Assembly: GCF_020745735.1 (NCBI RefSeq)
Contig: NC_083409.1
Location: forward strand, 11,072,978 to 11,136,977
Length of the DNA: 64,000 nt
Direction of reading: 5' to 3'
Origin: Hemiscyllium ocellatum
Taxonomy: Eukaryota
Shown here: positions 1 through 64,000 of the stretch, piece after piece
How positions within the stretch are numbered: position 1 is the first letter of the stretch
Layout of the letters: each line of letters begins with the position of its first letter
Program-made: the position numbers and the translations under genes
Notes under the pieces: generated by a model
The model's database searches: none
The model's input: only the letters and a program-made list of their open reading frames with translations
Told to the model about the DNA's origin: nothing

Positions 1-1166
1 AAAAACAGTGTGTGCACTAAAAACACCAGAGATCGAAAAGCATGATTCAAAACTTAGCTTAAAAGATCCGCTTTAAAAACATTGCCTTCTTTTAATCGAA
101 GGATAGAAAAGTGCAGGAGGAAAAGGGTTTGAATTTCAATAGCAATCCTTCAGTTCTAAACTCAGTAATTACACAGCGGAAATGGTGACTAATTCCTTGA
201 GAAATAATCAGGCTACTTGCACATATTTTGAGAGTTGATGGGCAACGTAGAAAACTCCGAGACACCAGAAATGTTAAGAATATTCCCCACAGCTTAATGT
301 TATCATCCAAAAATATATTTCACAATTTATGAAGATAATCCTCACAACAGTCCTTTGATGAAGGGTCCTTGGTAAAGGGGAACACTCAGGATAATTTCTA
401 AAAATGATGACCTGCAAACATGTGCCTGAAAAAAGTGGAGTTGTATTTTGACATATTGTCTGGGAAATAATGATAATCCTATAAGTATGTTAAAACATGG
501 TACTTACAAGTCGAGGACAAAGATCTGAAGATAATACTTCCTCCTTATCATCATCACTTTCAAATGTACCCAATGGGATATCAGTCTTGTGTTCCTCCTC
601 TAGATCCTTGGAAGGTGACCTGGGCCAGGATTCAACATCCAATTTGAACCGTAATCATTGATTAGTGAGCCAAACCTTCTCAGCTACAGACTTTGGGATT
701 TCTTGCCATTGTTCAATAGCGTCCTTGACAAAGGAAGATAGTATCATATCAACCACAGAATTGGCCTTTGAATCACTGCTCTTCAGATCATCTCCATTAA
801 AGTCTTCACTATCCTCACGATTGTCATTGGGTTCCTCTGCTTTAATGTCCATGTGCTCCTCATGAATTTCCTCCGATTGAGGCTCGAGGAATGGTACTTT
901 AAATTGAGTTGGTCCTTTTCCCTGTTCAGTAAATCCAACAGAGGAGCTGGAGTTCTAGTGGATATTTAGTGAAAGGTCCTCCCTTTGTGTACTGGAAGAA
1001 CACACAGACACATCAGCGTTAATATTGGTGTCTGTCTCCAGTGCTGCCTTGGATGCCTTCTCTCTGAACACATCAGTCTGTTAATTTTTTCTTAATTCTT
1101 GTCTTTATTCAAGTTTGCCAATCGGTCCTCCTTACCAGACTTGGGCAAGTTCTCTCACGTTTTGTT

Positions 1167-1808
1167 TGAGAAAGTCTATAGCCTTAAAACTTGTCCTGAA
1201 ACTTTTAGACTAAAATGTAATGTTGAATTATAGAACACATTTGCTGTCCACCAGAAAATAGAGAGGCTGGAGTGTAAGGCAATTAAGAACATTTTCCTGA
1301 GCATCAGTGAATCTGCATGAAGAGGACAGCAAGTGATAACATTCACAGCTGACCCTTTGTGAAATTAATAACTTGGTATCAATTAACTTCTCTCCTGAAT
1401 TATTGTCCTTCACTGTTATCTGTCTCATTTAGAACAAGCAGTGCTTTTGTTAACTTTTTGTCCAAAGAAAGCCTATTCTTGACAGTACAGCATATGTAAC
1501 CATTCGTATAATGGTAGCCTGTCTGTGATAGTACAGAGTAACCTGCCAGGGCTCTTGAAGGAAGAGCGATATCCTACTCTCCTGGGTTTTTAGAATCCAG
1601 TCAGCCTGGCTTATAGGTGTCAGTGTTATGTTGGAACAGTGATGCTATTAGTAAATTAAGGGGATGATTAAAATTAAACTAAACTGTCTGGAAAAGGTTA
1701 ATGTTTTATTCCAGACTTCCAAAAGTACGATCTCCGGGAAGATCCATGAGGCTTACAGGTTGAATTCACAAGGGATTCCCTGGGCAATCTCAAATCTGTA
1801 CTTTATCA
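1167..1808 (+). repeat. ERV 5' LTR
   Basis: Starts TGAGAAAG and ends CTTTATCA (TG...CA). Homologous to 7996-8301 plus 9271-9659. PBS follows 3 nt downstream. Confidence 0.88.
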
Positions 1809-1811
1809 ATT

Positions 1812-1829
1812 TGGCGCTGCGAGCAGGGT
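1812..1829 (+). promoter_or_regulatory. Primer-binding site, tRNA-Ser-like
   Basis: TGGCGCTGCGAGCAGGGT directly after the LTR. Resembles the complement of vertebrate tRNA-Ser(TGA/CGA) 3' ends as recalled (about 1-2 mismatches); not checked against a tRNA set. Confidence 0.7.
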
Positions 1830-1840
1830 TCCAACAAGGG

Positions 1841-1979
1841 ATGCGTTTGAATGAAACCAGAAAAGAGGAGCTTCACCCAAGGGCCGGTCTCGAGACCAAT
1901 GGGTCCACAAGGCAAGATTATACCTCGATTGCCCTCGGCCTGCTTCTTTGTGTGCTGCTTCCCCCATTTCATTCTCAAG
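1841..1979 (+). CDS. Putative spliced env leader/signal-peptide exon in the ERV 5' leader
   Basis: ATG at 1841 opens MRLNETRKEELHPRAGLETNGSTRQDYTSIALGLLLCVLLPPFHSQ. A hydrophobic core is followed immediately by a donor-like CAAG|GTACCC (GT at 1980-1981, phase 1). Confidence 0.5.
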
Positions 1980-2122
1980 GTACCCGGACGGAACCCTAAA
2001 TGAGATTGTTTAAATAGGTACTAAAAACAGAATCTTGTGGGGTTAGAGGCCCCTGTGTTTTGTGGGGTTGGAGCCCCTGTAGATCAGCAGTTCTGTGAAG
2101 ATTTAAAATAAATAGGATAAAT

Positions 2123-3300
2123 ATGGGTGCGCATTAAAAGTGAACAAGGAATTTGGAAAAAAAGGGAAGTAAACAGAAAGAAACCATATCAGCGTGGGAA
2201 AAGGTAGATAGGGAAAAATGGGAAAAAGCCATGCAATCATCATGGAGACAAAACTGTATTAAGAGGGGAATTAGTCCATTAACTGAGGAAGGATCTGAAC
2301 TAAAATGCAAATGTGAAGCACATGATTGAGAAGCAGAACTGGAATTGGCGAGGGAGAAAATAAAACAAAGTAAAGGTTCAGAACCTACGCTGAAATGTCA
2401 GGGGCCCCAAAGAAAAGGGAAACCCGGTGAATAAACAACAGACTGCAGCTGTAGCCGCGCAGGACCAGACTGATGACAAAGACAGTTCCTTATACCCCAC
2501 CTCTCCCAAAGACCCATTACTAAAGAATCCTGATCCATCTGCAGATAAGGAATGGGACACTGATACAGAGGAGGAAATATTTTACGCCTCCCGTCCTGTC
2601 AGCCGACTTCCTCCGGGTTTCCCCTCAAAACACACCCACAGTACGGCCAAGGGGAACACACTGCATAAAACAAAACATCGCCTGAACTCCCCTCCCAACT
2701 CTGAGGATGAACAAGCTAAGGGCCACGCCCTTCCCCAATGAATCATTTGTCCCTGTGTGTTAGGAGTGCTACAATTGCACTGATAAGTGGACTTAAGGCC
2801 ACTGATTTTGATCAAACCTAACTGCTGCTTTAACCAGATGGTGAAAGAAAATGATGCCCTGCTGAAAGAACCGAAACCTTGCTAGTTTTTCAAAATAGTA
2901 TTTCAGTTGGACTTGAAAACAACCAGAAGTGCAAGTTAAGTTCAAATTAATACAATTTAAAATTCCGATGAGCAGGATTAGGTCAATGTCCAGGCTGGCG
3001 ATTCCAACCATGACTGCTCATTAGTATTTACAGTCTGGCATTTTACTGGTACCGTGGATTCTCAACATCCCAATGGATCTTGGGGTCCTCCTCTGTATCC
3101 TCTCCAACAGTCCATGATGCCCCTTACCCTCTAAACATCCTCTCACTAGTCTTCACTCCCTCCCCCAACCCCTCGTGTCCCCCAACAATCAAACGTTTGT
3201 TTCAAATGTAATCAATTTGGACATTGGTCCAAGAACTGCCCTTTCCCAAAGCAGCCCCCGGTTGATCACCGGAGTGGAAGCAGCTGGCAACCTCCTGGTC
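2123..3300 (+). pseudogene. gag: ERV gag remnant
   Basis: ATG-GGT (MG) start at 2123. LYPTSP late-domain-like motif in ORF 2427-2741. Intact CCHC knuckle CFKCNQFGHWSKNC at 3198-3239. Many stops and frameshifts. Confidence 0.75.
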
Positions 3301-3319
3301 ACCCTCCCCAGGGACCTCA

Positions 3320-5403
3320 GCAGATTTGCCCTTTTATTGCACAAAACCCTTTTCCATCCTTGACACCTGTGCTATAGCGGTTCTTACCCAGCAACATGGC
3401 TCCTCTTGGTGCCCTGCTGCCTATCACTCCACTAAGCTTGACCCTGTTGCACAGGGTATGCCTTCCTGCACCCAGATTCTCCCCACCATCCATCCTATGG
3501 TATTGGCTGCCTCTAATATAACTTTACATCAAAATGTAGAAGTCTGTATCTCACATTCCGTGGTATCCTTACTTACTTCTAAACATACTCAACACCGAAC
3601 TGCAGCTCATCTAAGTTGCTATGAGATTTTATTACTTTAGAATCCACTTGTACCCTTCAAATACTGCTGGAACATTAACCACGCTACATTCGATGGTTCT
3701 TCTTCTATGTCTACAGAAGGCAAACACATGTCAGGATACACGATTGTCACTTTGTCCCATCCAACAGAAGCTTATTCCGTCGATCCACCCTGCCCCGCCC
3801 AGCAAGCTGAACTCCTTGCTCTGACCCCTGCCTGCATACTTGCTGAAGGAAAGTCAGCTCATATCGATACTGATTCCCTTTGGATGTGCCCATGATGAAA
3901 TCTGGCAGCAGCACAACTTCCTTATCTCATCAGGAACCCCGAGCCTCAATGCTGCCTATGTTGCTAATCTCCTCAGTGATAATCAACTTCCCTTTCAATT
4001 GGCAATTATCAAATGTTCGGCTCACTCCTCTGATGCTGCCGATGTCACTAAAAGCACCAATGCCGCTGACACAGCGGCTGAGAAACCAGCTTTTGAGCCA
4101 AAGACATGGTTACTCAAATGACGAATCAGAAACCAAAGGGAGACTCTCCGATTTCCTCTTCTCACACCCCGACCCTGCCTGACCTAGAAGAAATTTGGAT
4201 CCATCAGGGGGACACCTCTGATTAAGGAAAACAAAAATGGATGAACCATGGTTGTTATGTAAATAGCTGCAATCAGCTTTGGGTTACGCTGGTAGAATAG
4301 ACATGTCTGCCCGATTCACTTCTGCCTATTCTCGTTGATTATGTTCAAATACATGCACGTGGAGTTAAGGAGGGAATGGTGGACAGAATTCTCCAAACTT
4401 AGTGGAATCCCCACCTGCAAGAAAAATCAAAATAAACAGCTTCAAATTGACAAATTTGTCAAAACATTAATCTCAGGAAAGGAGTGAAGTGTTCCCCAGG
4501 TGAATTTCCCTTGCCAAATGCACATTTTGCCACGATCCAGTGAGATTTTAGACAGTCACCAAGATGCCATTGTCATAAGTAATGCTTAGTGATAATCAAT
4601 GTATTTAATAAATAGATTGGCGTTTATCCCTGTACTGACTGCACAGCAACAACTACTTGTAAAATTCTGTTAAGGGAAATCATACCCAGATTTGAAATAC
4701 CATTAATGGTCTTTTCCGATAATGGCTCCCACTTCTGTGCGGAGCTAACCAAGCCACTATGTAAGAGTTTGAATACAAGTCAAAAATCCCATTATGTCAA
4801 CCATCTCCAAGCAGCGGGAATTGTAGAAAGAGCCAATTGTAATTTAAAAGGTCAGCTCAGCAAGTTGGTGGAAGAAACTGGTCGTAATTGGCTTCAAGTA
4901 TTCCCAAATGCCCTTTTTAATATGAGAAAACCATGACATAGAAAAAGACGGGATTCTCAGCGGCTGAACTGAAATATGGAAAGCTCCTGAGGACACCCTG
5001 GTCTGCACCATTAACTCCCCAACACCCGGTTGATGTGCAAGTCATGGCAGAAGAAATGCGCACGTACCTGATTAAGCTGACCAAAGCATTGCAGTCGTAT
5101 CATCAACTGATCAAAGTAGCCTATTGAGTACCAGGGAAGGATGAAAAGCGAGCTCCAACGTTTAAAAACATCAACCCTGGTGACTATGTACGATTGAAAG
5201 TCTTTAATCATCAAAAATTGGGCCCTCACTAGAAAGGTCCTTATCAAGCTCTTCTGACAACTGAAACTGCACTAATAGTAGAAGGATGTTCAACATTGGT
5301 CGATAAAGGACATTGCAAGCTTGTATCCCCCTCACAGTCCTGTGTTAGTACTGATACAGGTATCCGACGAAAACCCAACCCAAGTACGTATGTCCAGATG
5401 TAA
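3320..5403 (+). pseudogene. pol: ERV pol remnant: RT connection domain, RNase H and integrase (protease and RT core missing)
   Basis: AVLTQQHG...AYHSTKLDPVAQGMPSC (MLV-like connection). DGSS, AQQAELLALT and TDS (RNase H). SDNGSHF and GIVERAN (IN core). GPYQALLTTETAL (GPY/F motif). The IN frame stops at 5401-5403. Confidence 0.9.
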
Positions 5404-5794
5404 CCGACCCATCTGTGATACCTCAGACTGGCTAAAACTCCAATGTAACTGTACAAATGAAACCTGTACTAATACCATTGGAAGTTATGAATGCAGCTGC
5501 CCAGCTGAAACTCAGTTAAACTGCTCAGATTTTGTATCCAAACATCACTCTCGACCTTGTCATCATCCTCGTAACACTTCCGTACCAGCCATCATGAAAT
5601 GGCACAATTCCATAACCTCAGCAACTCCATCAACCGAAAACTGTTACTTTGAAATGTTTGTCTGTTCCCCTCTCAAAACGAACAGTATGGACTGCAGTAT
5701 TGAGCACACAGTACCAAAATCACCAAACCCTCAGGCACCTCTCGCCATGAGACAGACAACCTGTGCCTTCTCGATGGCATCTTCTCCTATCTGA
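5349..5794 (+). CDS. env: N-terminal env segment with an EGF-like (cbEGF signature) Cys-rich module
   Basis: ORF in the +1 frame relative to IN, overlapping its end. CTNTIGSYECSC at 5465-5500 matches C-x-[DN]-x4-[FY]-x-C-x-C. Four N-glycosylation sequons (NCT, NET, NCS, NTS). Confidence 0.6.
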
Positions 5795-7919
5795 CCTACT
5801 GCCACTGACAGAAATACCTTCACATAGGTTCCTCGTTAATCTAAATATCGGATTATCCGAAGTTGATTTGAAGGTCCCGATAGAAACATTACATCAAAGA
5901 GCGATTTCAATCCTGATCACGTCATCTGTTTACAGGTACAATGATTAAAAGCAAACTCGGCTCACTAAATGCTGCCGAGGACAGTCCTGAACAGTCCAGG
6001 CACCATCTCCAAATGGCTGACCTCCTGCCTTCTCTCTCCCTCCCCCAACACTCTCCCTGGAGTTCTACACAGGGGTGAACGCCAAACCCACCCCATCCCC
6101 AGATTATCACTCCAACATTGTCCTGAACAGGGCAGAGGCAGAAACTGTCAAAATGTTGCACGTGCTATTTGGAGACTTATCCCACAAAGGCAGCAGCAGT
6201 CTTACCGTTGGTGTACAGTCCGGCTGCCCGACGGCGGGAGGGGGGGAGGAGATGCCGTCGGGGATTCGGACGGTAGGTGGGGATGGATGGGGGTGCAAGG
6301 TTGGGGGAGTGGGGTTGGGACCGGACGGACGATGGTGTTGGGTTTGGGTGGGGGGTGGGGAGGGTTGAGGGCGGTGGGGTTGGGGGTAGACAGGTTCTCG
6401 CAAGCAATGTGCTTTTGCTGAGAGTCTCCTGATTGGGGATCAGACTTCACAGACCCAGAGGAAATCAATTAACTGAGTAATCAATCAATTATCTGAATGA
6501 AATAGTGCCTGCCCATCTCGTTTGGATAATCGAGGTTCCTCTGTACACAGTTCCTATATTCAATAGTTAATTTAATTAAGATGACAAGCTGGAAAGCTGA
6601 AGAAAGATCAAAAATACTCTGTACTCCCAATCTCCAATCTGTTACCAATGGTTTCTTGATTCAAGCTAAGCCATCGATCCATGTGTTATTTGCTCACTCT
6701 TCCATCATTCTGATGTCCAGTGTATAAATAGGACTCACCCACTTATGCAACCCTTCACTTATGCTGGCAAAACCCATTCGGTAGAAGAAGCACGTCGCTG
6801 TGTGAAGTGCACTAACAAACGTCAAGGATTCAACGTTAACGTTGTTCCGCTGTTAGAATGGTGTGTTGAAAGAACTTCTGGTACTCACGACATGGGGAAC
6901 GTGAAGCCAGCACTGTGTAAGAATGTTATCAAAGACACTGGTCATACTCCTGCTCTTCATCCATTAATACACTTGGACATCCAAACGTTTGATAGCATCC
7001 GCTGTTTACAAGATTCAGCTCTCGCTCTGAGTGGACTCATCATTCACTCACAAGAGTGCGCCTTTCGAACTCCTTTCAGCCTTCATTGGCGATGCGAAAA
7101 CAAAGGCTACCCATATTTTACCCAATGACTGGTACCAATGTTGTGCCCTAGTACAAACTTTACCACTTGTTACCCTCCACCATGAAGTACCTGAGGTAGG
7201 TGATGAATGAACGCCTACCAACATGTGAAGCAGTATGGAACAAAATGAAGAGGAAATACAAACAGGACTTAGACAACTTCTTCCATCAATAAACCTGGTG
7301 ATGCAAATTGCTGGGAGGCCTTACTCCTTGCTGGGATTTTGAGAAGGCCCGAGATCAGATAACTGACCTTGCATATGACATTGAAAAACTTGCCAACTCA
7401 ATTGCCCACGCTTTGAAGCTGGTGAACAAAGAGGTACAGGAGACCTGGATGGTAACACTTCAGAATTGGCTAGTGCTACATTTCCTCCTTGCTAAAGGAG
7501 GAGGTGCTTGTTCTGTTATTGGCCCGCAATGTTGCACCTACATCAATGATTTCTCTAAAAACATTTTGGACAACGTAGATGTTATCAACAAAATGGGTCA
7601 AGGTGCAGGGAAGATACCTGCCCCACCGTCATCCAATCCATATGGATGGAGTGTTACTTGCTGGCTTTGGTCGCTGTGTGGATGGATCGTGTGGGAGGTA
7701 CTGATAGCCCCCGGTCTCATCCTAGGAATAAACAGTGTCGTCCACTTGTGCATGGAATGGAACATACATTCCTCTTTGGCTAAGATGAAAAGCAATCTTG
7801 TTAATCGACTCTTGCCTACCCCTGTAGCTCCACGTCTGAATGTCTCCACTGAAATCCAGCATCTTTCCGCTCTGATCCTCCGGACAATGACTCGCAAGAG
7901 GAAGCACTCAAATTATTGA
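5763..7919 (+). pseudogene. env: ERV env remnant (SU plus gamma-type TM)
   Basis: Pro/Thr-rich stretch, CVIC (CxxC) at 6682-6693, and WRC..KGYPY(L)PNDW..CC at the SU C-terminus. TM ORF 7308-7919 has ISD LQNWLVLHFLLAKGGGAC, CX6CC (CSVIGPQCC) at 7458-7535 and a hydrophobic anchor. Confidence 0.88.
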
Positions 7920-7983
7920 GAATACAAATCGACTGAATGTACGAATTATACTTGTATAAGCTATGTAGTTGTCATGAAATGAC

Positions 7984-7995
7984 AAAAGGAGGGAA
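7984..7995 (+). promoter_or_regulatory. Polypurine tract
   Basis: AAAAGGAGGGAA immediately before the TG that begins the 3' LTR. Confidence 0.85.
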
Positions 7996-8301
7996 TGAGA
8001 AAGTTTATAGCCTTAAAACATTTCGACTAAATGTAATGTTGAATTATAGAACACATTTGTTGCACAGTAGAAAATAAACAGGACAGCCAGGGAGGCACCA
8101 GGCCACAAAAGGGGGAACCCAGGATGTGCAGAAGATAAAAACATCTGTTCTCACCAAGTGGTAACAGGATGCTCCAAGGTTATTAAGAACATTTGCCTTA
8201 ACAGCAATGAATCTGTGTAAACAGGACAGAGTGATTACATTCACGGGTGTTCACTTGTGAAATTAATGACAGTGTTTGATTTTGACTTCTGACTTGGTAT
8301 C
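7996..8301 (+). repeat. ERV 3' LTR, 5' part (U3)
   Basis: TGAGAAAGTTTATAGCCTTAAAAC start matches 1167. Homology to the 5' LTR ends at ACTTGGTATCA. Confidence 0.82.
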
Positions 8302-9270
8302 ATTCTGCAAGCATGTCAAAAGCCTTGTAATTAATGGTCAGGTCATATCAATTATACTGGATTCTTATTACCCTTGCAGGCTCGGCAGAGAGAAAGGGAA
8401 AAACATTATTCTGTTACAGTCCGTAACCTGGGTGTTCAAAAAGACACTAGAGAGAGAATGAGAGAATAACATTATAACGCCGAGATTGCCAAAGCTAATA
8501 GAAAATTAACTGTGGTTTGGTTTGAATGCAAGCTTACTTATTGTGGATTCAACATAGAAAACAGGTGCAGGAGTAGGCCATTCGGCCCTTCGAGCTAGCA
8601 CCAGCATTTATTATGGCCATGGCTGATTATCCACAATCAGTATCCTGTTCCGGTGTTATCTTTATAACCCTTGTTTTAAACTTAATTTAATTTTGGGACT
8701 TCATGATTATTTTGAGAAACCATTGTATAAAATGCAAATTCTGTAAAAGGTAATGCTGACAAAGCTTTAACTTACTTCCTGTTCTGACAGACCATGACTG
8801 CCCCACTGTCAATTCTAACAAGTCAGATCTATGTCCTCTTTGAATTTGAATCACAACCCTGAAAAGAAAAAAATGTCTAATTCGAGACGAATGAATCATT
8901 TGAAATACAACCTTACAGTAACAATTCAGCCTCAGGTTCAAAATGATTGTTTTCTTAAGATAAAAAGCAAGAGTCTGCTCCTAGTTTAAAAATTATTCTA
9001 ACCCAACATTGAAGAGATTCTGACACAATCTATGAGGAAGCCATTTTCTACGGTCAAAGTTTGCCTTCCCTAGCTAAGAAGCCATTTTGTGAAACATGAG
9101 ACCTGACATGCGAGGTTACCTTATGACTTCTCCCACTTAGTTTCGACTTGTGCCTCCTTATAGGAAGGACTTGTCTCGCCAACAGGTGCCTGACTCGGCT
9201 GAATCTGTTTTTCCCATCTGATGGATGACTACGGGCTGTGGGAGTGATCACTTAGGTGCACACGGACCTG

Positions 9271-9659
9271 TCAATTAACTTCTCTTGCTTATGAATTATT
9301 TCCAATATTGTCTGTCTAATGAAGTGTTTAAGTCTAATCAAATGCAGTGTTTTTGTAAAATTGTGTATAAAGGAACCCTGTTTGTGACAGGAGAGAGTAA
9401 CCTGCAACAAGGCAGAGCTGGTCGCTACTCTCCTCAGGTTTTAGAACTTTAGCTAGTCTGGCTAATAAGAACCAGTGTTATGTTGTAACAGTGATGTTAT
9501 TGGTAAATAAAGGGGAAGACTAAAATTAAACTAAACTGTAAGACATTTTTATTCCAGGCTATTCCAGGCTCAGTACGATCGCCGGGACAAACCAAGAGAG
9601 GCTTACAGGTCTGAGGCCACAAGGGATTCCTTGGGCCATCTCAAATCTGTACTTTAACA
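9271..9659 (+). repeat. ERV 3' LTR, 3' part (rest of U3, R, U5)
   Basis: Resumes 5'-LTR homology at AATTAACTTCTC. TATAAA at ~9366, AATAAA at 9506-9511. Ends CTTTAACA. Confidence 0.8.
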
Positions 9660-10049
9660 TCAGTGCCTGCTAATTTTCATATAACCTATGTTGTTGCCTC
9701 AAATCTGTGCTCGTCTTTCCCAAATTCTACATGTAAATCCTTCCAATCAAGTTCGTAATTTGCCACATTTTTGAAATGACTCTTATCCAAGTCACATCCA
9801 ACACGATGACCGATGTAAATTTTTTTGTTCTCCATCTCAATCTACACACATCTCCATGTACCACACAATCCTCCTAAAACACATCTCCTCTGGTATCCAG
9901 CCGGCAGCTCAGGGGCTGTTCTCATTTAGTCCGAATTCTATGGATGTGTTTGTAGCCAATGAATTTAACCTTTACTCCCTCCTCAACTATGACAGTTATT
10001 GAACAGCTGCTTCAAAAATAAAACCTTCCATCTAAAAGAACAAAGGCAG

Positions 10050-10285
10050 ATATATGGGAAAACTACTACCTGCAAATTCCCCTTCAAGCCACTCATCATC
10101 CTGACTCAGAAATATACTGACACTCCTTCACTATCTCTGGTTCAATATCCAGGAACTCCACCCAAGGGCACTGCGGATCTACCTACAGCTCACACACTGC
10201 AGTGGTTCAAGACAGCCCACTGCCACCTACTCAAAGGTAACTCGGTGTGAACAATAATGCTGCACCAGCAGGACACACACATCCA
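10050..10285 (+). mobile_element. 3' tail of an L2/Crack-like LINE
   Basis: CCTGCAAATTCCCCTTCAAGCCACTCATCATCCTGACT... tail that recurs at ~25830-26050 and ~44100-44360. Confidence 0.5.
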
Positions 10286-10526
10286 CTACATTTTTGTTTT
10301 CCGGAATCATAGATGAGCAGGGGTTTCCTCCAACTGTAGATTAAAGTAATTGCTTTGAATCCAGTCTCCATTGCAATAGTAGTTGAAGCCAGTCTGGACA
10401 GTCTTGGTGTTAGATTTGACTCTGAGAGGAGCTCCAAGCCTCACTGGGCTGTTCTCTCTGACACTGAGCCGTTCCAATTTGAATTCCCCGCGATCCAAAG
10501 ACTCGTGCACCGTGGCCGGTCATGCC

Positions 10527-11010
10527 GCGCCTGCGCAACGACAGATTGGCCAACAGAGGCGCGCCTGCGCACCACCTCAGGCCGGTAATCCCACGCCTGT
10601 GCAATGACACCACGTCCCAACATACCGCGCCTGCGCAATGACACAGCGGCAGGTAACCTTACGGCTTTCTCTCAAACGTCATTCCCCCGCTGTCACGGCC
10701 ATCACCGGAGCCAGCATCGGCGGGTTCACCACCCAAAAAAATACACGAACACATAGAATACCCTCCCCCACTGAGGTAAAAGGAGGAATTCATGCAAGGC
10801 AATGGAATCGGTCGCACTCCAATTATTATAAACATAAGTACGACTTGAATAAGCGATTTTACTTCAGTCTGTTCAACTTTTTTTTACTGAATAAGTACCA
10901 ATCGATTCATTTGCGCCATGTTGAGGCATAAGACCAGCAGGAGGTGGTCCCTGTGATCACGTGAGCAAATACCACGTGGTGGGTGGCAAGACGTCACTAG
11001 CCCCGCCTCC
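10527..11010. promoter_or_regulatory. CpG-rich promoter-like motif cluster
   Basis: GCGCCTGCGCA (NRF1-type) at 10527, 10561 and 10627; reverse CCAAT at ~10544; TCACGTGA 10957-10964; CCACGTGG 10972-10979; GACGTCA 10990-10996; CCCCGCCTCC 11001-11010. Confidence 0.45.
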
Positions 11011-12079
11011 AGCAGCGCTGATGAATGAATGAGCTCTTCCCAAGGAAGTAGTGACCAATCCAATCCAGGGTCCAATCCAGGAAGCAGCAAACGTTCACCT
11101 CCCAGCATACACACAAGTGTTCAGTCTTTCCAAAGGTCGAGTCCACCCACGAAGGAATTTTTCCTCTGGAAAGGTGCATTATCTCACAGGGGACTCATCC
11201 AACATCAGAAAACGTGAAGGCTCATGCAAAAACAAAACAAAGAAAACCAGAACGCAAGGACTAAAGTCTGCCACAAAATCAACATAATCATTTTAGATTT
11301 GGTATTCTTGCAATTCTGTCCTGATCAGAACAAAATTAAAAGTTTCAAACAGCATTTCCCTTTTCAGAAAAAGTAAATTGAGTTTGAAAGAACATCAGCC
11401 CCTGAAATGTTATCTGTATCTTTCCCCACAAATGCTGACTAAACTTGATGGGTACTTCCAGACAATCCTGTTTAGATCAGACACTTTGTGGGAGTGTTAT
11501 TGGACAAAATATAATCACCACGGGCCAGATAAGGCACTACGAACCAAGATGACTCAAAGCTTTATTGAAGGATAGGTTTTAAGGAGCAGCATGAAGGATG
11601 AAAAAGAAACAGAAAGGCAGTTTCAGAGCTTAGGGCCTCGAAACCTGAAGGGACTGTCTTCAATGGTGGAATAAATAGGTAGCACAGCTACAATAAGTGA
11701 CAGGCTGCATGAGTTGTCCATCTCCCAGCTGAGTCAGTTCACCCAATTTCTCCTCTCCTGCCTTACCCTACCTCAGGTCATGTGACATGTAAAATCCCGT
11801 AATCTGTTTTCCCCTCGCATGTTTGTGGTGTCTGGGTGCCATTTACTGCCTGTCCCTAATAGCCCTGTAGAATGGGGTACATGGAGTGCACATTGCACGG
11901 GTACACACACTGCTGTTGGAGATACATTTCCACGTCTGCTGCCCTTGGCGTTCTGGATGGTGAGGCCATGGGTTTGGAGTATGGGTGATTTATTGCAGCG
12001 TGGTCAACCTTGTGATTGAAGGAAGATCATTGATGTAGCAGTGAAGATCATAGAGACCCTTCAGTCCAACTTGTCATGC

Positions 12080-14290
12080 TGGCAGGTTATCCTAACCTAA
12101 TCTAGTCCCATTTGGCAGCACTTGCCCATGTCCCTCTAAACCCTTCCTATTCTTTTACCCATCCAGATGCCTTTTAAATGCTGTAATTGTACCAGCTTCC
12201 ACCACTTCCTCTGGCAGCTTATTTCATACATGCACCACCTTCTGCGTGAAAAAGTTGCCTCTTAAGTCCATTTTATATCTTTCCCCTCTCACCCTAAACC
12301 TGTGCCCTCTAATTCTGGACTTCCTGACCCCAGGGAAAAGACTTTGTCGATTCACCCTATTCATGCCCCTCATAATTTTGTAAACCTCTATAACGTCAGC
12401 CCTCAGCCTCTGATGCTCCACGGAAAACAGCCTCAGCCTAATCAGCCTCTCCCTGTAGCTCAAATCTTTCAACCCTGGCAACAGCCTTGCAAATCTTTTC
12501 TGAACCCTTTCAAGTTTCACAACATCCTTCTGATAGGAAGGAGACCAGAATTGTACGCAATATTCTGAAAGTGGTCTAACCAATGTCCTGTACAGCCGCA
12601 ACATGACCTCCCAACTCTCTGTACTCAATACTCTGACCAGTAAAGGAAAGTATCCCAAACACCTCCTTCACTATCCTATCTACCTGCAACTCTATTTTCA
12701 AGGAACTATGAACCTGCTCTGCAAGGCCTCTTTGTTCAGCAGCTCTCTGTAGGACCTTACCGTTAAATGTATAACTCCTGCTCTGATTTGCTTTTCCAAA
12801 ATGCAGCACCTCACATTTATCTAAATTAAACTCCATTTGCAACTCCTCAGCCCATTGGCTATCTGATCAAGATCCCATTGTACTCTGTTGTAACCTTTTT
12901 GGCTGTCCACGACGCCTCCAATTTTGGTGTCATCTGCAAACTTATTAACTATACCTCTTATGTTCACATCCAAATCATTTATATGAATTATGAAAAGTAG
13001 TGGACCCAGCACCGATCCTTGTGGCACTCCACTGGTCACAGGCCTCCAGTCTGAAATACAACCCTCCACCACCAGTGTCTGTCTTCTACCTTTGAGCCAG
13101 TTCTGTATCCAAATGTCCAGTTCTCCCTGTATTCTGTGAGATCTAACCTTGTTAACCAGTCTCCCATGAGGAACCTTGTCGAATGCCTTACTGAAGTCCA
13201 TTTGGATTACTTGCACTGTTTTGTCCTCATCAATTTTCATTGTGACTTTTTCAAAAACCACAATCAAGTTATTGAGGCATGATTTCCATGGACAAAGCCA
13301 TACAGACTATCCCTAATCAGTCCTTGCCTTTCCAAATGCATGTAAATCCTGTCCCTCAGGATTCCCTCCAATAAGTTGCCCACCACCGCAGTCAGGCTTT
13401 CTGGTCTATAGTTCCATTGCTTTTCCTTACCACTTTTCTTAAACAGGGGCATCACATTAGCCAACCTCCAGGCTTCCGGCACCTCACCTGTGACTATCGA
13501 TCATACAAATATCTTAGCAAAGGGCCCAGCAATCACTTCCTTAGCATCCCACAGAATTCTAGGGTACACCTGATCAGGTCCTTAGGATTTATTAACTTTT
13601 ATGTATTTCGAGACTTTCAGCACCTGTTCCTCTGAAATATGAACATTTTCCAAGATGTCACCATCTGTTTCCCCACATTCTTCCATTTCCTTCTCCACAG
13701 TACACTGATGCAAAGTACTCATTTTCTATCTTCCCCATCTCCTGTGGTTCTACACATAGGCTGCCTTGCTGATCTTTGAGGGGCCCTATTCTCTCCCCAG
13801 TTCCCATCATCTTGTCCTTAATGTACTTATAAAAAATCTTTGGATTTTTCTTAATCCTATTTGACAGAGCTATCTCATGTCCCCTTTTTGCACTCCTGAT
13901 TTCCCTCTTAAATATACTCTTATTGCCTTTATACTTTTCAAAGGCTTCTCTTGATCTCTGCTGTCTATACCAGACACGTGCTTCCTACATTTTCTTAACC
14001 AAAGCCTCAATTTCTCGAGTCATCCAACATTCCCTACACCTCTCAGCCTTACCTTTCACCCGAACAGGAATGAACAGTCTCTGGCTTCCCTTTTCCCAGC
14101 CGTCCCTTGACCTTTCTAGCCGAATACTGTCAAAGTTAGCCTTCCTTCAATTTAAAACTTCAATTTTTAGATCTGGTCTATCCTTTTCCATCATTATTTT
14201 AAAACTAATAGAAATATGATTGATGGCCCCAAAGTGCTCCTCCACTGAAACCTCAGTCACTTGTCCTGCCTTATTTCCCAAGTGTAGGTC
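12080..14290 (-). mobile_element. CR1 LINE (RT region and 3' end), degenerate
   Basis: [46 protein letters not shown] and RGHRFRV motifs in minus-strand ORFs 12224-13482. Confidence 0.92.
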
Positions 14291-14299
14291 ACCCTCTCT

Positions 14300-14830
14300 A
14301 TTTGGTACATCCACATACCGAATCAGAAAAGTTCCTTGTTGGTTGATCCTGACTCACTAACCTGAGGAACTCCTGCAATGATGTCCTGGGACTGAGATGT
14401 TTAAGCTCTATTCCCTTCTCCACTACTTTAGTAATCCCTTCAAAAAATTCCATCAGGCATGACCTATAATTGACAAATCTGTACTGCTTGTCTCTGATTA
14501 GCTGAACATTTTCAAGGTTCACAGTCACCTTAACCTTACTTATCCACTGTAGTAATTCTCTAGCAACAGATGTTGTGCTTACAGGTCTATAATTCCTTCG
14601 TTGTCATCTCTCACTTTTCTTAAATAGTGGAATGACATGAACAATTTTCCCATTTAAATGAATGCTACCAAATGGAGAGAACTTTGGAAGATTGTAAAGT
14701 CAGAGCATTAGAAATGTTCTGACCAGCTTCCTTCAAAATGTGATGATAGAAACCATCCATTCCTGAGGGTTTGTCATCATTTAGTAACATTATATTCTAC
14801 ATTGCTGTTGTTAATTTTGAAGAGTGCCCA
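14300..14830 (-). mobile_element. CR1 RT fragment
   Basis: LIRDKQYRFVNYRSCLMEFFEGITK motif and YRPVS-like sequence. Confidence 0.65.
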
Positions 14831-15262
14831 TCACTGATCCAATATTAATTTTCTTGGAACAGCCAGCTGGCATCTTCCTCCTCAGTAGATAATGATACAG
14901 TGTAATTCCTTATTCACTGTGCTCACCTTTCTTACTTTTCATTGGGAATATCACTATTGTCAATTTTCATTCTTTGGTCCTGACCACCTTGTATTCCATG
15001 ACATAATTGTAAATAACATTGGATAGCACTAAAGGGTTAAAAGTGAAATTAACAACACAATCATGAAGTTGTGACGGTGTAGGAGATGTCCTTTGGTCTA
15101 TCGAGTATGTACTAGCTCTCTGAATGAGTGTTATGACTCAGTGCCAATTTCCTGCCTCTTCCCAATGATCCCATATATTGTTTCTGTTTAACTAACCGTC
15201 CAATACCCCACTTGAACCTGCTTCCACCACAACTCCAGGCTGTGCATTACAGATGCTAATTG

Positions 15263-16746
15263 TTGTGGTTCTGTTCGCCGAGCTGGTAGTTTTTTGTTGC
15301 AAACGTTTCGTTCCCTTTCTAGGTGACATGCTCAGTGTCTGGGAGCCTCCTGTGATGCGCTTCTGTCATGTTTCCTTCGGCATTTCGATGTAACGGCACT
15401 GTTCACCTCTATCGACAAAACCCTAGCCAGAGAAACAATATCCAACCTGCTGGACATACAGAACAGACAACAGCACGTTGAACTGATTAACAAAGACGGC
15501 ATACTTCAACTACTGGACCTGTGCCTCACAACACACTTCACATTCAACAATCAGATATACGAACAAATCAACGGAACACACATGGGCTCACCAATCTCTG
15601 GACTCATAGCAGAAGCAGTAATGCAAAGGTTAGAACAAACAGTCTTACCGCAAATACAACCCAAACTCTGGGTCAGATAAGGGACGACACCTTTGTAATC
15701 ATTAAAAACACAGAAATAGAGAACACACACCGGATCATCAACTCCACACTCACAGGAATCCGATTCATGAGAGAGGAAGAAAAGGACAACCAGCTCCCAT
15801 TCCTAGACGTGATGGTACAGAGAACACCGAACGGAGAATTCACCACGAAGGTATACAGAAAAGCCACACACACAGACCAAATCCTGAACTATGAAAGCAA
15901 TCACCCCAACACACACAAGCGAAGTTGCATCAGGACACTATTCAAAAGGGCCACAACACACTGCAGTACACCAGAACAGCAAAAAGAGGAAGAAGAACAC
16001 CTATACATGGTATTCACCAAAAACGGATACCCACGCAATTTCATCAACAGATGCCTAAGGGAAGACAACGTCACGGGGACTTGCTACAACGCAAAGGACT
16101 GGCTACACTCCCATACATCAGGAGCATTTCCGAACTGACAGCCAGACTGCTGCGACCACTCGGACTCATAATAGCACACAAACTTACAGCCACTCTCAGA
16201 CAACAACTCACCAGGACAAAGGACCCGATACCCAGCATGAGCAAAACCAACGTAGTGAACAAAATCCCATGCAAGGACTGCACAAAACACTACATAGGAC
16301 AAACAGGAAGTCAGCTAACAACCCGCATCCACGAACACCAACTAGCCATGAAACGACACGACCAGCTATCCTTAGTAGCCACACACACAGACAACAAACA
16401 ACATGAATTCGACTGGACAACACTACTATTATAACACAAGCCAAACAGAGAACAGCCAGGGAATTCCTAGAGGCATGGCACTCATCCACTGATTCTATCA
16501 ACAAACACATCGACCTGGACCCAATATACCAGCCACTGCAGCAGACAGCAACTGACAACCGGAAGCAGCAGAGACAAGCCACTATAAATGCCGAAGGAAA
16601 CATGACAGAAGCGCTTCACAGGAGACTCCCAAGCACTGAGGATGTCACCAAGAAAGGGGACGAAACCTTTGCAACAAAAACTACCAGCTCGGCGAACAGA
16701 ACCACAACAACGAGCACCCGAGCTTCAAATCTTCTCCAAAACTTTG
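15263..16746 (+). mobile_element. Penelope-like element (RT plus GIY-YIG), 5'-truncated with an inverted pLTR
   Basis: FDVTALFTSID, MGSPISG, LPFLDV and VYRKATHT RT motifs. VVNKIPCKDC..YIGQTG GIY-YIG motif. 15263-15384 is the reverse complement of ~16577-16710. Flanked by a 12-bp direct repeat AGATGCTAATTG. Confidence 0.92.
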
Positions 16747-16898
16747 AGATGCTAATTGCTTGCTGTGTGATAAAATTTTCTTCTTGTGTTAATTTTGTTT
16801 CTTTGTGAGTAACCTTGAAGCTGTGCCCCCTCATGCTTGATCCTTTTCGGAGTGGTAACCCTTTCTCCCAAGTCATTCTGTCCAGACCTTCCATGAAT

Positions 16899-17203
16899 TT
16901 AGATTACTTACAGTGTGGAAACAGGCCCTTCTGCCCAACAAGTCCAAACCGACCCGCCGAACCCAACCCACCCAGACCCATTCCCGTACATTTACCCCTT
17001 CTATTAACACTGCGGGCAATTGAGCTTGGCCAATTCACCTAACCTGCAAATTTTGGAACTGTAGGAGGAAACTGAAGCACCTAGAGGAAACCCACGCAGA
17101 CACGGGGAGAATGTGCAAACTCCACACAGTCAGTCGCCTGAGGCGGGAATTGAACCTGGCGCTGTGAGGCAGCAGTGCTAACCAATGTGCCACTGTGCTG
17201 CCC
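16899..17203 (-). mobile_element. tRNA-derived V-SINE (HE1-like)
   Basis: Reverse complement of a GGGCAGCACAGTGGCACATTGGTTAGCACTG tRNA-like head, the V-SINE core and a (TAATC)n-type tail. Confidence 0.88.
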
Positions 17204-17499
17204 AAAGCTTTAATCAAATCTCCTCTCAGCCTTCAACTCTCCAAGGAAAACAGTCTCAACATCTTCCATCTTTCTTCCCAATTGAAGTACCTCACCCTGG
17301 AATATTCATGTAAATCACTTCTGGACTCTCTCCAATGTGTTCACATACTTTCCTGAGCATGACTCCCAGAACACAATAGTACACAACAGAATGCAGTAAC
17401 ACTCTCGACAGTACAACCCTGCAATACTGAACAGTGATCAAAAGAGCTGAACTATGCAAAGTATGCAAAACTGTACTTAACCAAAATTAGCCACACTTG

Positions 17500-18570
17500 T
17501 AGAACATAGAACATAGAACAGTACAGCGCAGAACAGGCGCTTCCGTTCTCGATGTTGTGCCGACCAGTGAACTAATCTAAGCTCATCCCCCTACACTATC
17601 CTAACATCATCCATATGCGTACACAAGAACTGTTTAAATGCCCTAATGTGGCTGAGTTAACTACATTGGCAGGTAGGGTATTCCATGCCCTTACCACTCT
17701 CTGAATAAAGAACCTGTCTCTGACATTTGTCTTACATCTATCACCCCTCAGTTTGCAGCTATGTCCACTTGTACAAGCCAACATTATCATGCTTAGAAAA
17801 AGACTCTAACTGTCCACCCTACCTAATCCTTTGACTATCTTGTAGGTCTCTGTTAAATCCTTCTTAGCTTTCTTCTCTCCACTGAGACCGGACCCAAGTC
17901 CCTCACCCTTTCCTCCTAAGACCATCTCTCCAGCCCAGGCACATCCTGGTAAATCTCCTCTACACCTTTTCCAATGCTTCCACATCCTTCCTGTAATGGG
18001 GGCGATCAGAACTGTACACAATATTCCAAGTGAGGTCACACCAGCATTTTGTACAATGGCAGCATGACATCATCATGGCTCTGGAACTCAATCCCTCTAC
18101 TAATAAAACCTGACACACCATATGCCTTCCTAACATCACTCTCAACCTGAGTGGCAACTTTCAGGGATCTATGTACGTGCACTCCAAGATTCCTCTGCAC
18201 ATCCACACTACCAATAATCTTTCCATTGACCCAGTATTCTGCTTTCCTGTTATTCTTCCCAAAGTGAATCACCTCACATTTATCTGCACTGAACTCCATT
18301 TTCCATCTCTCAGCCCAATTATCCAAGTCTCCTTGCAACCTGCAACATTCTTCCACACTATCCACTACTCCACTGACTTTAGTGTCATCTACAATCTTAC
18401 TAACCCATCAACCACTGCCTGCATCCAAGTCATTTATAAAAATGACAAACAGGTCCCAAAACACACCACTAGTAACCAAACTTCAGGCTGAATATTCTCC
18501 ATCAACCACCACTCGCTGCCTTTTTACAGAAAGCAAGTTTCTACTCCAAACTGCTGAATCACCCTCAGTC
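17500..18570 (-). mobile_element. CR1 LINE 3' portion
   Basis: (CATAGAA)n tail. MEFSADKCEVIHFG and LRGDRCKTNVR motifs. Confidence 0.85.
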
Positions 18571-18699
18571 CCATGCCTTGCCAGAAACATCGATTTTCCT
18601 GCTTCTCGGATGCTGCCTGACCTGCTGTGCTTTTCCAGCACCACTCTGATCTAAACTCTGGTTTCCAGCATCTGCACTCCTCACTTTTCTTTCATTCTT

Positions 18700-20760
18700 C
18701 ACATGTCTATAGAAAGCTTTATTCTACCTGCTAAAGACTATTCATGTCCTTTCTTTGCTCTTCTTAACTCTCTCTTTAACTCATTCCTAGCTAATCTGTA
18801 ACTCTCCATCACCTCATCTGAATCATCTCATCTCATCGTCATATAAGCCTCTTGTTCCGCTTAACAAGAGATGCAATGTCTTTAGTAAATCACGGATCCC
18901 TTACCTTATCACTTCCTCCCTGCCTGACACGGACATACCTGTCAAAGACACGCAATATCTGTTCCTAAAACCAGCTCCACATTTCGATTGTCCCCATCCC
19001 CTGCATTTTGCTACCCCATTCTATGTCTCCTAAGTCTTACCTAATCACATTATAATTGCCCTTCCCCCATCAATAACTGTTGCCCGGTGGATGTGTACCT
19101 ATCCCTTTCCATCACTAAACTAAATGGAACCAAATTATGGTCACTCTGACCAAAGTGTCTTCCTACCACTAAATCAAACAACAGGCCTGGCTCATTACCA
19201 AGAACCAGATCCAGTGTGGCCTCTCTTCATGTCGGCCCTTCGACATACCATGTCAGGAAATCCTCCTGTACACATTGGACAGAAACTAATCCAACTGATA
19301 TGTTAGAGTTCAATCATTTCCAGTCAATATTGGGGAAGTTAAAGTCCCCCATAATGACCACCCTGTCCCTTTCACTCTTACTCAGAATCGTTTTGCCGAT
19401 TCTTTCCTCCACATCCGGGAGGGCAGCACGGTGGCACAGTGGTTAGCACTGCTGCCTCACAGCGCCGGAGACCTGGGTTCAATTCCCGACTCAGGCAACT
19501 GACTGTGTGGAGTTTGCACGTTCTCCCCGTGTCTGCGTGGGTTTCCTCCGGGTGCTCCGGTTTCCTCCCACAGTCCAAAAATGTGCGGGTCAGGTGAATT
19601 GGCCATGCTAAATTGCCCGTAGTGTTAGGTAAGGGGTAAATGCAGGGGTATGGTTGGGTCGCGCTTCGGCGGGTCGGTGTGGACTTGTTGGGCTGAAGGG
19701 CCTGTTTCCACACTGTAAGTAATCTAACCTATGCATAAATGTGAGACATCCCTGAAACTGTGTGGATGCCTGTAAAGAACTCCCAGCAGTGTGCCTTCTC
19801 ATCGTGTTTCTTACCTCAGCCCATACCACCTCAGTAGATGAGTCCTTGTCAAAAATTCTTTCAGCCACCGTTATACTGTCCTTGACTAACAAGGTCACAC
19901 CTTCTTCTCTTTTACTTTTTTCCCTGTTCTTAATGAAAGATCTAAACCTTGGAACCTGCAACATCCATTCCTCACCCTGTTCTATCCATGTCTCCGAAAT
20001 GGCCACAATCTTGAAGTCCCAGGTACCTATCCATGCTACCTTATTTCAGATACATCTAGCGTCGAAGTAGGCACACTTCAAATCACTTCACTGTCTCCAG
20101 CACATTCTTGTGACCGTGAAATCCTGTCCATGCCCTCCCTTCTCTCATCCTCCTGTGTACTGGAGCGACACCTCAGGTTCCTATCCACCTGCTGTGCCAG
20201 TTAAAACCCACTAGAATAGTACCAGCAAATTTCCCATCCAAGATATTAGAACCTTTCAGGTTCAAGTGAAGACTATCCTGTTTGTAGAGGTCCTACCTTC
20301 CCCAGAATGAGCCCCATTTATTCATACACCTGAAACCCTGTCTCCTGCACCATCCCTGCAGCCACACGTTCAGCTGATCTCTCTCCCTATTCCTTGCCTT
20401 GCTATAACGTGGCACAGGTAACAAACCATAGATAACAACTCTTTTTTGCTAGCTCTCAGCTTCCACCCTGACTCCCTGAAATCATGCCTCACATTCCTAC
20501 CCCTCTTTCTACCTATGTTGTTGGATCACAACTTGAGTCTGGTCACCCTCTCCCTTCAGGACCCCAAAGACAAGATCCAAGACATCATGGACCCTGGCAT
20601 CTGGGTCCAACACACCAAACGTGAGTCTCATTCATTCCCAACAAACCTTCTATTTGACATTCGAACTATTGAGTCCCCAAAGACAAACGCTCTCCTCCTT
20701 TCTCTCCTTCCCTTCTGCGCAACAGGATCAGACTCTGTGCCCGAGACCTGCACCCCACTG
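18700..20760 (-). mobile_element. CR1 LINE 5' portion (ORF1 remnant and APE endonuclease), interrupted by a SINE
   Basis: MAISETWI...GVTLLVKD..EVVWAE endonuclease motifs in ORF 19608-20006; GDFNFP-like sequence at ~19340. Confidence 0.75.
19421..19731 (+). mobile_element. tRNA-derived V-SINE (HE1-like)
   Basis: GGGCAGCACGGTGGCACAGTGGTTAGCA (A box) and GGTTCAATTCC (B box), V-domain core, TAATCTAA tail. Confidence 0.92.
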
Positions 20761-21289
20761 AATGGTCCTGGTAAGTCATTTCCCCCCAAAGGTATCCAAC
20801 ATCATGTGAAAAATAGTATTACCCCAAGAGGGAAGGGTGGGGTGGGGATAGTGACTGCGACACCCCCAGAGAGTGGGGAAAGTAATCCTGACACATTTAA
20901 AACTGTATTATCACAAGTGAGAATTCAAACAGACACCCACTCCACCAAACGGTGTTGAAGATGCACTGTCCTCATCAAAACACGTTTGCAAATCTCTTCA
21001 TAACACATGAATGAGGGTCCATTAAAACGAGGACCATGATGTTAAACACTCCCAGCCATAAACAATCTGGTGTATTTACATCTTTGTCTTATTAAACACT
21101 GTTAAAATCTCTGCCAAGCATTTTCCTGCAGACAGTGTATTTAAAATATCAAGAGGCTTTCCACATTGTTGGTTTGATCAGTGACATAGCAAGGAAGCAG
21201 CAGCTGCCCCATGAACTCCAACAAAAGAATGAGAACAGGCTCTTCATATGGAGCTGGCTCCCGAGAATCCAATTCAACAGCAGGGATCA

Positions 21290-22370
21290 AATAATAAGGA
21301 ACAATGCAGCTAAAGAACAGGCCCTTCGGCCCTCCAAGCCTGTGCTGACACATTGTGCCCTTCCTCACTGAAACTGTCTTCACCTTTCAGGATTCTTATC
21401 CCTCTATCCCCTTCCTATTCATGCATTAGTGCAGGTATTTCTTCAATGCTTCTATTGTGTCTGCTTCCAACCCCTCCTCTGGCAGTGTGTTCCAGGTACT
21501 CAACTCCCTTTGTGTGAAATACTTGCCTCCCACATCTCTTTTAAATTCCACCCCGCAACTTGAACCCCTGCTCCTGAGTAATTGACCTCTCCACCCTGGG
21601 AAAAAGCCTCATATTTTCCATTCTACCTGTCTTATTCACAACTCTGTAATCTTGTATCAGGTCACCCCTCATTTTTCCGCATTCCAGTGAAAACAAATCC
21701 AGTCAATCCAACCTTTCTTCAGAACTACAATTCCCCCATACCAGACAATATCCTGGTGAACATTTTCTGCACCATCTTCAAAACATCCACATCCTTCTGG
21801 TAGTGTGGTGACCAGAACTGTATGCCATATTCCAAGGGTGGCTGAACTAAAGATCTATAAATCTGCAGCATAACTTGTGTATCCTTACACTCAATACACC
21901 TTCCATTGAAGGGGCATACGCCTTTTTTTGCTGCCTTACCTCCCTGTGCTGCCACATTCAGTGATCTGTGAACATACGCACCCAGATCTTTCTGCATATC
22001 AATACTCCAAAGGATTCAGCCGTTCACCATATAATTCCTGTGTATCACCTTTCAAAATGCATCATCTCACATTTGTCTGGATTAAACTACATCTGCCATT
22101 TTTCTGTCCGTGCATCCAACTGATCTATATCCCGCTGTATACTCTGACAATCCTTCTCATTATCCACAACTCTCCCAACCTTTGCATCAACCGTAAACCT
22201 ACTAATTAGACCAGCTATGCTCTCCTGCAAATCATTTAGTCGACCATGAAAGCAGAGTTCCCACCACTGTTCCCATGGAATATCATGAGTCACCACCCTC
22301 CATTCTGCAAACTCTCCGTCTACCACTCCCCTCTGTCTCCTCTGACTCAGCCAGTTCTGTGCCCAATGCT
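21290..22370 (-). mobile_element. CR1 LINE 3' portion
   Basis: RSLVQPPLEYGIQFWSPHYQKD and VRFTVDAKVG (ADDTK-derived) motifs. Confidence 0.82.
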
Positions 22371-25269
22371 GGGAACATTTTAGACAAGACATCTTGTCGC
22401 CAGCAGGTTACTGCACCTTGATCCAGTTCATACAGAAGGAGAAAAAGGACAATGTGCAGATTGTTGAACAGGCCCCTACACCTGGGCCTGAGGCAGGAGC
22501 CCAATCTCCAACACACTGGCCTCACTTCACACCAACCTTCACACAGTGCGGGGTCATGAACTCCGGCCATCAATTCCTCTGGGACTGGGACAGAGTGAGG
22601 GAACAGGGACAATTGTAGAAAAGTCAATAAGGAGTAAAGCAAGATGTAAAGAGTATGTTGGAAAGTGTTTGAAGGAGGAAACATACTTTGCGATACCCAA
22701 TACTGACATAGTCCACTTGTACCACTTAATGAACAAAACAACACAATCTGAAGACAAAGTTACACTAATGTACTTCTTTTTGATATATCATATCATGCAG
22801 GGCATTTTCATTGTGGTGCGATAAGTATGCTGGTCCAAAAAGCTGTTCTTTCTTTCTCTCCTCGTTGCTATAGATGGAACCGGTTAGATCCTCGCAGAGC
22901 CCCAGTTTATTTGTACCTTTCAGTAATGTGGGGGTACCGATGGTGGACTGGGGAACACCTGATGAAGGAACAGCGCTTGTGATTTCAAGTGAACCTGTTG
23001 GGCTTGAACCTGGTGTTGTGTGCCTTCTGACTTTGTTTTGTTTGGAACAGTGAAACAGCTGTCTTGTCATAACTATAGAGAGTGTCTACTTCAACTGAGG
23101 ATTATGGGTAATGACTCCTTCCATTAGCCACGAACAAACCCACAGTCAGTCCAGTGGGAACGACCTGTCTGTTGCTTCCCAGATATTACATGGTTCAACA
23201 CCACGCTCTCCAGGACAATTAGGGAAGGGCAACCAAATTCCGATACGTCAATGCCCGCCCCATCCCAGAAGAAGTAAAAATAAATGGTATATAATTCCAA
23301 TGATGAAATTGCTGAGGCTTGAATTCAACTCTTTGAAACACTGGACACTCGGCCTGACAGAGCCAAGGCATGGGTGAACCTGGTTTGTCAGACTGAAACG
23401 TGAAGCTTCCTTCGGATTGATTCTGGGATCAGCAAAAATTGAATTATACTCAAGGTCTAACAAACGGCTGTCAAAGCGTGTCCCAAACTGCACAGAACAG
23501 CACTTGAGGCTTCACGTCCCCATCTCCATCCTAGCTTGTTGCCCTTCCCTAATTGTCCTGCAGAGGGCAGTGGTGAGCCATGAGTGTCTCGAAGAGGATC
23601 TGACAGAGGGACAAGGCCATGTCCTCGGCCTGAGCACAACTGCCTGACCTGCTGTGCTTTTCCAGCAACACACTTTTTGACTCCGAGCACAACTATCCCT
23701 CAGCAGAATGAGCTGTGGCACAAGAGGAAATGTGGGAGTGTTGGAAAGGCACAGGCAGCCTGGTCAGCCTGCAGAGGGGCAGAAACAGATTTGATGAATG
23801 AGCTGATATCCTCCCGAGCTGAGATGCAGACTCAGGCTTTCAGAGCCACACAGTTTACATTGTTACTGACCGTGGCTCCATGGGCAATGCTCCTGCCTCA
23901 TAGTCAAAATGGTCATCAGATTGAAAGCCACCTCAGAAATGAGAGAACAGACTCCAGGCTGAGACTGTGGTGCACTGCTGAAAGTTGCGCAGTCTGTGGC
24001 ACCATCATTTGAGGCTCCACCACCACTACACCCCGACCACTCCCACCCCCACCTCGGGGGCTCGGCAAGATCTCATTCTGTTGTCCTGCTCAACATTCAA
24101 CCAGTGCCACCAAAACAGATTTGTCTCGTCATTCGTTTCCTGTCTGTGGGACCTCACCATCTTGTCTGTGAACGTGACTGCTCTCTGCTCACAGCTTTGA
24201 ATATTCTGAGACAACGAAAAAAAAACTGCACCAAGAGTTCTTTCCTCATTTTCAAGTAAAAGAGGAGCAGTTATTCAAGTGAAAATGCACACTGAACGCA
24301 AACACTGAAACTTCAGATGAAAGGCTTTTTACACCATGTTATCCTGCTCCCATTTCCTTCCAATGTCCGAGATGGTTATCAGGCTGGGATGGAGGCTGAC
24401 GGATCACATGGAGTCCTTCAGACAAGGTTCACAAGGGCACAGTCCAGGCTTGCTGCAAACATTGGCCTTACTTCCATTGAAGGGCTGGGAGCTTCTCTAT
24501 GGCGGTTTCTAGTGTACATCCTCTGTGGAAATATCACAGACTTTACTGAAATGGAAATAATTGATAGAGGAGAAGGAAATGGGAAGAATTAACCAGACAA
24601 GGGCGAGCATGAAGAGAGGTGGGAATGTGTGGAAGATTCAGTGCCATTAAAAAAATCCCAACTGGGTTTCACAAGAAAAGCTCTAATTGTTATTCAGATA
24701 TAACTGGGAGCATACTCACTGACATAAACAGGCTGAGTGTCAGAGACCCCGAGCCTCCGGTGCCTGATTCTCTCTGAGGCATTACAGTCAAGGACTGTTC
24801 ATGTGTCAATGAAGGGAGACTTGGTGACATTATAATTAATGAAGGGGGGTATAGATGAAAGGTAAATGGCTGAAGGTTAAGAGGGAACATAAGGAAACAT
24901 ATTTTCACCCAGAGGGTGGTAGCAGTCTGGGACTCACTGCCTGTAAAGGTGGTTGAGGCAGAAGCTTTCCCATAACATTATTTTACTGTGCAGCTGTGAT
25001 GCCAAGGCATACAGGGCTACGGGCCAAGTGCTGGAACATGGAATTAGAATAGTGAGGTGGTTGTTTTGACTGGCTTTGGCTCATTGGGCTGAAGGGCCTT
25101 GTTCTTGTAGACCTGTTGTAGATGTCTGACTCTGCCAGGACTCCAGCAATATGGCTGACCCTTACCTGGCAGTTAAAAGGCTGAGCAAGCCACTCAGTTT
25201 CAGGGGAGTTAGGGATGAAGAATAAATGCTGGTCTTGCCAGTGACACCCACATCCCAGGAAAGAATAGA

Positions 25270-25500
25270 CAGCCTCAGTGATAACACCGTCACCTGAACC
25301 TGCAGGTTTCAAGCCCCACTCCAGACACTGGAGCACTATCCTGAGGCTGGCAAAGGCAAAGACGCCATCTGCTGGATGATCGGTTAAACCACTGCCCTCT
25401 CAGGTCGATGTGAATAAAAGGGTTTTGTGACCATCTCAGGGAAAATCTCCCCAGTGTGCTGACCAATGCTTCTCTTATAACCAATGGCATTAAAACAGAT
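25270..25500 (+). mobile_element. Probable DeuSINE-family fragment
   Basis: GGTTTCAAGCCCCACTCCAGA...GTTAAACC..TGCCCTCTCAGGT..TCTCCCCAGTGTGCTGACCAAT resembles the Deu domain as recalled. Confidence 0.45.
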
Positions 25501-27169
25501 ACAAAAACAAAATACTGTAAATCTCAAATAGAAGCGCGATGCTAGAGAAAGGGAACAGGTGCAGCCTCTGTGGGAGTGGAGGAGTTAAGTTTTTGGGTTC
25601 AGTGATGTTTTATCAAAAAGGCAGCAACATTTTATTTTATTTCATTTTAGGTTATTTTATATTATTTTATTTACATTTTGTTGATCAATGTTTAGCCCAC
25701 TTGACTGGCACCACACCCACAAACATCCATTCCCTCCACACCAACATTCAGTAATATCTCTGTGTACTATTTACAAGATGCACTGCAGAAATTCACCAAA
25801 AATCCTGAGACGACATCTTCCACACCCATGACATCTTGAAACAAGAAGGACAAGGGCAACAGATGCATGGTAACATCACCTCGGCAATATCCTTTCCAAG
25901 CCATTCACCAGTTTGAATTGGAAATATAGTCACTGGGTAAGAATCCTGGAATTGCCTTCTGAAAGGCATTGTGGGTTTACCAACAGCTCACAGTCTGCAG
26001 GAGTTCAAGAAGGCAGTTCAGCACCATGGACAGTAAAAAGGCTGGTCAAAGTAAGAGTAGGTGTGCTTTGGGACCAGAAAGTGAGACTGTGATGTTTCAG
26101 TTATTCCTGGACATTGGTGTGACCACATCTCAACTATTGTGTGTAGTTTTGGTCTCCTTATTGAAGGAAGAATATAAATGCATTGGAGGTGGTTCAGAGG
26201 AGTTTTACCCAATTGATCCCTGGAATGAGTAGGGTGTGTGATGAGGAAGGATTGGAAAGACTGGCCTTGTTCTTACTGGAGTTCTGAAGAGTGAGGGGTT
26301 TTCCTGTCCCACTGTATTCTCCAAATCCTTATCTGCCTCTTTCATGCGTCATACCCTCCTGCCCCTTACTACGCGAGGAATTGAACTGTTTAGTCTTGAG
26401 GCCTATAACTTCCTTCTGGAACAAAGTTTCCAGGTATCTCCGGCACTCCCTGATGTATCACTGCTATTTCAATTCAGCCTTCATTCCAAACTCCCTGAGT
26501 GGGAGCTCCTGTAGTTTTATTCAATGCAGATGTATTTAACCTGAATCACTGCAATGCAATAAAGAAATGTTGATCTCACTTACAAATGAAAAATATCCAT
26601 TCCTTCATTAGAGCAGTAATTGTCTTCAGTCTCCGTTTTGGAGTTTCAGTACTTTCCATTTATAAACCTTCCCTAATGGACATGTCCTGAAGCAGTCTAT
26701 TTATACAGCCCCTCAAACTAAACAAATTCCAGATTCCTATTTTCTTGTTTACCATTTTGGTTCAATCAAACCAAGTGCATGTGCAGGCTCCCACGAACTA
26801 AAATGACAGTTCCAAATCAGTTTGGAAAAGCAAAGATAGACCTCCTTCCCCGAGTTCACCGAATCCCACACTGACCAAACGTCCCAGTGTTCCCCTCTGT
26901 GCTGGCTGCACTCAGTGCGAGCTGCAGTATATAGGCTGTTCTGTATTTATATTGTTTCTGATTTATATCACTCCATTCTGTTGTGCTGTTGTTCAGGATA
27001 TGGGTTAAGCTCACTCATTTCTCAATTGAAAGCTTCCTTCTTTCAGCCTGAGAGAGACTTTACATTTGCAACCAACAAATGTGACTTCAATGCTGGAATC
27101 TGTTTTCAGGATTGATGGTCTCGATGATTTGTTTCAGTGAAATAACCTCGTCTAATCTCTTCAACGGTC

Positions 27170-27570
27170 AACATTTCAGGTGTTACTCTTCTTCAGGAAG
27201 AGGGGATAGGTGTCAGGGGAGTTGCAGATAAAGGAGTGTGTGAGAGCAAGGTGGTGAGGTGGGGATGGGTTGAGAAAGGTAGAGAGTATGACTTGATTGG
27301 TCGATGGGAGAGATGAATCCAGAATCATCCCTCCCCTCGACCAACCAGATTCTACCCTTTACCTGTCTCCACCTATCGCCACCGAACCACACTGCCCCTG
27401 CCACTCCCTTCATCTGCAGCTCCCCCAACACCCACCCACCCCATCTCCTGAACATGGGTTACACTCAAAACATTAACATCTCCACCTCCTGATGCTGCCT
27501 GGCTTGCTGTGTTCTCCCAGTCTCCTGCTTGTCAACCTTGGATTATAGCATTTGCAGGTTTTATTTGTCC
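27170..27570. mobile_element. Penelope-like pLTR remnant with inverted arrangement
   Basis: A G-rich left part mirrors a C-rich right part, ending in GATGCTGCCTGGCTTGCTGTGTTCTCCCAG, similar to the other PLE tails in the window. Confidence 0.45.
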
Positions 27571-29293
27571 CTAATCTCTTCAGGGGCCAGGATTAGTCTG
27601 AGGAGATTGGGCTTTGATGGAACTACCCACAGACTGAAGTAAAAAGAAGCAAAGCAAGAAAGGCAAGTGGATCAAATTCGAGAGAGCAAATTGTGAGCAA
27701 AAAGTAATTATTACCAGTTTAGCAATTGCAAAGGAGAGAGTGACAACATTGAATTGCTTCTGGTGTCATCCTCTGTGCCCTAACATTTCACAGAGCATGC
27801 TCCACATGCTTCCGTTGGCTTTGTCATTGAGAGGCAACATTTTCCTTCCCACAACCTTTTTTAAGATGTCCTGTTCCAGGGAATTTTGGGCAGAGAATAC
27901 TTCGCCTTTTCTGGGAAAGATAGAGAAATACAGGATGTGAAGGAGCAGTTTCTCTGCCTTCAGGGTCTGACAGAAGGATGTGTGTAGTCTGTGGACTCTG
28001 GAGATAGATCACTGAGATATCCTTCACTCCCATCAACACCTGACTTTATAATGAAGAATAGAAACTGATGTCAGAATAAAGTGCCTCCACCAGTTTCAGA
28101 CTAGACATTTCACACCCAGCCCCCATTTCCTCACATTGGAATCAAGAACCAAACTTGCCCCATCTCAGGATTGTCCTCTGAATGTGGTGTCAGTGTGCTA
28201 ATGCTGTGTTTGAATGAAAGAGCCACAGTGGAATCTGGGACTGAATCCAAGGGGTTTCTGAGCCACCAGCAGCCTCCCCGCTGTGTGAGGGTCTGTTTGG
28301 ATAAGATTTCAGCCCCATAGGTTCCCACTGATACGAGAACCATGGAGTGAGATTGCTGGAGCCACATGTGGACTGTCGAACACAACAGTCAGGACAATGA
28401 GCTGTTCTGGAATCCACCCTGAGCCCTCGATGACCCTCACTGAGATGGCCCAGGGGCTACAGAATATGACAGCAGAGAGTGGAAGCAGTGTATCATTGAC
28501 TGTCCTCCCCAGCCATGACTCCTTGACACCCACCGGACTGAACATTCTCCATCTGACTCCAGGGACACACAGGACAATTCCATCACATTTTAAGAGTAAA
28601 GAAAACACAGGTCTAATTTATGGAATATTTATTTCCCAAACCCTGTGGAATTGTTATTCTGAGTAACAAGATCCTGCTGTTCATATTCATCAATACATGC
28701 TTCCTAGTGGCTCTGGCCATTTCCAACTCACACACGAGACAGAGACTGAATCTTCTTCATCTTTATTCCCTTTTCCAGACTGACATTGACAGAGAACAGA
28801 CTGTAATTAACAGCCCAGACAGAGGAAGTTGCACAAATTCACAGCCACAATGGAGCTTGAGGAAAACACTTGTGGAGATTTTCTCAATAACATGAGAATC
28901 CTGTCCCTTTAAACAGTGACAAAACCTTAAATTGGAACTGGCGGCTGAGCAGGAAGGAGATCTGGTTTACTGAAACAGAGACTTCTGAGGTTCACATTGT
29001 TTTGTACAGCTGACAGTTTTCAGCATCTTCGAGAGGTTTGACTTGGCATCACAAGTCATCACTGTCCCAATCAAACACTCCCAGAACAGGGTCAGCATGG
29101 GGTATGATACAGAGTAAAGCTTATTTTTGATTACCCCAATGACCTGCCTTAACCCTTGAACCTCAGAAGTGTCTCTGAGCCAGTCCCGAGAAGGAAGAGA
29201 GTTGAAATTCAGTGCTGACAATGACTTTTGTCCTGCCAGCTCAGCGCTGTTCTATTTAAAGTTGTGTCTCCTCTGTGGACTGTCTCCAACACT

Positions 29294-29623
29294 CTACACA
29301 CATTCTGATCTGCTGATTCTCTTGCTGAGGGGATAGGTGAGGATCACGTGGGTGAGGGCACAGGAGAAGCGAGCGTTGGACTCCCAGTCAGACCCAGAGA
29401 GGGTCAGCAGGCTGCTGACACTGTAGGTGCTGTCCGAAGCTCGCAGGTAGTTGCTAGTCTGAACCCCGTCCGAAATGACTACACCATCCTTCTTCCACTG
29501 CACCTCCAGCTCATCGGGATAGAAGTGATTGGCAAGGCACACCAGGGTGGCAGTGCCCTTGGCATTGACCTGTTCCGGGGAGGGGGGCAGCAGGGTCAGC
29601 TTGCGGCAGAGAGTTGTTACGGC
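29294..29623 (-). CDS. IGKC: Ig light-chain kappa (type III/NS4-like) constant exon; 5' end out of phase with J (possible pseudogene or assembly indel)
   Basis: KLTLLPPSPEQVNAKGTATLVCLANHFYPDELEVQWKKDG...YSVSSLLTLSGSDWESNARFSCALTH...SRSECV*. Both domain Cys, the Trp and the terminal inter-chain Cys are present. Acceptor TTTCAG at 29625-29624. Confidence 0.93.
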   Translation of the reverse strand, partial: AVTTLCRKLTLLPPSPEQVNAKGTATLVCLANHFYPDELEVQWKKDGVVISDGVQTSNYLRASDSTYSVSSLLTLSGSDWESNARFSCALTHVILTYPLSKRISRSECV

Positions 29624-30869
29624 CTGAAAGACAAGAGAAACAATTTTAATCCCTGCCATTTGAAGGGATTTCAACTCTGAACATTCACTGGCAAAAGAAT
29701 CCATTTGAACATTTGTATCCAATACCTAACAAGCCCCATAAAAGGACAGGGACTTTTAAAATTGCTTCTTGGAATGTGAGTGTTACTGGAAGGGCCAGCA
29801 TTTATTGCCCATCCCTAATCGCCGCTGAGAAAGTGATAGTGAAAGAGAAGGGACAGTTTTGGACCATCATTTATGGAATGAATGTGGGCAGCTGGAAGGG
29901 CTATCAATGGGGAAGCATTTCAGTGACAGTGATCAGAACTCAGTGAGATTGAGAGTAGGGATGGAAATGGAGAAACATGGAACAAGTGTAAAAGTTTTCA
30001 TTTAGAAACAAAGCCATTTTACTAAACAGGTCAGGGATTGGGTAAAAGTGGGCTGAAAGACAAAATGCAGGGGTGAGATTTACCAGGACATGAGGAAAGC
30101 AAAGAGCTGACAGGATGAAATGTGTCCAAATGAAGTCAGTGAAATCCCAGTGATGTTTTCTAGTCATAGAAAGAACAAGAGAATAAAGGAATGTATGAGG
30201 CCCATTCGAGAGCAGGAAGGGAACTTGTGTGTGGGGGTGGGAGATGGAGCAATGTTTCCTCATGAAAACGTTCGGTCTGTTTTCACAAAAGAGAGGGACA
30301 AAGCAGGAACTGTAGTTCAGGAGGAGGACTGTGCAACATTGGAACGGCATCTTTCACATCTGAAAGACTCCCAGTTCATCCAAAGAAAAGAAAGATTCAT
30401 GCTGTCCCCAAGACATTTGCAGACAGTGTGGGACTGTTTGAAATATGGCCACTGTTGTAATGTAGGAAATGTGGAAGCCAGATTATACACAGCAAGATCC
30501 CACAAGTAACAATGAACCAAGGAACATTTTGAGTGGTTTGTTCAGGGATAAATATCAGCATGAATACGATTCAAAGAGAAAGTAACTGGAACAGTTGGAT
30601 GAGAAAATGAAAGTTAAAGGAGAAGGGAGGATTACTGGGTAGTGATGGGATTGATTGTTACCAGAAAATAAAAGGAAAGGGACAGAATATTGTGAATGTG
30701 ATATTGTACTAAGGAAACTTAAAAGTGCAGGGAAGCTCAATACTAGAACAAACTTAAAGGCTTTGTCTCTTAATACATGACCCATTCAGAATATGGTAGA
30801 CAAAGTGGTACCACACAAACCAAGGTAAATCAAGCTTCGAGGAATTTAAATTAATTAAAGAAGGTAGGG

Positions 30870-31405
30870 GCTCAGGGAACATCTCCGGGACACCCGCACT
30901 AATCAACCACACTGCCCTGTGGTCCAACATTTCAACTCCCACTCCCACTCTGCCAAGGACATGGAGGTCCTGGGCCTCTTTCACCGCTGCTCCCTTGCCA
31001 CCAGACGCCTGGAGGAAGGACGTCTCATCTTCCGTCTCAAAACACTTCAACTCCATGGCATCAATGTGGACTTGAACAGTTTCCTGATTTCCCCTTCCCC
31101 CACCTCACCCCAGTTCCAAACTTCCAGTTCAGTACTGTCCACATGACCTGTCCTACCTGCCTATCTTCTTTTCCACCTATCCACCTCCCCTCTCCCCTCT
31201 GAACTATCACCTTCATCCCCTCCCCCACTCACCAATTGTGCTCTATGCTACTTTCTCCCCACCCCCATCATCCTCTCATTTATCTCTCCACCCTTCAGGC
31301 ACTCTGCCCGTATTCCAGATGAAGGGCATTTACATGAAACATCGATTTTACTGCTTCTCGGACGCTGCTTGAACTGCTGTGTTTTTCCAGCACCACTCTA
31401 ATCTA
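30870..31405 (+). mobile_element. Penelope-like element (Neptune-type) 3' fragment
   Basis: LREHLRDTRTNQPHCPVVQHFNS..H...LIFRLKTLQLHGIN GIY-YIG C-terminus, then a pLTR with degenerate hammerhead-like CAGATGAAGGGC..GAAACATC. Confidence 0.75.
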
Positions 31406-31999
31406 AACCCTTGCTATTGAGGCAGTCCAGCGGAGGTTCACCAGACTGATTCCCGGGACGGCAGGACTGACATATGAGGAAAGACTGGATCGACTGGGCT
31501 TGTACTCTCTGGGATTCAGACGAATGAGAGGAATCTCACAGAAACATATAAAATCCTGATGGGATTTGACAGTGTCAATGCTGTAAGAATGTTCTTGATA
31601 TTAGAAAAGTCAAAAACTAGGGGTCACAGTCGAAGATTAAGGGTTAAGTTATTCAGATATTGTGAACCTGTGGAATCAATGGATAATGGGGGGGGGGGGC
31701 GGGTGGGAATGGGATAATGAGATTGCGTAATCAGCATTGATCATATTGAACGGTGGTGCAGGCTCGAAGGTTTGAATGGCCTATTCCTGCAGCTATTTTC
31801 TATGTTTCTAATGATAGGTAGATGTGTGAGGGTGGTGGGGATGTGTGTGGGAGGAGCAGGTTTACCCTGTCAGGAAGAACTGAAATTACATCGACAGCAA
31901 GAGGAAATATGGAGTTGGAAAGCATAGAATCTGTGTGAGTCAACTTAAGGACCCACAAAATAGCAAAGGGCCTGATGGGAATTATATACAAGCCTCCTT

Positions 32000-33545
32000 G
32001 CAATGGTTGGGATGTTGGGCAGTAAATAAATCAGGAGATAGAAAAGGCATGTAAGAAAGAGATTATTACGATAATCATGGGGACTGCAATATGCAGATGG
32101 ACTGGGAAAGCCAGGTTGGGAATGGATCTCAAGAAAAGGAATTCATAGAATGTCTGAGAGATACTTCTTTTTGGAAAAGCTTGTGGTAGGGCCACTAGGA
32201 AACAGGTAATTCCGGATTCGGTGATGTGTAATGAGGCAGCCCTGATGGGGGAGCTGAAAGTGAATGAACCCTGAGGGCACAGTGATCATAATATGATAGA
32301 ATTAACCCCACAGTTCGACAGGGAGAAGCTGGAATTCGATGTAATAATAGGAGTTAATGAGCAAGTTAGACAAAGGAGAACCAATGGACGTGATCTATTT
32401 GGGTTTCCAGAAGGCCTTTGACAAGTTGCCACACAGGAGGCTGCTAAATAACATAAAACCCCATGAGGTTTGGGGCCTTGTACTGACATGGGTAGAGAGA
32501 GTGGAAATAAATGGATCTTCTGCAGGATAGCAGCTGGGGCCTACTGCAGTTCAGCAGGGGGCAGTGTTGGGACCCCATGTAATAATTAATTATATATTAA
32601 CGATCTGGGAAAAGGAACTGAGGGCATTGTTGCTAAATTTGCTGATGACACAAAGATGAGGGGAGGGACAGGGAGAGTTGAGAAAGTAGGGAGGCTGCAG
32701 AAGGACTTGGAAAGGCTCAGAGAGTGGGCAAAGGAGTGACTGATGGAATATAATGTTATGCACTTATGGTATGAGATTATGCACTTAGGTTGGAAGAATA
32801 GAGGCTGAAACTGTTTTCTAAATGGGGAAATTTGAAATTCTGAAGCACAAAGGGACCTAAGAGTCCTCTTTCAGATTTCACTTAAGGTTAATATGTAGGT
32901 TCAGTTGGCAATTTGGAAGACAAATGCAATGTTAGCATTCATTTCACCTGAGTTAGAATACAAGAGCAGGTATGTCCTGCTGAGGCTGTATGAGACTCTG
33001 GCCAGACTGCATTTGGAATATTGTGAACAGTTTTGGGACCTGTATCTAAGGAGGGATGTGCTTTTATTAGAGGAGATCCAGAGAAGGTTTATAAGAATGA
33101 CCCTGGGGGTGACAGCCTGGTCTGATGAGGAGCGGTTGAGGACTCTGGATGTGTATTTGATGGAGTTCAGAAGGACATGGGGAGATCACATTGACACTTA
33201 GAGAACACTGAGAGGCCTGGATAGAGTGGGCGGGGAGAAGATGTTTCCACCAATAAGGGAAACATGGACCGGAGGGCACAGCCACAGAATTTAGGGATAA
33301 TCCATTAGGACTGAGATGAGGAGGAATTTCTTCTGTCAGAGGGTGGCTAATCTGTGGACCTCATTGTTGTGGAGGTGAAATCATTTCGTGTGTTTAGGAC
33401 AGACATTGCTAGGTTCCTGATTGGGAAGGCGATCAAACATAATGGGAAGAAGGCAGGAGAATGGTCGTGAGAAACACATCAGCCGTGACCATATGGCACA
33501 GCAGACTTGATGGGGTGAATGGCCTAATTCTGCTCTGTTATCATA
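32000..33545 (+). mobile_element. CR1 LINE, internally deleted, in the J-C intron
   Basis: QKAFDKLPH, KFADDTK and RLHLEYCEQFW motifs; CR1 3' end GGGTGAATGGCCTAATTCTGCTC. Confidence 0.85.
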
Positions 33546-33699
33546 TTGTCTTTTGAACAGACTCTCCCTGGAACACTGAAAGGACTGGATTTGAGCCCTG
33601 CTGGAGCTGTTTGTCATCAGAACTTTATCAAGAGAGAACCAAGGAGTGGTGAGACTGTGCACCCTGTTCCATGTGAGAACTTCAGAATGTGTCCCAGCT

Positions 33700-36600
33700 T
33701 CTGGAATACCATGAGAGCAGGAATTGTGGTCAGTGACAACAGTTGAAGCTCCGGGCTTCGGAGCTTGAGCAGCAGCTAGTATCAGTGCAGAGCGTCCGTG
33801 AGGCTGAGAGCTCCGTGGAGAGCACGTTTCTAGATGTGGTCACTCTGCAGCTTCAGAGTATGCAGGGAGAGAGGGAAAGGGGGTGCAGCAGACAGTCCAA
33901 AAGGACCAGGCAGCAGCTAGTACAGGAATACTCTGAGTGCATCCCACTGTCCAACCAGGATTCAGTTTGGAATCCTGATGAAAATGATGGTTCATCTGGG
34001 GAGTGCAGCCAGACCCAAGTCCATGGCAACACGGGGACTCAGCCGTCCAGGGGGGGCACAAGGAAGACTGGAAGAGTGATAGTGAGAGGAAATTCGAGAG
34101 TGAGGACAATCGATAGGTGTTTCTGCAGCTGCAGATGGGAATCCAGGATGGTGTGTTGTCTCCCTGGTGCCAGGGTGAAGGATATCACTGAGCGGCTGCA
34201 GAGCACCCTGAGGGGAGAGGGGGAACAGGCAGCAGTCATGATCCACATCGTCCCAGTGACAGAGGGAGAAAAGGGATATAGCCCTGCAGTCAGACTTTAG
34301 GGAGTTTGGGAGGCAATTAGCAACAGGAGCTCAAAATTGTGAATCTCTGGATTACTCCCAGTGACCAATGCAAGTGAGGATAGGAACAGAAGGGTAAGAC
34401 AGGGTGTATCTGAGGCTGGAAAGGTGGTCCAGGAGGGAGTGCTTGAGATTCTTGGGACATTGGGGATGACTTTGTGGGAGATGTGACCTCTACAGACCAG
34501 ATGGGTAGCTCCTGAACATAGCTGGAACTGAGCTCCTTGTGGGGTGATTTGCTGATGCTGTTGGAGAGGGTTTAAATGAACATGGAAGGGGGGCTGTGGG
34601 AAGCAGGAGGTAATATCAGGGAGGAACACCAAGGAAAACGGAATCAGGAAGAGATAGATACTCCAAAGTAAGGAATATTAACTTATTCGGCCAGGTCACA
34701 GTGAGGGAGAGAGTAATAGTTTCTAAATCTAACTGACTGTTCATGTATGGGCCTGCATGGAGTATGGGGAAAAAGATTGGGGAGTTACAGACGCATATTA
34801 CCAAGTGGAAATCTGGTGTTGTCGCTCTTACAGATGAGGCTCAAATGTGGACAGGACTTGGTAGTAAATATTCCTGGATACAAGGTGTTCACTAAAGATA
34901 GAAAAAGGGGAGGATGGTGAATGGTGTGGGATTGGTTCAGGAGATTGGTGACGAACTGGAGAAATTGGATATTCCAGAGTGTTCAAGGACAGAATCGATT
35001 TGGTTTGAGTTAAGGAACAAAAAAGGTGCAATCAGGTTCTTCAGTGCAGTCTGTCGGTCACCAACTAGTGGGAAGGATGCAGAGGAACAGATCTGCAAGA
35101 AATTCACAGCACACGTTCGGGTAACTTTAATTATCAGAATATAGAATGAAATAGGAGCAGTGTGAAGGGCAGAGAGGGGCCAACGTTGTGAGAGTGTGCT
35201 CAGGTGAATTTTCTCCAGCTGTGTGTTTCCATTCCAATCAGAAAGGAAGCTCTGCCAGACCTGGATCTCGGGAATGAGGAGGCCCAAGTAGATCAAGTGT
35301 CAGTAAGAGGACATTTAGGGAAGAGTGATCATTGTATTACAAGGTTCTGGGTGACCATGGAAAAGGACAAAGGACAATCCAGCATAAAGTCATGATCATG
35401 GATCATATACCATGGATCACCTCCACATGTCTCACTCTTAAAATTTTTCATATTTTATTTTAAAACCGAATATGAATGAGTTACAAATCTAATATTTTTG
35501 TCGCAGTATTTATGGTTGAGAAGGACATGGAAGTGAAGGAAATTCCGGAAATAAATATTGATGTCTTGAGAAGAATCCATATTACAGAATAAGAGGTGCA
35601 GTAATCTGGTCTTTGAACTCATAAAGATAGATAAATCTCCAGGACCTGATCAGCTCCATCCCAATACTTCGTGGGAATCTTGGGAAGGTGCCCCTTGTGG
35701 AGATGTTTGTATCATCAACAGTCACGGGTGGAAGACTTGGGTGTGTCTAATGTTATGCTGTTACTTAAGAAGGTCTGCAAGGAATACCTAGGGAATTATA
35801 GACTGGTGAGTCTGATATCAGTGGTGAATAAGTTGCTGGAGGGGATTTTGAGAGACAGGATCTAAATGCATTGGAAAGACAAGGATTAATTAAGGATAGT
35901 CCACAAGGCTTTGTAAGTGGGAAGTCATGTCTCACAAATTTGATTGAGTTTTTTGAAGACATGACCAAGAAGATAGCTGAGAGCAGAGTGGCAGATATTG
36001 CCTACATGGACTTTATCAAGACCTTTGACAAGGTACTGCATGGACAGTTGGTTAGTAAGTTAATTCAAGTTGGATCCAGGGAGGGCAAGCTAACTAATAC
36101 AAAATTGGCTTGATGGTTGGAGACAGAGAGTAGTGGTAGAAGGTGGTTGTTCAGACTGGAAGCCTGTGACCAGCGGTGTGGCAAAAGGATTGGTTCTGGG
36201 TTCATCATTGTTCATCATTTATAGAAACAAATTGAATGAGAATATAGGAGGCATGGTTTGTGAGTTTGCAGATGATACTAACATTGGTGGTTTCATGAAC
36301 AGTGAAGAAGGCTATTTGAGAGTACATTTACATGATGCATTGAGATAATAGCGAGGTGTTGCATTTTGGTACAAAAACCAGGCCAGGGCTTACACAGTTA
36401 ATTGTGGGGCCATGGGGAGTGTTGTCAAACAGGGAGATCAAGGCGTGGAAGGACATAGAGGATTGAAACTGGTGTCACGTGTAAACAAGGTGGTGAAGAA
36501 AGCATTTGGTACAATTGCTTCTATCAGTCAGGTCATTACGTGTGGGAGTTGTTACGACTCTCCAAGGTATTGGTCAGGCCACATTCCCAGTCACCCTGCT

Positions 36601-37025
36601 ATTGGAAGGATGTCATTAAACTGGAAAGGGTGTAAAAAGGATGACAAGGATGTCACCGAGACTGGAGGGTTTGAGTTAGAAGGAGAGGCTGGTAAGGCCT
36701 GGGCTATTTTCCTTGGAAGGTCGGAGGCTGCTGGGTGATATTTTAGAGGTTTATAAAATGATAATGGGCATAGATAAGGTTACTAGCTAAGGTTTGTTCC
36801 CCAGGGTAAGGGAGTCCAAAACTAAACAGCAGAGGTTTAAAGCAAGAGGAGAAAGATTCAAAAGGGACCTGAGGTGCATCTCGTTCACACAGAGGGTGGT
36901 GCGTGTATTGAATGAGCTGCCAGAGGAAGTCGTAGAGGTGAGTATAATAACAAAATTTAAAAGTCATTTGAACAGGTACATGGACAGGAACAGTATGGGG
37001 GAAATTAGCTAAATGCAAGCAAATG
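33700..37025 (+). mobile_element. CR1 LINE, near full-length, degenerate (ORF1 esterase, EN, RT)
   Basis: LRASELEQQL zipper and MVCCLPGARV (ORF1); ESIWFELRNKKG, DFIKTFDKVLH and EFADDTNIG (ORF2). Confidence 0.88.
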
Positions 37026-37049
37026 GGACTACGGGATTAGATAAGGGGA

Positions 37050-37560
37050 ATAATTCATGAAGGTTATGAATATTTTGCATATGGAGTGCAAAAGTTCCCG
37101 TTTAAGGTTCAGGGAGAGGAAAGTCGGTTATGAACAAATTTTGGAGAAGTTTGGACTGTCTTCCTTGGAGAAGTGAAGGCTGAGAGGAAATTTGTTTGAG
37201 GAATTCAAAATCAGGAGGTGTCTGGACAGAGTAAATAGGGAAAAAATGTTCCCACTCATGAAAGGATTGAGAAGGAGAGGGCACAGATTTAAAGTAATTA
37301 GTGAGAGAATCAAACGTGAGATGAGGAAAAACATTTTCAGCCAGTGGGTGGTTAAGGTGTGGAATGCACTGCCTAAGAGTGTGGTGGAGGCAGCTTCAAT
37401 TGAAACATTCTGAAGGGAATGAGACTGTTATTTGAAAAGGAACAATGTGCAGGGTGACAGGGAGAAGGCAGGAGAATGACACTCAGTGAATTGCTCATTC
37501 AGAGAGCTAGTCCAGACAGGATGGTGGAATGGCCTCCGTGTGCACTGTAACAGTTCTGTG
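37050..37560 (+). mobile_element. CR1 LINE 3' end
   Basis: RRGHRFKV...RKNIFSQWVVKVWNALP and a (CTGTGATT)n tail. Confidence 0.82.
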
Positions 37561-37616
37561 ATTGTGTGATTGAGCAGAGCGAATGCTGGGGGAGATGGGA
37601 GCTCGGTGTCTCACTG

Positions 37617-37648
<32 letters not shown>

Positions 37649-37773
37649 AGGTCAGTGAGATCAGAGACTGGGACAGGGAGCCAGAGCTCACATCAAACTC
37701 TGCCCCGTGTCCGTCACACTGAGACTGGCAGGAGGCTACTCACTGATTTCACTCCATGCTGCAGGAATGGGAC

Positions 37774-38014
37774 CACAGGCTGCAAATGGACAGAGCTCAG
37801 TGAAGGGAGAGTTTATCAGGAACCAGGCACAGGGACAGGAGCACACACCATGATTTCACACATCCAGCTGATCTGGCCCCTGGCATTCTGCATCGCAGGT
37901 ACAAATCTCTCTCCTTCCACCTTGAATCTTTAGCTGCTCTCCATTTCACTCCAATGCTGAAACCAGAGGAATGCTCAGTGTCTCCAACAATCTCTCATTT
38001 GACAGGCTCTTTCT
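37774..38014 (+). repeat. Inverted duplicate of the V-kappa 5'UTR, leader exon and partial intron
   Basis: ATG 37850 to donor 37899 encodes [16 protein letters not shown]. About 4 differences over ~215 bp from the reverse complement of 39111-39330. The TATA box is replaced and no V exon follows. Confidence 0.92.
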
Positions 38015-38211
38015 CCACACAGTGAGTAAAACCTACTGACTTATATCTTGATGCTTAAAGGGGGAAATGGAACTAAAGAAATACAGCTGGACACCCTGTT
38101 AGACACAGTGCTCCTCAATCAACCATTTCATTCACTGCAGCTCCCCACTAACACCTTCAACAATTCAACATTTGTGTTTTCGCAAGTTTTGTATTGAAAG
38201 GGTTTACTTAC

Positions 38212-38246
38212 TCAGTCTGAGCTTGGTTCCTTTACCGAACGTGTAC
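38212..38246 (-). CDS. IGKJ: Ig kappa J segment (YTFGKGTKLRL)
   Basis: FGxG motif; phase-1 donor A|GTAAGT at 38211-38206. Confidence 0.95.
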
Positions 38247-38285
38247 CACAGTGAAAACTCCCAGTGCAGAGGGTGTACAAAAATC
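38247..38285 (-). promoter_or_regulatory. J recombination signal (23-RSS)
   Basis: CACAGTG 38247-38253, 23-nt spacer, ACAAAAATC 38277-38285 (one mismatch to the consensus nonamer). Confidence 0.95.
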
Positions 38286-38304
38286 TCTGCTCTCTGCTTC
38301 CCTC

Positions 38305-38480
38305 CGTCACTCTCTCTCTCTCCCTGTCTCTCTCTGTCTCTCACTCATTCTCATATTCTCTTTGTCATTCATGTCTTTCTGTTTTTTCTCATTCGGTTTC
38401 TCTCTCTCTCTCTCTCTCCCTGTCTCTCTCTCTTTCTCTCTCTCTCTCTCTCCATCTCCTTCTCTTTCTCACTCTCTCCC
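38305..38480. repeat. (CT)n-rich microsatellite between V and J
   Basis: Interrupted TC dinucleotide runs. Confidence 0.9.
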
Positions 38481-38738
38481 TTTTTCACTGTCTGGATTAT
38501 GTCTAGCTGGCCTCAGGAGAGTTGTGAACTTTTCATTGTTAAATCTTGCAGCTGCTCTTCCTATGTGGCCATGGAGTGTGTAGTGGACAGTGACAATCCC
38601 AGCCTGGGACAATTTGTTCAGTTTCATTTATCGATAACTGTGGGCATGTTAATGCAGGAGATGGATGTGTGTTCTCTATTTAATATTATATAAAATTGTG
38701 GTATGTGTCAGTACAGGCGGTGGGACTGTGTGTATTGA

Positions 38739-38766
38739 GGTTTTTGTACAGCTGTGTATCACTGTG
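38739..38766 (-). promoter_or_regulatory. V recombination signal (12-RSS)
   Basis: Minus-strand CACAGTG (38766-38760), 12-nt spacer, ACAAAAACC (38747-38739); both elements are consensus. Confidence 0.97.
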
Positions 38767-39068
38767 TCAAGGGGAGCCGTAACTTTGCTGACAGTAATAG
38801 TCAGCGACATCCTCATTCTGAACGTTGCTGATTGTCAGGGTGAAGTGTGTGCTGGACACTTCTGTCCTGGTGAATTTGTAGGAGACCCCTGTGAATCGAG
38901 TTGCTGCATTGTAGATCAGGAGAGAGGGTTTCTGTCCTTCTTGCTGTTGGAACCATTCAACATTACCACTGGCACTCTGACTGGATTTACAGGTGATGGT
39001 TGCAGTCTGGCCCAGTCCCACTGACAGCACCGGGGGAGACTGAGTCATGATGATATTCCCACTGATAC
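38767..39068 (-). CDS. IGKV: Ig kappa V exon (unrearranged)
   Basis: [39 protein letters not shown]...LLIY...[24 protein letters not shown]. Acceptor CTCAG at 39070-39069. Conserved C, W and YYC. Confidence 0.96.
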
Positions 39069-39226
39069 CTGAGGGATCAGAGAGAAACACAGTGAAGTCA
39101 GAACTGTCACAGAAAGAGCCTGTCAAATGAGAGATTGTTGGAGACACTGAGCATTCCTCTGGTTTCAGCATTGGAGTGAAATGAAGAGCAGCTAAAGATT
39201 CAAGGTGGAAGGAGAGAGATTTGTAC

Positions 39227-39275
39227 CTGTGACACAGAATGCCAGGGGCCAGATCAGCTGGATGTGTGAAATCAT
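39227..39275 (-). CDS. IGKV: Ig kappa leader exon ([16 protein letters not shown])
   Basis: ATG at 39275; phase-1 donor G|GTACAA; a 158-nt intron to V that splices in frame. Confidence 0.93.
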
Positions 39276-39335
39276 GGTGTGTGCTCCTGTCCCTGTGCCT
39301 GGTTCCTGATAAACTCTCCCTTCACTGGGCTCTGC

Positions 39336-39417
39336 TTTATAAAGCTGCAGCCTGTGAGAGTCTGACTGGGTGTTCCTCAGTATGTAAATGGCATCAGGCA
39401 GAGAGAGCCACGTCAGC
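39336..39417 (-). promoter_or_regulatory. V-kappa promoter
   Basis: TTTATAAA 39336-39343, octamer variant ATTTACAT 39382-39389 (one mismatch to ATTTGCAT), and CRE-like TGACGTGG at ~39409-39416. Confidence 0.7.
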
Positions 39418-39479
39418 CCCTCACACTTCCTCTTCTGTCTCTCTCTCTCGCTCTCTCTGTCTATCTCAGAGAGTCATTG

Positions 39480-40420
39480 ATGTGAACAACACTGACTGAG
39501 GCCATTTGGCCCATTGTGTCTGTGCTGGTAAACAAAGATCTGATGACAGTAACCCCATCCTCCAGCTCTTGGCCCATTACCCTGGAGGCTACAGCAACAC
39601 AAGGGAATATCTAAACACTGCTCCAATGTCATGAGAGTTTGTGACTCAACCAGCCTTTCAGGCAGTGACTTCCCGACTCCCACCATCCTCTGGGTGAACA
39701 CATTCCTCCTCAACTCTCCTCTCACACCCTAACTCGACTGGGCCTGGACTCACTTGAGCTCAGAAGAATGAGAGGTGATCTGATTGAAACATATAAAATT
39801 GTAACAGGGCTGGACAGGGAGGAGGATTCCCTGTTTGGGGAGTCTGGAACCAGGGGACACTCTCTCGGGGGATACAGGGTAGACCATTTAGGGCTGAGAT
39901 GAGGAAACATTTCTTCACTCAGAGAATGGTCAACCTGTGGAATTCTCAACCACACAAGGCTGTGGAGGATAAGGAACTGAATATATTCCAGAAAACGACA
40001 GAGATAACTGTTTTGCATTTTAACAGCATGAAGGAAATGGGGAGAAAGCAGGAATATGGCTTTGAGAGAGAGGATCAGCCATGATCATACTGAATGACAG
40101 AGCAGACTCAAAGGGCCGCATGGCCTACTCCTGCTGCAGTTTCTATGTTTCTATGTCTGTGTTACCTTCGGTCTCTGTTCCTGGTTATTGAGTCCTTTAC
40201 TCATGTAAAAAGTGTCTTCCTACCCTCCCTATCAATGCCTCAAATAATCTTATACCATTCCATCAGGTTCCCTCTCGGCCTTCACTGCTCCAAGGAAAAC
40301 AATCCCAACCTTTCCAATCTTTCCTCATAGCTGACCCTCCATCGCAGGCAGCATCTTGGGAAATATCCCCTGCACCCTCTCAAGTACAATCACATCCTTC
40401 CCAGAATATGGTGACCAGAG
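39480..40420. mobile_element. Three short CR1 3'-end fragments in alternating orientation
   Basis: RRNVFTQRMV (minus), MRKHFFTQRMVNLWNS (plus), and a CTCCAAGGAAAACAATCCCAACC-type tail (minus). Confidence 0.7.
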
Positions 40421-40995
40421 ACCTGTCCCTCTCTCTCTGTCTCACATCTGCCACGTCTTTCTCTCTACCTCCCTCTCTCCCACTATTAATCTCTCTCATG
40501 TTTTCTCTCTTTCTCTCTCTATCTCTCTCACTCTGTCTCACTCTGTCTCATAGCCACTCTCTCCAACTCACTGATGCTTTCTCACTCCATCTTATAATCT
40601 CTGTTTCTCCGTCTCTCACTGTTTCTGTCACTTGCTCCCTCTCTCACTTCAACTAAAAGCCTCCGATTGCTATCTGTCCCTCTCTATTACTCCCTCTTTC
40701 TCTCTCCTTCCATCTCCACCTCCCAGTCTACAGTCTCTCTCCATACCTCTCTGTCATTCTGTAACTACCCACACTCATCTGTCCCTCTCACTCTCACACT
40801 CAACCCTACCCTCTCTCTAGATTCTCTTCATGCTTGCTCTAACACCCATCCTGTCTCTTTGTCCTCTCCTTGTCTCTTTCTCTCCTCTATCCCTCTCAAT
40901 CATGCTGACTCACATCTCTCTCTGTATCCCTCAGCCTCACCATTTCTACCTCCCTCTATCCTCCATCTCCCTCTTGGTCCCCTCAATATCTCACA
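40420..40995. repeat. CT-rich low-complexity tract running into an assembly gap
   Basis: Strong pyrimidine bias with (TC)n runs. Confidence 0.85.
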
Positions 40996-41193
40996 NNNNN
41001 NNNNNNNNNNNNNNNNNNNNNNNNNNNNNNNNNNNNNNNNNNNNNNNNNNNNNNNNNNNNNNNNNNNNNNNNNNNNNNNNNNNNNNNNNNNNNNNNNNNN
41101 NNNNNNNNNNNNNNNNNNNNNNNNNNNNNNNNNNNNNNNNNNNNNNNNNNNNNNNNNNNNNNNNNNNNNNNNNNNNNNNNNNNNNNNNNNNNN
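40996..41193. other. Assembly gap (N run)
   Basis: About 200 N; true size and contiguity across it are unknown. Confidence 0.99.
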
Positions 41194-41869
41194 CACAGTA
41201 TCCCAGGTGGTGACAGTTGAATGCAGGATAAATCTCCCTCTGCTCTGCCCCACTCATGGATGATAACGCCTGATCCCAGAAGCCTGTCTTCTCCTGGAGG
41301 GAGACCCTATTTCCCACATTGACCAGGGTTTGGCCTCTCTTTTTGGCCTATTCTTGTCAAATCAAGGACAGTCCTGTGCTGTTGGCCTATTCTCACTGGG
41401 GACTGGTTTTATCATAAACCTCATTCCATGAAGGCCCAGCAGAGAGAGGAGATCCTCAGGCCATCAGTGTGAGCTGGAGGGACAGGACAGGCTCTGACCC
41501 ACTGACCCATCCTGTCCATTCACAACATGTTCCAACCCTTTCCCCTCTCCTTCCCCTTCCATGGTCAGTCTTTTCTGAAATGGAGTGGTCCCTTCCCTGT
41601 CTCACACCAAGGAGGAGATGGACAGATATTTAATGGGTAATGGGTTAAAGGATGATGGAGAGTGAGCAGGAAAGTGGAGTTGAGTCTAAGATGTGATCAG
41701 CCATGATTGTATTAAATGGTGGAGTGGGCTCGAGGGGCTGAATTGCCTGCTCCTGCTCCTAGTTCTTATATTCATCCACCCCCTCCCCCATTCCTCTTAC
41801 TGCAACTTTGTCACATTCTTGGAATGTTTAGACATTGAAGGTGCGATGTGAATTCAAGATTTGTGTTGA

Positions 41870-44360
41870 ATTAATGTGGGGACAGAATTGCACACGGGCT
41901 GTGATAACTCCTGCAGTTGAATATCCTGCTGACAGGCTTCAGCCTTCCACATACAGAATGGGGAACTGGGGGAGGTCAGAATGTAGTGACACAGTCCATG
42001 GCACTGTCCCCCAGCAATGTGGTTGACCCTTAACTGCCCTCTGAAATGGCCGAGCAAGGCACTCAGTTGTATCAATCATGACGTATCAACAAAGAATTAA
42101 AACCGGATGGACTGCCTGACATCGATCTAGACACCGAAACGACAATGACAGAAACAGCCCTGTCTACCCTGCTCCATCCTCCTTACTGACATCTGGGAGC
42201 TAGTGCCAAATTCAGGAGAGCTGTCTCACAGATTACTCAAGCAACAGCCTGACACAGCCATACTCACAGAACCACACCTTACAGACAATGTCCCAGACAC
42301 CACCATCACTGTCCCTGCATGTGTCCTGTCCCACCAGAAAGGCAGACCCAGCAGAGCTGATGACACAGTGGTCTACAGTCGGGAGGGAGTTACCCTGGGA
42401 AGCCTCAAAGTTGGCTCTGGACCCCGTGAAGACTCATGGCACCAAGTTAAACATGGGCGAGGAAACCTCCTGATGACTACAAGATATCTTGCTCCGTTGG
42501 CTGATGAATCAGTCTCTCTTCCATGTTGAACAGCACTTGGAGGAAGCACTGAGGGTGGTGACAGCAGAGAGTGTACTCTGGGTGGGGGATTTCATTGTCC
42601 ACCACTGAGAGTGACTCGGCAGCAGCATTACTGATCGAGTTGGTTGGTTCTTAATGGAAGTAGCTGAGGGACTGGCTCTGCAGCTGGTGGTGAAGGAACC
42701 AAAAAGATGGAAAAACGTACTTGACCCCATCCTCACCAATCTTATGGCTGTCGATGCATCTGTCCTTGACAGTATTGGTAAGAGTGACCATAACACAGTC
42801 CTTGTAGAAACAAAGTTTGACCTTCACATTGAGAATTCCCTCCACTGTGTTGTGTGGTACTATCACCGTGCTAAATAGGACAGACTGCAAACAGATATTT
42901 CAACATAAGACAAGCTCATAAATTGGGATGATTGCCAAAGATTGTACAATGTTCAGCACTATTCTCAACTCCTCAGATACTGAAGCAGTCCACGTGCAAA
43001 TGCAACAATATCTGGACAATATCCAGGTTTCATCTCAGAAGCAGTCTTTCACATTGGTGTCATGTAAATGCCAGCCTGCTTGGCACACTCTCCTCATTCC
43101 TGATGAAGGGCTTATGCCCGAAACGTCGAATTTCCGAATTCTTGGATGCTGCCTAACCTGCTGTGCTTTAACCAGCAACACATTTTCAACTGTGATCTCC
43201 AGCATCTGCAGACCTCATTTTTTACCCGTCATTTAAATGCCAGCCAATTACCATCACCAATAAGAGACAGCCTAACCATTGCCCCTTGACAGTCAATACT
43301 ATTACCATCACTGAATCCCCACTATCAACATTCTTGAGGTACCATTGACCAGAAATCAACTGGACTCACCACAAAAACAAAGTGGTTACAAGAGCAGGTT
43401 AGAGACTAGAAATACTGTATCAAGTAAATCACCTGATTCCCCCAAAACCCATCGACCAAGTCAGGAGTGTGATCGAATACTCCCCACTTGCCTGGACAGG
43501 TGCAGCTCCAACAACATTCATAGATTGATCGTGTCACAGAGTCATATGGCGGAGAAACAAACCCTTAAGCCAAACTTTTCCATGCTGACCAGGGTTTCTG
43601 AAGTGAACGAGTCTCATTTGCCTGCATTTGGCCCGTATCCCTCTAATCCATTCCTGTCTATGTCTATCGTATCCTCTGTCATTCTTATCCACTCAAAAAG
43701 CTTGATACTATCCAAAACGAAACAAACTCCTTGATTGGCATCACATTCTCAAAACATCCACTCCCACCACTGCTCCATAGCAGCAGCGTGTATTATTGAT
43801 AAGATGCTCTGCAGAAACTCACCAAAGATCCTCAGATAGCACCTTCCAAACCCATATGGGAAAATAGAAATTGCACGAAAAGCTCAGCAGATCTGGCAGC
43901 ATCTGTGGAGAGAAATCAGAGTTAACATTTCGGGTTGTGCACGAAGCATCATGTGACCCAGAAAGTCAGCTCTGATGTCTCTTCACAAATGCTGCCATAC
44001 CTGCTGACCTTTTCCAGCAATTTCTATCTTTGTCTTGAAAATAGAATCTGAAGTTCCTTTGGTTTTCTTCCAAACCCACGTTCACTTCCATTTAGAACAA
44101 GAGCAGCAGATACACGGGAACACTGTGAGCTGGAAGTTTCCCTCAGAAAAGCTTAGCATCCTGACTTGGAAATATGTCGCTGTTCTCTCAGTCTTGCTGG
44201 GCTAAAATACTGGCATTCCCTCACCAAGAGAATTGCGGGTCAACTAACAGCTTCTGGACGATAGCAATTCAAGATGGGAGCTTCCCACCACCCTCTCAGG
44301 GCAACTAGGGACAGGGTAAAAAATGTTGGCCCAGCCGGTGAAGCCCACTTCCCACAAGTG
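41870..44360 (+). mobile_element. L2/Crack-like LINE fragments (APE endonuclease, RT C-terminus, 3' tail) with nested inserts
   Basis: GELSHRLLKQQPDTAILTE, LDPILTNL and IGKSDHNTV (EN); ESPTINILEVPLTRN..EYSPLAW-like RT end; tail as at 10050. Confidence 0.65.
43096..43131 (+). ncRNA. Minimal type I hammerhead-ribozyme-like motif in a Penelope-type pLTR
   Basis: ATTC-CTGATGA-A-GGGC(TTAT)GCCC-GAAAC-GTC-GAAT: intact core, 4-bp stem II, 4-bp stem I and palindromic ACGT stem III. Confidence 0.65.
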
Positions 44361-45739
44361 AATATGCAAAACCAAATGAAGTGTTCCTCAGGAGGGGAGA
44401 GGGAATGTTCAGGATCCTGAACTCCATTTCTCAGCCCAGGCTGTATGTCACCCAATGAATGAATGAGATACCAATTTGGAACCCAGGTTAGGGGCAGTCT
44501 TGTGCTATAGACCCAGGTCTGCAAGAGGGAATCGGAGCTCCAGCTAAAAAAGAAAGATGAGGAGAGAGAGGAACAGTGTGACTATTTGGGTCACTCAGAG
44601 CCATGATGGACTGAATGGCCATCCCCCTGTGCTGCCAGATTCCAGGGAGTGCAGATGGTTCACAGTTTTCTCCCATCTCAGTAACAAACGTCCAGCTGCT
44701 CCGAGCTCCTTCTTTCACTTCCTCTCTTGGTGAAGTTTCAACCTTGCGATCTGACAGCCTTTGCAGTTATTTGTTACACTGGGGCTTTCTGCTGTGGTCA
44801 GAATCTCTAATAATAAGTGTCCAATCAGTGGCAATCACAGCAGCTAAGAGCAGTCAGGACTGAGGAGCCAGGGAAACACATTGGGAAGATGAAAACCATT
44901 CCTCTTCAGCTCCCTGAACAAACTCCACCCCTCTCCCTGAGCACTGTCTGCTGCTCAACCAGACTCTTTGCAAACTGGGCCTCAGCTTTGAGTTTGATCT
45001 GAGCCCACATCCTCCACATCACAAAGATCAGACATTGAAAATCTCAGCTTCATCATGGGGACGCTAAACATGCCCATTCCAATGTTATCCTGGCCCGCAT
45101 CACAGCCACCGCCTTCCGTAAACTTCAGCTCATTCCAAACCGTGTTACCAATATACAAACTCGCACCAAGTCCCATTCCCCCATTCCCTCCCGCTGTCCA
45201 ACATTAGCTCCCAGTCTAGCAACACCTCAATTTTCATATTCACATCCTTGTTCTCAAGCTGCTCTCTGCCCTTCCACCCTCCCCATCTTTGTAAGCTCCT
45301 CCAAGCTGCCTCACTTCCAGTGTGGTTAGCAATCTTGGATATGTGCTTCTCTATTTCTTAATCCAAGTCATTGAGAAATATTGTGAAAAGCTGAGCTCCC
45401 AGCACAGGTCCCTGGGACACCACTACTCACATCTTGCTCATTTGAGGACACACACATTATCCCTCCTCGCTGTCTCTAGCTCCAGGCCCATTCCTGACCC
45501 AAGGTAAATGCATTTTTCAAATTCCATCTGATTCCATGTCTCTTATGTGGAATATTCTTAAATGTCTTCTGGAATTCCCTATAGACAATATCTATCGACA
45601 TTCCCTTATATCCCACATTAGGGAGCTCCTAACATAGTGTAACCAGGTTAGTCAAAGTTGTCTGAACCTTTGTCAATCCATGCTGACTCTCTCGGACCAG
45701 TTCATATTTGTCTGTTATTCTGTCTCTAAAAATGCACTC

Positions 45740-48700
45740 AATCACTTCCTGACAACAAACATTCAACAGAGATGTTCATTGTGCCTGAAGTTAGTAAACA
45801 GCGAGCACTGACACGAGCAGCCTCCAGCTGTGCTGGAGCCTTCCCTGTTTCCTTACAGATTAAAAATTTAAGACTGGCAGCAAATTTAAAAATACAAATT
45901 AAAAACTCATTAAACAATTTCCACATACAGGGCCGGGCGATGTGTAGCAATTACACGATGGGGAAGCTGGTGGAGCCCATTGTAGCTCAGAGTGACCACA
46001 TCTACAGCAAGTGTTGGTTGCTCAAGGCACTCCAGCTCAGAGTTGATGAGCTGGAATCTGAGCTTCAAACACTGTGACATATTGGGGAGGGGGAGAGTTA
46101 CCTGGACACTGTGTTTGGGGAGGCAGTCACACCTTGTAAGTCAAATACTTCAAATTATGGCCAGTGATCAGGGACAGGAGGGTGTGGCTATAAGTGAGCA
46201 GGTCGATGCAGCCTGGATTTAGTATTGCAGGAGCCTCAGCTCCTTGTCCAATAGAAATGAGGTACTTATTCCTTGTGTCAATGAGGCAAATGATTGTAGC
46301 GAGAATGGGCAAACGTGCCGTGAGCATTTTGGCGAAAGTGACCAGAACTCTGTAAATATCAAAGTCATTAAGTGAAAAGATGAAGGTAGAGCAGAAATTA
46401 AGTGTCTAAACGGGGCAAGGCCAATTCTAGCACCATTAGATAGGCTAACACAGGGGGAGGCAATGGCCTTGTGTTATTATTGCTGGATTATTAATCCAGA
46501 AACTCATATATTATTTCTGGCAACCTGGGTTCAAATCCTGCCATGGCTGACATGGGGATTTGAATTCAAGAACAATGCTGTCAGCCTTACCTGGCTTGAC
46601 CCACGTGTGACTCCAGACCCACTGTAATGAGCGGCATGGTAGCTCAGTGCTTTGTACTGCTGCCTCGCAGTGCCAGGGTCCTAAGTTTGATTCTACCCTT
46701 GGGCAACTGTCTGTGTGGATTTTGCATGTTCACCCCCATGTCTATGTGGGTTTCTGTCAGGTGCCCTGGCTTCCTCCCACAGTTCTAAGAAATGCAAGCC
46801 AGGTGGATTGGCAATACAAAATTACCCATAGTGCTCAGGGATGTGCAGGTAAGGTGCATTAACCATGGAAGATTCAGGGCTAGGGGGATAGGTCTGGGTG
46901 GGATGCTCTTCAGAATGTAGGTGTGGACTCATTGGGCTGAATGGCCTATTTCACACTGTATGGATTCTGTGATTCCATGTGGTTGTCTGTTAACTGCCCT
47001 ATGGACAGGAAATGCTGGCTTGGCCAGAGATGTCCATATCCTATGAATGAATGAAAGAAGACCACTGCACCATGGGCCAGGAGGCCATTCAGGCAGAGGA
47101 GCACAAAGAGGAGGATTTGACAATGAGTGGGACTGATAGCATCCTTTGTGAGAAGGACTGAGAGTCTCACATGGTGTGCTGTCTACCTGGTGCCAAGGTA
47201 AGGGGCATCTTGAACCGGTTTGAAAGGATATTGGAGTGGGGGTGGTGATGGTGACCATCCAGTTGTTGTTGTCTGTGTTGGGACCAACAACATCAGCAAA
47301 AATAGGTAAAAGGTCCTATTTGGACAATATCAGGAAAGCTATCAGAAGGATATTGATTAAACAGATGGAGAGAAATAAGGAAGAGGTGAATACAGCATCA
47401 GTGCTGAGGAACAGATTTCAGTGAATGGACCAAATACGAGTTCTATATACAAATCCACGGAGCGTAAGGAATAAATTCAATAATCTGCAGGCACAAATTC
47501 AAATTTAAGATTGTGGTATCGGATCAATTACTGAGCCATAGTTGCAGAATCATTCAGATTGGGAACGATATCTATCGGGTTAGAAGGTTCACAGGATGGA
47601 TATGGGAAATGGCAGAAGAGGTGGAGCAGCTTCATTGATGAGGGAAAAAATGGCTTCAATGGTGAGGGAGGTCATAATGAGGAGAAAACATTCAGTGGGA
47701 CTGAGGAGCAGGAAAGGATCTAAAACTGTAATAGATGTTGGATGCAAACCCCCCTGGCAGCAGCTCTGAGGTGCTGGATTGTATTAATGCAGGAATTAGG
47801 CAAGTCTGTAGCAAAGCCAGTGTATTATTAATGGGAAAGTTTAACTTTAACTTAGGTTGGGAGAGAGACAAGTACTCTCTCAGAAAGGTAATGAATTTCT
47901 GGAGTGGATCTGGAATATTTTCCAACAGCAATAGGTCGTGGATGTAACAAGGGGACAAGAAATATTGGAATTAGTAATGAATAATGAACCAGATTTAGTT
48001 AGTACCTATTTGTGCATGAACATATTTCAAATAGTGAACATGATCAAGTTCAATGTCACATTTGAAAGTAAAAAGCATGAATCAGCTGCTAGAATTTGAG
48101 ATTAAGGTAAGGGCCGACTTCAACGAGATGAGACAGAAACTGTCCACAGAAAACTGGGAAAATCTGCTCATGGGTAAAACAACTGAAGAACACTTGGGAA
48201 TGTTTAAAGAAACATTCAAAACAAAACAAAACCAGTTTATACCTGAGAGCGAAAAGCTCCATGTCTTAGAACAAACAACAATGGACAATTAAAGAGATAA
48301 GAGAAAGTACAAAACTTAAAAAAAGGCTAACAAAAATGCAAAAAAAGGACAGATTCTGCTGAATGAGAAAGATACAAAGGGCCACAAAGCAGCTTCAAAG
48401 AGCTTGCAAAAGAGATTCTGAAAGGAAACCTGCCAGAGGAAGTGTGGAGGCTGGTACAATTGAAACATTTAAGAGGCATCTGGATGGATATACGAATAGG
48501 AAAGGTTTGGAGGGATCTGGGCCAGGTGCTGGCAGGTGGGACTAGATTGTGTTGGGATATCTGGTCGGCATGGACGGGTTGGACCTAAGGGTCTGTTTCC
48601 ATGCTGTACATCTCTATGACTCTATGACTCTATGTAAGGGATACCAAAATCAATAAGAAGAAATGTTACAGTTCCATAAAAGGAAAGCTGGGAGGTCAGG

Positions 48701-49620
48701 AGCAATGTTGGGCATTAAAGACTGAAAGTGAGGGATATTGTCAGTGACAATGGGGAAATGATAACCATGTTAAATAAATACTTTACCTTAGAATTTTCAG
48801 TAGAAAAGGAGGAGGACTTGCCTGAAGTCCCAAAGGAATTAACAGAGGATCAGGGACAGGGACTGAATAAAATTAATGCCAGTAAAATATCTGTACTGAG
48901 GAATGAAAGAGTGACAAATCCTCAGGACCTGACAGTTTCCATCTGAGGGTGATAAAGGTAGTAGCAGACTACATTGTAGACAGTCTGACTATAATCTTTT
49001 AGCTTTCCCTAGTTACAGGAGTTGTTCCTCTGGGTTTGAAAATTGCAAATGTCACTTCAATTTTAACAAGGATGTTAGAAAAAAGCCAGGGAATTACAGG
49101 GCACTAAGCCAACATTTCTGATGTGGAAATTGTTGTAGTCTATAATCAAGGATGGGGGTAACTGAAGACCTTGAAAATGGTCAGTTAATCAGGGAGAGTC
49201 AGGATGGATTCATGACAAGTTGGTCACGCCGAAAAACCACATTGAACATTTTTGAAGAAGAAACGAAAGTCCTGGACACAGTAATGTCCATGGTTGTTGT
49301 TTACAGGGGCTTCCAGTAGGTATTTGATTAAGTCCCGTGTCACAACCTGTCAGCTCAGGTAGAAATCCACAGAATTGAGGCTAAAATACTGACGCACTTG
49401 GAAATTGTTGAGTGACAGGTGACTGACAGTAGGGATAATGGGTAAGTGCTGAAATTGGCAAGATGTGACACAGTGGTGTCCAATAGGAATGTGTGCGCAC
49501 ACCTCAATTAGTTACATTATTTATTAATGACTTGGATAATGACATAGAAAATTAGATATTTCAGTTTGCTCATGACACAAAGTTTGGCAGCATTGTAGAT
49601 AGCATCAATAGAGGCATAGA
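45740..49620 (+). mobile_element. CR1 LINE, near full-length, degenerate, with nested SINEs and a CR1 tail
   Basis: ORF1 CSKCWLL..LQLRVDELESELQTL and MVCCLPGA; EN LLMGKFNF and SEHDQVQ; RT SQDGFMTSWS and INDLDND. Confidence 0.82.
46629..46975 (+). mobile_element. tRNA-derived V-SINE (HE1-like), diverged
   Basis: GCGGCATGGTAGCTCAGTG head, V-SINE core and CR1-type tail. Confidence 0.78.
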
Positions 49621-50109
49621 GTCATACAGGATTCATCCAGCGCAGTCTTTAACAGGGTATAATTTATTTTTGATATACAGCTCCTTGATCTCCATCTCTC
49701 TCTTTCGCTCTCTCTCTCTCCCTACCACCCCACCTCAGTTGCATAGATCTCACTCTGAGTTTCATCCCTCTTCCCCAAGCTTCAACTCCTCTCTCTCAGT
49801 GCTCCATCTCTCGCTCTCTCTCTCTGTCTCTCTGAGCTCCATCCCTCCCTCCATTTGAGCTGCTGGGAGTCTGATCTGAGCCAATTCCAGTGAATCCCAC
49901 AGAGAATAATGACAGGATATTTGGAGTGTGAGTTTGATGATGTAACTGTGAACCATTGCAGCAAAGACATTACAGATGATTTGTATAGATAGCAAAGCCC
50001 AAACCAGAGCATTGTGTCAATCAACACAGAACTCATGAAAGCTTCAATAGAAACGGTTATTAATGTGATTCTCAGAGATGTGTCATTATTCTAGTTACAA
50101 ATGTAAAGA

Positions 50110-51720
50110 TCCATCCTACTGCATATTAGTTACAGCTGGGCGTTGGAGAAACTTTGGTCAGTTGGAATCTAAGGTGGGAGAGTGTGACCTTGTTCACATT
50201 CAGAGTAATTATTCGAACGTGATTGAATCGTTCTTAAGTCCAAATAGCAAAACTCACCATTGGTTATGATCTATTAGGTGTGGCAAATACAGAAACTCAC
50301 TTAGTTCTAGTTGTCAGCGAGTACTTGTCAATATTCATTCAACAAACCAATTTTAGATAAGAATGACAGACTACCAACCCTATCTATATAATCTTCTCAT
50401 TTGGGAATGGGGGATGAATCTGGTTTTGTGACTATATTCACTTTCCTAGAGTCGACAATGAATCAAATTGAACAGTTTGGTTCAGGAACCAATGCTACAG
50501 GAGAACTCCAATTACTCTGACTTGGTTCAATCAACTGATTCTCCAACATGGAAGCCCTCTGTTACATTGGTTGGTTTATGTTGGTGTTTGTTTCATTGTG
50601 TTTGAATTACCAAATCCATGTCATATTTGATTCATGTGGTACATCCAAGTATATAAATACAAGTCCATAAGATAAAGGAGCATAATTGGGCCATTTGGCC
50701 CATCACGTCTGGTCCACCTTTTATTTACAGTTGATAATGTTTTTAAATCCTATTCTCTCACCTTCTCCCTATACATCTTCATTCTTTGACTAATCAAGAG
50801 CCAATTTATCTCAAATACACTCAATGACTTGGCCTCCACAACTCAGTTCAAAAGGTTGCCTCTTCACTCTGAGGCTGTTCCCTCGGGTTTTCAAACTCTC
50901 CTATTATTGGAAACATCTCCTCCATGTCCACTCTATCCAGGCCTCTCTGTATTCTTTAAGTTTCAATGACATTCCCTCTCATCCTTCTAACTCCATCAAG
51001 TACAGAACCAAAGTCCTCAACGATTCCTCACACAAACATGTTTGTATTTTCTGACCAACCTCATGAAATCTACCTGTTGTTCTTTCCCCAGTTACAAAAG
51101 TATAGTGTCTGAATTCTCTAATATCTCTGAATTTGTTTGTCTAAAAACAAAGAGTTCACTTTGGGAATTGTCCGATTATTTTTCAATCTCAAGCATTTTC
51201 TCATCCCCTCCTCTATTACACTCACTACTCTGTAGGTTTTTGGTTTTAACAAAGTTTATAATCATTAGCCATTCTAGCTGCTTGTCTTACTGTCGTTCCC
51301 CTTTGGTCTTCCACATGAATTCTGATTCTATAAGGGAATGAAGTTTTAAATTCTTCTTAAAAAATAATTTCTCTGAGAGTATTGTAATTATTCTGAGCCA
51401 TTAATGCTGTTATCCACCTGCCAACATTATTTTGTTGAACTCTCTCAAATTCAGTAGAAGTTTGTGGAGGCTGTTTCTGTAAGTTCTGAAACATCTGTCT
51501 GTATATTTCTGAGACCAACTCATATGTGCATAGAACAGCTGTTTACACCTCCTCATGATCCCGAGAACGTTCCTCTGACAGGGATGTTGAAACCCTTTGT
51601 TGATTCCCAAGTTCATGTTTGCATGGGCAAGGTCCAACCTTTTTCTTCCTGTCTTGCATGTGTTGCTATCTTCTCAAAAGACATGAAAATACTTCCACAT
51701 CCTCCTCGTCATAGACATAG
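50110..51720 (-). mobile_element. Gypsy LTR-retrotransposon remnant (SCAN-like gag and RT)
   Basis: YELVSEIYRQMFQNLQKQP..EFERVQQ..RW..LREIIF*EEFK..RQAARMANDY (gag, ~51200-51540). LIEPSQSNWSSPVALVP..DSRKVN (RT, ~50230-50560). Confidence 0.78.
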
Positions 51721-52214
51721 AGTCATACAACAAACAAACAGGCTCCTCTGCCCACCATGTCAATGCTGATCAGTAAACATCAAACTGCACTAATCACCCG
51801 CATTTGCCTGCACTTGGTCCATAGCCTTCCATGCCCTGGCGTTTTATATGCTTGTCTGGATATGTCTTAAATGTTGTGAGAGGACCTACCTCCACCACCT
51901 TCTCAGGCAGCACATTCCATATTTCTACCACCTGTCAACATTATTTTGTTGAACTCTCTCAAACTCAGTAGAAGTTTATGGAGGCTGTTTCTGTAAGTTT
52001 TGAAACATCTGTCTGTATGTTTCTGGGATCAATGCATATGTGCTTTTCATCTTTTCACTTCCTCGTGATCCTGAGAATGTTCCTCTGGCAGGGATATAGA
52101 AACTTCTTGTGCTTCCCAAGTACATTTTGCATGGGCAAGCACCATTTTTTTTCCTCACCTCACTTGTTTTAATATCTTCTCAAAAGACATGAAAAATGCC
52201 TCCACCTCCTTCGC

Positions 52215-53870
52215 TTCGCAATCATAGAGTCATACAGCAAACAAACAAGCCCTTCTGCCCACCATGTCGATGCCAATCAGTAAACACCAAACTGCACTAA
52301 TCCCATTTACCTGCACTTGGTCCATAGCCTTCCATGCCCTGGCATTTTTTGTGTTCATGTGGATGTTTCTTAGATGTTGTGAGAGGAGCTGCCTCCACCA
52401 CCTTCTCAGGCAGCACATTCCATATTTCTACCACCTTCTGGGGAAAAAAAAATCAAACCCCCCGAAACCACTTTTTCATCATGGTAAGCTACTTCCTTTG
52501 GTCTTAGACATGTCTACCATGGGGAAAAGATTATCACGATTGACTTTGTCGGTGCCTTTCATATTACTCCCTTTGGTCTTAGACATGTCTACCATGGGGA
52601 AAAGATTATCACGATTGACTTTGTCTGTGCCTTTCATATTTTTGTATCCCTCAATCAGACTCCCGCTTGCTTCCTCTACTCCAAAGAAAACAAACCCAGT
52701 TTATCCTGTCTCTCCTCATAACTAACACATTCCATCTGAAGCAACATCCTGGTGAATCTCCTCGACAGCCTCTCCAATCCAATCATGTCCTTCCCACAGT
52801 GTCATGACCAGAACTGTTCACAGTATTCCAGATATGGCCTAAACAATGCTCTGTAAAGTAACAACAAGACTTCCTTGCTCCTATATTCTAAACCCTGGCT
52901 AATGATGGCAAGCATCCCGTATCCCTTCTTCACCACCCTGTCTATCTGTGCTGATACCTTCCAGGATTGATGGACGTGTACATTAAGGTCCCTTTGTTCC
53001 TCAGCATTTCCAAGGAACATAAGAACTAGAAGCAGGAGTAGGCCATGTGACCCTTTGAGCCTGCTCCAACATTCAAAAACATCATGGCTGATCTATTCAT
53101 AGACTCAGCTCCATTTAACCACGCTCTCACCGTATCTCTTAATTCCTTTATTGTTAAAAAAAATACCTGTCTCAGCTTTAAAATGTTTCCTGAAGTGGCA
53201 TAAATATCTTCATGAGGCAAGGAATTTTAAAGTTTTACGACCTTCTGGGTGAAGAAGTTCCTTCTCAATTCCGTCCTAAATCTGCTCCCCCTAATTTTGA
53301 GGCTATGCCCTTTTGGTTAGTTTCACCTGCCAGTGGAAACATCCTCTCTACTCTGTCTTATCTATTCTCTTCATAATTTTATATGTTTCTATAAGATCCC
53401 CCACCCCCCTCATTCTTCTAAGTTCCAATGAATATATCCCAGTATACTCAGTTTGCTCTCATAAGCCAACCCCCTCAACTCCGGAATCAACCCGGCGAAC
53501 CTTCTCTGTATACCTTCTAATGCCAGTACATCCTTCCTCAACTAAGGAGAACAACTGCATGCAGTACTCCAGGTGGAGCCTCACCAGCACCCTGTACAGC
53601 TGCAACATAACCTCCCTGCTTTTTAAACTCAATCGCTGTAGCAAGGAAGGGCAAAATTCCATTTGCCTTCCGAATTGCTTGTTGTACCTGTCGACCAACT
53701 CTCTATGATTCATGCACAAGGACACCCAAGGCACATATCTTTTATTGTGTATATCCTTCCCTCATTAGACCTCCTAAATTGGATCACCTCACATGGACCA
53801 GGATTAAATTCCATCTGCCATTGCTCTGCCCATTTTACCAGCTGACCAATATCAGACTGTAGCCTGAGAC
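52215..53870 (-). mobile_element. CR1 3' fragments, including a 75-bp tandem duplication at 52495-52640
   Basis: RALFRPYLEYCEQFWS and VLVRLHLEYCMQLFS motifs; the duplicated unit starts CCTTTGGTCTTAGACATG at 52495 and 52570. Confidence 0.8.
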
Positions 53871-54829
53871 CTGGTAATCCAAGATGGCAGCAGAGTAGGA
53901 CTCTTCAGACCGAGTTCATCTGCTCCATCTGTTTCCTTTTCTTCTTTCTATTCCACCTTTTTTTTTCCTTTTCTTTTGTCCTTCTCACTTATTTCCTCTC
54001 CCTGCCATGGACTCCCAGCTTCAGACACCAGGCCTCCGACCAGTGCAGACTCAGTGAGATGGTCTCTGGGCTTGATGTGGCAGTGTCCTGGCCTGGTAGG
54101 GAGACATCCCAGCCTGGTGAGGCAGACTCTTGGTTCAACATGGTGGTCTCTCGGTTTGATGTAGTGCCCTCTCAGTTCGATGTGGAGGCCTCTCGGTCTA
54201 ACATGGTGGCCTCTCAGTTCGATCTGGTAGCATCTCGGCCCAGCATTTTGGCTTCTTGACCTAACGTGGCGATCTGTCAGTGGCTCAGCATGGTTGTCTC
54301 TCAGTCCACCAGGTGGTCTCTTGCTGTATAATGATGGTCTCTTGGCCCACACAGCCTCAGTGTAGACTTTTGGTCAGGAGACGATGACTCAAAATATGAG
54401 CCCATGGCAGCTGAGCACTTCAAGGAAGACGAATGATTGAATTTCCAGATTTATTTCTTTATTTTCTATTTAAAACTGAAAGGGTCTGTAACGTGTAACT
54501 TTTAACTTTAATATTTCTTTCTACCTTTTTCTTAAGAATCTGTGCTTTGGTCCTTGTACCAAAGGTGGCATGTTGCAAGGTGACATTACATACACTTCAC
54601 TGTATTCCTATATGTTTGTACTTGAGTCCACGTGACAATAAAATAAAAATCAAATCAATATTAACAATACCACCAATTTATGTGGCATCTGAAAACTTTC
54701 TAACTAAACAATCACAGTGAATCCATTACAAATCGAAAATGTCACAACCCTAATCCCTGTCTTACACCACTGGTCTCAGGCTTCCAATCACAAAGACAGC
54801 CCTCTCCCATCACTCTTTGCCTCAGATTT

Positions 54830-55073
54830 GGAAGGAGAAAGTGAGGACTGCCAATGCTGGAGATCACAGCTGAAAAATGTGTTGCTGGAAATGCGCAGCA
54901 GGTCAGGCAACATCAAACGCTTATGCCCGAAATGTCGATTCTCCTGCTAAAAACACTTATGCCCGAAACTTCGATTTTCCTGCAAAAAACACTTATGCCT
55001 GAGACATCGATTCTCCTGCTCCTTCGATGCTGCCTGACCTGCTGCGCTTTTCCAGCAACACATTTTTCAGCTC
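54830..55073. mobile_element. Penelope-type pLTR remnant: inverted arms around three 36-nt tandem units
   Basis: Arms 54867-54914 and 55026-55073 are near-perfect reverse complements; CTTATGCCCGAAA(C)GTCGATTCTCCTGC-like units at 54920, 54956 and 54992. Confidence 0.75.
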
Positions 55074-55545
55074 ATATTTGGAAGCCCATTTTGGATCCAA
55101 TTTGCCAACTTGCCTTGGGTCCCATGGGCTCTGACCATCTGGACTGCCTTCCATATGGGACCTTGGTCAAACAAATCAATACTGGCATCCCTACCTCTCC
55201 AAGTATTGCTTTATCCTGTACTTCAGGATTTTTTTCTAATAATTTCCCTCACACTAACTGGTCTTTAATTGCCTGGCCTATCCCTGTTGCCCTTCTTGAA
55301 AAAAGGAACCACATTGACAATCCTCCGGTCTGGCACTTCACCTGTGGCCAGTGAATTATTAATCAAGGAAAAGGCAATCAAACTTTAAGACAATTAATTG
55401 AAAAATACAGTTCAGTTAAACCTTAAGATGCAATAGAGAAATGAACCCCTTCTCCCTGTTACTTGAGTATTATAAAGCAATGATATTCGAAACGGAAGGA
55501 TTTTATTTCGCTGTGTGTTTTGGAATCTTTTGAATTTGTGCTTTT

Positions 55546-55856
55546 GATTAGATTAGATTCCCTACAGTGTAGAAACAGGCCCTTTGTCCAAACCAGTCCC
55601 CACCGACCCTCCAAAGAATAATCCACCCAGACCCATTTCATCCTGACTAATGCACACAGCACTATGGGCAGTTTAGCGTGGCCAATCCACCTAACCTGCA
55701 CATGTTTGGGCTGTGGGAGGAAACCTGAGCACCCAGAGGAAACCAACACAGACATGGGAAAATGTGAAAACGCCACACAGACAGTCACCCAAGGCTGGAA
55801 TGGAACCTGGGATTCTGGTGCTGTGAGGCAACAGTACTAACCACTGAGCCACCATC
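55546..55856 (-). mobile_element. tRNA-derived V-SINE (HE1-like)
   Basis: (GATTA)n tail and reverse-complement tRNA-like head. Confidence 0.85.
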
Positions 55857-56479
55857 CCACCCCACATACTTTCTGTCAGTATGTTTTATCTTCATTTCTT
55901 TTGTGTAAGGAGGTCTTATTACTAAATCTAAATCTTACTCTAAATGTGCTTATGCTCCACAGATGCTGCAGACCAACTGCATTTCTTTAGCAGTTTCTGG
56001 TTGTGTTTCAGCCTGAGATCTGTGTTGTCCAATAATACCAGCAGCTGGGATGATAATAATTGGCTAGCATCGTGATTGTCACTCTAGTTAGAAATTGGCA
56101 CTTTGTATTTGATGAATCCCAACAAATCCTTACATTGTTTTCACATCTGTCAGTCACCACTTCAATGCTACCACTCCTACCTTTCCAGAATCCAGGCAAA
56201 TCCGTTTTCTCTCAGTATGTGACCTATGTACTTAACTTAGGCATCTTTAATTATAAACTTTCTTGTTCAGTTTAATGACTCTTTCTTTCTTGTTCCTGAC
56301 GATTTAGACACATCTTCTGCACTACCCTTATCTCGTTCCATAATAACTATGAAACTAGTTTTTTTTCAACTATAATAATTGTAAAGAATGATATATTAAT
56401 CCTTGTGGCATTTGAGGAATATAACTTTTGCCAGTTTCTCAAGAGTGCCGGTTCATAAGGTGCAGGTTACAACAAAATT

Positions 56480-58200
56480 TGCTGCATATCTTTTATAATG
56501 GACTCCAGAATTTCTCCCACGACTAATGTCAAGCTAACCGGTCTACAAAAAACATTGCTTTCTCTCTGTCTCCCTTCTTAAATAGTGGGGTTATGTTAGC
56601 CACCCTCCAATCCATAGGAACAGCTCCAGAGTCTACAATTTTTAAAGATGACCATGAGTGCAGCTATTCTTTCTAGTGCCATTTTCCTAAGTATTCTGGG
56701 GTGAGGGGATCAGGCTGCCAAAGATATTTTATGGCTCCTCTTTGCTCTCCTATTTTTTAAGTACCTCCCCAAACTTTCTCTCCTCCTGAAGGGCCTCTCT
56801 TGTTTTTGATGCTCTGTCGCTGACAAAGCTTTCCTTTTTTTCCTTTCCCAAACTATCCATATTCCTTGACATCCAGGATCCCAGGAGTTGCTGCCCTTGC
56901 CTTTCTTTCTGAGCTGACCCTGAATTCTCACTCTCCTACATTAAAAAGATTCCCACTTTCCAAATGTCGACCGACCTGCAAGTAGCTGCTCCCAGTCTAT
57001 GTTTGCCAGATCCTGTCAAATGACTTTGAAAATGACCTTGCCTCACTTTAGACATTTAAGTTCTGCACTACCCTTATTCCTTTCCATAATAACGATGAAA
57101 CATATGGAGTTACGTTCACTATCTCCAAAATGCTCACCCACTGACTCTCCAACCATTTGATCGGCTTCATTACCTAGGATTGAGCCCAGCACTGTCCATG
57201 TTTAGAGGGACTATCTATGTACTGGCACCAAAAGCTCTCCTGGATGGACTTTAAACATTCCATCATTCACACAAAGGCAATCCCAGTTCATGTTAGAGAA
57301 GTTGAAATTCCCCAATAATATAACTCTATTCCTCTCACACCTCTCTGTGGTTTGCCAACTTATCTGCTCCTCTCTCTCCATCTGACGATTGGGCGGCCTG
57401 TAGTATAATCCCAGCAAAGTGGTTGTCTTTTTTTTATATCAAGCTCTACCCAGATGGCCTCCTTTGAAGAGCTTTCCAAGAAGTACTCCTTCACTCCCGC
57501 AGTGATGGTGTCCTTTATCAATAATGCAATACACCCACCTCTCTGGGATTCCCTCTATCCCACCTGAGACTTCTCTACCCTGGAATGTTGAGCTGCCAGT
57601 CCTATCTTTCTTCAATCATGTCTCAGCAATTGCAACAATGTGATATTCCCACATGCTGCTCAATGCTCTCAGTTCAACCGCCTTACTAGTCAAGTGCCTT
57701 ACATTAAAATAGATACAGTTCAGCTTTCTGGTCATCTTATGTTCTGGATACTGTCCTACTGGTTATTCAGTGGTTTTCTGTGTTGCCCTTATTCTCCCAT
57801 GAAGAGAAACATCCAGTATTTCCCCTGTCAAGCCCCTTAAGAATTCTATACATTTCAATGTGATTACCTCTCATTCTTCTAAACTCCAGGGATCAGATTC
57901 CAAACCTGTTAGACCTTTGCTCATAAGACAATCACTCTATACCAGGAATCAGTCAAGGAAATTATCTCTGAACTACATCCAATGCAATTCCTGTCTTTTA
58001 TTCAAAAAGGAGCCTGATGCTGGACACCATACTTCAGATGTGCTCACACCAAGCTCCTAACCTTAACCCTTGTACAGCTGCAGTAAACGTCCCTGCTTTT
58101 AGATTGCATTCCCTTTACAAGGAGCACCAACACTCCATCTGCCTCCGGATTCACTTGCTGTAGCTGTGTACTAACTTTGTGATTCATGTCTCCCACATTC
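56480..58200 (-). mobile_element. CR1 LINE fragments (EN, RT start, 3' end)
   Basis: LGLYYRPPNRQME..LLGNFNFSN motif and CR1 3' sequence. Confidence 0.75.
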
Positions 58201-58614
58201 TACTCTATCTGCCCAATATTTCTCCAAAGCCCAGCTGTATCTAATATTCAGCAGGATGGACCCCTTCACTGGGAAAGAGTCATTTGTAAATAGAATAATG
58301 ATATATCTCTGAGAATCACATTAATAACCATTTTTATTGAAGCTTTCATGAGTTTTGTGTCGATTGACACAATGCTGTGGTTTGGGCTTTGCTGTCTGTA
58401 CAAACCATCGGGAATGTCTTTGCTGCAATGGTCCACATTTACTTCTTCAAACTCACACTCCAAATATCCATCATTATTCGCCATATCTGAATAAAGGAAT
58501 TAAGAATGTGCTGGAATTTTGGATCTGAAGGTGGAGTCTCCTCCAGAATTGGGAAAATGCAACAATGAGAATCCAGTCAGACAGAGCATTGTCTGGGAGG
58601 AAGGGAGGGAGGAG

Positions 58615-58649
<35 letters not shown>

Positions 58650-58658
58650 GCTCTCTCC

Positions 58659-58692
<34 letters not shown>

Positions 58693-59608
58693 TTTGCTCT
58701 CTCTCTTTCCCCTTCCTTCTCTTTGTCTTTGCCTCACCCCATCTCTCCCTCTCCTCTCTCAGTGTCGATGCTGACTTCAACCTCTGAAGGAGTTCTCTGT
58801 GGGTCAATGTTTAATCGAAGGGGCTGGGTGTCAGTATATTTTCAATGCTGTAGGGTTTATGAGCATGGGAGGAGGGGATTCAGGCTCCATTCTTTGATGT
58901 CAGACAGTGATGCCTGTCCCTGTGGGTCAGACTGTGGTGCTGTTGTTTGCTGGCACCGGCACTATGATATTGATTGCAATGTCACTCAGTGTGACAGGAG
59001 GTTACATGGCGAGATCAGTGGTGAGGGAGAAGACTGAACAAGGAGCTGCAATCATTAGTCATGTTTGAAACCCTTCACATAGCCCTTACATTCCAGAAAC
59101 TTCTTCACCAAAGATTCTTTCAGCTCCTTCATGCCAGCCCTGGAGCTGAAAAGGGAGAAAGAGAAAGGCATCGATTCGAGAGGCTCCTGGACACAATGTA
59201 CACTGTATTCCCCATTAATGACACTCCATCTGTCCACATTGAACTCATTGTTGAAGCTGCAGCCCAGCTCCTGTTCCTATCTGAATGCTTCAGTCAAGGT
59301 GACAGAGAAGGTTCCAGTACAGGAGGAGGCTGTTCAGCCCCTCATGTCAGTGCTAGCTGTTTACTACCTTCATTCACAATGAATATCTCCATTGAATGTC
59401 TCTTGTTGGGAAGTGATTGAATCTAGTTTTAGATTCAGAATGTCTGACAAATATGAACTGCTCAGAGAGAGTCAGCATGGATTTAAAAATGGTCAGACAT
59501 CTTTAACTAACCTTGTTACATTTTTTAAAGAGGTCACTAATGTGTGAGATAAGGGAATGCCAATGGATGCTGTTTATTTGGACTTCCAGATGACATTTGA
59601 AGAATTTA

Positions 59609-59906
59609 GGGCAGCACGATGGCTCAATGGTTAGCACTGCTGTCTCACAGTACCACAGTCCCAGGTTCGATTCCAGCCTTGAGCGACTGTGTGGATTGCA
59701 CATTCTCGCGGGTCTCCTCCGGGTTCTCCGGTTTCCTCCCACAGTCCAAAGATGTACAGATCATGTGAATTTGCCATGCTAAATTGTCCATAGTGTTAAG
59801 TGCATCAGTTAGAGGGAAATGGGTCTGGGTGGGTTACTCTTCAGAGGGTGTTGTGGGCGTGTTGGGCCGAAGGGCCTGTTTCCACACTGTAGAGAATCTA
59901 ATCTAA
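59609..59906 (+). mobile_element. tRNA-derived V-SINE (HE1-like)
   Basis: GGGCAGCACGATGGCTCAATGGTTAGCA, GGTTCGATTCC B box and AATCTAATCT tail. Confidence 0.88.
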
Positions 59907-60099
59907 AACAAAGTTCCACACAACTGTTATTATGTTCTAATTGAAACAAAGAGACGAAGACCAATTATAAACTTATTCTGAACCTTTCGCACAAATGAAT
60001 TCTCAAATATATCTCAAAAATGTTATTGACCCCAAGGCTTTGTCAGAGCAAGATACTGAACGAAATCAGTTTTTGGAGGGAAATGATTCTGCAAAAATT

Positions 60100-61400
60100 A
60101 AAGTTTGTTAAATCAGTAGGGACAAATAAGCTGTTTTCCAGAGTACTTCAGGACATGGTTGTAAAGTATTGGAAACATTGATGGCTATCTGTTTGTGGAA
60201 TAGGTCCTACAGAGTGGAGGGCAGCTAATGTAACACGTTAATTGAAAAAGAGAGAGAGAAAGAAAAAAAATAGAGAAATTTAGACCAATTAAACAGACAT
60301 CAGCAGTGGAGAAAGTTCATGATAAAATATTTTTTGCTTAGCTCTGAGAAAGCAATGACAGAATTGGACAGAGTCAGCATGGCATGTTGAAAGGGAAATC
60401 ATGATTAACAACTCGACTGGAATTGTTTGAGGATGTAGCGAGTAGAGTTGAGAAGGGAGAGACAATGGATGTGGTTTGTTTGGATATTCGAAAGGCTTTT
60501 GATAAGTCCAAGGTAAGATGTTAATCTGTAAAATTAAGGCTCATGTGAGTGTGAGTAGCATATAGACATGGAGGGAGAACTGGTCACCAGACAGGAAACA
60601 AAGAGTCGAAATAAATAGGCATTTTTCAGAATGACAGGTAGTTACTAATGGGGCATCATAGACCTGGATCCCAGCTATTCACGAATATATATCTGAATAA
60701 TTTAAAAGAAGGAACTTAAGAATGATATCTCCAAGTGTGTAAATGGCACCAATCTGGGTGGAAGGGTGAGCTGTGAGGAGAAGGCAGAGATACCTCAGTG
60801 TGATTCGGAGAAGTTGAGAGAATTGCAGATGAAATATAATGTGAGGTTACCCAGTTTAATAGTAAAAATGGGAAGGCAGATTATTTTCTGAATGGTGATA
60901 GATTTGGAAAGGGGAGGTGCAATGAGACCTGGGTGTCCCTGTACATAGGTCACTGAAAGTCAGTGTGCAGGAGCAGCAGGCAATGAAGAAGGTAAATGGG
61001 ATGTTGGCCTTCAGAGTGAGAGGATTCGAGTGCAAGAGCAGGCATGTCTTGCTGGAATTGTACAGAGCCTTGGTGAGATCACACCTAGAGTATTCAATTC
61101 CAAATTGACTCAGTGACAGGAAACAGGGGATGAGGCAGAAAGCTGTTTGTGTTACTGGAGTCCAGTGTTCAGTGGCATACCACAGGGGTCACTACTGGGT
61201 CTCTTTTCAGTTGTGATATATAGAAACAATGTAGATGATAATGTGACTGGGGATGATAAGTAAGTTTGAAGATAACATGGAGAATGGCCTGGTGAAAGAA
61301 GAAGGTTGCAGGAGGATGTAACCGGATTGGTCAGACAGACAGATCAGAAACAGATGGAATTTAACCCAGATAAATGTGAGGTGATGGACTTGGGAAAAAG
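60100..61400 (+). mobile_element. CR1 RT fragments
   Basis: LDIRKAFDK, and MEFNPDKCEVMDLG motifs. Confidence 0.75.
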
Positions 61401-61419
61401 GAACAAGACAAGGGATTCA

Positions 61420-64000
61420 ATAAATAGCAGGACTAGTTGGATTAAGTTAAGCTCAAGGCTAAAAATGGTAGGAGATCCCAGACCTGTGTTCTGCTCATCT
61501 TGCTCAATGTGGGAACTCGGGGATGCAGCTGATGTCCTTGATTTCTTCACGTGCAGGAAGTGTGACCAGCTGCAGCTCCTGTTAGACCACATGACAGCTC
61601 TGGAGTTGTGGATGGACTCACTTTGGAGCATCCATGATTCTGAGGGGGTCGTGGATAGCACGTTTAGTGAGTTGGTCACACTGCAGATTAGGACTGCTGA
61701 GGGAGAATGGGAATCGGCGACCAAAAGGCAGAGAAAGAGCAGGAAGCAGTGCAGGAGTCCCCTGTGTTCATCTCCCTCCAAAACAGGTCGACTGTTTTGG
61801 ATACTGTTGGGGGAGCTGGCTCACCAGGGGAAGGCAGCTGGAGCCAGGTTCATGACACCATGGCTGGCTCTGCTGTACAGAAAGGCAGTAAAAAGTGTTG
61901 AAGGGCTATAATCATCAGGGATTTAATTGTAAGGGGAGTAGATAGGTGGTTCTGTAGTTGAAAACGAGACTCCAAATGGTATGTTGTCTCCCAGGTGCAC
62001 AGGTCAGGGATGACTCTGATCGGCTGCAGGACATTCTGAAGGGGGAGGGTGAACAGCTAGCTGTCATGGTGCATACAGGCACCAATGATTTGATAATAAA
62101 TGGGATGGGGTCCTAAAAGCAGAATTTAGGGAGTTCAGAGTCAAGTTAAAAGTAGGACCTCAGAGGTAGTAATCTCAGGATTGCTACCAGTGCCACTTGC
62201 TAGTCAGTGTAGAAATGAAAGAATAGACAGGATGAATGAGTGGCTTGAGAGATGGTGCAATGGGGAGAGTTTCAGGTTTTTGGGACATTGGAACCGGTTC
62301 TGGGGAAGTGGGACTATTACAAATCAGACCGTCTATACCTGGGCAGGACTGGAGCCAATGTCCTAGCGGGTGCTGTTGCTCATGCTCTTGGGGAGGGTTG
62401 AAACAAATATGGCAGGGGGAAGGGAACAAAATGAGGTGGTTTGTGGACAGTAAGGAGGCAGTAAGTAAAGCCTGTAAGGAACTAGATAATGAAGTCAGCG
62501 TGACGAAGGGGAAGAATAGGCAGAGGGAAGATGAAGAATGCAAAGCGACAGGTAGTCTGAGGTGCATTTGTTTTAATGTGAGAAATGTGATAGGTTAGTC
62601 AGAGGAATTCAGGGATTGGATTAGTACCTGGGAGTATGATGTTATTGCTATTACTGAGAGTTGGCTGAAGGAAGGACAAGCTCAACAAATAATTATCCCA
62701 GGATATGGATGCTTCAGGTTGGATAGAGACGGGGGTAAAATGGGGTGGAAGAGTTACATTACAGATCAGAGAGGATATCACAGCTGTGCTGAAGGAGGGC
62801 ACTATGGAGGACTCAAGCAGTGAGGCAATATGGGCAGAGCGCAGAAATAGGAAGGATGTGGTAACAATGTTGGGGCTGTACTACAGGCCTCCCAACAGTG
62901 AGCATGGGATAGAGGAACAAATATGGAAACAGATTATGGAAAGATGCAGGAGCAATAATGTGGTGGTGATGGGAAATTTTAAATTTCCCAACATTGACTG
63001 GGATTCACTGAGAGTTAGAGGTTTAGATGGAGCAGAATTTGTAAGGAGCATCCAGGCAGGTTTTATAGAGCAGTATGTAAATAGTCCATCTCAGAAAGGG
63101 GTCATATTGGACCTGGTGTTGGGGAATGAGCCCGGCCAGGTGGTTGAAATCTCAGTCGGGGATTGCTTTTGGAAGAGTGATCACAATTTCATAAGTTTTA
63201 GAATGCTCATGGATTAAGAAGAGAGTGGTCCTAAAGGAAGAGGACGAAAGTGGAAGAAGGCCAACTATCCCAAAATTTGGCAGATGATGGGAATGTAGAC
63301 TGGGAGCAAAAGTTTGAAGGTAAATCCATATTTGATATGTGGGAGGGTTTGAAAGAGAGGTTGATTAGAGTGCAGGACAGACATGTCCCTGTGAAAATAA
63401 GGGCAGAAAATGGTAAGATTAGGGAATCCTGGATGACAGGTGAAATTGTGATACTAGCTAAGAGGAAAAAAGATGCATACAGAAGGTCTAGGTGGCTGAA
63501 AACAGATGAAGCTTTGGAAGAATATTGGGAAATAGGACCAATCTGAAAAGAGGAATTAGAAAGGCGAAAAGGGGTCATCAAAGCTCATGAACAAACAGGG
63601 TTAAGGAAAATCCCAAAACCTTTTATTCATATATAAGCAGCAAGAGGGTGACTAGAGAAAGGGTTGGCCCAGTCAAGGATAAAGGAGGAAAGTTAGGCAT
63701 GGAGTCAGAGAAAATGGGTGAGATTCTGAATGAGTACTTTGTGTCGGTATTCACCAAGGAGAGGGAAAAGATGGATGTTGAGGTTAGAGATAGATGTTTG
63801 ATTACTCTAGGTCAAGTCGGCATAAGGAGGGAGGAAGTGTTGGGTCTTCTAAAAGGCATCAAGGTGGACAAGCCCACAGATCTGGATGGGATCCATCCCA
63901 GGTTACTGAGGGAAGCGAGAGAGGAAATAGCTGGGACCTTAACAGATATCTTTGTAGCTGCCTTGAACATGGCGGAGATCCCAGAGGACTGGAGAATTAC
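61420..64000 (+). mobile_element. CR1 LINE 5' portion (ORF1 Zn-finger/zipper/esterase, EN, start of RT); runs off the window
   Basis: CSSCSMWE..TCRKCDQL (ORF1); RCICFNVRN, TESWL, LGLYYRPPNS, VMGNFKFPNIDW, LDLVLGNE and KSDHN (EN); LNEYFVSVFT. Confidence 0.9.

Follow-up and report, generated by a model that had tools for sequence, protein, structure and literature searches.

The locus described here raises the question of whether a retroviral envelope glycoprotein (Env) can carry a host-type EGF domain in its surface subunit (SU), and of what such a domain did for the virus. The window, i.e. the whole 64-kb stretch of DNA that was analysed (G000:C9:11072978-11136977), holds a decayed provirus at 1167..9659 with two LTRs, gag and pol remnants and an env region (Table 1). 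A sequence-only reading had placed an EGF module in an ORF straight after integrase. The stop-free frame 5282-5794 does come after the integrase remnant, the start at 5349 assigned to it earlier being one base off frame, and contains the motif C-x-[DN]-x4-[FY]-x-C-x-C at 5465-5500. This is the sole six-frame match in the window, against 0.017 matches per shuffled window (60 shuffles), and 98 of 300,000 residue shuffles of the ORF reproduce it. The count of at least six Cys and four N-glycan sequons also holds, as residues of 5348-5791 comprise 13 Cys and 4 sequons. A primer-binding-site-like sequence lies directly 3′ of the 5′ LTR, at 1810-1827.

Table 1. Features of the provirus in the window (positions of the window; + is the forward strand)
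Feature	Position	Strand	Evidence
5′ LTR, internally deleted, shorter than the 3′ LTR	1167..1808	+	Direct repeats vs 7996-9659, 75-78% identity
Decayed gag region, partly deleted	2120..3265	+	Matches sister provirus parts; assigned as gag by its position
Decayed pol: RT connection/RNase H remnants and integrase; most of RT missing	3266..5400	+	RT_RNaseH E=3.3e-5, RNase_H E=4.5e-4, rve E=2.1e-4
env start and putative signal peptide, overlapping the integrase end; broken in the window copy	5295..5370	+	L049 and L051 frames
N-terminal Cys block, 4 Cys, front half of hybrid EGF	5399..5457	+	Cys kept in short copies
Junction; long-form copies have ~540 nt more here	5457..5458	+	Breakpoint common to 15/15 aligned short copies
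Back half of calcium-binding-type EGF, Cys3-Cys6	5458..5533	+	EGF_CA E=3.8e-4; Cys counts
Second Cys region, 4 conserved Cys, then linker to SU core	5534..5820	+	Cys counts in short copies
721-bp non-autonomous DNA transposon, outside env proper	5823..6543	.	Terminal inverted repeats, TA target
SU core, frameshifted, CxxC at 6682-6693	6546..7290	+	Homology to sister env
TM: ISD-like stretch, CX6CC, membrane anchor; decayed	7290..7919	+	TLV_coat E=0.0022
3′ LTR	7996..9659	+	Direct repeats vs 5′ LTR

The window copy by itself bears out the proposed Env in part. Its EGF does match the Pfam profile EGF_CA, but at 21.1 bits the match stays below the 27-bit cut-off and is confined to positions 9-35 of the 43 in the profile. 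No ATG is present in the env start region, which carries one stop and one frame break. Both the CxxC at 6682 and the TM with CX6CC are present downstream as described; the EGF, CxxC and TM of this copy, however, lie in three frames, and a common frame for the EGF and CxxC is found in related copies.

The Pro-rich stretch attributed to env, given earlier without coordinates, was located as Pro/Gly-rich frames at ~6020-6470, which sit inside the 721-bp transposon. The order RBD-PRR-CxxC of MLV-type Env is not supported for this locus, its supposed proline-rich region (PRR) being transposon sequence. The terminal inverted repeats of the element agree at 17 of 24 nt, with TA at the right end and a G-rich interior, and from its end structure we take it to belong to the Tc1/mariner-pogo group. 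It has 5,001 first-look candidates in the genome, was free of any provirus in 7/7 other loci checked, and occurs in 10 of 96 proviral loci. Because the Pro-rich frames belong to a transposon absent from the remaining 86, the region was rejected as an env PRR. With the insert removed, the env of the window spans ~1,900 nt (~630 codons), and the length of roughly 800 residues or more predicted for it fits the long form only.

The motif is conserved in related proviral copies, and the EGF proves to be a trait of the family, complete in the long-form loci. Copies were collected by DNA search (at least 40 scored matches, of 1,568 candidates) and by protein search (at least 118 matches), and 96 loci were classed, the window included; these are the loci fetched, not a census. 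The long env 5′ end is present in 28 of the 96 and the short junction is read through in 69, including the window. L053 (G000:C14:16948300-16958200) is counted in both forms, as it has a long and a short element in opposite orientation within 10 kb. Once near-duplicates (>=90% alike) and L053 were dropped, 25 long and 42 short copies were left. No intact env was found among the copies examined.

Ten of the short loci, the window among them, have common flanking DNA and a common transposon and are segmental duplicates of one integration. Since nine fetched copies of the G000:C9/C10/C11 cluster share the flank of the window, a host segment must have been duplicated several times. The cluster, at G000:C9 ~9-24 Mb plus C10 and C11, comprises at least 17 matches of the window provirus, with 87-100% identity; an exon-like frame is seen near the duplicated provirus, at window 655-954 on the minus strand. 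The long form was also found in runs of two other organism labels (X10, X17), in contigs of 153-391 nt with ~95-97% identity over the EGF region, and the family therefore appears to predate the split from this species. Short contigs of run X20, whose RNA nature is a guess, cover the EGF pair and were not counted as evidence.

The long-form env is arranged in the order signal peptide, Cys block, Thr-rich stretch, EGF1, calcium-binding-type EGF2, second Cys region, SU core with CxxC, and TM. The natural frame of L051 runs from a Met and a hydrophobic signal-like run through a Cys-rich block, a 67-residue stretch of 34% Thr+Ser, EGF1 and EGF2 to the four-Cys region, and in L049, as in L051, the Met and hydrophobic run (a signal peptide as judged by eye) are in frame with the EGF region. 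EGF1 exceeds the EGF_3 cut-off of 28.5 bits in four of six long copies scanned (29.6, 31.6, 34.3 and 35.7 bits), the other two reaching 23.7 and 27.8. Its six Cys are in EGF spacing, each kept in 18-20 of 22-24 scored long copies, and its part of the long-form AlphaFold model has a pLDDT of 71-80. As to EGF2, 21-22 of 23 long copies retain the acidic start, and the ligand columns (acidic start, Asn, aromatic) are kept in 19-22 of 21-23; EGF_CA scores are 12-19 bits, below cut-off. The full calcium-binding pattern of PROSITE fits 7/20 long as against 0/27 short read-throughs. These properties indicate a predicted EGF-like domain in EGF1 and a predicted calcium-binding EGF in EGF2.

The N-terminal Cys block of L067 (6058-6300) shows a faint match to EGF_STAB1-2 (E=0.18), and the block may therefore be a degenerate third EGF, which is offered as a lead only; a profile of the block matched nothing (best E=0.1). 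The second Cys region (5534..5820 in the window) gave neither a Pfam match nor a fold match.

The EGF module is assigned to env because the EGF pair and CxxC share one natural open frame with no intron in L054 and L071, and the SU core of L061 is in one frame with the start of TM. Without the transposon, the long env comes to ~810 codons and the short env to ~630. The two Cys of CxxC are kept in 19/23 and 21/23 long copies and in 27/31 and 29/35 short copies. The matches of TM profiles, TLV_coat in the window and an Ebola-like HR1-HR2 profile in L048 (E=2e-4), are below cut-off, and CX6CC is seen in the alignment. A TM with heptad repeat/ISD and CX6CC, together with CxxC in SU, places the family among the predicted gamma-type Envs.

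The types of domain found also bear on the suggestion that the module mimicked a growth factor acting on the EGF receptor, for which poxviruses offer a precedent (PMC10963461). The best profile matches are to EGF_3 and EGF_CA, PF00008 reaching 13-16 bits against its cut-off of 21.5 and passing it in no scanned copy, and the tandem linker is of the matrix/adhesion type. EGFR ligands need an Arg before the last Cys, and this Arg is absent from EGF1 in natural frames. Such mimicry is thus very improbable.

The short form differs from the long form by the loss of ~540 nt (180 codons, in frame), holding the rest of the Cys block, the Thr-rich stretch, EGF1 and the front of EGF2. The breakpoint at window 5457/5458 is identical in each of the 15 aligned short copies. 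In the 10 decayed long copies scored, the words at either end of the segment are alike at 6-9 of 11 nt; reverse-transcriptase template switching is expected between short similar words of this kind. The join places Cys3 of EGF2 four residues after an N-terminal-block Cys, the lost segment contains 12 Cys, an even number, and the hEGF profile spans the junction, though below cut-off (E=0.018 in the window, E=0.001-0.02 across copies). These three features make a hybrid EGF in disulfide register plausible. The window EGF is a predicted hybrid, of which only the back half is derived from a calcium-binding EGF.

Conservation of Cys in the short copies extends over the whole region. Those of the N-terminal block are kept in 34/36, 35/39, 35/41 and 35/42 copies, those of the second Cys region in 32/37, 32/35, 35/36 and 34/36, and the sixth Cys of the hybrid EGF, absent in the window copy, in 35/39 scored copies. 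The short form does not fit the calcium-binding EGF pattern in any of the 27 read-throughs, the acidic start before Cys1 being part of the missing segment. AlphaFold models are weak (mean pLDDT 38.5 for the short, hybrid form and 49.2 for the long form). With the long model, the top 10 Foldseek rows are all EGF-containing chains, none at E<=1e-3 (best 0.13), and VIA-align gave nothing above Z 3.7.

In both the env and the integrase tree, the long and short forms fall into separate clades (support 1.0; no outgroup root), and the branch that connects them measures 0.08 in env and 0.035 in integrase. Each lineage has the star-like shape of a burst, with a median non-CpG divergence from the column majority of 0.067 (long) and 0.064 (short; p=0.89), so that the two bursts are equally old. 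LTR-LTR mismatch is noisy, some pairs possibly being other repeats, and its medians of 0.13 for long (n=11) and 0.17 for short (n=9) give no order of the two lineages. Trees and ages do not fix the direction of change; a deletion from long to short is simpler, since the opposite change would require an insertion that completed half an EGF exactly.

Functional constraint on env has been assessed from nonsynonymous/synonymous differences between the lineages as compared to singletons, in eight regions that leave out EGF1 and the front of EGF2. A silent excess between lineages is recorded for integrase (7/13 vs 671/180 in singletons), TM (5/14 vs 351/100, p=5e-6), the SU core (24/21 vs 736/205, p=4e-4) and the mature 5′ part common to both forms (16/14 vs 476/134, p=0.003). 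The EGF2 back half, one of the eight regions, gave 2/4 vs 85/21 (p=0.02, on six differences and uncorrected; p=0.07 in an earlier run with fewer copies), and in the signal region plus N-block the silent excess was not significant. Purifying selection thus acted on env along the branch that separates the two forms. Within the 42 non-duplicate short copies, common variants are richer in silent changes in the SU core (p=0.007) and TM (p=0.03), which suggests that the full EGF module was dispensable; the hybrid-EGF zone shows no selection signal in this lineage (4/1 vs 88/21, p=1). No region is significant within the long lineage (p=0.10-1). Taken together, the selection results suggest that env worked in a virus with the EGFs, and still worked after most of the module was gone.

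These results also bear on the view that the EGF likeness is due to chance, or is a neutral passenger inserted after integration. The Pfam score of the window itself, below cut-off, speaks for such a view. It is hardly credible, and is largely refuted, as EGF_3 is above cut-off in four long copies, the module is common to the 25 long and 42 short non-duplicate copies and lies in a natural frame with signal peptide and CxxC, and selection is evident between the lineages. At the level of the family, none of the outcomes that the sequence-only reading named as fatal to it (lack of any EGF profile or structural match, a motif not conserved among proviral copies, a one-off or out-of-frame insertion) was observed.

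The origin of the module is approached through a sister env family of the same genome (L152-L157, L161, L163), which aligns with the EGF-bearing family over the SU core and TM (28% identity, E=8e-34, via copy L061). The N-terminal 345 residues gave no alignment with the sister env (best E=2.8), and Pfam detects no EGF in sister-family frames at E<=5 in the four frames scanned, of which L155 is also without an env match. The sister TM profile match is above cut-off (53 bits). Since the sister env has the same SU core and TM and no EGF, the EGF module was probably captured. The complete EGF pair in related copies and the EGF-free sister env uphold the proposed capture of a host-type EGF module into the N-terminal SU, and the module is, very probably, a real host-type EGF fused to env. 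The sister env has a single Cys where the EGF-bearing family has CxxC, so any isomerase role of CxxC is putative.

The sister ERV family is the younger of the two, with open env frames of up to 819 codons from stop to stop (e.g. G000:C115:1252700-1255200). Three features mark its SU: a start rich in Ser and Thr, a Cys-rich region of no recognised type, and an additional furin-like basic site immediately ahead of the common core.

The search for a donor gave a SUSD1-like lead and no close donor in the own genome. The N-terminal EGF pair of SUSD1 (P0016, P0027, P0029) resembles the viral pair in that a non-calcium EGF with C-x2-C-H-x-x-A-T-C precedes a calcium-binding EGF, with 35% identity over 110 aa and an equal 20-residue spacing to a later Cys, and SUSD1 is the top ESM Atlas lead for the viral pair (0.80). 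Unlike SUSD1, the viral env has no sushi domains. When 35 proteins and 29 host loci are ranked by a profile of the pair, named SUSD1 proteins take ranks 3, 4 and 6, within a few bits of others. Some other EGF arrays reach equal or higher scores, and adhesion-GPCR-like, fibrillin-like and plant WAK EGFs are comparable to SUSD1. The best phmmer match is a lancelet adhesion-GPCR-like protein, and exon 1 of the own-genome SUSD1 scores below fish SUSD1. A SUSD1-like donor is thus a tentative lead. The viral pair is intronless, whereas the host SUSD1 EGFs are on separate exons 6.4 kb apart; the likely SUSD1 gene, at G000:C2:118.35-118.42 Mb, has two EGF exons and about a dozen sushi exons.

Searches of the own genome with the EGF pair returned proviral copies and weak matches (E>=0.006) in one host EGF array, with no close donor among them, which points to an ancient capture or to a donor that has diverged. 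Among host sequences of the genome, L137 (G000:C14:30051000-30060900) matches the viral EGF pair best (31-39% identity); it has 723- and 878-codon open frames of intronless tandem EGF repeats. A single tandem array at G000:C54:62.87-63.27 Mb contains more than 100 near-identical EGF_3 exons and swamped the genome search with EGF_3. Outside the genome, HMMER against 1.84 billion representatives gave 32 matches, every one of them restricted to the EGFs or the Thr-rich stretch, with the SU core left unmatched. Word-index protein searches with the long-form 5′ ORF, the EGF pair and the TM alignment, which cover longer proteins only and are weak evidence, returned nothing at E<=1e-3, and no match was obtained in PDB sequences, phages or viral contigs.

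With regard to function, the EGF pair on its Thr-rich stalk could well have served as an optional attachment arm, the SU core and TM carrying out entry; the chances of this reading are about even, and it rests on the architecture of the protein and on the model of bioRxiv 10.1101/2024.03.17.585361. A stricter role, in which the EGF module is the primary receptor-binding domain in both forms and the hybrid EGF keeps or switches specificity, agrees with its position in the N-terminal slot that is wholly different between the family and the sister env, with the conservation of all hybrid-EGF Cys across short copies and with the silent excess in the EGF2 back half between lineages. It is nevertheless rather unlikely, as the short lineage is without EGF1 and the calcium-ligand start, yet has purifying selection on SU core and TM; the hybrid zone has no selection signal within that lineage, and the N-terminal Cys block or the post-EGF Cys region could bind equally well. 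It is possible, though doubtful, that the EGFs bound a receptor and that in-register recombination of two Cys modules would have produced a new hybrid EGF in a still infectious virus.

The stretch adjoining the EGFs, with its 34% Thr+Ser, can also be read differently, the EGFs being no more than a rigid and glycosylated spacer or shield of host-like appearance, which binds nothing itself and serves to present the N-terminal Cys block. The 4 sequons in 148 residues of the window form and the tolerance of a 180-codon shortening are consistent with this; a pure spacer, though, would need the acidic calcium-ligand start, so widely kept in the long copies, for rigidity only. This reading is considered unlikely.

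Under the attachment-arm reading, the virus would have acquired its EGF pair when it recombined with a spliced host mRNA, likely of a cell-surface gene. A template switch between the two short similar words would then have removed EGF1 together with the Thr-rich stretch and the calcium-ligand start while preserving the cysteine register, and both forms would have continued germline infection. One short copy would later have taken up the transposon and multiplied by segmental duplication, giving rise to the window.

The closest known system is the alpha-like Env whose RBD is a SIRP-like IgV domain of mammalian gene origin, described in bioRxiv 10.1101/2024.03.17.585361, whose Discussion proposes newly acquired domains as extra attachment aids; the main text does not contain the term 'EGF'. 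In both cases a host extracellular domain is N-terminal in a gamma-type SU, behind a viral signal peptide, in several proviruses. The present family differs from the IgV Env as described there in that its host-type domains are a tandem EGF pair preceded by a Cys block and a Thr-rich stretch, in having a CxxC, and in having a second lineage with a deleted hybrid. The gamma-type Env (GTE) of fish and amphibian ERVs (bioRxiv 10.1101/2021.11.23.469661; PMC9967133) is similar in its TM with ISD-like stretch and CX6CC and in the CxxC of its SU core; unlike GTE, neither an MLV-type RBD nor a proline-rich region was found in the EGF family. The anamniote survey (bioRxiv 10.1101/2021.11.23.469661) reports capture of OGFr inside pol; its main text is without 'EGF', and its supplements may hold the EGF family unannotated. 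In crocodilian ERVs, nectin3 is present in place of env and KIT ligand between pol and env (PMC4299795). These are likewise intronless host cell-surface or ligand sequences in an ERV lineage, but there env is replaced or the capture is a separate ORF, whereas here the EGFs are fused inside a retained env. Searches of open-access PMC and bioRxiv listed no natural EGF-bearing Env; one precedent of host-domain capture into Env was found (SIRP-like IgV), and none for EGF.

The way in which retroviral envelopes acquire new receptor-binding parts is not settled. The EGF Env would be a second, independent capture of a host domain into Env, with a different fold, and EGF display on Env, known to the sequence-only reading from engineered vectors only, occurred in nature. 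One genome here offers a natural comparison between the full form, a form without most of the module and an EGF-free sister env, and this comparison fits the proposal that new domains start as optional attachment aids. If the receptor-binding reading is true, domain capture and domain shuffling would both be visible in one Env lineage.
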